A stretch of DNA of 64,000 nucleotides from Candidatus Omnitrophota bacterium (GTDB lineage: Bacteria > Omnitrophota > Gorgyraeia > B26-G9), in contig JACQZH010000021.1 in the NCBI GenBank assembly GCA_016213925.1, positions 6,295-70,294 on the forward strand, read 5' to 3'. The position numbers were made by a program, and so were the translations under genes. The notes beneath the pieces are model-generated. The model had not been told where the DNA came from and ran no database searches. It was given only the letters and a program-made list of their open reading frames with translations. Shown piece after piece: positions 1 through 64,000 of this stretch (the first letter of the stretch is position 1; every line of letters starts with the position of its first letter).

Positions 1-575
1 CGGCGGCGCTGCGTCCTAGGAGGCAGTTCCGTATTTCTTATCAGATGGATAAGTATGTTAGCCCTGAATGGAGGACTAACCTTATGCTGTATGCGCGGCA
101 GGATAAGGATGCCTGGTTTTTTCAGGATGAAGACAACGATGGGCTTTATTCGCCGTTTTTTTTCGAAAAAGTAAATTATCTTGGGGTTAAGTTGTCCACA
201 GAATATACATGGAGCAAAACTTTTAGCCATTTTTTCAGTTTAAATATCCGTAAGATTCGCAGCAAAGATGCTAATTATGAATTTGTGCCGTATGAGCCCA
301 AACAAAAGATATCTCTTGGGCTTGCGTATAAGATTACTGATAATTGTAAGTTGGATGTGACCGGTGATTATTCCGGCAGGAGGTTTTATGAGCGCAATTC
401 CAAGGATAGTTCAACCGGATATTTCTTGCTTGGGTCCAAGATAACTTATGAAGCCAAAGACTACTTGACTTTTTTTGTTTTAATTGATAATGTATTAAAT
501 GACCACTACGAGATAGTAAAAAAATACCCTAATCAGAGCCGGAGTACTCTAGGCGGAGTGCTGATAAAATTTTAG
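1..575 (+). CDS. TonB-dependent outer-membrane receptor, C-terminal fragment (gene continues upstream of window)
   Basis: Reading frame is open to the window edge. The C-terminal beta-barrel-like segment has alternating aromatic/hydrophilic residues and ends in ...GGVLIKF with a terminal Phe. It lies directly upstream of exbB-exbD-tonB. Confidence 0.5.
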   Translation, partial: AALRPRRQFRISYQMDKYVSPEWRTNLMLYARQDKDAWFFQDEDNDGLYSPFFFEKVNYLGVKLSTEYTWSKTFSHFFSLNIRKIRSKDANYEFVPYEPKQKISLGLAYKITDNCKLDVTGDYSGRRFYERNSKDSSTGYFLLGSKITYEAKDYLTFFVLIDNVLNDHYEIVKKYPNQSRSTLGGVLIKF

Positions 576-731
576 CTTATGTATTTGATTGCAGATAGTT
601 AGGGATGTTAAAAGCAGGATGCACCTTCAAGGATCTTCCGTTTTTTTCGGTTGTATAGGTATAATTTATAATAAAAATTGATGTTTTGCGTAATAACACA
701 CGATATTGAAAGCGATAATGAGGGAGGAACT

Positions 732-1418
732 ATGCAAAATTTTGTTATTAAAATAATCGGCATTACGGTTTCCTGCGTAATCTCGACAGGGCTGTTTTTA
801 AAAGTAGAGATGATTAATAAGGGTGGCCCTGTAATGATTCCGATTCTTTTATGTTCTATTTTTTCGCTGGCGATAATATTGGAAAGGGTAATTAATATTT
901 ATCAATCAAAAATAGATACAACGAAATTCATGGATGATATAACCGCGGCATTAAAAAGGAACAGGGTTTCCGAAGCGTTGGAAATTTGCGAGCAGACACA
1001 GGGAGCTATTTCAAATATATTAAAAGCTGGTATTTCAAGGCATGGAAGTTCCCGCCAGGAGATCAGGGATGCGATCGAAGACGCAGGTTTGCACGAAGTC
1101 CCTAAACTGGAAAAAAATCTAAGCTTATTGGCAACGATAGCTCATGTCAGCCCCTTGCTTGGTTTGCTGGGGACAGTTACCGGCATGGTGAGTACTTTTC
1201 AGATTATTCAGCAGAAAGCGCAGGCAATGTATCCGGTAGACCCATCGGTTTTGGCCAAAGGTATATGGGAGGCGTTGATTACAACCGTAGCTGGGCTTAT
1301 CGTGGCTATTCCCAGTTTTGTTGCTTATAATTATCTTGTTGCGAAGGTCGAAAGCCTTGTGGTTGAAATGGAAATATCTGCGACAGATTTGGTAAATATT
1401 CTTACTCAGCGAAAGTAG
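732..1418 (+). CDS. exbB: MotA/TolQ/ExbB proton-channel family protein
   Basis: Three TM helices and the conserved motif ...LLGLLGTVTGM... The start was moved to the ATG at 732, which is preceded by GAGGGAGG. It is followed by exbD. Confidence 0.7.
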   Translation: MQNFVIKIIGITVSCVISTGLFLKVEMINKGGPVMIPILLCSIFSLAIILERVINIYQSKIDTTKFMDDITAALKRNRVSEALEICEQTQGAISNILKAGISRHGSSRQEIRDAIEDAGLHEVPKLEKNLSLLATIAHVSPLLGLLGTVTGMVSTFQIIQQKAQAMYPVDPSVLAKGIWEALITTVAGLIVAIPSFVAYNYLVAKVESLVVEMEISATDLVNILTQRK

Positions 1419-1425
1419 AGGCTCA

Positions 1426-1839
1426 ATGCGTTTTAGAAAACACCTGGAACTTGAGAGAGGACAGAAGGAAATAAATATAACGCCGCTTGTGGATATGGTT
1501 TTCCTTCTGCTTTTGTTTTTCATGTTAACTTCCAGTTTTATAGTTTTGCCTGGGATTAAAATAAATTTACCGAAAGCAGTTACATCTGAAGTTATAAAGG
1601 AAAAAAATATAGTTATTACAATCAGCAGCGAAAATGTTATTTATCTAGATGAGCGGCCGATAACTCCTTCGGAGCTTACAAATTTTCTGGAAAGCACCGT
1701 TAAGAAAAATGACGAAAGGCCGATTTTAATTAAAGCGGATAAAGATACGCAGTTGGGCAGCGTGGTCAAGGTTTGGGATATTTGCCGTAAAGTCGGAGTT
1801 TTCCAGATTAATATAGCTACTTTGCAAGAGGTGCAGTAA
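1426..1839 (+). CDS. exbD: ExbD/TolR biopolymer transport protein
   Basis: 137 aa with a single N-terminal TM helix (EINITPLVDMVFLLLLFFM). The size and position after exbB are typical. Confidence 0.7.
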   Translation: MRFRKHLELERGQKEINITPLVDMVFLLLLFFMLTSSFIVLPGIKINLPKAVTSEVIKEKNIVITISSENVIYLDERPITPSELTNFLESTVKKNDERPILIKADKDTQLGSVVKVWDICRKVGVFQINIATLQEVQ

Positions 1840-1880
1840 ATATTAAAAAGTTTGAAAAAAAAATAATCTTTATTTTTGCT

Positions 1881-2498
1881 TTGTCATGTTCTTTTGCGTG
1901 GCATCTTCTTGGCGCGCAAATAGTAAAAGTGGTATGGCCGTTATATTATGCTCGCGCTAATTTTATGCCGGTAACTTTTTTAGGCCCGATTTTAGAGAAT
2001 GTTGAACCTCAAAAGGAAAAAGAGATTTTAAAAGAGCCGGGCGAAATTATTGAAGGGGGGCAACTATCCGGGGAAGTGGAAGAAACGAAGCGAGCTTATA
2101 TCGGTTGCGAGTTACAAGGAAAGTATCCTTTGCCGGTGGATGAGTTGTCGGAAAAACCAGTTCCGCAGATTAAAACTGAATCGTCTCGATTTAAAGAGCT
2201 TTCAGTAGCGGAATCCATGGAGGAACAGTTTAAGAGAAAAGTTTTGTTTAAACCGGAAATGCCGGAATATCCGCAATGGGCAAAAGAAATTGGCGGGAAT
2301 TTTGAAGTTCAGTTAAAATTCTTAGTATTGCCGGATGGGGCAGTAGGGACTGTTGAAAAAATTACTTCTTCCGGATATCCAGAGCTTGATGAGATAGGCA
2401 TCAGATATATTCGCAGGTGGAAATTCATTGCTTTGCCAGAAACAGCGGTGTATAAAGAGCAATGGGGAGTTATAAGGCTATTTTTTAAATTAAAATGA
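1881..2498 (+). CDS. tonB: TonB-like energy transducer (TonB C-terminal domain)
   Basis: The C-terminal ~80 aa (FEVQLKFLVLPDGAVGTVEKITSSGYPELDEIGIRYIRRWKF) resemble the TonB_C fold. There is a Glu/Pro/Lys-rich linker. The start is TTG, and the true start may lie a few codons upstream. Confidence 0.55.
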   Translation: MSCSFAWHLLGAQIVKVVWPLYYARANFMPVTFLGPILENVEPQKEKEILKEPGEIIEGGQLSGEVEETKRAYIGCELQGKYPLPVDELSEKPVPQIKTESSRFKELSVAESMEEQFKRKVLFKPEMPEYPQWAKEIGGNFEVQLKFLVLPDGAVGTVEKITSSGYPELDEIGIRYIRRWKFIALPETAVYKEQWGVIRLFFKLK

Positions 2499-2728
2499 TT
2501 GAGCTTTCATTTGAGCATGCGGTAGCAGCTTATATATTACTGTTCATTGGTTTTTTTATGGGAGTGGGGGTTTTTATTATTCAGAGAAAAACCGGTTCGA
2601 TATATAAGAAAGAGTCTAAATATTGGCAATGTTCTATTTGCACTTTTGTTTATTTAAGTATATTTGACCAGGTAATAACTGTTTGTCCGCGCTGCGGCAG
2701 TTATAATAAAAAGGAGGGGGAATCATGA
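2495..2728 (+). CDS. Small membrane protein with C-terminal CxxC...CxxC zinc ribbon
   Basis: 77 aa with one TM helix and CSIC...CPRCGSY. Its start overlaps the tonB stop by 4 bp (ATGA). Confidence 0.35.
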   Translation: MIELSFEHAVAAYILLFIGFFMGVGVFIIQRKTGSIYKKESKYWQCSICTFVYLSIFDQVITVCPRCGSYNKKEGES

Positions 2729-2922
2729 TTATGGAGATTGGTATTGTTGCTGGAGATATTTGGCATTATCTGGATGAACATGGGGAAGCTAATCTTTCAA
2801 AACTTGTTATAGGGATCGATAGGCCCAGAGAAGTTGTTTTGATGAGCCTGGGATGGCTGGCTCGTGAAGGGCATGTTTTGGTCGATAATCCTCCTGATTA
2901 TAAAATTACTTTACGCAAGTGA
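2725..2922 (+). CDS. Small winged-helix-like protein (DUF2582-like)
   Basis: 65 aa with the pattern IGxxAGxIWxxL...GWLAREGHV. It is translationally coupled (ATGA overlap) to its neighbours. Confidence 0.3.
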   Translation: MIMEIGIVAGDIWHYLDEHGEANLSKLVIGIDRPREVVLMSLGWLAREGHVLVDNPPDYKITLRK

Positions 2923-3284
2923 AGCCCGAGATACTAAAATCCTTTAAAGAAAAAGATGTGTTAGGGGAATTTTCCGGTTATATCGTGGTATTGATTACTG
3001 CTGCTTCCGGCAAAGAAGCAGATGTATTGGCGGAGAAACTGCTTGATGCAAAACTAGCTGCGTGTGTGAATATAACCGGAGTTAATTCTTTTTTTTCATG
3101 GCAGGGAAAAAAAGAGAGTTCTGCGGAGGTTTTGCTGATAGTAAAGACGCGATATGAGTTATTTTCTCAATTAGAGGTTTTTGTTAAGAAAAATCACAGT
3201 TATGAAGTTCCAGAGATTATTGCTTTGCCGATTATTGCCGCTAGCCGGGAATATCTTGAATGGATTAAGGATAGCACTAAATAA
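2919..3284 (+). CDS. cutA: Divalent-cation tolerance protein CutA
   Basis: 121 aa with LAACVNI...SFFSWQGK...EVLLIVKT...HSYEVPEIIALPI, a near-canonical CutA1 signature. Confidence 0.7.
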   Translation: MKPEILKSFKEKDVLGEFSGYIVVLITAASGKEADVLAEKLLDAKLAACVNITGVNSFFSWQGKKESSAEVLLIVKTRYELFSQLEVFVKKNHSYEVPEIIALPIIAASREYLEWIKDSTK

Positions 3285-3438
3285 ACGGGCAAGAAATTGC
3301 CCTTCTGCTTTTGTGAATTGAACAAAAAAAATTAAAGACGATTCTTCTTGGTATTACTAAAATATTAATTCCGCTGTTAAAATATAATTTTCTCTTTTCG
3401 GCTTACTTTCCCTGGTTAATTATGTTATAATACTGCTT

Positions 3439-4044
3439 ATGAAAGCAGGGTTTACATTACTTGAATTGTTGATAGGTATTGCGATATTTGCTGTTGTGGC
3501 AGCTTCTGTGTATACTAGCTTCTATCTTGGTGTTAAAACGTGGAGACATGAAGAAACCCGTGATGAAGGACTTCAACAGGCGATGCTTGCTTTGGAAACA
3601 ATGGCGTTACGGCTAAGGTGCGCGTTTGTTAGCGCTGATAATGAAAAAATTAAATTTAAAGGCAGCAACGAACAGATTGATTTCTTCACGGTTAATGCTG
3701 AAGGTGATATAGAGAATTTGATATTTTTTCTGGAACCCAGGGATAGCGGGCAAGGCTATTCTCTACGGCAGTCTAGTAAAAAATATATATATCTTAATGA
3801 TGAAAATCCTCCGGAAATTGAAGTGATAAACAGTTTTGTAAAGAACTTTAAGGTCAGTTATTTTAATGCTAAAGAACAACTTTGGCTTGAGGATTGGCCT
3901 GAAGAATTAAAGCTGCCGGAGCAGGTTAAGATAGAAGTTGATTTCGAAAAAAATAATTTGGAAAGTTCTTCTCTCCGGCTTGAAAAATATGTAAATATCC
4001 TGGTGACAAATGAGATAATATTGCCTAAATATGAAACGCTGTAA
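3439..4044 (+). CDS. Pseudopilin (GspJ/PilW-like) with prepilin N-terminal methylation motif
   Basis: The N-terminus MKAG|FTLLELLIGIAIFAVV has G at -1, E at +5 and a hydrophobic helix. Confidence 0.55.
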   Translation: MKAGFTLLELLIGIAIFAVVAASVYTSFYLGVKTWRHEETRDEGLQQAMLALETMALRLRCAFVSADNEKIKFKGSNEQIDFFTVNAEGDIENLIFFLEPRDSGQGYSLRQSSKKYIYLNDENPPEIEVINSFVKNFKVSYFNAKEQLWLEDWPEELKLPEQVKIEVDFEKNNLESSSLRLEKYVNILVTNEIILPKYETL

Positions 4045-4873
4045 TAAAGATAATAAAGGAATTATTTTAGTCATTGTTTTATGGGTATTGTTCTTTTTAT
4101 CTGTTACGGCGCTTACATTGGGTATGCAAAACAGATTAAATATCCGTTTGCAGAGCCTTACCAATGAAAAAGCAAGAATGCTGTATTTATCCAGGGAGAG
4201 TGTCAACAGGATTATAATATTACTTGCTAAGGACGATCCTAGTTTTGACGCGTTTAGCGAAGAATGGAGTACCGGTGTTTCTTTGCAAAACGAAGAAGGG
4301 ATAACTTTGTGCGAAGTGAATGATGAGGATAGATGTTTGAATATAAATACTGCGCCGGTTGAATTAATAGAAAGAATCAAGTTGATTTTTCCGGGGCTTG
4401 GGGAAGAAGAGATTAAGCTTATTGCTAATCTGCGGCCGTTTAATGTGAAGAAAGAGTTATTGGATTTAGCTCAAATAGACAGAGAGATTTTTTACGGAAA
4501 TCCTTCTGAGGGAAAAATCGGTATGCAGGATATGATTACTGTGTTTTCCGACGGCAAAATAAATATAAATACCGCGCCTAAAGAAGTTTTAATGATACTG
4601 CCGAATATGAATGAGGGGGTTGTCGATACGATTTTGAGTCATCGCCAAGTAACGCCTTTTAACAGTAATGAAACGCTTTCAGAAGGATTATCTTTATTGG
4701 GTTTGACACCGGAACAGGTAGGTTCGCTGATTAAAATTTGCAAAGTGCAATCTTCGATATTTAGTGTTAAGGTAAACAGCGCTTCCAAGCGGAAACATGT
4801 TTCTAAAGGATTAGAACTGATATTCAAGCGAGTTGAGAATAAATTTAACGTTTTGCTGGCAAAGGAGAATTGA
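4031..4873 (+). CDS. GspK-like minor pseudopilin (HhH-containing)
   Basis: The N-terminus KGIILVIVLWVLFFLS is GspK-like. There are two helix-hairpin-helix-like segments (NINTAPVELIERI and ININTAPKEVLMILP). Confidence 0.5.
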   Translation: MKRCNKDNKGIILVIVLWVLFFLSVTALTLGMQNRLNIRLQSLTNEKARMLYLSRESVNRIIILLAKDDPSFDAFSEEWSTGVSLQNEEGITLCEVNDEDRCLNINTAPVELIERIKLIFPGLGEEEIKLIANLRPFNVKKELLDLAQIDREIFYGNPSEGKIGMQDMITVFSDGKININTAPKEVLMILPNMNEGVVDTILSHRQVTPFNSNETLSEGLSLLGLTPEQVGSLIKICKVQSSIFSVKVNSASKRKHVSKGLELIFKRVENKFNVLLAKEN

Positions 4874-6222
4874 AATTGCTGAAAAATGTTATCTATATAA
4901 CAAGAAAAAAAATACGCTTTGCGCAATTTGGCATCAGAAGGGAAGCGACTAAGCTGCTTAAGGATAAAAGCATTGCTTTGAACGCGGATAAACCTCTTGG
5001 CGAGGTTCTTAAGGAAATTACGCGCCGGGAACGCCTTGACAGGAAAGATTTCATTAGTTGTTTTTTTCGTTATCAGGTCAGCCTACGTTTTTTTACTTTT
5101 CCTTCCAATAATTTAGAAGAGATTTCTAAAATGGTTAGTTATGAAGCGGCAGAACTTTTACCGCTGAAATCCGAAGAGGTGGTAACCCGGTATCTTGTCT
5201 TAAATAAACAGAAAAGCGGTTATTCCGACACTTTAATTGTTGTTGTGCATAAGGATGAAGTTTTGAAATTTTCGAGTTATTTCCAAGGTACTGGATGCAG
5301 TATTAATATATTGTCCCTAAGTAGTCTAGCGTTATTCAGCTGTATTAAAAAAGTTGTTGCTGAAAAAGACAAATCATTCTTGGAAAAAAACATCATGCTG
5401 GTTCATTTTGAGGACGGCACGGTAGAAATAATCGCGGTTAATAAAGGAAGGCTTGTTTTAAGCAGAGGTTTTTTACTGCATAGCGTCAAAAATTTTTACC
5501 AGATGCTTATCGGAGAAATCAGGCAGAATATAGAATTGTTTTTTACTGAATCAAAAGAACGGAGCCTTGATCAAATTATAATCAGCGGCTTTGCTGATTT
5601 GCAGGGTATTGAAGGCGTTCTGAAGGGGCATTTTAATGTCCCTATATTAATCAATAAATGCGTTGATATAGCATTAGGACTTGCGCTTTGCTCGGAACAA
5701 TCAGTTAACCTATTGAGTAATGAAGCAATCAGTTTGCATTTAAGAAAAAATTTCAGCAAAAAAATCATGTCGATGTTTTTGCTGCTTTTTTTTAACTTAA
5801 TTCTTTTAGGGGCGGCATTTTCCCTCATTTTAAATAATAAAAATGATTATTTGAACCGCATTGAACAAAAACTTGCTCTGCTTAAACCTGAGGCGCAATC
5901 GGTGCAGAATAAATTGGCTCAACTGAACATGATGCAAAAACAGCTGCATTCGCAAATTTTGATCCTTGACGCGATTACTGAGCTGATCAATTCTGCTTCT
6001 TCCTCCTCGATAATGCTTAATATGCTTACGATTAACGAAGAAGGGATACTAATTATGCGCGGCCAGGCAAACAATCTTCAGGAAGTGCTGGATTTTATTA
6101 AGGGGCTAGAACTATCGCCGTATTTCCAGAATACGCATTTAAGTTATTCGAGTCTTAGAAAGCTTATGCAAAAGGAAGTGCTGGATTTTGAAATACAGGC
6201 GGAATTAAATAAAGAGCATTAA
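4870..6222 (+). CDS. GspL-like / PilM-PilN fusion (cytoplasmic actin-like domain + TM + periplasmic coiled-coil domain)
   Basis: 450 aa. A ~300-aa soluble N-terminal part is followed by one TM helix (MSMFLLLFFNLILLGAAFSLIL), then a coiled coil and a small C-terminal domain. It follows the GspJ/K-like genes. Confidence 0.4.
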   Translation: MKLLKNVIYITRKKIRFAQFGIRREATKLLKDKSIALNADKPLGEVLKEITRRERLDRKDFISCFFRYQVSLRFFTFPSNNLEEISKMVSYEAAELLPLKSEEVVTRYLVLNKQKSGYSDTLIVVVHKDEVLKFSSYFQGTGCSINILSLSSLALFSCIKKVVAEKDKSFLEKNIMLVHFEDGTVEIIAVNKGRLVLSRGFLLHSVKNFYQMLIGEIRQNIELFFTESKERSLDQIIISGFADLQGIEGVLKGHFNVPILINKCVDIALGLALCSEQSVNLLSNEAISLHLRKNFSKKIMSMFLLLFFNLILLGAAFSLILNNKNDYLNRIEQKLALLKPEAQSVQNKLAQLNMMQKQLHSQILILDAITELINSASSSSIMLNMLTINEEGILIMRGQANNLQEVLDFIKGLELSPYFQNTHLSYSSLRKLMQKEVLDFEIQAELNKEH

Positions 6223-6230
6223 ATTGATTT

Positions 6231-6614
6231 ATGCATATTATAAGCGGAGAATTAAAGGGTAGAACCTTAAAACAGCCTAAAGATAAAAATGTCCGTCCGA
6301 CACGCGAACTAGTTAGAAAAGCGGTTTTTGATGTGTTGGGGGAGTTTATTTTAGACAAGGAGGTTCTTGACTTATTCAGCGGCAGCGGTGCTTTTGGATT
6401 TGAAGCATTAAGTTGCGGGGCAAAGAGCGTTACTTTTGTTGAAAAAAATTTTTTATGCCAGAAGGTTATTAAGGAAAATATGGATTTGTGCGGGGTACAG
6501 GACAGGTGCGCTTTGATCGAAAGAGATGTTTTTCAATCATTACCGCTGCTGGAAAAAAGAAAACAATTGTTCGGAATCGTCTTTGCGGATCCTCCATACT
6601 CCGGGGACATTTGA
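6231..6614 (+). CDS. rsmD: 16S rRNA m2G966 methyltransferase RsmD, C-terminally truncated
   Basis: The SAM motif LDLFSGSGAFGFEALSCGA and the catalytic ADPPY are present, but the ORF stops 4 codons after DPPY. It is 127 aa versus ~185 typical. Confidence 0.6.
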   Translation: MHIISGELKGRTLKQPKDKNVRPTRELVRKAVFDVLGEFILDKEVLDLFSGSGAFGFEALSCGAKSVTFVEKNFLCQKVIKENMDLCGVQDRCALIERDVFQSLPLLEKRKQLFGIVFADPPYSGDI

Positions 6615-7059
6615 CCCGATAACCTACGGACATATTGATATTATCAAGCGCGCGTCCAGAGTTTTTGATGAAGTGATTATTGCTGTCGGTGAAAATTTAC
6701 TAAAAGAACCTCTTTTTACCGTCGAAGAGCGGGTGGAGATGATTAAACGCGTAACCCAAGGGTTGAAGAACATTAAAGTGGATAGTTTTAACGAATTGAT
6801 GGTAAATTATGTGCAAAGAAAGAAAATTAATATTGTTATCAGGGGATTGCGGATGATTTCTGATTTTGAATATGAGTTTCAGATGGCATTAACAAATAGA
6901 AAACTTAATCCAAATATAGAAATAATTTTTCTTATGCCGAATGAAGCATATTCTTTTTTATCTAGTAAACTTATAAAGGAAATTGCGTTACTCGGAGCTG
7001 ATCTTTCGGAATTTGTTCCGTCTTATGTTGCAGAAAAACTTAAACGGAAATTGAAATAA
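6583..7059 (+). CDS. coaD: Phosphopantetheine adenylyltransferase CoaD
   Basis: PGTFDPITYGHIDII...RGLR..SDFEYEFQMALTNR align along the whole length with CoaD. The start is assigned to TTG at 6583 (MRILHTPGTFDP), which mirrors the E. coli N-terminus. Confidence 0.8.
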   Translation: MRILHTPGTFDPITYGHIDIIKRASRVFDEVIIAVGENLLKEPLFTVEERVEMIKRVTQGLKNIKVDSFNELMVNYVQRKKINIVIRGLRMISDFEYEFQMALTNRKLNPNIEIIFLMPNEAYSFLSSKLIKEIALLGADLSEFVPSYVAEKLKRKLK

Positions 7060-7102
7060 ATCGTATAACTAATATAAGTTATTATACTTGCAAAGAGGAA
7101 AA

Positions 7103-8089
7103 ATGGAGATTGTAAAAAAAATAAGGCAAAGAGCGCAAAAGGCAAAGAGGACGATAGTTCTTTCAGAGGGGCAGGACGAACGTGTATTAAAAGCAGCGGG
7201 AATTATTGCTAGTGAAGGGTTGGCAAAAATTATACTTTTAGCCGATGAAAATGAATTGCGCGAAAAAGAGGATGAGCTGGAATTATATCTCAAAGATATA
7301 ACAGTTATAAATCACCTAAATTCTCCTGAATTGGAAAGTTTTAGCCAGGAATTCTTCGAATTAAGAAAAAGCAAGGGTACTACTATAGAAGAAGCGCGTA
7401 AGCAGATGGAAAAAAATGTTTATTTTGGAGCAATGATGGTCAGGCGCAGCCTTGCCGATGGTTTTGTGGCTGGCGCAATGACGACTACGGCAGATGTGGC
7501 AAAAGCGGCGATTTATTGTATCGGCTTTGGAGAAAAGGTAAAAACAATATCGAGCAGTTTTCTTGTGGAAGTTCCTGACTGCAGTTACGGCGCAAATGGT
7601 TCGTTTATCTTTGCTGATTGCGGCATAGTGCCGGATCCATCGCCTTCACAGTTGGCTAATATTGCTGTATCTGCTTCAGAGCTTTTTGAACTCTTGGTTG
7701 AAGAACAGCCGAGGGTTGCTTTGTTGAGTTTTTCTACCAAAGTAAGCGCTGAACATGAAAGGGTTTCTAAAGTAAAAGAAATCATTGAAGAGAGATACCC
7801 GGGATTGATTGCTGATGGAGAATTGCAACTGGATGCGGCGATTGTTCCAGAAGTAGCGGCAATAAAAGCGCCGGAAAGTAAAGTCGCAGGTTTAGCGAAT
7901 GTACTGATTTTTCCGGATCTTAATGCCGGAAATATTGCTTATAAGATGGTCCAGCGTTTGGCAAAAGCGCAGGTTATCGGCCCTATGATGACTGGATTGA
8001 AAAAGCCCTGCAGTGATTTATCCCGCGGGTGCACAATAGATGAGGTGGTTAATGCCGTATGCACAACGGCAATAAGAGCTATATCGTAA
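7103..8089 (+). CDS. pta: Phosphate acetyltransferase (Pta, short class)
   Basis: PTA_PTB family length and motifs. The ATG at 7103 is preceded by AAGAGGA. It is adjacent to ackA. Confidence 0.75.
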   Translation: MEIVKKIRQRAQKAKRTIVLSEGQDERVLKAAGIIASEGLAKIILLADENELREKEDELELYLKDITVINHLNSPELESFSQEFFELRKSKGTTIEEARKQMEKNVYFGAMMVRRSLADGFVAGAMTTTADVAKAAIYCIGFGEKVKTISSSFLVEVPDCSYGANGSFIFADCGIVPDPSPSQLANIAVSASELFELLVEEQPRVALLSFSTKVSAEHERVSKVKEIIEERYPGLIADGELQLDAAIVPEVAAIKAPESKVAGLANVLIFPDLNAGNIAYKMVQRLAKAQVIGPMMTGLKKPCSDLSRGCTIDEVVNAVCTTAIRAIS

Positions 8090-8135
8090 TGGGTAAGCAA
8101 AATAAAGTTCAGTGGGTCTGTCAGGAAAAAGAAAA

Positions 8136-9269
8136 ATGAACATATTAGTTATTAATTGTGGAAGTTCATCGATAAAATATCAGCTCTTTTGTATAGAAAA
8201 AAAAATAGCGTTAGCAAGCGGAATAGCGGAAAAAATCGGCGATGAAAGTTCCAGAATTATTCACCATAAAAGCAATAAAACTTTTACTAAGAGCATAAAT
8301 TTGCCGGATTATTTTAAGGCGATAGAAAATATAGCGGAATTATTAACTGACTCCGAGTGGGGAGTGTTAGAGAGTAAAAAAAATGTGCATGCTATCGGGC
8401 ACCGTGTTGTGCACGGAGGAGAAGAATTCAAATCCTCGGTTATCATTAATAAATATGTTTTAAACAGAATAAAATTTTATTCAAAGCTGGCTCCTTTGCA
8501 TAATCCTCCGGCTTATAACGGAATTAAGGCAACAATGCATATTTTCCCGCATATAAAACAAGTAGCTGTTTTTGACACGGCTTTTCATCAGACTATGCCG
8601 GAAGAGGCATTTATGTACGGATTGCCTTACAGGTTATATAAAAAATATTGCATACGCAGGTATGGGTTTCATGGTACCAGCCATCGTTATGTTGCTCAAG
8701 CCGCGGCGGAAATGCTGAAAAAACCAGTACAAAAACTAAAGCTTATTACCTGTCATCTGGGGAATGGATGCAGTATTACCGCGGTTAAATACGGCAAGTC
8801 TGTAGATACGAGTATGGGGTTTACTCCGCTTGAAGGTTTGATTATGGGTACTCGCTGTGGAGATGTTGATCCGGCATTGGTAAGCTTTATTTCGGAAAAA
8901 GAAAAGATTAGCGCTGAAGAGGTTACAAATTTAATGAACCGCAAAAGCGGACTGCTTGGGCTTTCCGGAATAAGCAATGATATGCGTGATCTTCTTGAAA
9001 AAGCGAATAAAGGCGATAAAAGGGCAAAGCTGGCATTAGACGTATTTATTTACCGGGTAAAAAAGTATATTGGCGCTTATTTAGCGGCAATGAACGGAGC
9101 TGACGCGGTTATTCTTACAGCGGGAATTGGAGAAAATGTCGGGATTATTAAAAAAAGACTTGCTAAAGAAATGAACGCTTTTTTGGGAAGAAGGACGAAA
9201 TTACTTTCTATCCATACGGAAGAAGAACGCCTAATAGCATTAGATACTTTTGAATTAGTAAAGAAGTAA
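8136..9269 (+). CDS. ackA: Acetate kinase
   Basis: The N-terminus MNILVINCGSSSIKYQLF and ...GHRVVHGGE... are AckA signatures. The start was moved to the ATG at 8136. Confidence 0.85.
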   Translation: MNILVINCGSSSIKYQLFCIEKKIALASGIAEKIGDESSRIIHHKSNKTFTKSINLPDYFKAIENIAELLTDSEWGVLESKKNVHAIGHRVVHGGEEFKSSVIINKYVLNRIKFYSKLAPLHNPPAYNGIKATMHIFPHIKQVAVFDTAFHQTMPEEAFMYGLPYRLYKKYCIRRYGFHGTSHRYVAQAAAEMLKKPVQKLKLITCHLGNGCSITAVKYGKSVDTSMGFTPLEGLIMGTRCGDVDPALVSFISEKEKISAEEVTNLMNRKSGLLGLSGISNDMRDLLEKANKGDKRAKLALDVFIYRVKKYIGAYLAAMNGADAVILTAGIGENVGIIKKRLAKEMNAFLGRRTKLLSIHTEEERLIALDTFELVKK

Positions 9270-9271
9270 AG

Positions 9272-9688
9272 ATGAAAATTAATATACATGAAATCCCAAG
9301 AGGAGGGTTTGATCTCGAAGAGATGCAGTCAAGCGAAACTCTTGAGCTTGGCAGAGATGATATTGATTTTAAGACGCCGGTAACGATCAAAGCGCATGTT
9401 ATACGCGAATATGATAATGTACAGATAAGAATGGAAGTTGCTGCGAAAATAACTTATAGTTGCGCGCGCTGTTTGGCAAGAAAAGAGCAGTTATTAAAAA
9501 AGAAGATTGATATCATAAAATCAGCTGGAGAAGAAAAGGTTATCGATCTTACTCAAATAGCAAGGGATGAAATAATCCTTGATTATCCGATACGTTTTCT
9601 CTGCCGGCAGGACTGTAAAGGGCTGTGTTATAAATGCGGTAGGAATTTAAATGAAAGGGATTGCGGATGTGAACAAATGGCTAGTTGA
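9272..9688 (+). CDS. yceD: YceD/DUF177 family protein (large-subunit ribosomal assembly associated)
   Basis: 138 aa with C-terminal CxxC...CxxC. It occupies the conserved position upstream of rpmF-plsX. Confidence 0.6.
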   Translation: MKINIHEIPRGGFDLEEMQSSETLELGRDDIDFKTPVTIKAHVIREYDNVQIRMEVAAKITYSCARCLARKEQLLKKKIDIIKSAGEEKVIDLTQIARDEIILDYPIRFLCRQDCKGLCYKCGRNLNERDCGCEQMAS

Positions 9689-9794
9689 AGAGAATAAGTA
9701 TTCAGCCCCGAATGAAGCTGTTATTTTAGGCGGTTTTCCGGGGTCTTGAAGTGTAACTATAGAATTAAGTATTATCACAAAATTCGGGATAAGC

Positions 9795-9882
9795 GGTAAC
9801 CGGACAGCAGAGTTTGTAAGCGCATATGTAAAGCGAGTAACCATTGGTAACAATTTGTAACCGTTAGTAACTGCTGGTAACC
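9795..9882. promoter_or_regulatory. Array of GTAAC(C) direct repeats phased at 10 bp upstream of rpmF
   Basis: GTAAC begins at 9837, 9847, 9857, 9867 and 9877, exactly 10 bp apart, plus GGTAACC at 9795. A Family-A-like AAAATTCGGGATAA motif sits at 9778-9792. Confidence 0.3.
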
Positions 9883-9936
9883 GATAAAAGTATAACCTGT
9901 TTCAGGAGAATATAAACATAGCAATAGGAGGGTAAA

Positions 9937-10131
9937 ATGGCGCATCCAAAAAGGAAACATTCAAAAACAAGGACAGATAAAAGGCGTACGCATAAGAAGC
10001 TAAAGACTCCGAATTTGGCTTTATGCCCGGAGTGTAAGCAGCCTAAAGTTCCTCATCGGATTTGTCCGCATTGCGGTACTTATAAGGGGAAAAAATATAT
10101 TATCAAAAAAGAGAAAAAACCCAAAAAATAA
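9937..10131 (+). CDS. rpmF: 50S ribosomal protein L32
   Basis: MAHPKRKHSKTRTDKRRTH...CPECK...CPHCG is a canonical L32. RBS GGAGGG. Confidence 0.85.
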   Translation: MAHPKRKHSKTRTDKRRTHKKLKTPNLALCPECKQPKVPHRICPHCGTYKGKKYIIKKEKKPKK

Positions 10132-10168
10132 TAAGATTAAATAATAAATATATTTGCAAAGGAATAAT

Positions 10169-11041
10169 ATGAGGATAGCGGTAGATGCAATGGGCGGGGA
10201 TAAAGCTCCGGAAGTTACGGTCAAGGGTGCTTTATTAGCTGCTGCGGAAATTAATGGTGAAATCATTCTCATAGGGCAGAAAGATGCTATTGAACGGGAA
10301 ATGGCATCGCAGAAAAATATACCCTCTAATATTTCCGTTATACATGCGGATGAAATTATAGCCATGGATGAAGCTCCGGCAGTAAGCGTCAGGCGTAAAA
10401 AGGATTCTTCGATTAATGTTGCCGTGAAGATGGTTAAGGATAAGAAAGCGGATGCTGTTGTTTCTGCCGGAAATACCGGAGCGGTTGTTTGTGCTGCCAG
10501 CCTTTTCCTGAAAATTTTACCGGGGATTGAACGGCCGGGAATAAGCGTTTTTTTGCCGACATTAAAAGGCATCACGAATATTGGTGAGGAAGAAACTAAA
10601 GGGCCTGAATTCGTAAAAGAGACTTTTAAATTATTGGAACAGCAAAAAGGCATAAATTTTATCGGCAATGTTGAGGGCAGGGATATTTATGTGGGTGATT
10701 GTGATGTTATTGTTTGCGATGGTTTCCTTGGAAATGTGGTTTTGAAAGTTTCTGAAGGCCTTGCCGAAGCATTTAAGGAAATGCTTCGGCGTAAGCTTTC
10801 AACTAATATTATAACTAAAATTGGCGCATTCCTAAGTGCTCCTGCTTTTCGGGCTTTAAAAAAAGAAATTGATTATTCGGAATACGGAGGAGCTCCTCTT
10901 TTGGGGATTGATGGTATTTGTATAATAGCTCACGGAGGTTCTTCGCCAAATGCGATAAAGAATGCTATCAGAGTAGCCCAAGAGTCAGTGGTGCAAGATG
11001 TTAATAAGCATATCATTGAGGTTATAAACTTCGGTAAATAG
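10169..11041 (+). CDS. plsX: Phosphate acyltransferase PlsX
   Basis: MRIAVDAMGGD at the N-terminus, length ~290 aa, and position after rpmF. Confidence 0.8.
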   Translation: MRIAVDAMGGDKAPEVTVKGALLAAAEINGEIILIGQKDAIEREMASQKNIPSNISVIHADEIIAMDEAPAVSVRRKKDSSINVAVKMVKDKKADAVVSAGNTGAVVCAASLFLKILPGIERPGISVFLPTLKGITNIGEEETKGPEFVKETFKLLEQQKGINFIGNVEGRDIYVGDCDVIVCDGFLGNVVLKVSEGLAEAFKEMLRRKLSTNIITKIGAFLSAPAFRALKKEIDYSEYGGAPLLGIDGICIIAHGGSSPNAIKNAIRVAQESVVQDVNKHIIEVINFGK

Positions 11042-11079
11042 CCTGCGGATCGGATATTCTAAAAAAGGAAAAGCTATAA

Positions 11080-12021
11080 ATGGAAGTAATAAAAACAGCA
11101 TATATTTTTCCAGGCCAGGGTGCACAGTATGCAGGCATGGGCAGGAATTTGTATGATAATTTTGAAAAAGCACGAAATATCTTTAAAAAAGCTGATGAAG
11201 TTCTGGGGTTTGCGCTTAGCGGGGTCTGTTTTAACGGCCCGGCGGATAAGCTAATGCAAAGCGCGGTTTGCCAGCCGGCTATTCTGACATTAAGTATTTC
11301 TGCATTAGAAGTTGTAAAACAGGAATTAAGTGATTCTGTGTTTAAACTTTTTGCCTGTGCCGGGCTAAGCCTGGGAGAGTATTCAGCGCTTGTCGCTTGC
11401 GGAAGTTTATCTTTTGAGGATGCTTTAATGTTAGTGCATAAACGGGGACAGTTTATGGATGAAGCGTCTTCTAAAAATCCCGGTACAATGGCTTGTATCT
11501 TAGGGCTTGATTTTGACAAAACTCAACAGGTTTGCCGGGAAAGCAGAACTGAAATAGCTAATTTGAATTCCCCGGGGCAAATTGTTATATCCGGAACGTT
11601 TTCAGCTATTGAAAAAGCTGAGCAATTAGCACATTCTGCAGGCGCAAAACGAGTTATTAAATTAGATGTGAGCGGGCCTTTTCATTCTTCATTGATGTCT
11701 TCAGCAGCCGAAAAATTGAAAATTGAAATTGGAAAAGTGAAAATAAGCAAGCCGAAAACATTGTTTATTCCTAATGTAACTGCTGAAATTACAAACGATA
11801 CAGATAAAATCAGGGATTTATTAATTAAGCAGGTAGCAAATACTACGCTTTGGCATAAAACAATTGTTAATTTACAAAAAAATGATATTAAAACCTATTT
11901 TGAAATTGGCCCGGGAAAAGTACTGCGTGGATTGTTAGGAAAAATAGACAAGGAGTTAAAAGTAAATAATCTTGAGGTTAGTGCTGATTTTGAACAGTTA
12001 AAAGCACAGATGGGGGCTTGA
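11080..12021 (+). CDS. fabD: Malonyl-CoA:ACP transacylase
   Basis: FPGQGAQY and GLSLGEYSA (active-site Ser) motifs. Confidence 0.8.
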   Translation: MEVIKTAYIFPGQGAQYAGMGRNLYDNFEKARNIFKKADEVLGFALSGVCFNGPADKLMQSAVCQPAILTLSISALEVVKQELSDSVFKLFACAGLSLGEYSALVACGSLSFEDALMLVHKRGQFMDEASSKNPGTMACILGLDFDKTQQVCRESRTEIANLNSPGQIVISGTFSAIEKAEQLAHSAGAKRVIKLDVSGPFHSSLMSSAAEKLKIEIGKVKISKPKTLFIPNVTAEITNDTDKIRDLLIKQVANTTLWHKTIVNLQKNDIKTYFEIGPGKVLRGLLGKIDKELKVNNLEVSADFEQLKAQMGA

Positions 12022-12022
12022 A

Positions 12023-12763
12023 ATGAGATTAAAAGAAAAGGTGGCATTAGTTACTGGAGGAGCAAGAGGTATTGGCAAAGAGATAGCAATGCTATTAGCG
12101 AAAGAGGGCGCTGATTGCGTTATTTGTGATGTTAATGAGGTTGAGCTTAACAGCACAGCGCAGGAAATTGAAAAATTAGGCGTAAAATGCATGCCTGTTG
12201 TTTTGAATGTTACGGATCTGTTGCAATGCGAGCAAACCGTGAACAAAATTATTGACAAATTAAAAAAAATAGATATACTAGTCAATAATGCGGGCATTAC
12301 AAAAGACGGATTGCTGCTAAAAATGAGTGAAGCCGACTGGGATTCGGTAATCAACGTTAATTTGAAAGGGACCTTTAATTGCACAAAAGCAGTTTCAAAG
12401 GCCATGATAAAACAAAGATCAGGCAGGATTGTTAATATTGCTTCAATCATAGGCCTTATGGGTAATGCCGGTCAGGTTAATTATGCTGCTTCAAAAGCAG
12501 GAATCATAGGCCTGACAAAAAGTGTGGCAAAAGAAATAGCAAAGCGGAATATAACGGTAAACGCAATAGCGCCGGGGTTCATTGAATCAAAAATGACGGA
12601 AATTTTGCCGGAAGATGTTAAAACAGCGATGCTTAATCAGATTCCTTTGGCAAGGTTTGGCAAAGCTGAGGATGTGGCACAATTAGTGCTTTTTTTAGTC
12701 AGTGATGACGCAAGCTACATAACGGGGCAGGTCATCAGTATAAACGGCGGAATGTTGATGTAG
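12023..12763 (+). CDS. fabG: 3-oxoacyl-ACP reductase
   Basis: SDR Rossmann TGGARGIG and the catalytic YAASKAG motif. 246 aa. Confidence 0.8.
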   Translation: MRLKEKVALVTGGARGIGKEIAMLLAKEGADCVICDVNEVELNSTAQEIEKLGVKCMPVVLNVTDLLQCEQTVNKIIDKLKKIDILVNNAGITKDGLLLKMSEADWDSVINVNLKGTFNCTKAVSKAMIKQRSGRIVNIASIIGLMGNAGQVNYAASKAGIIGLTKSVAKEIAKRNITVNAIAPGFIESKMTEILPEDVKTAMLNQIPLARFGKAEDVAQLVLFLVSDDASYITGQVISINGGMLM

Positions 12764-12787
12764 CGGTTGAAAGGAGGAAGTAGAAAA

Positions 12788-13030
12788 ATGTCAGTTGTAG
12801 ACAAAGTCAAGGCAATTATCGTAGATCAATTAGGGGTAAAAGCAGAGGAAGTAACTTCAACGGCATCTTTTGTAGATGATCTTGGAGCAGATTCTCTGGA
12901 TACGGTAGAGTTAGTAATGGCTCTTGAGGAAGAGTTTGGTATTGAGATTCCTGATGAAGATGCTGAGAAAATGACTACTGTGGGCGAAGCAATAAAATAT
13001 ATTGACGAAAAAACAAGCTCAAAGGAATAA
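12788..13030 (+). CDS. acpP: Acyl carrier protein
   Basis: [21 protein letters not shown] with the phosphopantetheine Ser. The start was moved to the ATG at 12788 after AGGAGG. Confidence 0.85.
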
Positions 13031-13069
13031 ATCTCACAAACTTAAAATTGAGAGCTAGCACGAATTATA

Positions 13070-14308
13070 ATGAACGATAGACAAGTTGTTATTACGGGCA
13101 TTGGCATTGTCAGCCCTGTCGGAAATTCAAAGCAGGAATTTTGGCATTCTATATGTGAAGGGAAAAGCGGGGCTGGTTATGTAAGTTATTTTGATGCCAG
13201 TGAATTTACTTCCAAAATTGATGCGGAAGTAAAAAACTTCGATCCTTCCTGTTATATTAATCCCAAAGAGCTTAAAAGAATGGACAGGTTTGTCCAATTT
13301 GCTGTTTTCGCGAGCAAATCAGCTTGTGAGGATTCCGGCTTGGACATGGACAAAGAAGATAGGACCCGTATTGGAGTAATTATTGGTACCGGAATCGGCG
13401 GTTTGCATGTAATCGAAGAGCAACAGAAAAGCTATCTTGAACGCGGGCCGAAAAAGATATCTCCTTTTTTAATCCCAATGCTTATTGTAAATATGGCTCC
13501 AGGCCAGGTATCAATAAGCCTTGGCATAAAAGGCCCGAATTCCTGTGTTACAACCGCGTGTGCTACCGGAGGCCATTGCATTGGCGATGCGTTTAAAATT
13601 ATACAGCGCGGAGATGCTGAAGTAATGTTTGCCGGCGGGACAGAAAGCTGTATTACTCCGCTTGGATTCGGCGGATTTTGTTCTTTAAAAGCCCTTACTA
13701 CGCGCAATGATGATCCTGTGCGCGCATCGCGGCCATTTGACAAGGAACGAGACGGTTTTCTTATGGCAGAAGGTTCTGGTATAGTAGTGCTGGAAGAATA
13801 TGAGCATGCTAAGGCAAGAGGAGCGAATATTTACGCGCAGATATCCGGATATGGAATGAGCGGAGATGCTTATCATATGACAGCGCCCGATCCTGACGGA
13901 GACGGCGGAGCTCGTTGTATGAATTCAGCGCTTAAAGACGCGAAATTAAATCCTGAAGATGTGGATTATATCAATGCGCACGGTACTTCGACGCCGCTCA
14001 ATGACAAGGTTGAAACCCTGGCAATAAAAAGAGTGTTTGGAAATTACGCTAAAAAAGTCGCGATTAGTTCCACTAAATCTGTTACGGGGCATTTACTGGG
14101 AGCTGCCGGCGGGGTTGAATGCGCAGCAGCAGCATTGGCAATAAAGGAAGGAATTATTCCTCCGACAATCAACTATGAATATCCGGATCCTGATTGCGAT
14201 CTTGATTATGTACCGAATAAAGCCAGAAAACAACAGGTTGAAGCCGCAATATCAAATTCTCTAGGCTTTGGCGGGCATAATGTAACTCTTGTGTTGAAAA
14301 AGATTTAA
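13070..14308 (+). CDS. fabF: 3-oxoacyl-ACP synthase II
   Basis: 412 aa with [11 protein letters not shown] (active Cys), HGTSTPLND and GHLLGAAGG motifs. Confidence 0.85.
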
Positions 14309-14335
14309 CAATTTTTGATAAATAATAGTTATCCT

Positions 14336-14376
14336 AAGGGCAACTAATAAAAGTTGCCCTTAATTTTATGTTTTTA
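14336..14376 (+). terminator. Rho-independent terminator after fabF
   Basis: Perfect 9-bp stem AAGGGCAAC / GTTGCCCTT with an 8-nt loop, followed by a T-rich tract. Confidence 0.5.
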
Positions 14377-14382
14377 ACACAT

Positions 14383-14410
14383 TGACACTGATGTTTATTT
14401 TAGGTATAAT
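14383..14410 (+). promoter_or_regulatory. Sigma70-type promoter (TTGACA-16-TATAAT) for the acyl-CoA dehydrogenase/etf operon
   Basis: TTGACA at 14383-14388 and TATAAT at 14405-14410, about 85 bp upstream of the start codon. Confidence 0.5.
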
Positions 14411-14495
14411 AACTTCGTTTTTCATTTTTACGAAACCGATAAGAGTATCTATTCATCTGTTACAAAAATTTGACTAATGAAAGGAGTATGGCAAT

Positions 14496-15665
14496 ATGGA
14501 TTATTTGCTTACAGAAGAGCAGATAATGGTAAGAGACCTTGCACATAAAATTGCTCAGGAAAAACTAAAACCTATTGTGGCAGAACTTGACGAAAAAGAG
14601 GAATTTCCTTCAGCAATTATGAAGCTCTTAGCAGAGGCTGATCTTTTTGGAGTATATATAGAGGAAAAGTACGGCGGAATGGGAGCCGGTGTTATGGAAT
14701 TATGCCTAGTTACGGAAGAGCTTTCCAGAGTTTGCGGCGGTGTTGCTGTAAGCTATGCAGCTTCGGCATTGGGAACTGACCCGATAATTCTCTTCGGTAA
14801 TGACGAGCAAAAGAAAAAATATCTGCCTGTTTTGGCCAGCGGGAAAAAGATAGCTGCTTTCGGAGTGACTGAACCTAATGCAGGTTCTGATGCCGGAGCG
14901 ATTGAAACTACGGCAAAAAAAGACGGGGATTTTTATATACTCAATGGGATGAAGCATTTTATCACTAACGGCGGTGATGCGGAAATTTATGTGATTATTG
15001 CCATGACTGATAAGACTAAAGGGCAGCGAGGTTCTTCCGCTTTTGTGGTTGAAAAAGGGACTCCGGGTTTTACGTTTGGGAAAAAGGAGAAAAAACTAGG
15101 TATCCGCTGTTCTTCAACCCGCGAATTGATTTTTCAGGATTGTAAAATTCCAAAGGCAAATCTTCTCGGAAAAGAGGGAATGGGCTTTATAGTAACAATG
15201 AAGACTTTTGACTTGTCCCGTCCGGGAGTTGCGGCACAGGCAGTAGGAATAGCACAGGGGGCGTTAGATTTGGCAGTAGATTATTCAAGGCAGCGGGTGC
15301 AATTCGGCAAGCCGATATCCAGTTTTCAGGGGATTCAGTTCATGCTTGCGGATATGGCAACACAAGTTGAAGCGGCAAGGGCACTGGTTTACGGCGTAGC
15401 CAGAATGATTGATAGCGGAAATCCCAAGGTGGCTAAGGAATCAGCAATGGCAAAATTATTCGCTTCTGATGTGGCGATGAGAGTTGCTACGGACGCGGTG
15501 CAGATATACGGCGGTTATGGATATATGCGTGAATATCCGGTTGAAAAATTTATGAGGGATGCTAAAATTACACAGATATATGAGGGGACAAACCAGATTC
15601 AGCGCGGGATCATTGCCGCGAATCTGATAAAAGAATCTTTGGCAGCTTCTAAAAAGGCGGCATAA
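14496..15665 (+). CDS. bcd: Acyl-CoA (butyryl-CoA-type) dehydrogenase
   Basis: 389 aa ACAD with MDYLLTEEQ at the N-terminus and YGGYGYMREYP plus IYEGTNQIQR at the C-terminus. It is followed by etfB and etfA. Confidence 0.75.
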   Translation: MDYLLTEEQIMVRDLAHKIAQEKLKPIVAELDEKEEFPSAIMKLLAEADLFGVYIEEKYGGMGAGVMELCLVTEELSRVCGGVAVSYAASALGTDPIILFGNDEQKKKYLPVLASGKKIAAFGVTEPNAGSDAGAIETTAKKDGDFYILNGMKHFITNGGDAEIYVIIAMTDKTKGQRGSSAFVVEKGTPGFTFGKKEKKLGIRCSSTRELIFQDCKIPKANLLGKEGMGFIVTMKTFDLSRPGVAAQAVGIAQGALDLAVDYSRQRVQFGKPISSFQGIQFMLADMATQVEAARALVYGVARMIDSGNPKVAKESAMAKLFASDVAMRVATDAVQIYGGYGYMREYPVEKFMRDAKITQIYEGTNQIQRGIIAANLIKESLAASKKAA

Positions 15666-15672
15666 GAAAAAT

Positions 15673-16461
15673 ATGAATATTGTAGTTTGCATAAAGCAGG
15701 TTCCGGATACTACGGATGTGCGGATTAATCCCCAAACAAATACTTTAATCAGAGACGGGGTACAGTCGATTATTATCCCTTTTGATATGTATGCGATTGA
15801 AGAAGCCCTGCGCCTTAAAGAAAAGTTTGACGGCAAGGTTACGGTAATAACTATGGGGCCGCCGCAGGCAGAAGCAGCTTTACGTGAAGCAATATCTTTG
15901 GGAGCTGATGAGGCGATTCTTTTGTCTGATAGAGCTTTTGCCGGCAGTGATACTTTAGCAACAAGCTACGCTTTAGCAGAAGGGATTAAGAAAATAGGAA
16001 GTTTTGCCGTTATCCTTTGCGGCAAGCAGGCAATTGACGGAGATACGGCTCAAGTAGGCCCGGGAATTTCCGTTTGGCTTAATATTCCGCAGGTTACTTT
16101 TGTGAAGAAAATAGAGGAGTTAAAAGAGGAAAAAGGTAAAAAGGTTTTTCGCGTGAGAAGAATGACGGAAGAGGGCTATGAAGTTATTGAAGTGCCTTTG
16201 CCTTGCCTGTTAAGCGTTGTGAAAGAGATTAACGAACCGCGGATGCCTTCATTAAAAGGTATGATGCGTTCCAAAAAAGCGGAAATAATTAAATGGACAG
16301 CGGAAGATATAAATGCTGATATTAACAAAATCGGCCTTGACGGCTCTCCTACTCAGGTAGTGAAAATATTCACTCCTCCGGCGCGTGAGGGCGGGCAGAT
16401 GTTAATAGGCGAGTGCGGTGAAGTTGCGGAAAAATTGGTAAATTTATTAAGGATAAGATAA
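15673..16461 (+). CDS. etfB: Electron transfer flavoprotein beta subunit
   Basis: MNIVVCIKQVPDT at the N-terminus and 262 aa. Confidence 0.8.
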   Translation: MNIVVCIKQVPDTTDVRINPQTNTLIRDGVQSIIIPFDMYAIEEALRLKEKFDGKVTVITMGPPQAEAALREAISLGADEAILLSDRAFAGSDTLATSYALAEGIKKIGSFAVILCGKQAIDGDTAQVGPGISVWLNIPQVTFVKKIEELKEEKGKKVFRVRRMTEEGYEVIEVPLPCLLSVVKEINEPRMPSLKGMMRSKKAEIIKWTAEDINADINKIGLDGSPTQVVKIFTPPAREGGQMLIGECGEVAEKLVNLLRIR

Positions 16462-16468
16462 AGTAGTT

Positions 16469-17653
16469 ATGGCGATTGAAGTCATTGTGGAAAAATGTGT
16501 CGGCTGTAAAATGTGCGTACGCGCATGCCCTTTTGTGGCTATTGATATGGTCAATAACGTTGCGGTGATCAATGATAATTGTACTCTCTGCGGTGCTTGT
16601 GTGGAAAGCTGTAAATTTGACGCGATTCTTTTACGTAAACATGAAGAAATTGATACGCGTATTGATGAATATGAAAATATATGGGTTTTTGCCGAACAGA
16701 AAAAAGGGATAATTCAGTCGGTAGTGTATGAGTTATTAGGCGAAGGGAAAAAGCTCGCGCAAAAGAGGAATCAAAAACTTGCCGCTGTACTGCTTGGTGA
16801 GAATATTAAAGCAAAGGCAAAAGAATTGATTGAGCGCGGAGCGGATATTGTTTACCTTGTGGATGATCATAAACTAAAAAATTATCAGGATGAAACATAC
16901 GCGGAGGTTTTAACCAAGCTGGTTTTGAAATATAAGCCGGAAATAGTATTAACTGGAGCAACAACTATCGGGCGATCGCTTATCCCCCGTGTGGCGGTGC
17001 AGTTAAAAACAGGCCTTACCGCTGATTGCACCGGGCTTGATATTGATGAGGAAAAAGGCCTGCTGATGCAGACACGTCCTGCTTTTGGCGGCAATATTAT
17101 GGCAACAATAATTTGCCCGAACCGCAGGCCGCAGATGGCTACTGTGCGCCATAAGGTTATGAAGGAAGCGGAAAAAGATTCCAAGCATAAGGGGGAAGTT
17201 ATAGAAGTTAATCCGGCTGATTTTTCCTTGAAAGCCAAAGCTAAACTTCTTGAGGTTATTTCCGAGTTGGAAGAAACGGTAAATTTAACGGAAGCTGATA
17301 TTATTGTTTCCGGAGGGCGCGGTATAGGCTCTGCGGAAAATTTCAAATTATTAGAAGAATTCGCGAAAACTATCGGAGCTGCTGTCGGCGCTTCAAGAGC
17401 GGCAGTTGACAGCGGATATATGCCGTATTCTCATCAAGTTGGGCAGACCGGTAAAACAGTATGCCCGAAAATATATTTTGCCTGCGGAATTTCAGGGCAA
17501 ATCCAGCATCTGGTCGGCATGCAGTCTTCGGATATTATTGTCGCGATAAACAAAGACCCTGACGCACCGATATTTAAGGTTGCTACCTACGGAATTGTCG
17601 CGGATGTATTTGAAATCATTCCCGAACTAACAAAAAAATTCAAAAAGAAATAA
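16469..17653 (+). CDS. etfA: Electron transfer flavoprotein alpha subunit with N-terminal 2x[4Fe-4S] ferredoxin domain
   Basis: The N-terminus has CVGCKMCVRACP and CTLCGACVESC. The C-terminus matches EtfA FAD-binding (IVSGGRGIGSAENF). Confidence 0.8.
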   Translation: MAIEVIVEKCVGCKMCVRACPFVAIDMVNNVAVINDNCTLCGACVESCKFDAILLRKHEEIDTRIDEYENIWVFAEQKKGIIQSVVYELLGEGKKLAQKRNQKLAAVLLGENIKAKAKELIERGADIVYLVDDHKLKNYQDETYAEVLTKLVLKYKPEIVLTGATTIGRSLIPRVAVQLKTGLTADCTGLDIDEEKGLLMQTRPAFGGNIMATIICPNRRPQMATVRHKVMKEAEKDSKHKGEVIEVNPADFSLKAKAKLLEVISELEETVNLTEADIIVSGGRGIGSAENFKLLEEFAKTIGAAVGASRAAVDSGYMPYSHQVGQTGKTVCPKIYFACGISGQIQHLVGMQSSDIIVAINKDPDAPIFKVATYGIVADVFEIIPELTKKFKKK

Positions 17654-17747
17654 GAGTTGTTGTTCTTATCCATCCGGGAAGTTTTTCTTTAGCTTAAGTT
17701 AATAACCAATGAAAGTTATTGTATTTTTAATTTTGAGTGTTTATAAA

Positions 17748-18032
17748 CCCAGATTTTGCAACACGAAAAATCTGCCCGTAGGGGCGATAGTCTACCTGTC
17801 TGCCAACAGGCAGGAATCCGTGTAGGATTTAGACTTGCCAGCGGCCTTGCCGCTAGGCAGGCTATCGAGGTATCCCGAATTTCGCCTGTCTGCTGCCAGG
17901 CAGGCTTGCACCTTTTAATGTTGCGTTGCATTAGAGTAACTCGTTATAATGAATTAGGATAGAAATAAAACAGGTACTTATGTGCAAAATTTGGGATAAT
18001 TCTTGTTTTCTATCGCAATTTTTGGGATAATG
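17748..18032. repeat. Structured intergenic repeat, family A, long copy
   Basis: It shares GGGGCGATAGTCTACCT...CTATCGAGGTATCC(C)GAATTTCGC...TTGCACCTTTTAATGYTGCGTTGCATTAGAGYAACTCGTTATA...GTGCAAAATTYGGGATAA with 26746-26962. Two extra hairpin-forming internal segments are present. The ORFs called inside it are probably spurious. Confidence 0.6.
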
Positions 18033-18068
18033 ATAAAAAATATCAAATATCGAAAAAGAAGGGAAAAT

Positions 18069-18290
18069 ATGAGCCATAAATTTTTTACAGTTATTTTAAT
18101 ATTTATTATGTTATTTTCAGATATGTTGACTAAAAAAGCTTACGCTTATTTAGATCCGGGTACCGGAAGTTATGTTTTTCAGGTAATTATAGCGTTTTTT
18201 GTGGGGGCTTTGTACATTATTAAACTGTTCTGGGCTAGGATCGCGTGTTTTATTAAAAGCTTATTCTTGAAAAAGAAAAAAAAGGAATAA
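18069..18290 (+). CDS. Small membrane protein with YLDPGTGSY motif
   Basis: 73 aa from the ATG at 18069 (RBS AAGGG) with two hydrophobic helices. It lies upstream of a sulfatase-like membrane protein. Confidence 0.35.
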   Translation: MSHKFFTVILIFIMLFSDMLTKKAYAYLDPGTGSYVFQVIIAFFVGALYIIKLFWARIACFIKSLFLKKKKKE

Positions 18291-18398
18291 ATCGGAAATT
18301 TATATAAATGTTCCAGGTTCTTTTCGCGACCCCAGCGGATTTGCTTTTAATAATTCCGTAAAAACAGAAGATTTCCTTTTAATTCCCCGAGAGAAATT

Positions 18399-20045
18399 AT
18401 GCTAATAGACAAAAAATTAAAACTTTATATTTTTGCCATATGTTTTTCGCTGCCGGCTGCTTTATTTATTAAATTTCTCGGTGAAAACCGGTATCCTTTG
18501 CTGACAGTTGAGACGGCGCTGCTTTTTTTTATTCTAGCAATTTTTAGCTTGGTTGTTGTAAGTATTAGTTCGTTTTCCCGGAATACGGCTCTTTTTATTA
18601 TCGGAACGGTTATTTTTGCATACTTCTATGAGATCACGCCTTTCTTGGAGAAGTTTATTTGTTTTTTTGAGCAATGGACAGTAAGAACTATTACCGGAAT
18701 TATTATTGTACTGGTTATATCCGCTTTTTCCCGCAGGTTGAAGTTATCAGACTGGATTTATTTTGGGATAGCTGCTTTTTTGACTCTTTCCGCTACAACT
18801 ATTGAAGCATACTTAAAAATTACTCGTGACAATAAAGTACGCTATGAAAAAAATAATCTTGTTCACAATAAAGGTTTAAAACCGGTATTGTTTATAATAT
18901 TTGATGAACATATGTCTATTGAAGGGATTCCGGAAAATATATCCGGAGCAGGTATTCTTAAACAGGAAATGGCTGAATTTTATGAGCGGTTTAATTTTTT
19001 GTATTTCCCGCGTGCTTACAGCCATTTTTTTGAATCAAGTTTGAGTATCCCTAACGCTTTGAATTTTACCGCTAACCCTGCAATAAGGTATTTGGAGAAA
19101 AGCGGCTTAAGGACAAAACGCTTATTAATGAATAGGGCGTTTGATTTTTTAAAAAATAGGGGGTATGTGTTCAGGATTTATCAATCCGATTACATTGATT
19201 TTTTTGATCGCAGTAATGAAAAAATAGAATACTGTTTTCAGTACTATAGCGGGATAGAGGAGATTCATAAACAGGATTTTAAGATTTTAGATAAGTCGTT
19301 GTTATTAATGGGGCATTTCTTATCGGCTATAAAAACCGGAGAAAAGTCTGTAGCTACTGTTGGTTTTCTTGTTTCATTAATTGTGGGAGACAGGATAAAT
19401 GATATCCCGATAATAGGCGCTCCGTATGACCGTCTGGGGCCCATCAGAACTATACCGGCAATTGAACAGCTTAAAAAAGACACGAACCATTTAAAAAGCG
19501 GTACGGTTTATTTTGCGCATTTATTGACGCCCCATCATCCTTTTGTGTATGATGAGCTGAATAATCTTAAAAAAGATCCGAGGGATTGGTTTGGCCCGAA
19601 TAGGTGGTTCAATATGTATATATATAAAAGGGATTTGGCCTATGAAGAATCATATGAAAGTTATTGTAAACAGTTGCGTGGTATGTATAATTGGCTTAAT
19701 GAGTGGTTTAATCAGCTTAGTGAGCGTAAAGAGTTCAATGACCTGATTATAATCGTGCTCGGGGACCATGGTTCGCGTATAACAGAAGAAGACCCGGATA
19801 ACGCGTCAGTCCTTAAAAATCCAAAGTGGGACAGTATTGCCAAAGACTCTTTTTCGGTATTATTTGCAGTAAAAGGATCCCAATTTGAAAAAGGAAGAGT
19901 AGATATTGCTAAACCTTTAGAACGTTTGCTGTTTGAATGTTTTTTTTATCCTCAAAAATTGAAAGTTGAATCAAGTGATGAAAACTATTTAACTTTAAAT
20001 TTATTAAATAACAAGCTGCTAAAAGTAAAATATGATAACTGGTGA
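18399..20045 (+). CDS. Membrane-anchored alkaline-phosphatase-superfamily (sulfatase/LtaS/EptA-like) protein
   Basis: About five N-terminal TM helices, then a soluble domain with PVLFIIFDEH and IIIVLGDHGS motifs typical of sulfatase-fold transferases. Confidence 0.45.
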   Translation: MLIDKKLKLYIFAICFSLPAALFIKFLGENRYPLLTVETALLFFILAIFSLVVVSISSFSRNTALFIIGTVIFAYFYEITPFLEKFICFFEQWTVRTITGIIIVLVISAFSRRLKLSDWIYFGIAAFLTLSATTIEAYLKITRDNKVRYEKNNLVHNKGLKPVLFIIFDEHMSIEGIPENISGAGILKQEMAEFYERFNFLYFPRAYSHFFESSLSIPNALNFTANPAIRYLEKSGLRTKRLLMNRAFDFLKNRGYVFRIYQSDYIDFFDRSNEKIEYCFQYYSGIEEIHKQDFKILDKSLLLMGHFLSAIKTGEKSVATVGFLVSLIVGDRINDIPIIGAPYDRLGPIRTIPAIEQLKKDTNHLKSGTVYFAHLLTPHHPFVYDELNNLKKDPRDWFGPNRWFNMYIYKRDLAYEESYESYCKQLRGMYNWLNEWFNQLSERKEFNDLIIIVLGDHGSRITEEDPDNASVLKNPKWDSIAKDSFSVLFAVKGSQFEKGRVDIAKPLERLLFECFFYPQKLKVESSDENYLTLNLLNNKLLKVKYDNW

Positions 20046-20155
20046 GATAATTTCTAAAAAAGGGAGGCTGTTTTTTCTGTCCGCTAATACTAACCCGCTA
20101 TTCTATACACTGGATAGTTATTGCATTCCAAATCTTAAGAATTTATAATAAAACC

Positions 20156-20884
20156 ATGGCTAATGAAGAAGAAAAGAAACTAATCCCTTTCCCGATTTTC
20201 CTGATTCTGGTATCTTGCGGGACTTTTTCTGTATTAATGGCTCTTGATCTGCTTACGTTGAATGAGCAGGAAAGAGAAATGCTTAAAAAGCTTATCTTTA
20301 ACGGCCTTATATTTGTCGCGCTTTATATATTATTCGCTTCAGTAAAATCCGGCATAAAGGATAAGCTTTCCGGGATTCGATATAAAAGGGCCGTTTCACA
20401 GGGGAAAGTACCGGATGGTTATACCTGTAAGATAGCGGAAAAAGAAGGTTTTAGTTTCTCTTACCCTGAAAACTGGGTGCTTACCCTTCCAAGTGATCCT
20501 ATGTTGTATAAGGAAGCAAAAGAAGTATTTTTAGCGCAAGGGTTGCATTCTTTGCGTAACTTCAATATATCCTGCCAGGATATATCCAAAATAAAAGATC
20601 TTGAATATTTGTTTAACGCGATTATTAACGGTGTTTTAAACGTGCTGCAGGGAGCGCGGCTTGAATTTAAGGAGCTGTTGAAGCTGGAAAATGTATCGGG
20701 TATGCGTTATAAAATAAATTATCATAATGCCAATGGCTTGAATTTTTGCTGTTATCAAGCAGCTCTGACGGATAATAGTAAAAAGATATTATTGATTCTT
20801 ACCTTTACCTGCGAAAGCAGGGATTTTGCCGGTTCAAGGGAATTATTTGATCAGATCACCGGTTTGGTAAAAATTTTTAGCTGA
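20156..20884 (+). CDS. Hypothetical membrane protein
   Basis: 242 aa with two N-terminal TM helices. No recognisable motif. Confidence 0.3.
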   Translation: MANEEEKKLIPFPIFLILVSCGTFSVLMALDLLTLNEQEREMLKKLIFNGLIFVALYILFASVKSGIKDKLSGIRYKRAVSQGKVPDGYTCKIAEKEGFSFSYPENWVLTLPSDPMLYKEAKEVFLAQGLHSLRNFNISCQDISKIKDLEYLFNAIINGVLNVLQGARLEFKELLKLENVSGMRYKINYHNANGLNFCCYQAALTDNSKKILLILTFTCESRDFAGSRELFDQITGLVKIFS

Positions 20885-20986
20885 ATAAAAAAATATACTG
20901 TCGGGAACTTTTTGGAAAATTGTTTGTCTAATTAAAATGGAAGGCATTTAGAAAACCAGTATGTTAGGCAATCAAAGGAGGAAGGT

Positions 20987-22420
20987 ATGAGAAAAGCAGT
21001 CTGGGTTTTACTGGCAAGTGTTTTTTTATGCGCTAATGTGTTTGCCGCTGAATTTAAAAGCAGCGTTGATGATCAAAAAAATATCAGCGTAACCGTTTAT
21101 AACAGTAATCTCGGTTTGATTAAAGATACCCGTGAAATGGAGATTCCTAAAGGCGTGCATGAGCTGAAATTTATGGATGTCGCCAGCAATATAAACCCGG
21201 TAACCGTGCATATTAAGTCATTAACAAGCCCGGATAAACTTACGGTTTTAGAACAGAATTATGAATATGACCTGCTTAATCCGCAGAAGCTGCTGGATAA
21301 ATTTGTCGGTAAGGCCGTGAAACTGCTTGATAAAAATTATTATACAGGGAAAGAAGAAATATTCAACGCGGAACTGCTTAGTAATAATAACGGCCCGATT
21401 TACAAAATAAACAATGAAATTTATCTGAATGCTCCGGGACGGGTTATCTTGCCGGAAATCCCGGAAAACCTGATTGCCAAACCGACATTAATCTGGATGC
21501 TGAAAAATAATGAACCCAAAAAGCAGCAAATTGAGGCATCGTATCTTACCAGCGGCATTAATTGGAAATCGGATTATATCGTTGTTGTCGGCAAAGATAA
21601 CGATATCTGTGATTTAAGCGGCTGGGTAACGATAGATAACCAAAGCGGAGCCGCGTATAAGGACGCAAAAATAAAACTGGTTGCCGGAGATGTGAATAGG
21701 GTTTATGATCATAGGCCGCGTGCCGAGGGAATGAAAACGATGGATGTATGCAAAGAAAAGAACGAACAATTCAAAGAAGAATCTTTTTTTGAATACCATC
21801 TTTATACGTTGGAACGCTTGTCGACGATAAAAAATGACCAGACAAAGCAGATAGAATTATTGAATGCGGTGGATATTCCGATTAAAGAACGGATGGTTTA
21901 TTATGGAAATGCCTATTATTTCCGTAACCGTTACAGCGGTCAGGTTGAATCAAACCAAAAGATCGGAGTTTATCTGGAGATTGATAATAAAAAGGAAAAT
22001 AATTTAGGAATGCCTTTGCCGGCAGGCGTTATCCGCGCTTATAAAAAAGACGCGCAGGCAAGCCTGCAATTTATCGGAGAGGACCGCATAGAGCATACTC
22101 CTAAGGATGAAAAGATAAAAATCAAGATGGGAGATGCTTTTGATGTTGCCGGTGAAAGAAAACAGGCGGATTATAACATTTTATCCCGCAATGCCATGCA
22201 GCGTTTTGACACAGAGCAGGCTTGGGAAATTACCCTGCGTAATCATAAAGATAAACCGGTTACAGTTGAGGTTATTGAGCCTGTGCCCGGAGAATGGCAG
22301 ATATTAAACACAACACATCAGTATAATAAAGAAGACGCGCAGACAATTAAATTTCTTGTTGATTTAAATAAAAACGAAAGCCAGACAATTAAATACAGCG
22401 TAAAGATAAGGTATTGGTAG
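20987..22420 (+). CDS. Secreted DUF4140/DUF4139 (MuiA-like) family protein
   Basis: Signal peptide plus the N-terminal pattern VTVYNSNLGLIKDTREMEIPKGVHELKFMDVASNINPVTVHIKS, typical of this family. RBS AAAGGAGGAAGG. Confidence 0.4.
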   Translation: MRKAVWVLLASVFLCANVFAAEFKSSVDDQKNISVTVYNSNLGLIKDTREMEIPKGVHELKFMDVASNINPVTVHIKSLTSPDKLTVLEQNYEYDLLNPQKLLDKFVGKAVKLLDKNYYTGKEEIFNAELLSNNNGPIYKINNEIYLNAPGRVILPEIPENLIAKPTLIWMLKNNEPKKQQIEASYLTSGINWKSDYIVVVGKDNDICDLSGWVTIDNQSGAAYKDAKIKLVAGDVNRVYDHRPRAEGMKTMDVCKEKNEQFKEESFFEYHLYTLERLSTIKNDQTKQIELLNAVDIPIKERMVYYGNAYYFRNRYSGQVESNQKIGVYLEIDNKKENNLGMPLPAGVIRAYKKDAQASLQFIGEDRIEHTPKDEKIKIKMGDAFDVAGERKQADYNILSRNAMQRFDTEQAWEITLRNHKDKPVTVEVIEPVPGEWQILNTTHQYNKEDAQTIKFLVDLNKNESQTIKYSVKIRYW

Positions 22421-22446
22421 CGCTTATAAATAGAAAGGGGTGAGTG

Positions 22447-22626
22447 ATGACGCCGGTAGAAGCTTTAAGATTGGCATTAAAAGGAGAAGAGGGCGCGATA
22501 GAGTTATATAAAGAATGTATAGCAAAATATCCCAGCCTCGCGGATTTATTTTCTGAACTTTTGACTGAAGAGCAGAAGCATAAGAAGTTAATTGAAAAAA
22601 GGATTTTTGAAGCTACTAAGTATTAA
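22447..22626 (+). CDS. Small ferritin-like (rubrerythrin-type) half-domain protein
   Basis: About 59 aa with ALKGEEGAIELYKE...EEQKHKKLIEK, which resembles one helix pair of a diiron ferritin-like fold. Confidence 0.3.
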   Translation: MTPVEALRLALKGEEGAIELYKECIAKYPSLADLFSELLTEEQKHKKLIEKRIFEATKY

Positions 22627-22655
22627 AAACCGAAAAGGTTTAAAAATATTATTTC

Positions 22656-22684
22656 TTGCAATCGGAAAGTAAGTTTGCTATAAT
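22656..22684 (+). promoter_or_regulatory. Sigma70-type promoter upstream of smc (TTGCAA-17-TATAAT)
   Basis: TTGCAA at 22656-22661 and TATAAT at 22679-22684. Confidence 0.4.
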
Positions 22685-22734
22685 TCACAGGTGCAAGGGA
22701 ATGCGCCCTGCCTTAGTTTATATAGGGATATAAA

Positions 22735-25700
22735 ATGTATTTTAAAAAGTTAGAACTCTACGGATTTAAATCTTTTGTAGATAAGACAACGCTTATTTTT
22801 GAACCAGGCGTTACTGCCATTGTCGGGCCTAACGGTACAGGCAAAAGCAATATTTCAGACGCGATAAAATGGGTGCTTGGCGAACAAAGCGCGAAATCAA
22901 TGCGCGGTTCAAAAATGGAGGACGTGATTTTTAACGGTACTGAAGCACGGCCTCCGGTGAATATGGCGGAAGTTTCGCTTATCCTTTCCAATGAAGAAAA
23001 ACGTTTAGCGATTGATTATGATGAAGTAACAATTACCCGCAGGCTTTACCGTTCCGGTGAAAGCGAATATCTTTTGAATAAAACCTTGGTGAGGCTTAAA
23101 GATATTCAGGAACTTCTTATGGGTACGGGAATAGGAACGGAGTCATATTCTCTCTTAGAACAAGGCCGCATTGACGCGATTTTAAGTTCAAAGCCCGAAG
23201 AACGCAGGGTTGTTTTTGAAGAAGCAAGCGGGATCACCCGTTTTAAAAAGAAAAAAGCGGAAGCGCTTAGAAGGCTGGAAGCTACAGAAGAAAATTTACT
23301 GCGCGTTAATGATATAATTACCGAAGTTAACCGCCAATTAGGATCGATCCAGCGCCAGGTAAATAAAGCCAGGCGTTATCAGGAACATTATGAGCAGCTT
23401 AAAATCCTCGATACGCAATATACCTACCGCGAATATAATGTCGTAAAAACAGAAAAAGAAAAATTTGAAGAGTGTGAAAATGCTTTTCGCAATGAATTGA
23501 ATTCCCTGGAGTCAGAACTTGCCGGATTGGCTCAAGCGTTTGACGAAATAAAAAGCGCTCTTTCTAAGGTTGAAGGGGATTATAGCCAGCTTAATGCCAA
23601 GGTTTTAAATGCCAGTACTCAAATCGAAAAAAATACAGACCGGATTCATTTGAATAATGAACGCATAGAGGAATTTGGCCAGCGCGCGGAAAATTTGACC
23701 GCGGATATTGATAATTCTAATGCTAAAATCAAAGAACTGGAAGAGCAATTTGCGCAGTTAAAAATCCGCTTGAATTCATTCCTTGAAGAAAAAAATAATA
23801 AGGTCCACAATTTAAATCTTAAACAAGCGAGTATTTGCGAGATTGAAAAGCTGATTAAGCAAATACATGAATCGATTGAATCAACCCGGCTGACGGCGGT
23901 AAAGCTTCTTTCCGAGCACGCGCAGATTAAAAATGAACTGGCAAAACTTTCCGCTAATATTCATAACGCGCATTCACGCCTGCTTCGGTTGCATCAGGAA
24001 AAAGAAAAGACGGAAAATGAGCTTTCGGCAATTAATGCCAAGATAGAAGAAAAAATGTCGCTTCTGGATGAGCTTAAGGGCAGGATAGATACGGAGGAAC
24101 TGCAGGTTAGTCAATTACGTTCTGATTATGATGCTTTAAATCAGGAGATCCGCAACCTGGAATCAGAGTATCAAAAAAGCAAGCAGTCTTTGATAGCCGG
24201 CCAGTCACAGCTTGAAGTGCTTGAAAAATTGATTAAAACATACGAAGGTTTTTCAAGTAACGTGAAAAATTTTATGCTTAAAAAAGAAACTCATCCGCAT
24301 CTTTTCGAGGGAGTTTATGATGTTCTTGTAAATCTGATTGATGTTACCCCAGGATTTGAAATGTGCGTAGAAAATGCGCTGGGGGAATATTTGCAGGCAG
24401 TTGTCGTTGATAATAAACAAACCGCGTATAAGCTGACAAATTTTTTAAAAGAGGAGCAGATAGGGCGGATAAGATTTATCGCGCTAGATTCTATTCCTTT
24501 GGGCCAAGAAACTATCATGCCTCAAATTGCAGAGAGAAGAATCACGGATGTTATTAAGCCGCAATTTGGTTATGAAAAGCTTATAAATTATCTTTTACGG
24601 GATACTTTTATTATCGGGGAAAAAAATCAAAACACGGAGAAAACAATTCCTGCGCAAGAAAATACCGGCTGTGAAAGTTTAACGCAATCCCTTAGCCAGG
24701 TAAAAGAAGGTAGAATGTTTTCTTATACGATAGCAAATGCCGAATCAGTGGAAGTTATTGGAGATTTTAATAATTGGGTAAGCAGCCTTAAAAGCAGGAT
24801 GGAACGGGCGCAGGCGGGAAATTGGCAAAAATTTATAGCTCTTAACCCGGGGGTTTACAGGTATAAGTTTATCGTAGATGGAAGATGGGTGCTTGATCCG
24901 GCTAATCCGCGTTCGCAGATAGACGATACAGGGAACGTGAATTCAGTAATTGAAGTGCTTGAATATCCGGTTCAGGCCAAGCCTCAAAGCATGATTTCCG
25001 ATTCTCAGGGGGATGCGGATTTCTCAGGCAGATTAATATCTCAAGATGGTCAAATCGATACATTGACTGAAGTTATCAGCAGCCCTGTCAAAGAGCATGG
25101 CGCCGGGTTGATATTGCAGAAAACCCAGATGAAGATGCTTCAGGAAGAATGCGTGTGTTTAAAAGAAGCGATTAAGTACTATGAAGCTAAGGAGCAGGAA
25201 AAACGGCAGCAGCTTGTCGGGATGGAACGTGAATTGACTCAACTTAATGATATTTTGCATAAAGAGAAAATCGTATTTGCAAATAAGGATTCAGAGCGTT
25301 CAAATATTGAAGCGGCAAAGAAGAAACTTGATGATGAAATAGCTATACTGAACCTGGAAATAGATGAAACAACGCTTGACGAGCAGGAACTGATGGCAAA
25401 AGAAATCGAAAAGAAGAAACGGCTTGAAGAAATAGATGAGCTGACAAGAGTCAATGAAAAGAAAATGGCCCAAGGCCAGGAGCTGATAGCTATAAAGACT
25501 CAAGAACGTGAAGAGCTGCTTGTTGTTATCGCCGAAATGAAGACGGAATTTTCTCTTTTAAATGAACAGGAAGCTGCCCTGAACACTAATTTTTCCATGC
25601 TCGATCAAAGCATTGAAAGTCAGCGGGCTAACGCGAAAGAATATTTAAGGCAGAAAGAAGATTTATTAAAGCGCAGTGAAGAGCTTTCTATTCAAAAAGA

Positions 25701-26745
25701 AGAGCTAAAACAGAAAACAACGGTTCTCGAAACTGAAAAACAGCAGATGGAGGAGGCATTACAGGGAATTTCCTTGCAGCGCGGTAAATTACTTGCTGAA
25801 TTTGAGGATGTCCAGAATCAGGTAAAAATAAAAGAAAACAGGATTAATGCTATAAAAAATAACATGCGCGATGTTGATATTAAGAAGGTAGAACTTAATT
25901 TTAAAATAGAATCACTGGTTAATTCGCTTAAACAAGCGTATAAGATTGATTTGCTTACGCTTACCTTGGAGCCTTCTGAAGGGGTTGACTGGAATAGCCA
26001 AAAACTGCAGATCGAGGAATTGAAAATAAAAGTTGAGCGGCTTGGCGCGGTTAATCTTGCCGCGGTCGAAGAAGAGGAAGAACTTAAGGAGAGAGCGGAA
26101 TTTCTTAACAGTCAAAAAGATGATTTAATATCGGCAAAGCAATCCCTGATGCAGGCAATCCAAAAAATAAACCGCACGACAAAAGAGTTATTCCTTGAAA
26201 CGTTTGAAAAGTCAAAAGCGACTTTTAAAGAATATTTTAAACTGCTTTTCGGAGGAGGAGATGCGCAGCTGCATCTTATCGAAGATAAGGATATCTTGGA
26301 AAGCGGTATCGATATTATAGTACGGCCTCCGGGAAAACGCCTGCAGAGTATTACATTGCTTTCAGGAGGGGAAAAAACACTTACGGCTATCGCGCTATTA
26401 TTCGCGATTTATAAAATAAAGCCTACGCCGTTCTGCGTGTTAGATGAAATGGATGCGCCGCTTGATGAATCGAATATTGACCGTTTTACCCGGGTACTGC
26501 AGGAGTTTCTCAAGGATTCGCAGTTTATCATTATTACTCATAATAAAAAGACAATCGGTATGGCTGACGTGATGTATGGAGTAACAATGGAAGAGGCGGG
26601 TATTTCCAAAATCGTATCAGTGAAATTCAGCGATTATAAAGAAAATTCCCAGGATAATTCCCAAGGTCTGGGTTACGAGCAAACGCCTCAAAAAGGTTTT
26701 GCAGAGACTGAAGTAACAATGCCGGAGAAGGTACTGGCGCATTGA
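22735..26745 (+). CDS. smc: Chromosome segregation protein SMC with ~150-aa CBM48-like insertion in hinge
   Basis: The N-terminal Walker A is GPNGTGKSN and the C-terminal signature is LSGGEKTLTAIALLFAI with Walker B CVLDEMDAPLD, joined by long coiled coils. 1336 aa versus ~1180 typical. Confidence 0.85.
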   Translation: MYFKKLELYGFKSFVDKTTLIFEPGVTAIVGPNGTGKSNISDAIKWVLGEQSAKSMRGSKMEDVIFNGTEARPPVNMAEVSLILSNEEKRLAIDYDEVTITRRLYRSGESEYLLNKTLVRLKDIQELLMGTGIGTESYSLLEQGRIDAILSSKPEERRVVFEEASGITRFKKKKAEALRRLEATEENLLRVNDIITEVNRQLGSIQRQVNKARRYQEHYEQLKILDTQYTYREYNVVKTEKEKFEECENAFRNELNSLESELAGLAQAFDEIKSALSKVEGDYSQLNAKVLNASTQIEKNTDRIHLNNERIEEFGQRAENLTADIDNSNAKIKELEEQFAQLKIRLNSFLEEKNNKVHNLNLKQASICEIEKLIKQIHESIESTRLTAVKLLSEHAQIKNELAKLSANIHNAHSRLLRLHQEKEKTENELSAINAKIEEKMSLLDELKGRIDTEELQVSQLRSDYDALNQEIRNLESEYQKSKQSLIAGQSQLEVLEKLIKTYEGFSSNVKNFMLKKETHPHLFEGVYDVLVNLIDVTPGFEMCVENALGEYLQAVVVDNKQTAYKLTNFLKEEQIGRIRFIALDSIPLGQETIMPQIAERRITDVIKPQFGYEKLINYLLRDTFIIGEKNQNTEKTIPAQENTGCESLTQSLSQVKEGRMFSYTIANAESVEVIGDFNNWVSSLKSRMERAQAGNWQKFIALNPGVYRYKFIVDGRWVLDPANPRSQIDDTGNVNSVIEVLEYPVQAKPQSMISDSQGDADFSGRLISQDGQIDTLTEVISSPVKEHGAGLILQKTQMKMLQEECVCLKEAIKYYEAKEQEKRQQLVGMERELTQLNDILHKEKIVFANKDSERSNIEAAKKKLDDEIAILNLEIDETTLDEQELMAKEIEKKKRLEEIDELTRVNEKKMAQGQELIAIKTQEREELLVVIAEMKTEFSLLNEQEAALNTNFSMLDQSIESQRANAKEYLRQKEDLLKRSEELSIQKEELKQKTTVLETEKQQMEEALQGISLQRGKLLAEFEDVQNQVKIKENRINAIKNNMRDVDIKKVELNFKIESLVNSLKQAYKIDLLTLTLEPSEGVDWNSQKLQIEELKIKVERLGAVNLAAVEEEEELKERAEFLNSQKDDLISAKQSLMQAIQKINRTTKELFLETFEKSKATFKEYFKLLFGGGDAQLHLIEDKDILESGIDIIVRPPGKRLQSITLLSGGEKTLTAIALLFAIYKIKPTPFCVLDEMDAPLDESNIDRFTRVLQEFLKDSQFIIITHNKKTIGMADVMYGVTMEEAGISKIVSVKFSDYKENSQDNSQGLGYEQTPQKGFAETEVTMPEKVLAH

Positions 26746-26962
26746 TTGGGATAAACCAAAATTTTGGGATAAAATCTAGTCTCAAATAATCCCAAAATTT
26801 GCCCGATAGGGGCGATAGTCTACCTATCTGCTGACAGGCAGGCTATCGAGGTATCCGAATTTCGCTTGCACCTTTTAATGCTGCGTTGCATTAGAGCAAC
26901 TCGTTATATGAATAAGGATAGAAACAAAACAGATATTCATGTGCAAAATTCGGGATAACCTC
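26746..26962. repeat. Structured intergenic repeat, family A, short copy
   Basis: It has the same core as 17748-18032. It is flanked by a TTTGGGATAA / TTATCCCAAAA inverted pair at the left end and GTGCAAAATTCGGGATAAC at the right end. It sits between the convergent smc and GGDEF genes. Confidence 0.6.
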
Positions 26963-27009
26963 AAAACAGATGTTTTTTTTCGCGAATTATTTCCGAGATA
27001 ATTACCTGG

Positions 27010-28119
27010 TTAAATTAATTCTTTGCTGAACATGCAGACTCTGTTGCGGCCGATATTCTTTGCCGCGTAAAGGGCTTTATCAGCGGCAGAAATAAGGCCT
27101 TCGGCAGTTGAAGAATCTTGCGGGAAGCTTGAGACGCCGATGCTTATTGTCGCGTGTTTTGGCGTGTCCGATTCGGGTGTTTGAAACGGAAAGGCTGCCG
27201 CGAAGCTGCGGATTCTTTCTGCGGAAGAGTAGGCTTTTTCCTTAAAGGTTTCAGGAAGGATAATTACGAATTCTTCTCCTCCGTATCGGGCGACAAGATC
27301 TACCTCCCTGCTTGAATTTTGAAAAATTTCCGCTAATTGCTTCAGGAGTTTATCTCCTGCAGGATGGCCGTATGTATCATTGAATTTTTTGAAAAAATCT
27401 ATGTCAATCATAAGCAGGCTTAACTGCCGGTTAAAGCGGCTTGCACGCTTTATTTCTTCGCGCAGCTGATGCTGAAAATATCCGTAATTCCAGAGATTTG
27501 TCAGGTGGTCAGTGTATGAAAGGATCAGGGTTTTTTCAAATTCCTGCGAATTTTCTATTGCTAATCCGGCCTGGTTTGCGAACATGGTAAGTTTCCAGAT
27601 ATCAGATTCGGTAATCTTATTTTTTGAAAAAAAGTTATCAACAAGCATGATACCGACAACACGGTTTTTTGCCAGCAAAGGCACGGTTACAAAATATTCC
27701 ATATTGAATAATGAGATTACCGGGTCGTTGCTTGAAAGCAATTTCTTGGAATCAGTTCTGCGGTCAAAATCCGCGTATGAGGATATGAGTTGATCCATGG
27801 TTTTTTGTGTGTTTTCAATATATTTCCAGATTTCATGAGCATTTTCTCCGGAATCTGGGCCGATTCCCATTCTCCCTTCAAGCTGGTTTTTCTTTTCGTT
27901 TACAAGAAATAACATGGCGCGGTTAAAACCAAGCCCTTCATTGGCTGTAACGCTGGTAAGGATGATGTATAAGATTTCGTCCAGGCGCAAAGTAGAGCGC
28001 ATGGCAATGCCTATCTCATAGAGCATTAGCAGCTCAGAGTGCTGTTTTTCATCAGGTGTGTGTACTTTATTTTGGTGGAGCATGCTTCTTATTTTTAAAC
28101 ACTTTCCTATTTTTGTCAA
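27010..28119 (-). CDS. GAF-domain diguanylate cyclase (GGDEF)
   Basis: The C-terminus carries RYGGEEFVIILPE (GGEEF active site). The N-terminal ~180 aa are GAF-like. Confidence 0.75.
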   Translation of the reverse strand: MTKIGKCLKIRSMLHQNKVHTPDEKQHSELLMLYEIGIAMRSTLRLDEILYIILTSVTANEGLGFNRAMLFLVNEKKNQLEGRMGIGPDSGENAHEIWKYIENTQKTMDQLISSYADFDRRTDSKKLLSSNDPVISLFNMEYFVTVPLLAKNRVVGIMLVDNFFSKNKITESDIWKLTMFANQAGLAIENSQEFEKTLILSYTDHLTNLWNYGYFQHQLREEIKRASRFNRQLSLLMIDIDFFKKFNDTYGHPAGDKLLKQLAEIFQNSSREVDLVARYGGEEFVIILPETFKEKAYSSAERIRSFAAAFPFQTPESDTPKHATISIGVSSFPQDSSTAEGLISAADKALYAAKNIGRNRVCMFSKELI

Positions 28120-28183
28120 GCCCTATGAATACCAGCCGAATAAGTTAATAGTTAAATAACCTATTAACAATATCAATGGGGGT

Positions 28184-28312
28184 ATAATCCCAGATTTTGC
28201 CGGCCTATCGGCAAGCATCTTTTTATGCGAGATATTATTTTATAACTGTTTTTTTCGAACTAAGTTACCATAATTCTTGTTTTCTATTGCAATTTTTGGG
28301 ATAATAAACAAA
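28184..28312. repeat. Family A-related framework sequence without the core, containing the shared promoter module
   Basis: ATAATCCCAGATTTTGCC and ATTCTTGTTTTCTATTGCAATTTTTGGGATAAT match the flanks of copy 1 but lack the ~190-bp core. It lies in the divergent region between the GGDEF gene and the rubrerythrin-like gene. Confidence 0.45.
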
Positions 28313-28354
28313 TAAGTATAAAACCTTAGGCAGCGCCGAGAAAGGAGTTAATAC

Positions 28355-28849
28355 ATGAAAATAGAGGACCGTAAAGGCGAGTTAGTGATTACTGATTTTG
28401 CCGAACAGGAGGTTTACCAAATAGCCTCTAAGATAGAGAAAGACGGTATTTGGTTCTATCAAAAAGTAATGGAAAAAGTTAAAAATGAATATGCAAGGGA
28501 GATTTTAAAGGTTCTTATAGACGAGGAAAAAAAGCATCTTAAGTTGTTTGAAGAATTCTTATCGATAGCAAGGGAACATGGCTCTGATGATAATGAGGAT
28601 AATGATCTTTTGGATAGCATGGATTATGGTATTTTTCAGCCGTTTCAAGGGATGCCTAATATCGGCGAATTGATCGTAAATACCGATAAAGCGCTAAAAC
28701 TTGCGGTAATCGCGGAAGAAAAATCGATAAAATTTTACAGCGCCTGCTTAGGAAAAATATCTTCAAAAAAAACCATAATGGGGCTTACTGCGGTGATAGA
28801 AGAAGAAAAAAAGCATAAAGCCTTGTTTGAAAAAATGCGTTTGAAATAA
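28355..28849 (+). CDS. Rubrerythrin-like ferritin-fold diiron protein (no rubredoxin domain)
   Basis: Two half-domains with E...EEKKHLKLFEE and E...EEEKKHKALFEK (ExxH diiron ligands). RBS AAAGGAG. Confidence 0.55.
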   Translation: MKIEDRKGELVITDFAEQEVYQIASKIEKDGIWFYQKVMEKVKNEYAREILKVLIDEEKKHLKLFEEFLSIAREHGSDDNEDNDLLDSMDYGIFQPFQGMPNIGELIVNTDKALKLAVIAEEKSIKFYSACLGKISSKKTIMGLTAVIEEEKKHKALFEKMRLK

Positions 28850-29061
28850 GTGATTTGATATGTTTAAGGCAGATATAAGAAGGGAGGAGATGAGGCCTCT
28901 CTTTTTTATTTTAAAATCAATAAAAATAAAGCTAATGTTTTACCGAAAAAAACTTTATAATATATATGTATTTTATTCAAGGGGAAGTGAATTGTGCTAG
29001 TACGCTAATGCCGGCGTAAATATTATCACTATTGAGAAGCTACGTTTAAAAAGGAGGGGCT

Positions 29062-29403
29062 ATGGGGAAAAATAATAATAATAATAAATTAATTGATGGC
29101 GGCTTATTAATATTGCGGATTGGAATTGGAGTGATGTTTATTTTTCACGGCTGGCCTAAAGTCTGTGCAGGAGCACAGATGTGGGAAAGCCTGGGTAAAG
29201 CTGTTTCCTCATCGCTGATGATGATAACGATGGCTGTTGCCGCAACAATGCATTTAAAGGCAGGCGATGGCTTGCAAACAGCGGCGCATTCTATTGAACT
29301 GGGGATTGTTTTTTTTAGTTTAATATTTATTGGAGCAGGAGAGTTTCGTTTAAGCGGCGTTTTTAAAAAAATGCAGAAAAAGGCCCCGAAAAAGAGCGGA
29401 TAA
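29062..29403 (+). CDS. DoxX-family small membrane protein
   Basis: LLILRIGIGVMFIFHGWPKV, typical of DoxX. Confidence 0.45.
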   Translation: MGKNNNNNKLIDGGLLILRIGIGVMFIFHGWPKVCAGAQMWESLGKAVSSSLMMITMAVAATMHLKAGDGLQTAAHSIELGIVFFSLIFIGAGEFRLSGVFKKMQKKAPKKSG

Positions 29404-29419
29404 AACACAACAACTTTTT

Positions 29420-30346
29420 ATGATAACCTATGCCAGGCGATATGGTTTTAGCGGTTTAATTAAAAATTTAATTACAGCTTTAAGGCTTCCTTTTATAAGT
29501 GTCAGCCAGATAGCATTTTTATTTGGGTCTTTGATATCCTGGCCGCAATTTAATCCGGGGTATTTTATTCTAGGCAGCGGTATTGTTATTTTTACGCATT
29601 TAGGGGCAAATCTTTTCAATGATTATGCGGATTCTTTAAGCGGAGTGGATTGGCAGGATACTAACGCATACGGCTTTTTCGGCGGTTCAAAACTTATTCA
29701 GCAGAAAATATTTTCTGAAAGGTTTTATTTGGTCACGGCAGTATGTTTTTTTTCCCTAGCCTTAGCCGGGGTTTTATTCTTGAGCGTGCTCATGAAAAGC
29801 TTTATCGTGCTCGGAAGCTTTTTATTTGTTTGTGTTATCGGCGCTGGTTATTCGCTTGGGCCTTTAGAATTTTCTTATAAGAGGATAGGCGAATTGGTTA
29901 TTTTTCTGCTTTTTGGCCCGGCGCTGGTTATGGGTGGATATTTTATACAAACCGGTGTTTTTCCTTCCTGGGAGGGGTTTTACTTATCGTTACCGCTGGG
30001 ATTTGCGGCAATTGCTGTGTTATTTGCTAATGAAATTCCCGATTTCCCGCATGATTTGGCAAAGAATAAGCTTAACTGGGTTAGCTTTTGGGGGCAGGAG
30101 AAAGCGTTTATAGGGTATTATTTCATAATTGCATGTATTTTTTGTTCTGTGGTTTTTAATGTTATTGCCGGAAACCTTAGAGTATGGACACTCTCCTGTT
30201 TTCTCGGTATCGTCCCGGTTTTAAAGGCAGGAAGGATATTAAAATATTTTTATGCCGATAAACAAAAGTGCAGGGATTCGTCAAAGCTGACAATAGGTGT
30301 ATATATTTATAGCGGGATCATCCTAATCATGGATAAATTAATATGA
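29420..30346 (+). CDS. UbiA-family aromatic prenyltransferase (MenA-like)
   Basis: About 8 TM helices and NDYADSLSGVD (NDxxDxxxD). Confidence 0.65.
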   Translation: MITYARRYGFSGLIKNLITALRLPFISVSQIAFLFGSLISWPQFNPGYFILGSGIVIFTHLGANLFNDYADSLSGVDWQDTNAYGFFGGSKLIQQKIFSERFYLVTAVCFFSLALAGVLFLSVLMKSFIVLGSFLFVCVIGAGYSLGPLEFSYKRIGELVIFLLFGPALVMGGYFIQTGVFPSWEGFYLSLPLGFAAIAVLFANEIPDFPHDLAKNKLNWVSFWGQEKAFIGYYFIIACIFCSVVFNVIAGNLRVWTLSCFLGIVPVLKAGRILKYFYADKQKCRDSSKLTIGVYIYSGIILIMDKLI

Positions 30347-31461
30347 AAAAAGTTATAATTATCGGAGGAGGATTTGCCGGGCTGAAAGCGGCGCAGGTTT
30401 TATGCAAAAGGTTTAAAAATATAAAAACGCATGTTATAGATAAAAACAAAAATTCGATATTCTTACCGTTGCTTCCGGATGTTATCGGCCGTGAAATTAA
30501 TCACAAATATTTAGAATATCCATTGGACCAGGCAGCAAGAGTGCATGGTTTTAATTTTATTAACCGCGAAGTTAGCGGGATTGACCTTGAAAAAAAGAAA
30601 GTAATTTGCCATGATAAAAACTTTGATTATGATTTTCTGGTTATTGCCGCAGGCAGCAGGACTAATTTTTACGGGCAGGAACAAATAAAAAAAACAGCAT
30701 TTACATTGGATGATACTGCTGACGCTCTGGCAATCCTTGAGGCATTAAAAGCGAAATCTTTTGAAAATATTGTTATCTGCGGCGCAGGCTATACCGGGGT
30801 TGAAATAGCGGCCAACATAAAGGCTTTTTTATTAAAACACAGAATCAGGAAAAAGATTATTATCGCGGAAAAATTCCAGGGTATTTTATCCGGCATGCCT
30901 GGGGGATTGAGAAAGTATGTTTTGGACAAGCTAGGGCAGATGGATATTCCGGTTTCTCTAAATACTTCTATTCGGACAGCCTCTGAAACAGAAGTCGTGC
31001 TTTCCGACGGAAAGGTTATTGAAAAAGCTATGCTTATTTGGGCGGCTGGAGTTAAATGCGCTGATTTTTTAAGCGGGACTAACCTAGAGAAAAATGCGCA
31101 GGAAAGAATTAAAGTAGACAGGTTCTTATGTTTTAAAGAAGGCTGTTTTGCTATTGGTGATTCAGCGCTGGTTTTACGCGGGCAAAAGGCTTTGAGAATG
31201 TCAGTGCAGTTTGCGGTTACTCAAGGGGCAAGCGCGGCTTTGAATATCGGAAGAATAAATAACGCAAAGAAAGAGAAGATATATAAGCCTGTGGACCTTG
31301 GATATATTATTCCAATGGCCGGGGCAAATGCCTGCGGAAATATACTGGGCATACAGGCAACCGGAGCAATGCCTGCTTTAATGCATTATATTATGTGTAT
31401 AGTACGCAGTTGGGAGACGATAAGCAAATTGGGAATAATCAGGTCGTTGCTGGTGAATTAA
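30343..31461 (+). CDS. NDH-2-like FAD-dependent NADH:quinone oxidoreductase family protein
   Basis: KKVIIIGGGFAGL dinucleotide fold, NSIFLPLLPDV, a second GAGYTGVE fold and FAIGD. There is a 4-bp overlap with the UbiA gene. Confidence 0.55.
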   Translation: MKKVIIIGGGFAGLKAAQVLCKRFKNIKTHVIDKNKNSIFLPLLPDVIGREINHKYLEYPLDQAARVHGFNFINREVSGIDLEKKKVICHDKNFDYDFLVIAAGSRTNFYGQEQIKKTAFTLDDTADALAILEALKAKSFENIVICGAGYTGVEIAANIKAFLLKHRIRKKIIIAEKFQGILSGMPGGLRKYVLDKLGQMDIPVSLNTSIRTASETEVVLSDGKVIEKAMLIWAAGVKCADFLSGTNLEKNAQERIKVDRFLCFKEGCFAIGDSALVLRGQKALRMSVQFAVTQGASAALNIGRINNAKKEKIYKPVDLGYIIPMAGANACGNILGIQATGAMPALMHYIMCIVRSWETISKLGIIRSLLVN

Positions 31462-31477
31462 TTAAGGAGGAGTATAA

Positions 31478-32857
31478 ATGGCCGGGCGCGGTGCTTGTAA
31501 GATTTTTATTGTTTTTTTTATCGCGGCATGTTTTTTGATTAAGCCTGCTTTGCTGATTGCCCAGACTGGTGATGAATTCAACGAGATGATCTCGGAATAT
31601 GAACAGAAATTCGCGCATAATCCTTACGATGAGAATATAAAAAAGAGATTGAGCGTGCTTTATCACAATTACGCGCGGCTATTGGCTGATGATGGACTAT
31701 GGCAAGAGGCGATTACCGAAGAAAAAAGGGCATATGATTTGTATCCGAAGGAAGAGGCCATTTTAAAAACACTTGCATATTTTCATAATGAATATAGCCT
31801 GGAGCTTAAATCAGAGGGAAAATTTAACAGCGCTTTGGAAAATTTATCTTCGGCAATAAGATATAATCCTGATGAGCCGCAATTAAAGAAAAATACGGCA
31901 ATGCTTTATTTGACTTTGGCGAATGAGATGTTCGCCAAGGCAGAGTATTCTAATGCTGAACGTATGCTGCAAAACTCTAAACAGTTTGATGAAAATAACC
32001 CGTATTTGTATGTTTTGCTGGGAGAGATAGCGTATTTAAGAGATAATTATTTTAAAACTCATGAATATTGGAGCAAAGCTTTGGAATTAAATTCCAGTTT
32101 ATACGAAATAAGATATAAACTGGAAAAACTAGAAAAAGAAAAGGAATTGGAAGGGAATTTTAACATACGCGAGGTGGATAATTTTAAGCTGAAATTTGAG
32201 GGGATTGAAAAGGAAGAATTAGCCGCGAATGCCGCGGAAATTCTTAGAAACGCGTACCGTGATGTCGGCCAGGATTTTAATGTGTATCCGCGGCAGATTG
32301 TCCCGGTTATTATTTATCCTGAAACTAAATTAAGCGAGCTTGATTATTTTCCTGACTGGGCAGCCGGTTCATATGACGGGAAAATCCGTTTTGGCGAGCA
32401 TCTGGGTAAAAATGAACTTAATATGAAAGCAGTGCTTTACCATGAGTATACGCATGTTATCGTCAGGATATTAGCCCAGGACAATGTGCCGCTTTGGCTT
32501 AATGAAGGGTTAGCGGAACATGAAGCAGAGGAATTTAAAAGAGTTGAAGATAAAAAGATACGCAAACAAAAACTTTTGAAAGCGGTTGAAAAAAATGTTA
32601 TTTTTGATATCGACCACCTTTCCAAGATGGATCTAACAAAGCTAACGTATCTTTCTCCGGCCCGGATTGAACTTGTTTATGCTCAATCGGAATCTTTCGT
32701 CAATTATTTGATTAATCGTTCTTCTATCTTTGACATGAAAAATATTTTAGTGCGCCTGGGAAAAGGAGAGAGCGTATATAAAGCTGTAAAAGAGGTTTTG
32801 TTTGTGGACCTGGATAAACTGGAAAGAGACTGGATAGTTGAGTTAAAAGGGCAGTAA
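31478..32857 (+). CDS. Secreted TPR-repeat protein with C-terminal HExxH...E zincin-like domain
   Basis: Signal peptide, TPR-like repeats, then YHEYTHVIV...NEGLAEHE. Confidence 0.45.
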   Translation: MAGRGACKIFIVFFIAACFLIKPALLIAQTGDEFNEMISEYEQKFAHNPYDENIKKRLSVLYHNYARLLADDGLWQEAITEEKRAYDLYPKEEAILKTLAYFHNEYSLELKSEGKFNSALENLSSAIRYNPDEPQLKKNTAMLYLTLANEMFAKAEYSNAERMLQNSKQFDENNPYLYVLLGEIAYLRDNYFKTHEYWSKALELNSSLYEIRYKLEKLEKEKELEGNFNIREVDNFKLKFEGIEKEELAANAAEILRNAYRDVGQDFNVYPRQIVPVIIYPETKLSELDYFPDWAAGSYDGKIRFGEHLGKNELNMKAVLYHEYTHVIVRILAQDNVPLWLNEGLAEHEAEEFKRVEDKKIRKQKLLKAVEKNVIFDIDHLSKMDLTKLTYLSPARIELVYAQSESFVNYLINRSSIFDMKNILVRLGKGESVYKAVKEVLFVDLDKLERDWIVELKGQ

Positions 32858-32888
32858 CCCCTGGATTAGCCGGCAAAATCAAGAATAA

Positions 32889-34028
32889 ATGAAAAAAATT
32901 GGAATTTATATTCATATCCCTTTTTGTATCAAAAAATGTTCTTATTGCGATTTTTACTCGGTCAGGCTGAAAAATAGAAAAGAGATAAAAGATTATTGCG
33001 ATGCTTTAAAAAAAGATATCGAGTTTTTCGCCAAAAAATTGCGGGATTATTCTGTTAAAACAGTTTATTTTGGCGGTGGGACTCCTTCTCTGCTTACAAA
33101 GGCACAGGCCGGCCGGATCATACAAAAGGTTAGGGCTGATTTTTCAGTTGAGGAAAAAGCGGAAATTACTTTAGAAGCAAATCCGGCAACACTTACCGGG
33201 AACAAGCTTAAGGGTTTCAAAAAAGCCGGAGTAAACAGGGTCAGCTTGGGGGTTCAGTCTTTTTCTGATAAATTTTTAAAGATTCTCGGCAGGGCGCATA
33301 AGGCTAAAGATGCCTTAAACAGCATAGAACTTTTACGCAAGGCAGAGTTTGATAATATAAGTATTGATTTGATTTACGGGCTGCCGGAACAGGATTTAGA
33401 TGACTGGAAAGCAGAGCTTGATAATTTTATAGCTTTGGGAATAGAACATATTTCCTTTTACGATTTAAAAATAGAAAAAGGCACGCCGTTCTATAAAATC
33501 AGAAAAGATTTAAAAGTTCCGGACGAATATTTACAGGCAAAAATGTATAAAATTGGCTGTCATTTGCTTGAATCTGCGGGGTATCTGCATTATGAGATCT
33601 CCAGCTTCGCGAAAAAAGGAAAAGAATCGCAGCATAACCAGCTCTACTGGAAGAACGAAGAATATCTTGGTATAGGCGCGGGCGCGTATTCCTATCTTAA
33701 GGGGGCCAGGTTTTGCCGGATAAAAAATATAAACAAATATCAGGATGAGGTTAGAAAAAATGACATAAAAAGATATCATCCTGAAAAGCTGGATAAAAAC
33801 AGGCGGCTTGCGGAGACATTGATATTAAATCTGCGGCTTTTAAAGGGCGTTAATTTAGAAAATATTGAAAAACGCTGTTCATCCTTGTTTAGCAGGAACT
33901 TACTTGAAGAGTTAAATAAGCTTAACCAGGAAAAGCTGCTTGTCAAAGCGCGCGGAAACTACCGCTTATCAAATAAAGGTATTTTGTTTTACGATACAGT
34001 TTCAGGGTATATTTTATCAAACAGGTAA
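32889..34028 (+). CDS. hemW: Radical SAM heme chaperone HemW (HemN-like)
   Basis: CIKKCSYCDF (CxxxCxxC), GGGTPS and 379 aa. Confidence 0.7.
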   Translation: MKKIGIYIHIPFCIKKCSYCDFYSVRLKNRKEIKDYCDALKKDIEFFAKKLRDYSVKTVYFGGGTPSLLTKAQAGRIIQKVRADFSVEEKAEITLEANPATLTGNKLKGFKKAGVNRVSLGVQSFSDKFLKILGRAHKAKDALNSIELLRKAEFDNISIDLIYGLPEQDLDDWKAELDNFIALGIEHISFYDLKIEKGTPFYKIRKDLKVPDEYLQAKMYKIGCHLLESAGYLHYEISSFAKKGKESQHNQLYWKNEEYLGIGAGAYSYLKGARFCRIKNINKYQDEVRKNDIKRYHPEKLDKNRRLAETLILNLRLLKGVNLENIEKRCSSLFSRNLLEELNKLNQEKLLVKARGNYRLSNKGILFYDTVSGYILSNR

Positions 34029-34055
34029 CTCAAGGCATACGCGGTATTTCAAAAA

Positions 34056-35195
34056 ATGGAAAATAGGCAGAAAGTTAAAAACGTAAAAGTTTTTTCCGAC
34101 ATAGAGACGCTAGAAGCGCGCAGGCATCTAAATAGGCTAATTAAGGATATCGACGCGCATATAGAGAATTTTTTTCCGAAAATACTTAATGAAAATGACC
34201 TTTGCCGGTTTTTGCGGCGGAAGAAGTCCGGATACGTTGGCAAAGATATAAACGCGAAGAGTATAATTTCCGCTCCGGTATGGGCGCTTATGAAACGAAG
34301 AGGCAGGCACTGGCGTTCTTTGTTCGCTATATTGCTGCTCGAAGCGCTGGGGAAGAAAGCAGCTCCGTATGAACAGCTTTTATCCGTTATTCCTGAACTA
34401 TGCCACAGCGGAGCGTTGATAATTGATGATATCGAGGATAATTCTCTGGAGAGGAGAGGTAATGCCTGTATCCATAAAGGCTATGGCCTGGACGTGGCTA
34501 TTAACGCGGCAAATACGGTATATTTCCTTCCTTTTTTGCTTGTTGCTAACCATAAACATCTTAATGAAAGAAAAAAATTCATGATTTACCGGGTTATGGT
34601 TGACAAGTTTATCCGCGCTCATTTTGGGCAGGGAATGGATATATATTTTTCAAAGCATATTACGATGAATAAATTACGGTTGTGGAGCAAAGATTCGTTG
34701 GAAGATAAGATTACGCAGGTTTACGCGGATAAAACTTCGGCGATACTCGAAGGGCTTGTGGAAATAGTGGAGATTATTAGCGGGCTTAAAGGCAGCAGGA
34801 TAATTAAAAAAGGCATTGCTTTTGCCAACAAGTTTGGCGTGGCTTTTCAAATTATCGATGATGTGCATAATTTTATTGATCAGGCGAGATCACCGAAAAA
34901 GACAGGAGAGGATTTGCGCGCGGGAAAGCTTACTTATGTTATTGCCAGCGCATTAAATAAGCTGACAGGAAGCGATCAAAAGCTGGTTATGAATGTTATA
35001 GCGCGCAGAAATTACCGCCGCCGCGCTAAAAAGATACTTAATGCGGTTAAATTGATAAAAGAGTGCGGGGTTTTAGATGAGTGCCTGAATAAAGCAAGGT
35101 TAATGGTAAAAGTTGAGAGAGAAAAATTTTTTAAAGCCCTTCCGCGGGGAAAAGCGCAAAAAATGCTTTTAGTATTGCTTGATGATCTGCTTTAA
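34056..35195 (+). CDS. Polyprenyl diphosphate synthase (trans-isoprenyl diphosphate synthase family)
   Basis: First DDxxD (LIIDDIEDN) and second DDxxN/D (FQIIDDVHNF) motifs. There is an unusual ~70-aa N-terminal extension. Confidence 0.65.
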   Translation: MENRQKVKNVKVFSDIETLEARRHLNRLIKDIDAHIENFFPKILNENDLCRFLRRKKSGYVGKDINAKSIISAPVWALMKRRGRHWRSLFAILLLEALGKKAAPYEQLLSVIPELCHSGALIIDDIEDNSLERRGNACIHKGYGLDVAINAANTVYFLPFLLVANHKHLNERKKFMIYRVMVDKFIRAHFGQGMDIYFSKHITMNKLRLWSKDSLEDKITQVYADKTSAILEGLVEIVEIISGLKGSRIIKKGIAFANKFGVAFQIIDDVHNFIDQARSPKKTGEDLRAGKLTYVIASALNKLTGSDQKLVMNVIARRNYRRRAKKILNAVKLIKECGVLDECLNKARLMVKVEREKFFKALPRGKAQKMLLVLLDDLL

Positions 35196-35535
35196 ATTAA
35201 TGATATACTATTAGGAATAAGATTTTTCTAAAATCGTAATTAGAAAATAGTTTGTAAGTGCAGACTGCTCATTCTCGGCATTGTTGTTATGCCTTTGGGA
35301 TGGTTTGGAATATAAGAAGGGTTTTCGAACTTGCCAAGACGTAGTACTGGTTTAAATATATATTTTTAAGACTACAATAAAATAGTTTAAACAAAGATGT
35401 AATTTTTTATATATTTGCCTAAAATTTGTTTTAAATTAATAATATTGCAAAAAGTGAAGTGAAATTATAGAATAATTAGCGTTGCCCGTAAGTAATAAAT
35501 ATAGAAAGTGAAAAAAATATTTTTTGGGAGAGCAA

Positions 35536-36447
35536 ATGAAAGCAGCTTTTTTTGGGCAGTTCTTATTGGATAAAGGCGTAATAAATACTAAACAGTTTGC
35601 CGATGCATCAGACTTGCAGAATAAGGTTAATTTAAAGATCGGCCAGCTAGTTTTAGAGAAAAAACTTTTGACTCCGTTGCAAGTAAAAATTATCCTTGAT
35701 CATCAAAAAAGAAATGATGTTTATTTTGGGGAGGCAGCACAGCAGCTTGGGTTTCTTACGCTTGAACAGGTCCAGATGCTTTTAAAGGAGCAGGAAGAAC
35801 GGCATATCTTTATTGGAGAGGCATTGATTCGTTGCGGGTATATTACGCAAGAGCAATTAAAAGAGGCATTGGTGGAATTTAATGCCGAGCAAAAAGAAAA
35901 TGAAATGCTCAGCCCCAAGGCGTATCCAGAAAGATTTGAAAAGGAGAAGATATTTATAGAGCAGTTTGTGGTTTATACGATTAAGTTGTTAAGCCGGATG
36001 GGCGGGATAATCGCTAAATATGACCATTATGAGGAAGTGAAAAAAAGCATAGCGGTTTTACCGGTAGCGGTTGAAATGCATTTCCGTGGGGATATGAGTA
36101 ATCAGCTTAACCGTTATTTGCTTATGACCTCGAAAGAAACAGCGCAAGCTATCGCAGTTAATTTTTTTGAAGGAAGCGGTATGGCTATTGAAGGCAGTGT
36201 TATTATTGATGCTCTTTCAGAACTGGTGAACATTATATGTGGACAGGTTTGCGGCCGCTTGTGGGAATTTGGAAAACTGAGCGTAACATTATCTCAAAAG
36301 GTTATGATCGATGCCGATCAGATGCAATTAAGCTATGTTTTAAAAGAAAATCAGAAAGCAGTATACTTATCAATGGTAACTTCCGATGGGAAAAAACTAG
36401 GCCTATTACTGGTCTTTTTTTTGTCCCTGGATAAGAATAGCGTATAA
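35536..36447 (+). CDS. Tandem MshEN (T2SSE_N-type c-di-GMP-binding) modules fused to CheX/CheC-like domain
   Basis: Four 24-aa (R/K)LGxxLLxxG(L/V)Ixxxx(L/V)xxxLxxQ-like motifs are arranged 24-5-24 twice: FFGQFLLDKGVI..., KIGQLVLEKKLLTPLQVKIILDHQ, YFGEAAQQLGFLTLEQVQMLLKEQ and FIGEALIRCGYITQEQLKEALVEF. The C-terminus has ELVNIICGQ (ExxNxxxG). Confidence 0.5.
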   Translation: MKAAFFGQFLLDKGVINTKQFADASDLQNKVNLKIGQLVLEKKLLTPLQVKIILDHQKRNDVYFGEAAQQLGFLTLEQVQMLLKEQEERHIFIGEALIRCGYITQEQLKEALVEFNAEQKENEMLSPKAYPERFEKEKIFIEQFVVYTIKLLSRMGGIIAKYDHYEEVKKSIAVLPVAVEMHFRGDMSNQLNRYLLMTSKETAQAIAVNFFEGSGMAIEGSVIIDALSELVNIICGQVCGRLWEFGKLSVTLSQKVMIDADQMQLSYVLKENQKAVYLSMVTSDGKKLGLLLVFFLSLDKNSV

Positions 36448-36480
36448 TCCCAAAAATAAAGACTAATAAAAAGGTTTATT

Positions 36481-36885
36481 ATGAGCGGGCTAGCCACTTT
36501 AAATCGGAACAAAGGATTTACTTTTGTTGAGGTGATGGTAGTTTTATTGATTCTTGCCGGTATTATCGCAGGATTCTCAAGCTTAAGCGGAGCTAATTTT
36601 ACGCTTTTGGAACAGGTGGCTAATTCGAATATCGCGATTAATGACGCCCGTTCGGTTTTAGAAAATATGCGTAATATTGACCCGTTTACCGCGGCTAACC
36701 TGACCGCTCAATATCCGGATGGAGCCGCTGTTGCCGGATTTAATAATCTTGAGCAAGAAACAGTGAGAGTTAATTATGTGGATCTTACCGCTGATCCGAT
36801 ACAGGTTACGATTACCGTATCGTGGGAAGGCAAAGGCGGCGCGGCATTAACCGAAGAGGTAACTACTCTTTTGACGGCACGCTGA
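36481..36885 (+). CDS. Type IV (pseudo)pilin with prepilin N-terminal methylation domain
   Basis: NKG|FTFVEVMVVLLILAGIIAG (G-1, E+5). 134 aa. Confidence 0.6.
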   Translation: MSGLATLNRNKGFTFVEVMVVLLILAGIIAGFSSLSGANFTLLEQVANSNIAINDARSVLENMRNIDPFTAANLTAQYPDGAAVAGFNNLEQETVRVNYVDLTADPIQVTITVSWEGKGGAALTEEVTTLLTAR

Positions 36886-36912
36886 TGGAGTTGGCATTGA
36901 AAGAGAAAAAAT

Positions 36913-37737
36913 ATGAAAAAAATATTTAAATCAAAAAAAGGCGTTTCTTTGCTTGAGGCCCTAATTGTGTGTGTTGTTTCTGTTTTTATTATATTGACGC
37001 TTCTGGCATTGTTATCTTCGGCGCGCAGCACATGGGCGATTTCCGATGTAAAATCAGACCTTTATATTAACGCGCGCAGGGCAATGTATGAGATGTTCAA
37101 TGAGCTTATTGAGGCTTCCAGCGGGGATACGGAATCATTTGTGTTCGTTGATCCTTTGAACGGAGAATATGCTCAAGGGTTATGGTTTGCTTCAGCCCGC
37201 GGGAATGAAGCGGTAGCCGGAGAAGATGGAAGCTCGGCTAATAATTATTTTCATCTTGATGCTAGTAATGTGGCGGCATGGCGTTCTCTGGTAGTTTACT
37301 GCGCGTATGAGACAGCGGACGGGATAAAACAGCTGCGCAGGTATGTGGATTACGGCCCAAATCTTACTTTTTATAATGGAGTAAATATTTTTCCGTTGAC
37401 TGTTCAATCCGTAACCGCAGCCAGCCTGAACTTGCTTACCGCTGACGCGGCGACAGTTATTTCTATTGACCGCGCTCAAGGCAGGGTGCTGGCAAATTAT
37501 ATCAGCAATGAAGACGCGAATAATAATAATGCCCTTGACGCCAATGAGAATGACGGAATAGATAATGATCCGGTTGATAATGAAGACGGCGCATTAAATT
37601 ACGGGGCGAATTTTACTAAAAATGTCGGTAGTGTTGATATTGTGCTTTTTTTGAGCAAGGAAGCGGTGAAACTAAAAGAGCAAGGCAGGTTTCTTAGTAC
37701 TACGCTGCGCAACAGGGTAAAATTCAGGCAGCCTTGA
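36913..37737 (+). CDS. Minor pseudopilin with acidic Ca-binding-like loop
   Basis: KKG|VSLLEALIVCVVSV prepilin motif, then NEDANNNNALDANENDGIDNDPVDNEDG. Confidence 0.5.
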   Translation: MKKIFKSKKGVSLLEALIVCVVSVFIILTLLALLSSARSTWAISDVKSDLYINARRAMYEMFNELIEASSGDTESFVFVDPLNGEYAQGLWFASARGNEAVAGEDGSSANNYFHLDASNVAAWRSLVVYCAYETADGIKQLRRYVDYGPNLTFYNGVNIFPLTVQSVTAASLNLLTADAATVISIDRAQGRVLANYISNEDANNNNALDANENDGIDNDPVDNEDGALNYGANFTKNVGSVDIVLFLSKEAVKLKEQGRFLSTTLRNRVKFRQP

Positions 37738-37764
37738 TGCCGCATTAAAAGAGGGAGAATAATT

Positions 37765-38829
37765 ATGCTGAAGAATAAAAAGGGTGTTTTACTGGTTGCT
37801 GTATATCTGGTGGTTGGGGTGCTTCTTGGTATACTTGGAGTTTGTGTTTATAAAAATATTTATGAGGCAAAAGTAAACATTGGGTATAAGCATTATATGA
37901 TGGCGTTTTATTGCGCTGAAGCGGCATTGGATAAGGGAATTGCCAACCTTCCTTCAAGCACCAGCGGTCAAACAAATGTTAGCTTGAATGCTGTAGGAGG
38001 TACCCAACAGGGGCAGTATACTTATACAATATCTACGGTAGAAGCAGGAAAGCGCTGGCGGGTGGAAAGCTGGGGATATTCGCCCAGCCAGGCAGATGCC
38101 GTAGTTACCCAGCATCTTGAGGCTTATGTTTCAAAAAAGGACTTGCCGGACTCTTTCTGGGATAACGCGATTTATACAGCCGGTAATGTGAGAGTAAACG
38201 GCAGTGCGTATGATATTGATGGTGATATTATTTATGGAGGCTCGCTTTTACCTGCGGTTCTTGATCCGGCTAAATTTTCCGGAACAAGCACAAATGATGC
38301 CAGTATTTCGCCTTTGATCAAGCTTGATTTTGAGACAATGAGAACAACTGCTGCCAGCCAGATCAAGGCTGACGGAAGCGATAATGTGTATACGTTTATG
38401 GAAATAGCAGCAGGGAATCCGCCCTTTCCAACTAGCTTCTGGTTTGACCAGACTGACCCTGACCCGACAAAATGGGTGCCTAATGTTGTGTATGTGGAAA
38501 CAGACCTTGTGCTTAACGGCAATATCGGCACGATCGGGGGTTTTTTTCTTGTGGTCGGAGATGTTACGACAAACCCTTCATCAACATCTGAGACTGTAAT
38601 CAATGGGAGAGGACAGATCGACGGTTGTATTTACAGTACAGGGCAGTTTCGCGTAAACGGCGGCGGCGGTGCTGACTTGAATGTTCTAGGCGGGGTTTGG
38701 GCAGGGACTGACGGAGTGCGTATAAACGGAAGTGTTCACCTTGGATACAATGAGGATTATATGAACGCTATCCGTGATGTGATCCAGCCTGGTTCGACTG
38801 TGCAGGTGATTTCCTGGCGGAGATTATAA
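37765..38829 (+). CDS. PilX-like minor pseudopilin
   Basis: The N-terminus MLKNKKG|VLLVAVYLVVGVLLG is a hydrophobic helix lacking E+5. 354 aa. It is last in the cluster. Confidence 0.4.
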   Translation: MLKNKKGVLLVAVYLVVGVLLGILGVCVYKNIYEAKVNIGYKHYMMAFYCAEAALDKGIANLPSSTSGQTNVSLNAVGGTQQGQYTYTISTVEAGKRWRVESWGYSPSQADAVVTQHLEAYVSKKDLPDSFWDNAIYTAGNVRVNGSAYDIDGDIIYGGSLLPAVLDPAKFSGTSTNDASISPLIKLDFETMRTTAASQIKADGSDNVYTFMEIAAGNPPFPTSFWFDQTDPDPTKWVPNVVYVETDLVLNGNIGTIGGFFLVVGDVTTNPSSTSETVINGRGQIDGCIYSTGQFRVNGGGGADLNVLGGVWAGTDGVRINGSVHLGYNEDYMNAIRDVIQPGSTVQVISWRRL

Positions 38830-38967
38830 GATCAAACGTAATGGGACAGCTTTTAATCTCTTTGCTGAAAATCCCCGGGTTTTCTCCAGAAAAATTCTCT
38901 TAAAATTTCCAGGGCTAAGTTCTCTTAATCCTCGGGATTATCCGCGCGATTCTTAAAATACTAGTAA

Positions 38968-39202
38968 CAGTTCAGCGTTAGGAAATTTGTTCGATATGCG
39001 GTGCGAACGTAACCGGTTCACTCCGTTCGCTACGGCTGCTCGTCGCAATCGGATAAAATTTTTCCGACTGTCCCCCCATCCCCCACAGGGTGGGCTCAGG
39101 TAAGCACTTCTGGAAAAATTTCATCCTCATAAGCATGCTCCTGTGCGGCCTTATGCTCACTACGTGAACCGATTACGTTCCTTCTGCTAAGAGCTGAACT
39201 AT
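38968..39202. repeat. Palindromic intergenic repeat, family B, copy 1 (MITE-like)
   Basis: About 85-90% identical to 44718-44958. It has terminal inverted repeats CAGTTCAGCG...GCTGAACT. The internal arms are mutually complementary (GAACGTAACCGGTTCAC / GTGAACCGATTACGTTC and GGATAAAATTTTTCC / GGAAAAATTTCATCC). Confidence 0.6.
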
Positions 39203-39293
39203 TACAAATACTACATATCAATAAATGACATGAAACTTCCTGCAGTTTTTATCATCAAAATATAAAGGGCAGTTGAATAAAGAAAGGCACGGT

Positions 39294-40397
39294 ATGAATA
39301 AAATTTTTAGAAAATTTATGCTGCTGATCTTGGTAATGCTATTGATGTTATCTGATTTTGCCAACGCAAAGGATGCTCAGATGAAAAATGCTATTGAACA
39401 GCAAGATAAAAAAATTGACAAAGCGGTATTTGCCGGAGGTTGTTTTTGGTGCATGGAAGCTGATTTCGAGAAGGTTAAAGGAGTTAAGGAAGTAATTTCC
39501 GGTTATATGGGGGGAAATATTAAAAATCCTACATATGATGATTACGCTGAAAAAGGATATAAAGAAGCAGTAGCAATCACTTTTGATACAACGAAGATAT
39601 CATATAAAGAACTGCTTGATTTTTTCTGGCAGCATATAGACCCGACAGATTCCGGCGGACAGTTTTGTGACCGCGGGCATGGATATACCAGCGCGGTTTT
39701 TTATCATACAGATGAGCAGAAACGCCTTGCTGATGAGTCAAAAAAAGAGCTGGAGGAATCAGGAAAATTAGGAGCTCCTATCGCGACAAATATAATAAAC
39801 GCCGGTATGTTTTATGCCGCGGAGGATTATCACCAGGATTATTATAAAAAGAAACCGCTTGAGTATAAGCTTTACCGCTTAGGATGCGGACGGGATAGAC
39901 AGCTTAAGAATAGGTGCCTGAATATTGCAAATAATGCTGGGGATACGGCACATGAGTCAAAATATAAAAAACTAAATCAGCAAAAGCTTAAAAAAAAATT
40001 AAGCGGGATGCAGTTTAAAGTTACTCAGGAAAACGGGACAGAACCTCCTTTTGAAAATGAATATTGGGATAATAAAAAAGAGGGGATATATGTGGATATC
40101 ATCAGCGGAGAGCCGTTATTCAGCTCTCGAGACCAATTTAAATCAGGTACAGGCTGGCCAAGCTTTACTCAGCCGCTTGAGCCGGATAATGTGGTGGAAA
40201 AACAAAGCCGCAGCGGTTTTGATTTCAGGATGGAAATTAGAAGTAAACATGCTGATTCACATCTGGGCCATGTTTTTAATGACGGGCCAAAATATACGGG
40301 GTTGCGCTATTGCATTAATTCCGCGGCATTGCGTTTTATTCCAAAGGATGAGCTTAAACAGCAGGGGTATGAAGATTACTTAAAGCTTTTTGAATAA
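39294..40397 (+). CDS. msrAB: Periplasmic bifunctional methionine sulfoxide reductase MsrA-MsrB
   Basis: Signal peptide, [12 protein letters not shown] (MsrA) and a C-terminal MsrB with GWPSF...HLGHVF...RYCINSAAL. Confidence 0.8.
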
Positions 40398-40487
40398 AAA
40401 TAATGAAACTAGGCTACTTGAAAAGCATCAAAAATATAGAAGGAGAGAGAAGGAAAAGGTAGTTAATGCTTAGAAAAGAGGTGTGCT

Positions 40488-40628
40488 ATGAAGAACAAAG
40501 TACAGTGCGGTGTATGTTATGAACCGATATTTACGGGATTTGGGTTTAGTTATGCGCCTGTTTTAGAATGCTGCGAAACGGCTCAAAAGAAGATGCACAG
40601 GAAAAATACAGCAAAAGCAAAGAAATAA
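40488..40628 (+). CDS. Possible small Cys-rich protein (46 aa)
   Basis: RBS AAGAGG. MKNKVQCGVCYEPIF...LECCE... It is below the ORF-track length cutoff. Confidence 0.2.
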   Translation: MKNKVQCGVCYEPIFTGFGFSYAPVLECCETAQKKMHRKNTAKAKK

Positions 40629-40783
40629 TGAGCAGGAATAAACCGCTTCGAAGGATTATTAAAAAATAAGGCTGAGGCGGTTTTTTGAGGCGGTCTTGGC
40701 TTCTTGACAATAAGCTGATTTAATGATAAGTTACTAATATGGCGGCGGGAGGATTAAAGCGTTTATAATAATTACTATTAAGG

Positions 40784-40795
40784 ATGCCTAGGCAT
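40784..40795. promoter_or_regulatory. Perfect 12-bp palindrome ATGCCTAGGCAT downstream of a TATAAT, candidate operator for the YHS gene
   Basis: TATAAT at 40763-40768. The palindrome is 52 bp upstream of the YHS-domain ORF start. Confidence 0.3.
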
Positions 40796-40846
40796 GAAGA
40801 TACAGCAAGTTATTTGGATTATTACTAGTTAAAAAGGAGGTTGTAG

Positions 40847-41185
40847 ATGAAGGAAAAGATGTTTTTATTGACCGGGTTGTTTAGTTTATTTATTTTTGCC
40901 GGTTGTTTTGCTGCTATCGGAGTGGCTGCCGCAGAAGAACAACCTCAATCAATCACGCAAAAGACGGATGTTGTTTCAGCTGAGGTTGTTGAAGCAGGCA
41001 ACACAATTTGTCCGGTCAGCGGTGATAAAGTAGGAAGCATGGGGCCTAATGTGCGGTATGAATATAAAGGGAAAATCTATAGTTTCTGCTGCGAAGGATG
41101 CGTCCCAACTTTCAAGGAAGACCCGGAAAAATATATCAAAATGTTAGAAGAAATGACGGCTAAAGAAAGTTCTGCAGTTAAATAA
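40847..41185 (+). CDS. Secreted YHS-domain metal-binding protein
   Basis: Signal peptide, then NTICPVSGDKV...YSFCCEGCVPTF (YHS/TRASH-like). Confidence 0.5.
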   Translation: MKEKMFLLTGLFSLFIFAGCFAAIGVAAAEEQPQSITQKTDVVSAEVVEAGNTICPVSGDKVGSMGPNVRYEYKGKIYSFCCEGCVPTFKEDPEKYIKMLEEMTAKESSAVK

Positions 41186-41261
41186 GGAATGAAAATAGAT
41201 TAATTTGGACAGAATGGAAAGCTGTTAATAACTAAGATGTTTATATATAGTTTTTTACATG

Positions 41262-41304
41262 GGGCTGCTGCCGATAGTATCGGCGCAGCCTTTTTTTATT
41301 TTTG
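41262..41304 (+). terminator. Rho-independent terminator after the YHS gene
   Basis: GGCTGCTGCCGATA / TATCGGCGCAGCC stem followed by TTTTTTTATTTTT. Confidence 0.45.
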
Positions 41305-41458
41305 TTATTCTGGTTAGCTTTATTAAGATTTGGCATTTATTTTCTTTTTAATTAGTAATATAATAATGTGATTATGAATTTTAGGCTATTATTTATCAGG
41401 GGCTGGCTAAATAGTAAATTTGCCGGAAAATCGTAAATACGATATATAAGTAAAAATT

Positions 41459-42628
41459 ATGAAAAATAAGATACTGTTGTTTTTATCTGTTACTGTCCTT
41501 ACTTTAGCTGTATTTACGGCTTCGGGATATTCTTTTTGGGATAATCTTTTTAATAGTAATTCTTCCGTATCAGCAGAAAACACGGGTAATAGTAAAAGTG
41601 TACTGCAGTTTACTGATTTTAAACACATAGATACCGGGGGTACAGGTATCGAAACGTTTCATATGCTTATTCCAAAGGACTGGCAGTTCAGCGGAGGGGT
41701 GCGTTGGATTCTTAATAATCCCGGGATGCCGGCAGTGATTAGTTTTAAACTTAAAAACCCGGGCGGGATTGAAGAATTGGAAGTTTTTCCTAATCAGCCG
41801 TTTTTTTGGACAAATAATCAGATGGTTCTTTCCATGTTTCCCGTTGGCGCGTATTATTTCGGCAGTGAAGTAGCGCCGCCTGTTTCGGCTTTAGAAGCTC
41901 TGGAACGGATTACTATTCCGAGGTTTAGAAGCGATGTCTCGAATATACGCGTTATTAAAAAAGAACCGCTTCCTGAGCTTGCGCAGATATTGAATAAGCA
42001 GGCAATACAGCAGCCAGGTATTAATTATTCCGCTGAAGGCGCTAAAATACGGGTGGAATATGTTAAGGACGGCAGAGAAATAGAAGAAGAAATTTTCGCG
42101 GTCGTGGAAGCAGTTTCTTTCAGCATGCAAAGCATGATGGGGGTTGTTACTAATATCAACTGGACGGTTGATTACGTGTTTTCTTTTAAAGCGGAAAAGG
42201 GTCGATTGGATTCCCATTACAAGACATTTCAGACAATTGTTCATTCGTTTACTTTAAACCCGCAATGGTTTAATAAATATAACCAGGTTGTTGAGTATCT
42301 TGTGCAAAGACAAATACAGCAGATTAATAATATCGGCCAATTGAGTAAAATTATCAGCCAGACACATAATGAGATCAGTGATATGATTATGGACTCTTAT
42401 AATTACCGCCAGAAGGTAAATGACCGTATAGCCGATAATTTCAGTAAATCTATCCGCGGTGTTGAAGGATATTATGATCCCGGGCAGGACAAGGCTGTTG
42501 AGCTTCCCAACGGTTATCGGGATGCCTGGTCAAATAAACTTGGCGAATATATTCTCTCCGATGATCCGAATTTTAATCCTAACGTTAATTCGGCAACAAC
42601 CTGGGAAAAAATGAGGAAAACAGAATAA
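41459..42628 (+). CDS. Hypothetical secreted protein
   Basis: Signal peptide. 389 aa. No recognised motif. Confidence 0.3.
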   Translation: MKNKILLFLSVTVLTLAVFTASGYSFWDNLFNSNSSVSAENTGNSKSVLQFTDFKHIDTGGTGIETFHMLIPKDWQFSGGVRWILNNPGMPAVISFKLKNPGGIEELEVFPNQPFFWTNNQMVLSMFPVGAYYFGSEVAPPVSALEALERITIPRFRSDVSNIRVIKKEPLPELAQILNKQAIQQPGINYSAEGAKIRVEYVKDGREIEEEIFAVVEAVSFSMQSMMGVVTNINWTVDYVFSFKAEKGRLDSHYKTFQTIVHSFTLNPQWFNKYNQVVEYLVQRQIQQINNIGQLSKIISQTHNEISDMIMDSYNYRQKVNDRIADNFSKSIRGVEGYYDPGQDKAVELPNGYRDAWSNKLGEYILSDDPNFNPNVNSATTWEKMRKTE

Positions 42629-42666
42629 TATCGAATTTTTATTTTTAATAAGACAGCATAAATAAG

Positions 42667-43983
42667 ATGAATGAGCCTCTGAAGATAAAAGAGAAAAATA
42701 TTAAATTATCCGTTATCGAGGGTATGTTTGCCAGCGCGATGGCCGGGTTTACGCAGGAATATTTTACGCCTTTTCTGCTTCTTTTAGGCGGCACTGCGCA
42801 GCATGTCGGGCTATTGAACGCGCTGCCTAACCTGCTTGGCTCATTAGCGCAGCTTAAAAGCGCTGATATTGTCGAGCGTTTAAATTCAAGAAAGAAAATG
42901 ATCAATATTTTTATGATCCTCCAAGGTGTTATGCTTATTCCGATGGCAGCGATCTCGTTGATTAAAGATATGCCTCCGGCGGCATTTATAATCAGTGTGA
43001 TGTTTTATACAGGCTTCGGTGCTTTAGCCAGCCCGGCATGGGGAAGTTTTATGTCAGATCTGGTTGATAAAGACAAACGCGGCGTGTTTTTCGGCTGGCG
43101 TAATAAGATACTGGGTTTTACTACTGTAGGCTCGATGTTTGTTGCCGGCGGTCTGTTGTATTTTATGAAAAAAATAGATGTTTATAAAGGTTTTGCCCTG
43201 CTTTTTTTCCTGGCTTTTATTTGGAGGTTTGTTTCATGGTATTTCTTGCAAAAAATGCATGAGCCGGTTTTACATAAAAATAATAATAACCAATTCACTT
43301 TTTTTCAGTTTGTGCGCAGGCTTAAAGAAAGTAATTTTGCCCAATTTGTGGTTTTTGTAGCGTTATTGAGTTTTACGGTAAATATCGCGTCTCCGTTTTT
43401 TTCAGTATTGATGCTTAGGGAACTGGGATTTAATTATTTCCTTTTTACGCTTATAACGCTGTCTTCCACGTTTACAATTTATTGCATTATTACCCGATGG
43501 GGAAGGCATGCCGATAAAGCCGGGAATTTAAAAGTAATAAAAATTACCGCTCCTTTAATTGGGTGTATCCCGCTTTTATGGATTATTAACCGCAGCCCGT
43601 TGTTCCTTATTTGCGCGCAGGTTTTTTCCGGCTTTGTCTGGGCCGGTTTTAATCTTTGTACAGCTAATTTTATTTATGACGCGGTGATTCCGGAAAAAAG
43701 AACGCGCTGTATAGCGTATTTTAATACGATTAACGGTACGGCGCTTTGTTTGGGTGCCTTGATGGGAGGATTTTTACTGCCGCATTTACCGTGCCTTTTC
43801 GGATACAAGATATTGACGCTTTTCCTGATTTCATCGATTTTAAGGATATTGGTCAGTTTGTTTTTACCGCTTAAGTTAAAAGAGGTGAGGAAAGTGGAAA
43901 GTTTAAGCGGTGAGCGGATTTTTTTCAGCATGGTCGGGATCCGTCCGGTTTTAGGATCGGAGAGGAAAACTATCAGATTTTGA
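42667..43983 (+). CDS. MFS transporter
   Basis: About 12 TM helices and GWRNK loop motifs between TM2 and TM3. Confidence 0.6.
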   Translation: MNEPLKIKEKNIKLSVIEGMFASAMAGFTQEYFTPFLLLLGGTAQHVGLLNALPNLLGSLAQLKSADIVERLNSRKKMINIFMILQGVMLIPMAAISLIKDMPPAAFIISVMFYTGFGALASPAWGSFMSDLVDKDKRGVFFGWRNKILGFTTVGSMFVAGGLLYFMKKIDVYKGFALLFFLAFIWRFVSWYFLQKMHEPVLHKNNNNQFTFFQFVRRLKESNFAQFVVFVALLSFTVNIASPFFSVLMLRELGFNYFLFTLITLSSTFTIYCIITRWGRHADKAGNLKVIKITAPLIGCIPLLWIINRSPLFLICAQVFSGFVWAGFNLCTANFIYDAVIPEKRTRCIAYFNTINGTALCLGALMGGFLLPHLPCLFGYKILTLFLISSILRILVSLFLPLKLKEVRKVESLSGERIFFSMVGIRPVLGSERKTIRF

Positions 43984-44006
43984 GTACAATAGTTGCCGGA
44001 GTTTGA

Positions 44007-44708
44007 ATGAAGAATATGCGGAAAGTTAAAAGCGGGATAAAGAGCTGGCCGGAAGATGAGCGGCCAAGAGAAAAACTGCTGAGGAACGGAGAGCATACAT
44101 TAAGCAACGCGGAACTTCTGGCAATTCTTATCCGTACCGGGATAAACGGGCAAAGCGCGGTAGATATATCCAGAAAGATCCTGTCAAAATTCAAGGCCTT
44201 TCGGCAGATGAGCCACACGGATATGCGAAGCTGGCGGGAATTCAAAGGCCTTGGACTGGCGAAAATAGCGCAGATTAAAGCGGCTCTTGAGATTGCCCGG
44301 CGCATGGGAGAAGAAACCTTGGATAAAAAAACAAAGATATCTTCAGCCAAAGAAGTGGTTTCCCTGCTTTTGCCTCGTATGAGGGACCTAAAAAAAGAGG
44401 TTTTTAAGATAATTTTTCTTGATAGCCAAAACAGGGTGATTGATATTACCGAGCAAGGCACAGGCACGGTTAATCAGGCCAGTTTTTATTCCAGGGAAAT
44501 TTTTCAAAAAGCCTTGGAATATTTTGCCGTTTCGATAATCTGCGTGCATAATCATCCTTCAGGCAATTGCCTGCCAAGCGAGCAGGATAAACTGTTTTCT
44601 CAAAGGCTATTTGACGCTGGCAAGCTTCTGCAGGTAGCTTTTTTAGATCATATAATTGTCAGCGAAGAAGGATATTTCAGTTTTGCCGAACATGGATTGA
44701 TTAAATAA
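44007..44708 (+). CDS. radC: RadC-like JAB/MPN domain protein (UPF0758)
   Basis: HhH N-terminus and HNHPSG JAMM motif, ending ...IVSEEG. Confidence 0.75.
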   Translation: MKNMRKVKSGIKSWPEDERPREKLLRNGEHTLSNAELLAILIRTGINGQSAVDISRKILSKFKAFRQMSHTDMRSWREFKGLGLAKIAQIKAALEIARRMGEETLDKKTKISSAKEVVSLLLPRMRDLKKEVFKIIFLDSQNRVIDITEQGTGTVNQASFYSREIFQKALEYFAVSIICVHNHPSGNCLPSEQDKLFSQRLFDAGKLLQVAFLDHIIVSEEGYFSFAEHGLIK

Positions 44709-44717
44709 TATGGTAAT

Positions 44718-44958
44718 AGTTCAGCGTTCAGAAGTTTGAGTTAATAATGATGCGGTACAGACTCAATCGTCGCTCTGCATTCGCAGACGGTGCTCGTCGC
44801 AATCGGATAAAATTTTCCCGACTGCCCCCAGCATCCCCCACAGGGCGGTAGTTCAGGTAAGCACTTCTGGGGAAATTTTATCCTCATAAGCGAGTTTCTG
44901 CGCGCCTTATGCTCACTACGTGAGCCGATCGAGTCTCTTCTGCTAAGAGCTGAACTGT
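44718..44958. repeat. Palindromic intergenic repeat, family B, copy 2
   Basis: See copy 1. It starts 10 bp after the radC stop. Confidence 0.6.
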
Positions 44959-45041
44959 TAAATAATATGCGATAGTTCATCTTATGTGAATGAAAGGTTC
45001 CAAACTCTGAACTGATACAATAAGATCGGGAGGGTAAATAG

Positions 45042-45791
45042 TTGAAAAAAGAGATTTTGATTTTTGAAAATATTGTGATGATGTCGGAAAGCATTATCAA
45101 TAGGTGGAAACAAATCGCGAAGGAGGCGATAACAAACAGGGGTTGTTTTAGTATCGTGCTTTCCGGAGGGAAAACTCCTGTGGATTTATATCAGAGGCTT
45201 GCTAAGTTAAATGGAGATGAAATACCCTGGGAAAAGACGCATGTGTTTTTTATCGATGAACGCTATGTCGGGCCTGATCATCCGCATAACAATATGGCAA
45301 TGCTTTCCGTTGAGCTTTTCGAAAAAAATATGATGCCCAAAGAAAATATCTATCCGATATTTGATCAAGGAATTACTTTGGAGAGAGCTGCAGACATTTA
45401 TGCGGGAAAGATACGGAATTTTTTTAATTTAAGAGAACTTGAATATCCGGTTTTTGACCTGATACTGCTTGGCTTGGGAGCTGACGGGCACACCGCGGCC
45501 TTATTTCCTAAAGATATGCCGAGTATTTTGAAAGAAAAACGCCTTGTGGCCAAAGTTGAAGTTCAAGACGCCAAAGAGCCTTGGATAACCATGACTTTAC
45601 CTGTTATTAACAGCGCTAGGAGTATTTTTGTTTTAGTAAGCGGCAGCCATAAAGCGGATATTTTTAAAAAAGTGATAGAAGAAAACGCTGATTTGCCTGC
45701 TGCCAAGATCATGCCGAAAAACGGAAAACTGATTTTTTGCGTGGATAAGCAGGCGGCATCGTCTTTGCCAGAGAAATATAACTCTCTTTAG
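45042..45791 (+). CDS. pgl: 6-phosphogluconolactonase
   Basis: LSGGKTP, FFIDERYV and LGLGADGHTAALFP motifs. TTG start after GGGAGGG. Confidence 0.65.
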   Translation: MKKEILIFENIVMMSESIINRWKQIAKEAITNRGCFSIVLSGGKTPVDLYQRLAKLNGDEIPWEKTHVFFIDERYVGPDHPHNNMAMLSVELFEKNMMPKENIYPIFDQGITLERAADIYAGKIRNFFNLRELEYPVFDLILLGLGADGHTAALFPKDMPSILKEKRLVAKVEVQDAKEPWITMTLPVINSARSIFVLVSGSHKADIFKKVIEENADLPAAKIMPKNGKLIFCVDKQAASSLPEKYNSL

Positions 45792-47450
45792 CTATTCCGA
45801 TAATTTAACGATAACCCCTTTTAGCCGTGCCTGATTCAAAAAGTATTTTAAAAAAATTATCTCGACGAAGAGATATAATCCCGTAAGCGCAAATCCTTTT
45901 AAAAGAATAAACGGCCCTGAAGGAGCAAAGCCGAAATAAGAACGCAGGTATTCAAGAAAATATGTAAGCGGTATGAACTGTGAAACGCGGTGCCAGAAAA
46001 CAGGCAGTGTTTCTACGGGATAATATATGCCGCAAATAAGCATTAAAAGATAGGCAAGCATCCAGGCAGTGTTTTCTGCCTTGTTGCCAAAGGCAAGGAC
46101 CAGCATATTTACGATTGTTCCGGCTATAAGCGCGGTTAAAAAAATTCCCATTAAAAAAAGCGAAGTCGGGATGATTCCCGGGAAACTTACCCCAAACATC
46201 AAATAGGCGGCAATGGCCAGCACTGAAAAAATAATTAAGCCTCTGACTATTCCGATGATCCAGGAGCCGCATAATGATTCGATGGGGCCGGCAGGAGTAA
46301 GCATAGTATGTTTTAAGCTTTTTGACCAAATTTCATAAAGAATATTATAAGAGACATCAAGCTGTGTTAACTGCAGGATGCCTCCGGTTATGGCGCCGGT
46401 CATGATGAATGCAAGAGCTTTATGTTCAAGCGAAAGAAAATTTCCCATTAATCCGATTGAAATAAGCGTTACCATCGGCCAGAACAGCAATTCCGCAAAA
46501 GAAAAAAAGTTCCGTTTGGCAAAAATAAAATTCCGGTATGTGAAGGCGCTGGCGCGGTTTATCCAGGCAAATAAACGGTGATGTTCTGCAAGCTTATTTT
46601 TTATCTCTGCTTTGGTAGTTTCCGCGGATTGCAGGCAAAGAGCTTCTGTTTTTATCGGTTGCTGGCTGAAGTCATATTCATGATCGCGGGCAAGGCTGAT
46701 AAAGACTTCGTCTAAAGTATCTTTTTGATGCATTTGTTTTAATTGTCCAGGGCTTGCAATTCTGATTACCCTTCCTTGTTTTAAAAACACAATGCGCTGG
46801 CACATTAGTTCCGCTTCTTTCATATTATGGGTAGTTAGCAGGATCGTGATATGTTTTTCTTTCCAGATATCCAGGATCATCCGGCGGGTGTTTACTGCTA
46901 CATCAGGGTCAAGCCCGATTGTAGGCTCGTCGAGAAAAAGAATTTTCGGGTTATTGAGTAAAGCTTTTGCCAGGGCCATCCTTTGTTTTGTGCCACTGGA
47001 AAGCTCGTCAAAACACTGGTTTTGGTATGGTTTTAATTGTAAGAGCTCAATCACTTCATCTTTTTTGCTTTTCAATTTTGCCCCGGATAATCCGTAAAGC
47101 TTTGCGTAAAAGCTCAGGTTTTCTTCTACTGTTAAACTCCATGCAAAGTTCGGGTATCCAGAAGCCATATTCATTATCATTCGCATATATTGGGTGCAGG
47201 ATCTTTCGCAAAGCAGGCCGTTGACGTAAATTTGACCGGTATCCTGTATAAGCAGGGTTGAAAGAATATTAAGCAGTGTTGTTTTCCCTGCGCCGTTGGG
47301 CCCGAGGATACCGAGTATTTCTTGGCTTAAGACATCAAAAGAAACGCCATCTAATGCTCTAATAAATTTGCCTTTTGATTTGCTGTGGAATGTTTTTGAA
47401 ATGTTTTTTATGCTGATAATCGCCATAATCGCCTTATTATATGATAACAA
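45792..47450 (-). CDS. ABC transporter, fused ATP-binding and ABC-2 permease domains
   Basis: The N-terminus has GPNGAGKTT (Walker A), LSSGTKQRMALA (signature) and ILFLDEPT (Walker B). The C-terminal ~250 aa have six TM helices. An alternative ATG start is at 47426. Confidence 0.7.
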   Translation of the reverse strand: MLSYNKAIMAIISIKNISKTFHSKSKGKFIRALDGVSFDVLSQEILGILGPNGAGKTTLLNILSTLLIQDTGQIYVNGLLCERSCTQYMRMIMNMASGYPNFAWSLTVEENLSFYAKLYGLSGAKLKSKKDEVIELLQLKPYQNQCFDELSSGTKQRMALAKALLNNPKILFLDEPTIGLDPDVAVNTRRMILDIWKEKHITILLTTHNMKEAELMCQRIVFLKQGRVIRIASPGQLKQMHQKDTLDEVFISLARDHEYDFSQQPIKTEALCLQSAETTKAEIKNKLAEHHRLFAWINRASAFTYRNFIFAKRNFFSFAELLFWPMVTLISIGLMGNFLSLEHKALAFIMTGAITGGILQLTQLDVSYNILYEIWSKSLKHTMLTPAGPIESLCGSWIIGIVRGLIIFSVLAIAAYLMFGVSFPGIIPTSLFLMGIFLTALIAGTIVNMLVLAFGNKAENTAWMLAYLLMLICGIYYPVETLPVFWHRVSQFIPLTYFLEYLRSYFGFAPSGPFILLKGFALTGLYLFVEIIFLKYFLNQARLKGVIVKLSE

Positions 47451-47583
47451 GCAAATTAAAGCAAGAATCCTAACAGGGGTATGTTATAATACAAATAAAG
47501 AAAGTAGGGGGTAATTTTTAGTTGTTTTAAAAAAATCTTGTTTGATTAGCTGGCCGGATGACAACAAAAAAGTGAGAGGAAAA

Positions 47584-48010
47584 ATGGAATCAGAAACAAA
47601 AAAGGTAATTTTGGTGGTTGAGGATGATCAGCTAAGCGCTACGGTGACAGCGGATTTTTTAAAAGCTAATGGCTACAATGTAATGCCATGTTTTGGCGGT
47701 AAGATGGCATTGGAAGCATTGCAGGAGTTTTCTCCTGACCTGGTATTGCTGGATATTCTTATGCCGGAAATTGACGGATATGAGGTTTGTAAAATAATAA
47801 GAAGCAGAAAATCCAGCCAGCTGCTCCCTGGATAAAATATTTGATAAATTTATACAAGTGCAGACGAAAAAGTCAAGGCTTGGCAGGGGGTTGGGGCTTA
47901 CATTTTGCAGGATGGTAGTTGAATCGCATAATGGCAAAATCTGGGCGGAAAGCGAGCTGGGAAAAGGGAGTATTTTTTTTCTTGCTTTACCTGCGAAAAG
48001 AAAAAAATAA
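47584..48010 (+). pseudogene. Remnant of hybrid response-regulator/histidine-kinase gene (internal deletion plus frameshift)
   Basis: The receiver domain KVILVVEDDQ...DLVLLDILMPEIDGYEVCKIIRSRKSSQ stops after ~80 aa. The next frame encodes only the final ~57 aa of a HATPase_c domain (SLDKIFDKFIQVQTKKSRLGRGLGLTFCRMVVESHNGKIWAESELGKGSIFF). Confidence 0.5.
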
Positions 48011-48064
48011 GAGCATCTATATAAAAACAGTGCAAGATAGCTTTATTTTAAAAGGAGAAATATT

Positions 48065-48577
48065 ATGGAACGTTTAAATACAGTGACTTTAAAAGAAAAA
48101 ACATTTACTCTTATCGGGCAGGTTTTGTCATCAAGTGAACAAGCTCCGGAATTTGAGGTTCTTGATAATGACCTAAAAAAAACCGGGCTTTTGGATTTTA
48201 AGGATAAGATAAAGATTATCTGCTCTGTGCCGTCCTTGGATACTCCGGTTTGCGACCTTGAAATAAAGAGATTTAATAAGGAAGCAGCTGCCTTATCGCA
48301 GGATATAGTAATAATATTTATAAGCATGGATCTGCCGTTTGCCCAAAAACGGTTTTGCCAGGCAAACGAGATCAAGAGCGTAAAAACATTTTCCGACCAC
48401 CGCAATGCGGATTTCGGTACAAAATACGGGGTGCTGATAAAAGAGCTGCGTTTACTGGCGAGGGCGGTATTTATTTTAGACACGCAGAACACGCTGCGTT
48501 ATGTCGAGTATGTAAGAGAGATAAGCAGCCAGCCTGATTATGATAAAGCTCTGGCAGTTTTAAAAAAACTAGTGTAG
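48065..48577 (+). CDS. tpx: Thiol peroxidase
   Basis: SVPSLDTPVC motif and 170 aa. Confidence 0.8.
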   Translation: MERLNTVTLKEKTFTLIGQVLSSSEQAPEFEVLDNDLKKTGLLDFKDKIKIICSVPSLDTPVCDLEIKRFNKEAAALSQDIVIIFISMDLPFAQKRFCQANEIKSVKTFSDHRNADFGTKYGVLIKELRLLARAVFILDTQNTLRYVEYVREISSQPDYDKALAVLKKLV

Positions 48578-48641
48578 GGGATGTATTGATAATGCAATTT
48601 GGAAAATTTAAAAGGAATTTTTGGTTTTTTAAATTTAAAAG

Positions 48642-49649
48642 ATGAAAATAACTAAAATAATTCTGATATTTTTATTTCTATGCTTTTTCTGTATTGTTTT
48701 ATGCGCAGCAGATGTGATTTATCTGAAAAACGGAAAACATATGGAAGGAGAAATAATTTCTGAAGATGAAAAAACAGTTTGGCTTGAGATGTTTGGCGGG
48801 AAGATAGGAATTAAAAAATCAAATATTAAGCAGATAGATAAGAAGAAATCCGAATACACTCAAACTCAGGTAATATCAATAGAAGGTTCGGAAGTATCTG
48901 CAGGTGAGGTTTATGTAAGAATTAATCCTATGATTGAGCTTGATTTTAAAAGTAAAGAAGAAATATATGAATTGCGCAGAAAATATGTTTTAGAGTATCC
49001 TGAACTTTTTGATGGGCAGTATCAGCCTTCACAGGATGTTTTTGGGCAAATAGAGAGCGAAAGGCCCTGGTGGGGAATTTTGGGGCTGTCTTATTATGGA
49101 GATGGTGAGCAAAGCATAGAGGGCCCTTCTGAAGAATCTCGTTTCATAGCCAATCCATTTCTTTTGGTGGGGATAACCGAAGCATCGGCGCATAGAATAA
49201 ATAATAAAAAATTAGAGCCTGAGCCGGTCTATCCTAAACCAAGTAATCTTATCTGGGATAAGCAAAATCGGCGGGCAAGCGTCAGATATGATACGAAAAG
49301 TTTTTTTAGTTTAAGAGAAAAATTTAATTATCAAGATGACTTTGAAATGGAATTGATAGCTTATAATGCCAGGGATTTAGGGTACAATTATTTATATGTA
49401 GTGCTAGAGGAATCTAAAAATATTGATTATTCAGGGAATGATAATCAGGCAGTTATTATAAGGCAATTTATACATTTAGGAGGAAGCTGCGGATATCCCG
49501 GCGGAGGCAATAACATGAGCCCTTACCAGCCGGAACTTATATTTAAGGTTAAAGCTTTGCCCGCATACTTACTCTTAAAGTTGTGGAAGAGCCAGCCTCC
49601 GGATGTTAGTCAAGAAGCGGATATGAGTTTTGAAATTGAAATGAGATGA
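48642..49649 (+). CDS. Hypothetical secreted protein
   Basis: Signal peptide. 335 aa. Confidence 0.3.
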   Translation: MKITKIILIFLFLCFFCIVLCAADVIYLKNGKHMEGEIISEDEKTVWLEMFGGKIGIKKSNIKQIDKKKSEYTQTQVISIEGSEVSAGEVYVRINPMIELDFKSKEEIYELRRKYVLEYPELFDGQYQPSQDVFGQIESERPWWGILGLSYYGDGEQSIEGPSEESRFIANPFLLVGITEASAHRINNKKLEPEPVYPKPSNLIWDKQNRRASVRYDTKSFFSLREKFNYQDDFEMELIAYNARDLGYNYLYVVLEESKNIDYSGNDNQAVIIRQFIHLGGSCGYPGGGNNMSPYQPELIFKVKALPAYLLLKLWKSQPPDVSQEADMSFEIEMR

Positions 49650-49694
49650 GAAATAGTTGTTCCGGATGGAATCTAAGATTAGAAGATTGAAAAA

Positions 49695-50552
49695 ATGCAT
49701 ATTGAAGATATTTCATTAGAACACAGAGCGCTTTTAGATAAGAGGCTTAAGCATATAGGCGCCGGCTTATCAGATTTTAGTTTTTCCGGCATGTATCTTT
49801 TTCGGCGGCTTTATAACAACGAACTTATTTTTGATAATGACAATATTTTTATACGCGGAAAAACGCATGACGGGTTTACCCATCTTATGCTTACATGCCA
49901 TCCTAAAGATATTGAGCCGCAATATCTAAAGAGCATGCTAAGATATGCTGATTTTTTGTTTCCTATCCCTGAACCGTGGCTTGCTGAGGTTTTCCTGAAC
50001 GAGCAGTTTCAATGCGTTTTTAATGACGGAGATTCAGATTATGTTTATGATATTTCCCGGATATCCGCTTATTCAGGCAGAAAACTGCATAATAAGCGCA
50101 ATCTTTTAAAACAGTTTATCAGCGGTTATGAGCATAAATCATATCCTCTTATCGAAGAATACAAAGACGCGGCAAGGAAAATTCTTGATGAGTGGCAGGA
50201 AAATAGCGGCGAGGACAAAAACTCTACGGATTATTATCCCTGCCTTGAAGCATTGCAAAAAAGCGAGGAGCTTATTTTGTGCGGGATGATCTATTATGTC
50301 GGCAATGAACCTGCCGGATTTATTCTCGGCGAAGAATTAACAGCAGATATATTTGATATCAAGTTCGCGAAAGCTAAAAAAAAGTTTAAGGGTATCTATC
50401 AATATCTTTATAATGATTTGGCGAAACTTCTGCCGAAAAAATATGCTTTTTTCAATTTTGAAGAGGATTTAGGAAAGCAGGAATTAAGATCCGCAAAGTC
50501 TTCATATATTCCCAGCAGAAAACTGCTTAAATACAGGGTTAGTTTAAGATGA
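49695..50552 (+). CDS. Hypothetical protein, possibly DUF2156 (MprF C-terminal-like) fold
   Basis: Weak resemblance (FSFSGMYLFRRLYN...) to aminoacyl-phosphatidylglycerol synthase C-terminal domains. Confidence 0.25.
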   Translation: MHIEDISLEHRALLDKRLKHIGAGLSDFSFSGMYLFRRLYNNELIFDNDNIFIRGKTHDGFTHLMLTCHPKDIEPQYLKSMLRYADFLFPIPEPWLAEVFLNEQFQCVFNDGDSDYVYDISRISAYSGRKLHNKRNLLKQFISGYEHKSYPLIEEYKDAARKILDEWQENSGEDKNSTDYYPCLEALQKSEELILCGMIYYVGNEPAGFILGEELTADIFDIKFAKAKKKFKGIYQYLYNDLAKLLPKKYAFFNFEEDLGKQELRSAKSSYIPSRKLLKYRVSLR

Positions 50553-50574
50553 ACTTAAAAGGAGGAAGATTTAT

Positions 50575-50931
50575 ATGCATAAAATTTTAATAACAGCGGT
50601 TATGCTTGCCTGCAGTAATGTGTTTATGACTTTTGCCTGGTACGGGCATCTGAAGAATTTTAATACCAAGCCCTGGATAATCGCGGCGCTGATTAGCTGG
50701 GGCATCGCGCTTTTTGAATATCTTATCCAGGTGCCGGCAAACCGTTTGGGCCATCAGGTGATGAATCTCGGCCAGTTGAAGATCCTGCAGGAAGCGATAA
50801 CATTGACAGTGTTTATTCCATTCACTATTTTTTATATGAAGGAAAGCTTAAAACAGGAATATCTTTGGGCGTCTCTTTTTATTCTTGCCGCTGTGGTTTG
50901 TATTTTCCGCGGGGCATTGGTTAAAGGATAA
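50575..50931 (+). CDS. Small 4-TM DMT-superfamily-like membrane protein (DUF486-like)
   Basis: 118 aa with four hydrophobic helices. Confidence 0.35.
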   Translation: MHKILITAVMLACSNVFMTFAWYGHLKNFNTKPWIIAALISWGIALFEYLIQVPANRLGHQVMNLGQLKILQEAITLTVFIPFTIFYMKESLKQEYLWASLFILAAVVCIFRGALVKG

Positions 50932-51036
50932 ATTATTTCTTTAGCCTTAATTATTTTTTAATATTATTGTATAATAACTTGACTAAAGATGAGAATAAAT
51001 GGATGATTTTTTTAATGATTAAAAAAGAGGAGGGAT

Positions 51037-51327
51037 ATGTTGCATACGAGCACAGATTGGAAAAAAGATGGAGCTTCTTCTTTAAAGGAGCTTTTAGGTA
51101 AGTGGTTATGCCTGTTATATGCGCTTGTGTACGCTGGGTTTATTTTTATTAATGTGGCCAGCCCCCAGTTTATGGGGATTGACGTTGGCAGCCTTAACGT
51201 GGCGATTGTTTATGGTTTCGGGCTGATACTTTTTGCTATGGTGCTTGCGTTTATCTATAATCAGGTAAGTACTCACGCTGAAGAATTGCTTAATCAGCCT
51301 GAAGATAGAGAGGAGAAAACAGCATGA
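51037..51327 (+). CDS. DUF485 (YjcH-like) small membrane protein partnered with acetate-type symporter
   Basis: 96 aa with two TM helices. Its stop overlaps the symporter start. Confidence 0.5.
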   Translation: MLHTSTDWKKDGASSLKELLGKWLCLLYALVYAGFIFINVASPQFMGIDVGSLNVAIVYGFGLILFAMVLAFIYNQVSTHAEELLNQPEDREEKTA

Positions 51328-53246
51328 ATTATCAGGCATCCCCATGGGCAATCGCGCTTTTTGTTATTTTTGTGATTTCAGTATTAGGGATTTCTTATTA
51401 TTTTGCCCGCAGGACAAAATCGGCAAAAGGTTTTTTTGCCGCGGGAGGAAACATCCATTGGTCAGTCAACGGCATAGCGTTTGCCGGTGATTATCTTTCT
51501 GCCGCTTCGTTTCTGGGTATTTGCGGAATGATCTCCATTGCCGGATTTGACGGATTTCTTTATTCCATAGGTTACCTTGCCGGATGGATCGTGGCGTTAT
51601 TCGTAGTTGCCGAGCCGATGAAACGGCTGGGAAAATATACTTTTGCCGACGCTTTAGACTCAAAGTTCAACTCAAAAGGGATTCAGATTGCCGCTGCTAT
51701 CAGCACGTTAATGGTGTCAATTTTCTACCTTATCCCTCAGATGGTTGGAGCTGGCAGCCTGGTAACGCCGCTGTTAGGATTGCCTCATGAAATAGGGGTT
51801 ATCTTAGTGGGCGTGATAGTTATTATTATTGTAGCTACCGCAGGAATGGCTTCAACTACGTACGTTCAGTTTATTAAAGGGACTATGCTGATCGTATTTT
51901 CCCTTACCTTGGTGTTTCTTGTTTTTTCAAGGGGGATTTCAACTAAACCTGATCAGGGCGGAGACGTGCCTTTTCGGGGGTTTAAAACAATACCTGTTAC
52001 GGTTAGTACGGATAAGTCAGTTGCTTTAGCGGATAATTCGTATGCGGTGAAAAAAATGCTTACTTTTGGAGAAGGTGAAAAACAACTGCTTTTTGTGTTA
52101 TTAGTAAAAGACTCCCAAGAGACTATTTGGAAGTATAATACGAAAACAAACCTTTTAGAGGAAACCTTGTATACCGCTAAATTGCCTAATAATACCACAT
52201 TATATAATGGGGCGCCAAAAGAACAGGCGCAGTTTTATCAAGTTGGGCATATGAGTATGATTGATGGAAAATCTGATGCTAAAACCGGAACGCTTGATTT
52301 CTTTTCTTTTATAGAAAAAATAAAAAACGGCGTGGTGGTTAGATGGAACAAAACTCTTTTGGCTGATGAAGGCATTAAGTATACCATTTATCATCAGAAC
52401 CCTACGCTGGGCAGCGAAATTCTAAAGCCGGGCTTGAAATTTAAAGTTGATTCAGCAAAAGGCGCTAGTCTTATGGATAAGATAGATTTTATATCTCTAA
52501 TGCTCGCGTTATTTTTCGGGACCGCGGCATTACCGCATATTTTAATCCGCTACTACACGGTCAGAAGCCCGGCATGCGCGAGAAAATCGACTATTGTGGC
52601 GATTGCCGCGATTGGCTTATTTTATATTCTGACGCTATATATGGGCTTAGGGGCAATGGTTAATGGCGTAATTGATCTTACCAATGACAATATGTCGGCT
52701 CCGCTTTTGGCCAGGTCATTCGGAATTGCTATATTCGCGGTTATTTCCGCGCTTGCGTTTGCGACAGTCCTGGGCACGGTAAGCGGGTTGATTGTTGCCG
52801 CTTCAGGCGCGGTAGCCCATGATATTATGGATAGATTCATGGAAAAAAACATGAACGATCATGATAAGGTTAAAGCGGGAAAGATAGCTTCTGTTGCGGT
52901 AGGCGCGATTGCGATTATACTAGGTATTATTTTTAAGGGTATGAATGTTTCGTATCTGGTAGGGTGGGCGTTTGCAATTGCCGCTTCAGCGAATTTACCG
53001 GCAATCATGATGATACTTTTCTGGAAGAAAACTACTTCAAGAGGGGTTTTTGCTTCGATAGTGGTTGGTTTAGTTTCAGCGCTTGGATTAATCCTGCTTT
53101 CACAGGAAACATATACCAATGTGTACCATATTATTAACGTAAAAGCATTAGTGCCGATAAATAATCCCGCGATTATTTCCGTGCCTCTTAGTTTTTTAAC
53201 ATTGGTCGTAGTTTCGTTATTAACACAGCCTAAAGAGGCAAGGTAA
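51324..53246 (+). CDS. Sodium:solute symporter family transporter (ActP-like) with large hydrophilic insertion
   Basis: SSF-type TM core. 640 aa versus ~550 typical. A ~190-aa soluble segment lies between TM helices (about nt 51930-52500). Confidence 0.6.
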   Translation: MNYQASPWAIALFVIFVISVLGISYYFARRTKSAKGFFAAGGNIHWSVNGIAFAGDYLSAASFLGICGMISIAGFDGFLYSIGYLAGWIVALFVVAEPMKRLGKYTFADALDSKFNSKGIQIAAAISTLMVSIFYLIPQMVGAGSLVTPLLGLPHEIGVILVGVIVIIIVATAGMASTTYVQFIKGTMLIVFSLTLVFLVFSRGISTKPDQGGDVPFRGFKTIPVTVSTDKSVALADNSYAVKKMLTFGEGEKQLLFVLLVKDSQETIWKYNTKTNLLEETLYTAKLPNNTTLYNGAPKEQAQFYQVGHMSMIDGKSDAKTGTLDFFSFIEKIKNGVVVRWNKTLLADEGIKYTIYHQNPTLGSEILKPGLKFKVDSAKGASLMDKIDFISLMLALFFGTAALPHILIRYYTVRSPACARKSTIVAIAAIGLFYILTLYMGLGAMVNGVIDLTNDNMSAPLLARSFGIAIFAVISALAFATVLGTVSGLIVAASGAVAHDIMDRFMEKNMNDHDKVKAGKIASVAVGAIAIILGIIFKGMNVSYLVGWAFAIAASANLPAIMMILFWKKTTSRGVFASIVVGLVSALGLILLSQETYTNVYHIINVKALVPINNPAIISVPLSFLTLVVVSLLTQPKEAR

Positions 53247-53322
53247 AAGATAACGTAAGTTAAATAAAAACAACATGGCCAAGACATCGGATAGCGGAAA
53301 ACTATATTAGGAAAGAAAGAGA

Positions 53323-53889
53323 ATGATTAGCGCGAATGAACTGAAACGCAAGGCAATGATTATGATCGATGGAGAACCATACCAGGTTCTGGAGGTGTTT
53401 ATCGCTCTTCCTTCGGCGCGCGGCGCGTCAACCATGGTGCGTGTTAAAATTAGGCATTTGTTGAGCGGCTTGGCGCAGGATAGGACTTTCAAGGCAGCGG
53501 ATAAATTTATTGAGGCGGACGTGGATATTGTTGACGCGCATTTTCTCTACAAAGACGCGGACGCTTATTATTTTATGGATCAGAATACATTTGAAACTTT
53601 GGAGCTTTCGCAGCCAATGGCTGGCGATTTGGCCGGGTATCTGATTGAAGAGCTTGCGGTTAAAATTATGATGTATAACGGCGCTCCTGCGTCGCTGGAA
53701 CTGCCGCCATTTGTTAATATGAAAGTTACGCAGACGGACGCGCCTATACAGCAGGCAGGCAGCGCCGGAGGAGGCACGAAGAACGCGACTCTTGCCAGCG
53801 GCCTGGTTGTGAAGGTGCCGCAGTACATTGTTGCCGGAGAGACAGTGCGCGTGAATACGCAAACCGGGGAAGTGTCCGGACGGGCGTAG
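53323..53889 (+). CDS. efp: Elongation factor P family protein, EfpL/YeiP-like with Arg loop
   Basis: The loop is ALPSARGASTMVRV instead of KPGKG. The C-terminus KNATLASGLVVKVPQY...GRA parallels YeiP. Confidence 0.7.
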   Translation: MISANELKRKAMIMIDGEPYQVLEVFIALPSARGASTMVRVKIRHLLSGLAQDRTFKAADKFIEADVDIVDAHFLYKDADAYYFMDQNTFETLELSQPMAGDLAGYLIEELAVKIMMYNGAPASLELPPFVNMKVTQTDAPIQQAGSAGGGTKNATLASGLVVKVPQYIVAGETVRVNTQTGEVSGRA

Positions 53890-53961
53890 AGGTGTTGTCC
53901 GGGCTGCAAGCTAAAAATTGCTTTGCATATTTAAAAAATTAGTGTTAATATATGGCGAATT

Positions 53962-54429
53962 ATGGCGGAAACATTAGGAAGTCTTATCGATAAATTAACA
54001 ATAAAGTCAATCAGGGAATTTTATCTTAACAAGCTGATTAAATCCCGGAAGTCTGATTTTCCATTAGCGCAGTTAAAAGAAAAAATGGAAGTCCTTAAAA
54101 AGCAGAAAAAACAGCTTGGAAAAGAAATTGATTTGTTTGTAAATTCCGCTGCTGAAAGCGATTTTCCTTTGCGTGAGGAGAAGTTAAAGCTATATAATAA
54201 GCCCATCTCCATCGGAAATATAGGAAAAGCCCAGGCGATTTCGCAAACTGTCGATAAACTGGCGCAGAAAAACCTGGAACTATGGCAGTTAGAGGACCAG
54301 GCCCGCAGAACAGATGTCCCTCTTGAATATATAGGAAATATCAAAAGAAAAATCGACCTGGCAAACCAGCAGCGCAATGACCTGATTGACAGGATCGATG
54401 AGTTGTTCGAGAAAAAAGTACGAAAATAA
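53962..54429 (+). CDS. Hypothetical coiled-coil protein (possibly DUF4254-like)
   Basis: 155 aa, helical. It is convergent with the heptosyltransferase gene. The family assignment is from memory only. Confidence 0.2.
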   Translation: MAETLGSLIDKLTIKSIREFYLNKLIKSRKSDFPLAQLKEKMEVLKKQKKQLGKEIDLFVNSAAESDFPLREEKLKLYNKPISIGNIGKAQAISQTVDKLAQKNLELWQLEDQARRTDVPLEYIGNIKRKIDLANQQRNDLIDRIDELFEKKVRK

Positions 54430-54442
54430 ATTGAAATTTTTG

Positions 54443-55549
54443 TTATGTTTTAAGGTTTTCTTTTAAGTGTTCGCTAATCTTTAAAAATACTTCTTCCGGA
54501 GTGATCGCGCTAAGGCATTCACGTTTAATTGCCCGGCTGCATTTGAACCGGCATGGTGAACAAGCCAGATTTTTGTAAAAAACCATGCTGTTTTTCCCTA
54601 TAGGAGAAAATTTGCGCGGCGTGGTCGGCCCGAAAATAGCCGCGCTTAAACTTCCCAGGCAGCTGGCTAAATGCAAACTTCCGCTGTCATTGCCGATAAT
54701 GGCTTTGCAGTGCTTCAGGATAGCTGCTTCGTCGAGGATTTCTGTGGCCGAATCTTTATCTATTTCCAAAGGGATAATTGAGGATGATTGCATTTTTTTG
54801 GAAACTATTCTTAATAGATCAATATCTTTCGGGCTTCCCAAAAGCAATATGCGGTATCCTTTTTTAGCGAATAAATCGCCTAATTTCGCGAAATGTTCAG
54901 GCATCCAGTTTTTAAAATCCATGCCGCAGCCGGGGAACATGGCAATAAATTTACTATTGGGGAAACTAGACAGAAATTTTTCCGTCTTTTCTTGAGATGT
55001 TTTAGGCAAAGAAAGCTGTATGCTGTTTAAGTCAAAATCCTGGATTCCCAGGCGTGCCGGCAGGGTTATCAATTGTTCAAGAATATGCATTTTTTTATAC
55101 TCAAGGCCAGGCATCGGCCAGTCGGAAAGAAAGAAGCTTGCGCTTAGCATATATTTAGGGTTAAGGCAGCGCAGCCAGAAGCTTGTTTCCCAGCGGCGCT
55201 GTGTATCAATTAGAAGATCGATTTTCCCTTTCCAGAGTTTTCTGAAATTCAGGAATTTCCTGATGCCTTTGCCTTTGTCCGGCCGTTCAAAATGGATATA
55301 TCCGTCTAAATAGGGGATAGCTTTAAAGATTTTTTCAAAACGCGGATAGATTATTCCCATATAATATATTTTTGCATCGGGAAAAGCGTCGCGGATCATT
55401 TTAAAGAAAAGCACGCCGACAGCCAGGTCGCCTAATCCGCCGCCGCCTTTATAGATAGCGATTTCCTTAACCTTATCCCGAAGCTCAAGATACGGCTTTT
55501 GCGCCTTGAATTTCTTAAATTGTTTTATTTGTAAGAACTTAAAGTCCAT
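54443..55549 (-). CDS. Glycosyltransferase family 9 (ADP-heptose:LPS heptosyltransferase-like)
   Basis: AIIGNDSGSLHLASCLG motif and 368 aa. Confidence 0.65.
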   Translation of the reverse strand: MDFKFLQIKQFKKFKAQKPYLELRDKVKEIAIYKGGGGLGDLAVGVLFFKMIRDAFPDAKIYYMGIIYPRFEKIFKAIPYLDGYIHFERPDKGKGIRKFLNFRKLWKGKIDLLIDTQRRWETSFWLRCLNPKYMLSASFFLSDWPMPGLEYKKMHILEQLITLPARLGIQDFDLNSIQLSLPKTSQEKTEKFLSSFPNSKFIAMFPGCGMDFKNWMPEHFAKLGDLFAKKGYRILLLGSPKDIDLLRIVSKKMQSSSIIPLEIDKDSATEILDEAAILKHCKAIIGNDSGSLHLASCLGSLSAAIFGPTTPRKFSPIGKNSMVFYKNLACSPCRFKCSRAIKRECLSAITPEEVFLKISEHLKENLKT

Positions 55550-55710
55550 AACAGGATATATTCTATCATTAAGCGGATTAAAACTGAATTTAATTTTTCT
55601 CCCGAACCGGCCATGTTTGCCGGAACAGTTTGGTTAGTTAATACAGATATGATATACTACTTTATCAAGCTTAAAAAGAGGATAGTAATGACAATAAGAG
55701 GAGGTATAAC

Positions 55711-56061
55711 GTGGCTAAAGTGTTAATAGCTTTTCTGCTGTTTTTAAGCGGCTCGTCAATTGCTTACGCACATCCGCCTTCTGATATTAAAATAACTTTT
55801 GACCCGGAGAAAAAATTAATTACAGCCGAGGCCTTGCATGAAACCAGTGATCCGCTGCGCCACTATATTAAAAAAGTTGAAATAAAGCTTAATGGGAAAG
55901 AGATTATTAAGCAGAAGATATCCCAACAGGATAATGAAAGCAGCCAGACAGTATTTTATATTATCCCCGACGCGAAAGGCGCGGATGTCATTTCAGTGGA
56001 CGCATCCTGCAGGATGACCGGAAAATTAAAGAAAAAAATAAAAATAGAAATTAAAAAATAA
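55711..56061 (+). CDS. Small secreted protein
   Basis: Signal peptide and a Lys-rich C-terminus. 116 aa. Confidence 0.3.
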   Translation: MAKVLIAFLLFLSGSSIAYAHPPSDIKITFDPEKKLITAEALHETSDPLRHYIKKVEIKLNGKEIIKQKISQQDNESSQTVFYIIPDAKGADVISVDASCRMTGKLKKKIKIEIKK

Positions 56062-56146
56062 ATCCGGATGTAACTTGACGGAATATTTGTTATGTGATAT
56101 ACTGTTAATAGGCTAACAATATGGCTATTAACTAAAAGGAAGGCTT

Positions 56147-56650
56147 ATGTCATTAGAAAAAGAGATTAAAATGGAGAAAAAAATTAACACTGTCCGCCAT
56201 GAAGCTCTTTTGAATGTCGTGCGCACCGCGGATTTTATAGAAAAAATCTCCTACTCCTTTTTTAAAAAATATGGAGTAACAGCCGCGCAGTATAATGTGA
56301 TGATCGTATTAAAATTAGCGGCAAAGGATTTAACGCAGGCGCAGATAGGGGAAAGGCTGATTACCAGCCGGGCAAATGTTACTTCTTTGATTGACCAGCT
56401 GGAGAAAAGAAAATTCGTGCGAAGAAAAAGCGTGGCTGATGACCGCAGGGTGTATATTATAGAACTAACGCAGGCAGGCAAGGATCTCTTGAAAAAAGTA
56501 GAGCCGGCGTATTTGGATATCGTGGAAAAGAAGATGGCAGTTTTGACGGTAAAAGAAAATCATCAGCTTAGCCTGTTATTAACAAAGCTGAGGAAAATCT
56601 TTAATGTTTATGATAAGGAAGGAGATTGCGCAGATGAAATATTGTATTAA
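56147..56650 (+). CDS. MarR-family transcriptional regulator
   Basis: A wHTH with LTQAQIGERLITSRANVTSLIDQLEKRKFVRR...DRRV. Confidence 0.7.
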   Translation: MSLEKEIKMEKKINTVRHEALLNVVRTADFIEKISYSFFKKYGVTAAQYNVMIVLKLAAKDLTQAQIGERLITSRANVTSLIDQLEKRKFVRRKSVADDRRVYIIELTQAGKDLLKKVEPAYLDIVEKKMAVLTVKENHQLSLLLTKLRKIFNVYDKEGDCADEILY

Positions 56651-58583
56651 ATGCAAAAAGCAATTTGATGATACATGGCAGGTATGTATAAATTGTAATG
56701 AACGGTTGGTAATTGCCGAGCTGGAAAATTTCCCCCTTAAACTGCAGGAAGAATTTAAAGCTTTAACGGTTTTAGCGGAATCGATTAATAAACGGATTAA
56801 GGTGCTGGAAAAAGATTTAATAACGGCGGCTGGATATCTGAAACCGGTTAGCAATGTGAATGTGTTGAAAAGCGCGGGGCAGGCGGAAATTGCCGCGCCA
56901 GTAAAAAAAGAACTTCCGGAAAAGCAAAGCGATGAAAAAGATTATTCCCTGGAGAGTAAAATCGGGAGGGTATGGTTTAACCGTATTGGAATTATGGCGG
57001 TAACTTTAGGGATGGCATTTTTCTTAAAATACGCTTTTGATAATAACTGGATCGGAGAACTGGGGCGTGTTGTATTAGGCCTTTTGGCGGGTTTTGCGAT
57101 GATTATTTGCGGGGAATTGACTCATAGGAAAAAATACAAGGTATTTTCCGAAGGATTTATTACCGGAGGCGCGTCTATACTGTATTTGTCTATCTATGCG
57201 GCAGTTAACTTTTACAAATTAATCGGGGCTATGCCGGGATTTGGCTTTATGGCGATGGTTACCTTGTTTGCCGCTGTTTTCGCGGTACGTTTTGATTCGC
57301 CCAGGGTGATTATTTTTAGTATTATCGGCGGATTTTTGACCCCGTTTCTTATAACTATTGAGGGAGCAGGCATTGTCCCGTTGTTTGCGTACATACTGCT
57401 GCTTGATATGGGAATCCTTTGTGTGAGTTATTTTAAAAAATGGGAACATTGTAATTTAATCGCGCTGTTGCTTACATATTTTACTTATACCAGCTGGCAT
57501 TCAATGGGCCAATATAAAGGAGAGTATTTTTTTATCGTGGAATGTTTTATCACGGGTTATTTTTTGCTTTTTTCCCTGGTAGCGGTTTTGTACAATTTTG
57601 CGCGTAATCAGAAAGCTACTTCCGGCGACGCTGCGGTTATAATTTTTAACGGGATATTTTACTTTTTGGCAAATTACGCCTTATTAACCCAAAGGAAAAT
57701 ATTTTTAGGCCATATCGGTTTTTTCGCTATCGCGCTTGCTGCGGCCTATCTTGTTTTTGCCTACAGTTCTTTCGTAAGGACAAATCCAAAGGACAGGAAG
57801 CTTATTTTTTCATATTTAAGCCTAACGCTGCTTTTCGCCACGGTTTCTTTACCGCTTGAATTGAGGCATCACTGGCTAGTGGCTGGTTTTATTATAGAGT
57901 CAACAATCCTGGTTTGGCTGGGATTTAAAATTCAAAGCAAGGCAATCAGATATACCGGCCTGGGCTTAGCGGTTATCGCGTTACTAAGGCTTATGTCGAT
58001 ATATTTTCCATATTGTATTGATAGTCAGGGGGCGCATTCATTTCTAGGTATTTTTAACAGGAGATTCCTGACTTATTTTGTTTTAACTACTGGAATTTTC
58101 GCCAGCAGCTATCTTTATAAGAGCAATAAATCTTTGCTTGATAACAATGAAAAATGGATGGCGACTTTACTCTCTCTTTGCGCGGTTTTTGTTCTTTTTG
58201 TAAATCTGACTATTGAGATTGCATATTATTTTGCGCATTTAGCGCATATGGAAAACATACCGGATGCCGGGGCATATCCGCTGAAAAGAATGGGCAGGGA
58301 TATGTTGAGGAATATGGAGCAGTTTTCTATTTCCGCGATGTGGGCGGTATATTCTTTAGGGTTAATCATTATCGGTATTGTTAAAAAATTCAGGGCGCTA
58401 AGGATAATGGCGCTAATACTATTGGCTGCGACGATATTTAAGGTGTTTTTGTTTGATATCTCCGGTTTGGCAAAAATCTGGAGGATTTTATCATTTATGG
58501 GGCTGGGGTGCGTGCTGATCGGCGTATCATTTATATATCAGAAATATAAAGATAAAATTTCCGGCCTGATCGGAAAAAATTAG
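56634..58583 (+). CDS. DUF2339-like polytopic membrane protein with N-terminal zinc ribbon
   Basis: CIKCKK...CINCNERL, a coiled coil and then more than 14 TM helices. The start was moved to the ATG at 56634 (RBS AAGGAG). Confidence 0.45.
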   Translation: MKYCIKCKKQFDDTWQVCINCNERLVIAELENFPLKLQEEFKALTVLAESINKRIKVLEKDLITAAGYLKPVSNVNVLKSAGQAEIAAPVKKELPEKQSDEKDYSLESKIGRVWFNRIGIMAVTLGMAFFLKYAFDNNWIGELGRVVLGLLAGFAMIICGELTHRKKYKVFSEGFITGGASILYLSIYAAVNFYKLIGAMPGFGFMAMVTLFAAVFAVRFDSPRVIIFSIIGGFLTPFLITIEGAGIVPLFAYILLLDMGILCVSYFKKWEHCNLIALLLTYFTYTSWHSMGQYKGEYFFIVECFITGYFLLFSLVAVLYNFARNQKATSGDAAVIIFNGIFYFLANYALLTQRKIFLGHIGFFAIALAAAYLVFAYSSFVRTNPKDRKLIFSYLSLTLLFATVSLPLELRHHWLVAGFIIESTILVWLGFKIQSKAIRYTGLGLAVIALLRLMSIYFPYCIDSQGAHSFLGIFNRRFLTYFVLTTGIFASSYLYKSNKSLLDNNEKWMATLLSLCAVFVLFVNLTIEIAYYFAHLAHMENIPDAGAYPLKRMGRDMLRNMEQFSISAMWAVYSLGLIIIGIVKKFRALRIMALILLAATIFKVFLFDISGLAKIWRILSFMGLGCVLIGVSFIYQKYKDKISGLIGKN

Positions 58584-58596
58584 ATAGGAGGCGGTT

Positions 58597-59961
58597 ATGT
58601 GCCGAAGTAATTTATATTTAAGAAGAACGATTGTTTTTGCCGCGGTTTTAATAGTGAATTTTCTTTTTCCCTCTCAATCAAAAGCCGGATTTTCCGTTAC
58701 GGACTGGAAATATTATAAAAGCATAGATCAAAACGCTCTTGGCGAAGGCAAAAATTACCGGGTGGCAGCGGATAAGGAGATTTATAAAGGATCGCATCCC
58801 GGGTTGAATGATTTACGCGTAGTTATTGATGATGAATTTGAAGTTCCGTATGAAATATTTATTTTTAGGGAAGAAAAAAAGAGCTTGAATATGGTTGTAG
58901 AAGTTCTTGAAAATTATACCGGCTATAAAAAAGAGAATATTGTTGTCGTTGATTTAGGCGAAGCCGTCCGGGAAAATAATAAATTAACATTGGAAATAGC
59001 TGATAGTAATTTTGGCAGGAGGGTGATGGTTGAAGGCAGTGAAGATAAATTAAAATGGGGACTGCTTGCGAAAGATAAATATATATATGACTTTAATTTT
59101 GGCTCAAATGCTTCTGATGAGTTCGGCAGGATTAAATGGCATCGCGGGATAGATTATCAATATAGCGCGGAATTCGCTTCAGACGGCTCGTCAAGAGATA
59201 CTGCAGTTATATATAAAAAAAATAAAATGCGTTACCTGAAAATCACTGTTTTCGGGGCCAAAGATGAGGAACCTCTGGAAATCAGTAAAGTTAAGATTGA
59301 TAGTTTTGATACTATCGCGGCAGAAGAAACTAAATATACATGCTTGATTAAAGAGCAGAAGGTTAACCGGGAACAGAAAAGTTCCGAGGTTGTGCTTGAT
59401 TTTGAAGTTGAAAATATTCCTTTATCCCGGCTTGAAATCGCGCTAAGCAGTAAGAATTATTATAGGACGGTTTTTGTCCAGGGCAGTAATGATTTAAAAG
59501 AATGGAAACAGGTGGCAAGAGACGATATTTTTGATTATAGTATTGAAAATTTCGAAGCTTCAAAGAAGACAATAGTTTTTGCCGAGCCGCAATTCCGTTA
59601 TTTTAAATTGGTTATTCTTAATAAAGACAGCTTGCCGGTTAAGGTCAGTTCAGTTACAGGATTTGCTTTAGATAGAAGTATTGTGTTCCCTAAAGAGAAA
59701 GCAGGTGAATTGAAGATTTATTATGGGAATCTTCAGGCGGAAAAGCCGGTATATGATTATACCCGGTTCGTTAGAAAAATCGATCCGCGTAATTTAACGG
59801 TATTGCCTTTGGGAGCGCAGATTGATAATCCGGCATATGTTTTCAAAAAGGTTCATAAGCCCTGGACTGAAGAAAGGCCGTATTTGCTTTGGCTAACGCT
59901 TGGGGTGATAGTGCTGGTATTAGTATTTCTTGTCGCAGCCATGGTAAAAAAGGTTAACTAA
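58597..59961 (+). CDS. DUF3999-like secreted protein with C-terminal membrane anchor
   Basis: Signal peptide, a ~400-aa soluble region and a C-terminal TM helix (LWLTLGVIVLVLVFLVAAMV). RBS AGGAGG. Confidence 0.4.
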   Translation: MCRSNLYLRRTIVFAAVLIVNFLFPSQSKAGFSVTDWKYYKSIDQNALGEGKNYRVAADKEIYKGSHPGLNDLRVVIDDEFEVPYEIFIFREEKKSLNMVVEVLENYTGYKKENIVVVDLGEAVRENNKLTLEIADSNFGRRVMVEGSEDKLKWGLLAKDKYIYDFNFGSNASDEFGRIKWHRGIDYQYSAEFASDGSSRDTAVIYKKNKMRYLKITVFGAKDEEPLEISKVKIDSFDTIAAEETKYTCLIKEQKVNREQKSSEVVLDFEVENIPLSRLEIALSSKNYYRTVFVQGSNDLKEWKQVARDDIFDYSIENFEASKKTIVFAEPQFRYFKLVILNKDSLPVKVSSVTGFALDRSIVFPKEKAGELKIYYGNLQAEKPVYDYTRFVRKIDPRNLTVLPLGAQIDNPAYVFKKVHKPWTEERPYLLWLTLGVIVLVLVFLVAAMVKKVN

Positions 59962-60044
59962 TCCAGGTGGAGGCTTTAATATTAAAATTTATCCGGAGTA
60001 AATTTTCAAGATAAGATACTATTAAAAAGAGAAAGTGATAAGCT

Positions 60045-60737
60045 GTGAAAGAAAAGATATTAATCGTCGAGGATGAAAAAGATATAGTCAAAATGCTTGA
60101 TTATAACTTAAAAAAAGAGGGGTTTAGGCCGCTGGCTGTCTGCGACGGAGAACATGCCCTGGATTTAGCAACCAGGGAACAGCCGGGCCTGGTTATTTTA
60201 GATTTAATGTTACCGGGTATGGATGGTTTAGAGGTTTGCAAGAATCTTAAAAAGGACGCTAAGACCGCGTCTATTCCGGTCATTATGCTTACCGCGAAAA
60301 GCCAGGAATCGGATAAGGTGATAGGGCTTGAGCTGGGAGCGGATGATTATGTAACAAAACCGTTTAGCCCAAGAGAATTGATTGCCAGGATAAAAGCGGT
60401 ATTGCGGCGCGTGAAAGAAAAAGATAAACTGCCGGAGGTATTGAAAACAGGGGATTTAATTATTGATTTATCTAAGATTACAGCGTCTGTTAAAGGTAAA
60501 CCGGTTGAGCTTACGGCAAAGGAATTTGAGCTTCTAAAGGCGCTGATAAAAGCAAAGGGCAGGGTTTTGTCTCGGGATTACCTGCTTGATAACATCTGGG
60601 GTTTTGAACATTCGATGGGGATTCAGACGCGTACTGTGGATGTTCATATCAGGACATTGCGTAAGAAGTTGAAAAATGAGTCAAAACGGATTGTCACAGT
60701 AAAAAATTACGGATACAGATTCGACGATGAAGATTAG
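60045..60737 (+). CDS. phoB: OmpR/PhoB-family response regulator
   Basis: GTG start. The receiver has ...LVILDLMLPGMDGLEV...IPVIMLTA...GADDYVTKPFSPRELIARIKAVLRR, very close to PhoB, plus a winged-helix output domain. Confidence 0.65.
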   Translation: MKEKILIVEDEKDIVKMLDYNLKKEGFRPLAVCDGEHALDLATREQPGLVILDLMLPGMDGLEVCKNLKKDAKTASIPVIMLTAKSQESDKVIGLELGADDYVTKPFSPRELIARIKAVLRRVKEKDKLPEVLKTGDLIIDLSKITASVKGKPVELTAKEFELLKALIKAKGRVLSRDYLLDNIWGFEHSMGIQTRTVDVHIRTLRKKLKNESKRIVTVKNYGYRFDDED

Positions 60738-62499
60738 AAATTTTAAGTTAAAACTGATTTTTTCATATATTTTCATAATTATAATTTCTTTCGGATTTGT
60801 AGCCTTCTTATTAGAAAGGAACCTGGAAGATAACTCGTTTAATAATATCAAAAGTTCGCTGATTAATCAGGCGCTCCTTGTGGAAAATCAAATTACCGCT
60901 GAGCGGGTTAAGAAAGAAGATACCGGGTATTTATGCCCGCTGGTTACTTCCTTGGGGCAGAAGATTAAATGCCGTATTACTATTATTAATAAACTTGGAA
61001 AAGTCTTGGCAGATTCAGAAAAACCCCAGGGAGAAATTTTACAGATGGAGAGCCATCTTTACCGGCCGGAGGTTATCATGGCTTTAGCTGGTACAATTGG
61101 GGTTGATGCCCGCTATTCATCGACGCTAAAGAAGGATATGTTATACACGGCTTTACCTATAAAAGAAAACGAGGAAATTATCGGAGCGGTAAGGCTGGCG
61201 CTTCCTCTTGAGAGCGTGGAAAAAACATTAGGAGAGATTAAAAAGGCAGTTTTGCACGGCCTGATTTTTGCCATAGTTCTTGCTTTTGTCCTGGGCACAA
61301 CAATCGCGGCGCGGACTATACGGTTGATTAACAGGATTATCCGGGCTTCTCGTAAATTTTCTAAAGGAGACTTCAGCAGCAGGATTATACAATCTTCTAA
61401 TGATGAGATCGGGGAACTTGCCGTGACTTTAAACCAAATGGCGCAGGATATCGAAGATAAAATTAAGCAAGTTAAGGCGCGGGATCAGAAATTAGGCGCT
61501 ATTTTTAACAGCATGATCGAAGGGGTTATTGTTATAGATAAAGCGGGGCAAATAGTTTCTGTTAATCCAAGCATTGAAAAAATATTCGGAATCTTAAATA
61601 AAGATGCCGCGGGAAAAAGTTTCTTGGAGGCAATACGCAATAGCGATATCGCGCAAATCGTCAGCGCGGTATTAGAAAAAGGAAAGCCTCTATCAAACGA
61701 GATAGCGTTTATTTATCCGGTGCGCAGGGTGTTTGAGGTTAACGCTACGCCGATTTTTGATAATAATCTTATCAGCGGGTGCCTGGCGGTTGTGCATGAT
61801 ATAACCGAGATAAGAAGATTGGAGACGATACGCAGGGATTTTGTGGCTAATGTTTCTCATGAGTTAAAAACACCGCTTACTTCAATAAAAGGTTTTGTGG
61901 AGACTCTTCTTGAGGGCGCTTTGGATGATAAGGAAAATAACCGGAATTTTCTTAAGATTATCCAGGCCCATAGCGAACGCCTTAACAGCTTGGTCGAGGA
62001 TTTACTATCCTTATCGCATCTTGAATCTAAAGAAATAACTCTGAATAAGAAAAGTTTTGATTTAAGGCTGCTGCTTGAAGAGGTGATTTCCGGAGTTAAG
62101 TCGCAATTAAAAAAGATGAATATTGAAATAAGGAACGACATTCCTGCCGGCATTGGCGTAGCTGCCGATAAAGACAGGATTAGCCAGGTATTTACCAATC
62201 TTATTGATAACGCGGTAAAATTTAATAAAAAAAACGGCTTTATCCGGATATATGCCCAGGAAGTAAGTGGAAAAATTAAAGTTTACGTGGAGGACTCGGG
62301 AATCGGCATTCCTGAAAAAGATGTTTTGCGTATTTTTGAGCGTTTTTACCGCGTAGACAAAGCGCGTTCGCGCGAACTCGGCGGCACCGGCCTCGGCCTT
62401 TCTATTGTTAAGCACATTGTCGAGCTCCATAGCGGCAGTGTAGGCGTGGAGAGCATTGAAGGTTTTGGTTCAAAGTTTTGGTTTATTCTCCCCAAATAG
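60727..62499 (+). CDS. phoR: Sensor histidine kinase (TM-HAMP-PAS-HisKA-HATPase), PhoR-like
   Basis: H-box VSHELKTPLTSI, N-box NLIDNAVKF and G-boxes DSGIGIP and GGTGLGLSIV. It overlaps the phoB stop. Confidence 0.65.
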   Translation: MKIRNFKLKLIFSYIFIIIISFGFVAFLLERNLEDNSFNNIKSSLINQALLVENQITAERVKKEDTGYLCPLVTSLGQKIKCRITIINKLGKVLADSEKPQGEILQMESHLYRPEVIMALAGTIGVDARYSSTLKKDMLYTALPIKENEEIIGAVRLALPLESVEKTLGEIKKAVLHGLIFAIVLAFVLGTTIAARTIRLINRIIRASRKFSKGDFSSRIIQSSNDEIGELAVTLNQMAQDIEDKIKQVKARDQKLGAIFNSMIEGVIVIDKAGQIVSVNPSIEKIFGILNKDAAGKSFLEAIRNSDIAQIVSAVLEKGKPLSNEIAFIYPVRRVFEVNATPIFDNNLISGCLAVVHDITEIRRLETIRRDFVANVSHELKTPLTSIKGFVETLLEGALDDKENNRNFLKIIQAHSERLNSLVEDLLSLSHLESKEITLNKKSFDLRLLLEEVISGVKSQLKKMNIEIRNDIPAGIGVAADKDRISQVFTNLIDNAVKFNKKNGFIRIYAQEVSGKIKVYVEDSGIGIPEKDVLRIFERFYRVDKARSRELGGTGLGLSIVKHIVELHSGSVGVESIEGFGSKFWFILPK

Positions 62500-62663
62500 T
62501 ACCTCGGAAATTTTACCCACAATTAACTTCTATTTGAAGCAGATTTAATATCACTATTATATACTTCTTTTGGAATTGAAAGAAAGGAGGTGATATGCTT
62601 TTTGAGTTTAGTTTGTGGTTCAGAGCCGAATCAAAAAAAATTGTAATTCTGAAAGGAGAGAAA

Positions 62664-63323
62664 ATGAAGAGGACGGTTTTTGCGATAATAGGATTAACTT
62701 TATTTTTAACAGCGAAAGCGCATGCTTATGATAATGGAGATTTTCAAATATGGAACACGGATTATGAAGAGATTAAACTAAACGATAAATCAAAGCTGGT
62801 TTTTGAGGAAGAGTTCCGTTGGGGTAACAAAGTCAGTGAATTTTACTATCAGCACTATGATGTTGGGTTCTTTTATGATTTCACAAAATGGTTCAATGCA
62901 GGAGGAGGTTATCGGCAGATCTACGAACTATATAAAGGTAAGTTTAGGCCGGATAATAATCCTTATTTAACTGCAACCTTATCCGGGGAAGTAAGTGGTT
63001 TTAAGTTTGACGATCGTAGCCGCATGGAGTACAACGACTTTGATTATAAGATGGATTTCTGGAGGTACCGCAATAAGTTTACTCTAAGATTCCCCTGGAA
63101 ATTCACTAGTTTCCAAATACAACCCGTTGTTTCAGATGAGATATTTATTGTTTTAGGGAGGCCTTCTACGCAGCTTAATCAAAATAGGCTCTCTGCAGGA
63201 CTTGGCTTTAATGTAGCTAAGAACGTAAAAGCTGAGATTTATTATATGTTGCAGAGCAGCAAAAGTACGGATAGATGGGTAGGTACCAACGTGCTGGGTG
63301 CGAAGTTAAAAATAGCGTTTTAA
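62664..63323 (+). CDS. Putative small outer-membrane beta-barrel protein (DUF2490-like) in pho locus
   Basis: Signal peptide, alternating beta-strand pattern and a C-terminal ...LKIAF. The start was moved to the ATG at 62664 (RBS AAAGGAGAG). Confidence 0.35.
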   Translation: MKRTVFAIIGLTLFLTAKAHAYDNGDFQIWNTDYEEIKLNDKSKLVFEEEFRWGNKVSEFYYQHYDVGFFYDFTKWFNAGGGYRQIYELYKGKFRPDNNPYLTATLSGEVSGFKFDDRSRMEYNDFDYKMDFWRYRNKFTLRFPWKFTSFQIQPVVSDEIFIVLGRPSTQLNQNRLSAGLGFNVAKNVKAEIYYMLQSSKSTDRWVGTNVLGAKLKIAF

Positions 63324-63326
63324 GAT

Positions 63327-63354
63327 TTTACATAGATTTTACATTAACTTCACA
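63327..63354 (+). promoter_or_regulatory. Pho-box-like direct repeats (TTTACA-5-TTTACA-5-TTCACA)
   Basis: Three TT[T/C]ACA hexamers at 63327, 63338 and 63349 with 11-bp periodicity, about 100 bp upstream of pstS and downstream of phoBR. Confidence 0.4.
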
Positions 63355-63451
63355 TGGAAATAATATAGGTAAAATATACTATAAAGAAAAGATGACACCC
63401 TGCGCTAATCGGAATTGCGCCGGTGTTGTGTCTGTACACAAGGAGGAAGAT

Positions 63452-64000
63452 ATGTTTAGAAAGTGGGTATTCGTTTTGATAATAGTTATGTTTGCGGCTT
63501 CTGCGTTTGCCGCGAAAGATAAAAATTCGATACAGGTCAAAGGTTCGGATACTATGGTTAATTTGGGCCAGGCCTGGGCTGAAAAATATATGGAGAAAAA
63601 TCCCGCGGATTTCGTGGCAGTTACAGGCGGGGGCTCAGGTACCGGTTTATCCAGCCTGCTTAGCGGCACTTGCGATATTGCCATGTCTTCAAGAAATATA
63701 AAGGAAAAAGAAATTACTCTTGCTAATCAGAAGGGTATAAATCCTAATGAAATAAAAGTCGCGCTGGATGGGCTTGCGGTTGTGGTAAATCCGGATAATC
63801 CGATAGATAAGCTTACCGTGGATCAGTTGGCGGGGATTTTTACGGGAAAAATTGTCAATTGGAAAACTCTTAGTGGCAGGGATGAAAAGATAGTTATACT
63901 TTCCCGGGAAGTTAATTCCGGGACACATGTGTATTTTAAAGAGCATGTGTTAAGAAAAAATGACCCGAATAATAAAGAAGAATTCGCGCCTCAAGCGTTG
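63452..64000 (+). CDS. pstS: Phosphate ABC transporter substrate-binding protein PstS (partial, runs off window)
   Basis: RBS AAGGAGG, a signal peptide, and then GSDTMVNLGQAWAEKY...GGGSGTG...SSR. Confidence 0.75.
   Translation, partial: MFRKWVFVLIIVMFAASAFAAKDKNSIQVKGSDTMVNLGQAWAEKYMEKNPADFVAVTGGGSGTGLSSLLSGTCDIAMSSRNIKEKEITLANQKGINPNEIKVALDGLAVVVNPDNPIDKLTVDQLAGIFTGKIVNWKTLSGRDEKIVILSREVNSGTHVYFKEHVLRKNDPNNKEEFAPQAL

Follow-up and report, generated by a model that had tools for sequence, protein, structure and literature searches.

The two repeats of about 240 bp in the 64-kb window (the whole stretch of DNA analysed here) are very probably MITEs with ends of the IS66-family (ISBst12-group) type, mobilised by such a transposase encoded elsewhere. 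An earlier note on this DNA described a palindromic MITE-like repeat and proposed terminal inverted repeats and target-site duplications as a check. Both copies carry 13-bp inverted ends and perfect 8-bp duplications, which support that description. The features are listed in Table 1.

The following mechanism is proposed. A DDE transposase of the ISBst12 type, encoded elsewhere in the genome, would bind the 13-bp termini GTAAYAGTTCAGC, cut AT-rich intergenic DNA with an 8-bp stagger and insert the element there. Repair of the cut would then produce the 8-bp direct duplications. We infer both the identity and the presence of this transposase, as none is encoded in the window.

Table 1. Coordinates of the two MITE copies, their termini and target-site duplications, and the neighbouring mini-element (window positions).
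Feature	Coordinates	Strand	Remarks
MITE copy 1	38964..39205	+	242 bp; gap between unannotated ORF (37765-38829) and msrAB (start about 39294)
Left target-site duplication, copy 1	38956..38963	.	AAATACTA, 8/8 identical to 39206-39213
Left terminal inverted repeat, copy 1	38964..38976	+	GTAACAGTTCAGC, exact match
Right terminal inverted repeat, copy 1	39193..39205	-	reverse complement GTAATAGTTCAGC, exact match
Right target-site duplication, copy 1	39206..39213	.	AAATACTA
MITE copy 2	44713..44961	+	249 bp; between radC (stop codon 44706-44708) and Glucosamine_iso-family (NagB/Pgl-like) gene
Left target-site duplication, copy 2	44705..44712	.	ATAATATG, contains radC stop codon TAA
Left terminal inverted repeat, copy 2	44713..44725	+	GTAATAGTTCAGC, exact match
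Right terminal inverted repeat, copy 2	44949..44961	-	reverse complement TTAACAGTTCAGC, one mismatch (12/13)
Right target-site duplication, copy 2	44962..44969	.	ATAATATG
Degenerate 50-bp mini-element	44969..45018	.	ends GCGATAGTTCATC ... TCTGAACTGATAC; flanks AATAATAT / AATAAGAT (7/8)

Extent and setting of the two copies

The two copies are homologous over their whole length. According to the MAFFT alignment from end to end, the mean column identity is 86-89%, and according to blastn the identity is 79.6% over 250 nt. Stretches of 18-26 nt are conserved between the copies at an overall identity of about 80%. In the repeat search, the two copies make up the main long direct repeat of the full window (families D1, D4 and D7). 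An internal 18-mer is present in the two copies only, with 0.03 occurrences expected in the 64-kb window. Thus, the two homologous copies of ~240 bp reported by the earlier note are real, and every string quoted there is present. The limits given for the repeats were a few bases too narrow, the true boundaries being those in Table 1.

The neighbours of the copies are ordinary chromosomal genes, which encode an MsrA/MsrB fusion, a YHS-domain protein, an MFS transporter, RadC, a Glucosamine_iso-family (NagB/Pgl-like) protein and an ABC transporter. The distance from the radC stop codon to the start of copy 2 is 4 bp, and not 10 bp as had been reported. The left duplication of copy 2 includes the stop codon TAA, and radC is intact. 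To the right of copy 2, the mechanical ORF start of the Glucosamine_iso-family gene is located at 45042. The nearest RadC relatives are found in Candidatus Omnitrophota MAGs with 57-65% identity, and the synteny with the window is not conserved. According to these relatives, the lineage is Omnitrophota-like. The proteins of the window have no exact counterpart in the public protein collection. The presence of radC had been taken as a hint of mobile DNA. This is not supported, since radC is here a chromosomal gene among housekeeping genes and its presence is therefore uninformative on mobile DNA.

A second, unrelated repeat family was observed at 17766-18038, 26794-26958 and 28270-28312. It consists of blocks of 43-51 nt with 82-96% identity, located about 9-10 kb apart, and corresponds to the families D6, D8, D9 and D10 of the repeat search. 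These repeats are devoid of GTAAYAGTTCAGC termini, and presumably they are the 'family A' of the earlier note.

Termini, target-site duplications and a 50-bp relic

The left-to-right terminus pattern of the element is GTAAYAGTTCAGC ... GCTGAACTRTTAC. Copy 1 starts with GTAACAGTTCAGC and finishes with GCTGAACTATTAC, and copy 2 starts with GTAATAGTTCAGC and finishes with GCTGAACTGTTAA. The 13-bp terminus GTAAYAGTTCAGC occurs without mismatch at three sites in the 64 kb, all of which are element ends, and the fourth end has one mismatch. The first bases are GTAAC or GTAAT at three of the four ends and TTAAC at the remaining one. With 242 and 249 bp, both copies are of the size of a MITE (about 50-800 bp with terminal inverted repeats).

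The window was scanned using the terminus only. Each end had to match at 9/13 positions or more and both ends together at 20 or more, the ends had to be 30-400 bp apart, and the flanking octamers had to agree at 6/8 positions or more. Three objects were detected, namely copy 1, copy 2 and a mini-element of 50 bp, and no hits were obtained in 20 shuffles. The mini-element is located 7 bp beyond copy 2, and its ends match the terminus at 10/13 and 11/13 positions. It is an older, almost fully deleted relative, and copy 2 landed 7 bp from it. The 64 kb contains, accordingly, two full copies and one 50-bp relic. The target octamer of copy 2 is composed of 7 nt of the left duplication of the mini-element and the first base of the mini-element. 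The location of copy 2 beside the mini-element suggests that this site is a local hot spot of insertion, or that places adjoining an existing end are preferred.

Both copies have perfect duplications and near-perfect ends, yet they are about 20% apart internally. If the divergence had arisen after insertion (~10% per copy), both octamer pairs would have stayed perfect with a chance of about 3% (0.9^32) according to our own estimate. Because the duplications are perfect and the ends are intact despite the ~20% divergence, most of the divergence probably predates the insertions. The copies thus probably derive from two already-diverged subfamilies, rather than having decayed in place, and two such subfamilies imply further copies elsewhere in the genome.

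Coding capacity, RNA families and regulatory sites

Two minus-strand ORFs, 38978-39160 and 44741-45100, lie over the copies. Neither of them has a Pfam match at E ≤ 1, and a profile of the two peptides detected no homologue among 5.8 billion protein clusters. The differences between copy 1 and copy 2 are distributed over the codon positions 1, 2 and 3 of the overlying ORF as 13/13/12, which is the pattern of non-coding DNA. The two ORFs are spurious, as the earlier note had already judged, and the elements are non-coding. On the same three observations, coding potential was rejected as a function of the copies. A match to a known protein-coding region, named in that note as a result that would speak against a mobile element, was not obtained, and no protein family was matched.

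No Rfam family was detected at the gathering level in the whole window, and tRNAs, rRNAs and riboswitches were accordingly not found. With permissive thresholds, nothing credible appeared at E ≤ 10 for copy 1 or at E ≤ 1 for copy 2. Up to E = 10, copy 1 gave three matches (E 0.8-9.6) to unrelated eukaryotic families, located at or beyond its right end. The Rfam search, which had been suggested earlier as a further check, therefore leaves both copies without a matching family. Neither copy contains a sigma-70-like promoter or an intrinsic terminator. A promoter or terminator function was rejected, as no consensus site is present within either copy.

Hairpin and compensatory changes

Each copy can be folded into one long imperfect hairpin, and no shuffled sequence folded as well, as RNA or as DNA. 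The z values of RNA folding are -5.3 (plus strand) and -6.5 (minus strand) for copy 1, and -5.0 (plus) and -4.2 (minus) for copy 2. Those of DNA folding are -4.3 for copy 1 and -4.1 for copy 2. The reverse-complementary halves and the long hairpin described previously are thus recovered by the folding of both copies (RNA z -4.2 to -6.5).

In order to count the base pairs, the minimum-energy structure of copy 1 itself (81 pairs) was projected onto copy 2. In copy 2, 56 pairs are unchanged, 4 are preserved by a one-sided change, 6 are preserved by two-sided (compensatory) changes, 14 are broken and 1 is gapped. Five of the six compensatory pairs are located in a single helix, in which the alignment columns 47-63 pair with 209-225. 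Slid controls gave 0-1 compensatory pairs, against 6 in the true register. Of the single-sided transitions, four give G.T and three give A.C as read on the plus strand, and neither strand is therefore favoured. As a preference for one strand is not seen, we read the long hairpin as a DNA-level property of a near-palindromic element and not as the mark of an RNA gene. In our reading, the arms evolve in concert or under a DNA-level constraint and the copies represent two subfamilies, selection and ancestry being inseparable with two sequences.

Assignment to the ISBst12 group

The inverted repeats of IS66 start with GTAAGCG and are accompanied by 8-bp direct repeats (PMC11946415). The IS66 family is recognised by ends with initial GTAA together with an 8-bp duplication (PMC11946415). 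In ISDge4, a member of the single-ORF ISBst12 group, the ends are GTGACTACTCAGCA / GTAACTGCTCAGCA and the direct repeat is 8 bp long (PMC12898284). The ends and the duplication length of the window element match those of the ISBst12-group elements, as follows.

On the Geobacillus plasmid pHTA426, the single protein of an IS66-like element contains the domains DDE_Tnp_IS66 (E 1.9e-64), zf-IS66 and DUF6444. This element has the ends GTATCTATTCAGCCC / GTAACTATTCAGCCC and is flanked by the duplication GACGAGTT. Another element, 1613 bp long, codes for the protein that is named ISBst12 by UniRef and has the ends GTAACTATTCAGCC / GTAACTATTCACCC. Perfect 8-bp duplications were also observed for about a dozen further single-ORF IS66 elements of plasmid, viral-contig and metagenome origin, the ends of which are GTAACTATTCAGCC, GTAACTGTTCAGCC, GTAACTGCTCAGCC, GTAACTACTCAGG, GTTACTGCTCAGG or GTAAGCATTCAG. 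The window terminus GTAACAGTTCAGC agrees at 11/13 positions with the end GTAACTATTCAGC of the pHTA426 element and the ISBst12-named element, and at 11/13 with the end GTAACTGCTCAGC of ISDge4. The agreement is 12/13 with the single ends GTAACTGTTCAGC (locus L275) and GTAACAATTCAGC (locus L271).

The window terminus departs from the ISBst12-group consensus at position 6 only (A, not T). Position 6 is T in every autonomous element of which both ends were recovered, and A in the window element and the metagenome MITEs. None of the autonomous elements recovered carries exactly GTAAYAGTTCAGC on both sides, and the single ends that come closest to it are GTAACTGTTCAGCC (L275) and GTAACAATTCAGC (L271). 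Subterminal or internal homology to a parent was found neither in plasmids nor in the fetched insertion sequences nor in public collections. The putative assignment to the ISBst12 group rests on the terminus sequence and the duplication length, not on an identified parent.

The termini of the single-ORF IS66-family elements at the loci L248-L288 (Geobacillus, Bacillus, Clostridium, cyanobacteria, Streptomyces and metagenomes) are strikingly conserved as GT[A/T]AC-T-R-Y-TCAG. The transposases of these elements are only about 35-45% identical.

Search for the transposase and for internal relatives

According to tblastn and a motif scan, no IS66-family transposase gene is present in the 64-kb window or in the MITE-bearing metagenome loci. 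With an ISBst12-group transposase as the query, the tblastn search of the fetched loci and the window produced a single weak match (E 0.063) and none that was significant. The scan for the IS66 motif GRKNWLF gave one match in a 55-codon ORF of the metagenome locus L037, which was judged to be a chance match. The extra terminus matches in the MITE-bearing loci were considered as ends of an autonomous partner and rejected, as they are solo or shortened remnants beside ordinary genes. A scan of viral contigs with a 14-mer of the terminus gave mostly single chance matches and a few short MITEs. The blastn search of plasmids with a gut MITE gave nothing useful.

The internal sequence of the window family was found nowhere else in the collections searched. 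No match was obtained with copy 1 against plasmids (blastn), with a right-end 19-mer in the contigs of species-representative genomes, with an internal 18-mer in viral contigs or with an internal 22-mer in metagenomes. The earlier note would have given up the mobile-element reading if the sequences were unique to the two loci and had neither terminal inverted repeats nor target-site duplications. The internal sequence is indeed unique in the collections searched, but inverted repeats and duplications are both present, and with this evidence the uniqueness is irrelevant to that argument.

The same termini on other small elements

Metagenomes were scanned using the two termini only as anchors, 205-235 nt apart. 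The 100 elements obtained fall into about 28 families that are unrelated in their internal sequence, both to one another and to the window copies. A small number of singletons lie inside genes and look like matches by chance. For the 90 elements with two good ends, the flanking octamers are identical at 8/8 positions in 43, at 7/8 in 8 and at 6/8 in 11, and a shifted control never exceeded 6/8. Human-gut assemblies and environmental JGI samples are among the sources named in the records. These results indicate that the terminus with the 8-bp duplication defines a widespread non-autonomous class, to which the window family belongs as a lineage-specific member.

The largest metagenome family has 39 copies of about 255 bp, and its contig names include human-gut assemblies. 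Short derivatives of 75-140 bp were also observed, e.g. L099 5699-5775 and L188 2671-2808. In one family, L053 12115-12416 and L058 108-340 contain extra internal copies of the terminus 69-70 bp apart, with the right-end coordinates 12278/12347/12416 in L053 and 271/340 in L058. The extra termini look like tandem or nested partial duplications of the element end.

Alternative explanations

A pair of paralogous structured non-coding RNA genes, each forming a hairpin of ~240 nt with incidental flanking repeats, would agree with the strong folding that is predicted (z -4 to -6.5), with the compensatory changes at six pairs against 0-1 in the slid controls, with the orientation of both copies as that of the flanking genes, and with the conserved stretches of 18-26 nt amid about 80% identity. 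Such genes leave unexplained the perfect 8-bp duplications abutting the inverted termini at both copies, and the termini and the duplication length recur on about 28 unrelated internal sequences. The RNA-gene explanation was rejected on the basis of these perfect duplications, the lack of an Rfam match and of a sigma-70-like promoter or intrinsic terminator within the copies, and the lack of strand bias, as the two strands fold about equally and G.T and A.C are counted four and three times. Furthermore, 14 of the 81 predicted pairs of copy 1 are broken in copy 2. We regard the explanation as highly improbable. A palindromic intergenic repeat maintained by the host, i.e. a REP/BIME-like repeat or a cruciform regulatory site without present mobility, seems scarcely credible. 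The location between co-directional genes, the hairpin potential and the few visible copies are in its favour, but REP-type elements are much shorter and have neither inverted termini nor target duplications. The perfect duplications despite 20% divergence between the copies point to insertion events, and the termini are those of a known insertion-sequence group.

If the repeats are MITEs, they could also have been mobilised by another family with 8-bp duplications (e.g. ISL3, IS256, IS6 or IS1595), the resemblance to ISBst12 being coincidental. In line with this, no cognate transposase is present in the window or in the MITE-bearing loci, and the terminus has A at position 6, where all autonomous ISBst12-group elements recovered with two ends have T. 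The termini of the other families with 8-bp duplications (ISfinder) begin with GG or CAGG and are not known to resemble the window terminus. Against a coincidence, 11-12 of the 13 positions of the window terminus are shared with the ends of the ISBst12 group, among them the initial GTAA and the core TCAGC (PMC12898284). Mobilisation by another family is thus considered very unlikely, and the ISBst12-type transposase is the preferred agent.

Significance and comparison with known systems

The window family is an ordinary kind of element with conventional biology, and the understanding of how MITEs work is unchanged. For the annotation, two spurious ORF calls are removed and two odd GC-rich intergenic hairpins are explained. 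The elements indicate present or recent activity of an ISBst12-type (IS66-family) transposase in an Omnitrophota-like genome that is uncultured. Dozens of unrelated metagenome elements of ~240 bp share this 13-bp terminus and the 8-bp duplication, and therefore IS66-type MITEs may be common but under-described. The literature searched, of which the coverage was incomplete, yielded no account of MITEs derived from IS66/ISBst12 and no mention of the string GTAACAGTTCAGC. A further-reaching proposal combines two claims. The GTAAYAGTTCAGC(C)-terminated elements would form an undescribed IS66/ISBst12-derived MITE superfamily, distributed over many environments, among them the human gut, sediment metagenomes and the Omnitrophota-like genome, and the hairpin of the window family would in addition be under selection, as a single-stranded DNA transposition intermediate or as an exapted transcript structure affecting the flanking genes. 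This combined proposal is tentative, and we consider it rather unlikely.

Bacterial MITEs include Correia/NEMIS, RUP, ERIC/IRU, Nezha and MITEPsy. Like bacterial MITEs in general, the window element is small, non-coding and intergenic near gene ends, has inverted termini, a target duplication and a strong hairpin potential, and attracts spurious ORF calls. Its termini and the presumed transposase family are different from theirs. The metagenomic elements of about 230-260 bp with GTAAYAGTTCAGCC termini (L028-L127) share with it the 13-bp ends, the length and the 8-bp duplications, and some of them are also long palindromes, e.g. in L041, L052 and L092. Most of these elements have C at position 14 of the terminus, whereas the window element has G. 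The members of the ISBst12 group (ISBst12, ISDge4 and the pHTA426 element) likewise have ends that start with GTAAC and contain TTCAGC or CTCAGC, an 8-bp target duplication and insertions into AT-rich intergenic DNA. They are 1.4-1.9 kb long with a transposase gene, whereas the window element is about 245 bp long without one, and its arms are complementary over most of their length and not at the ends alone.
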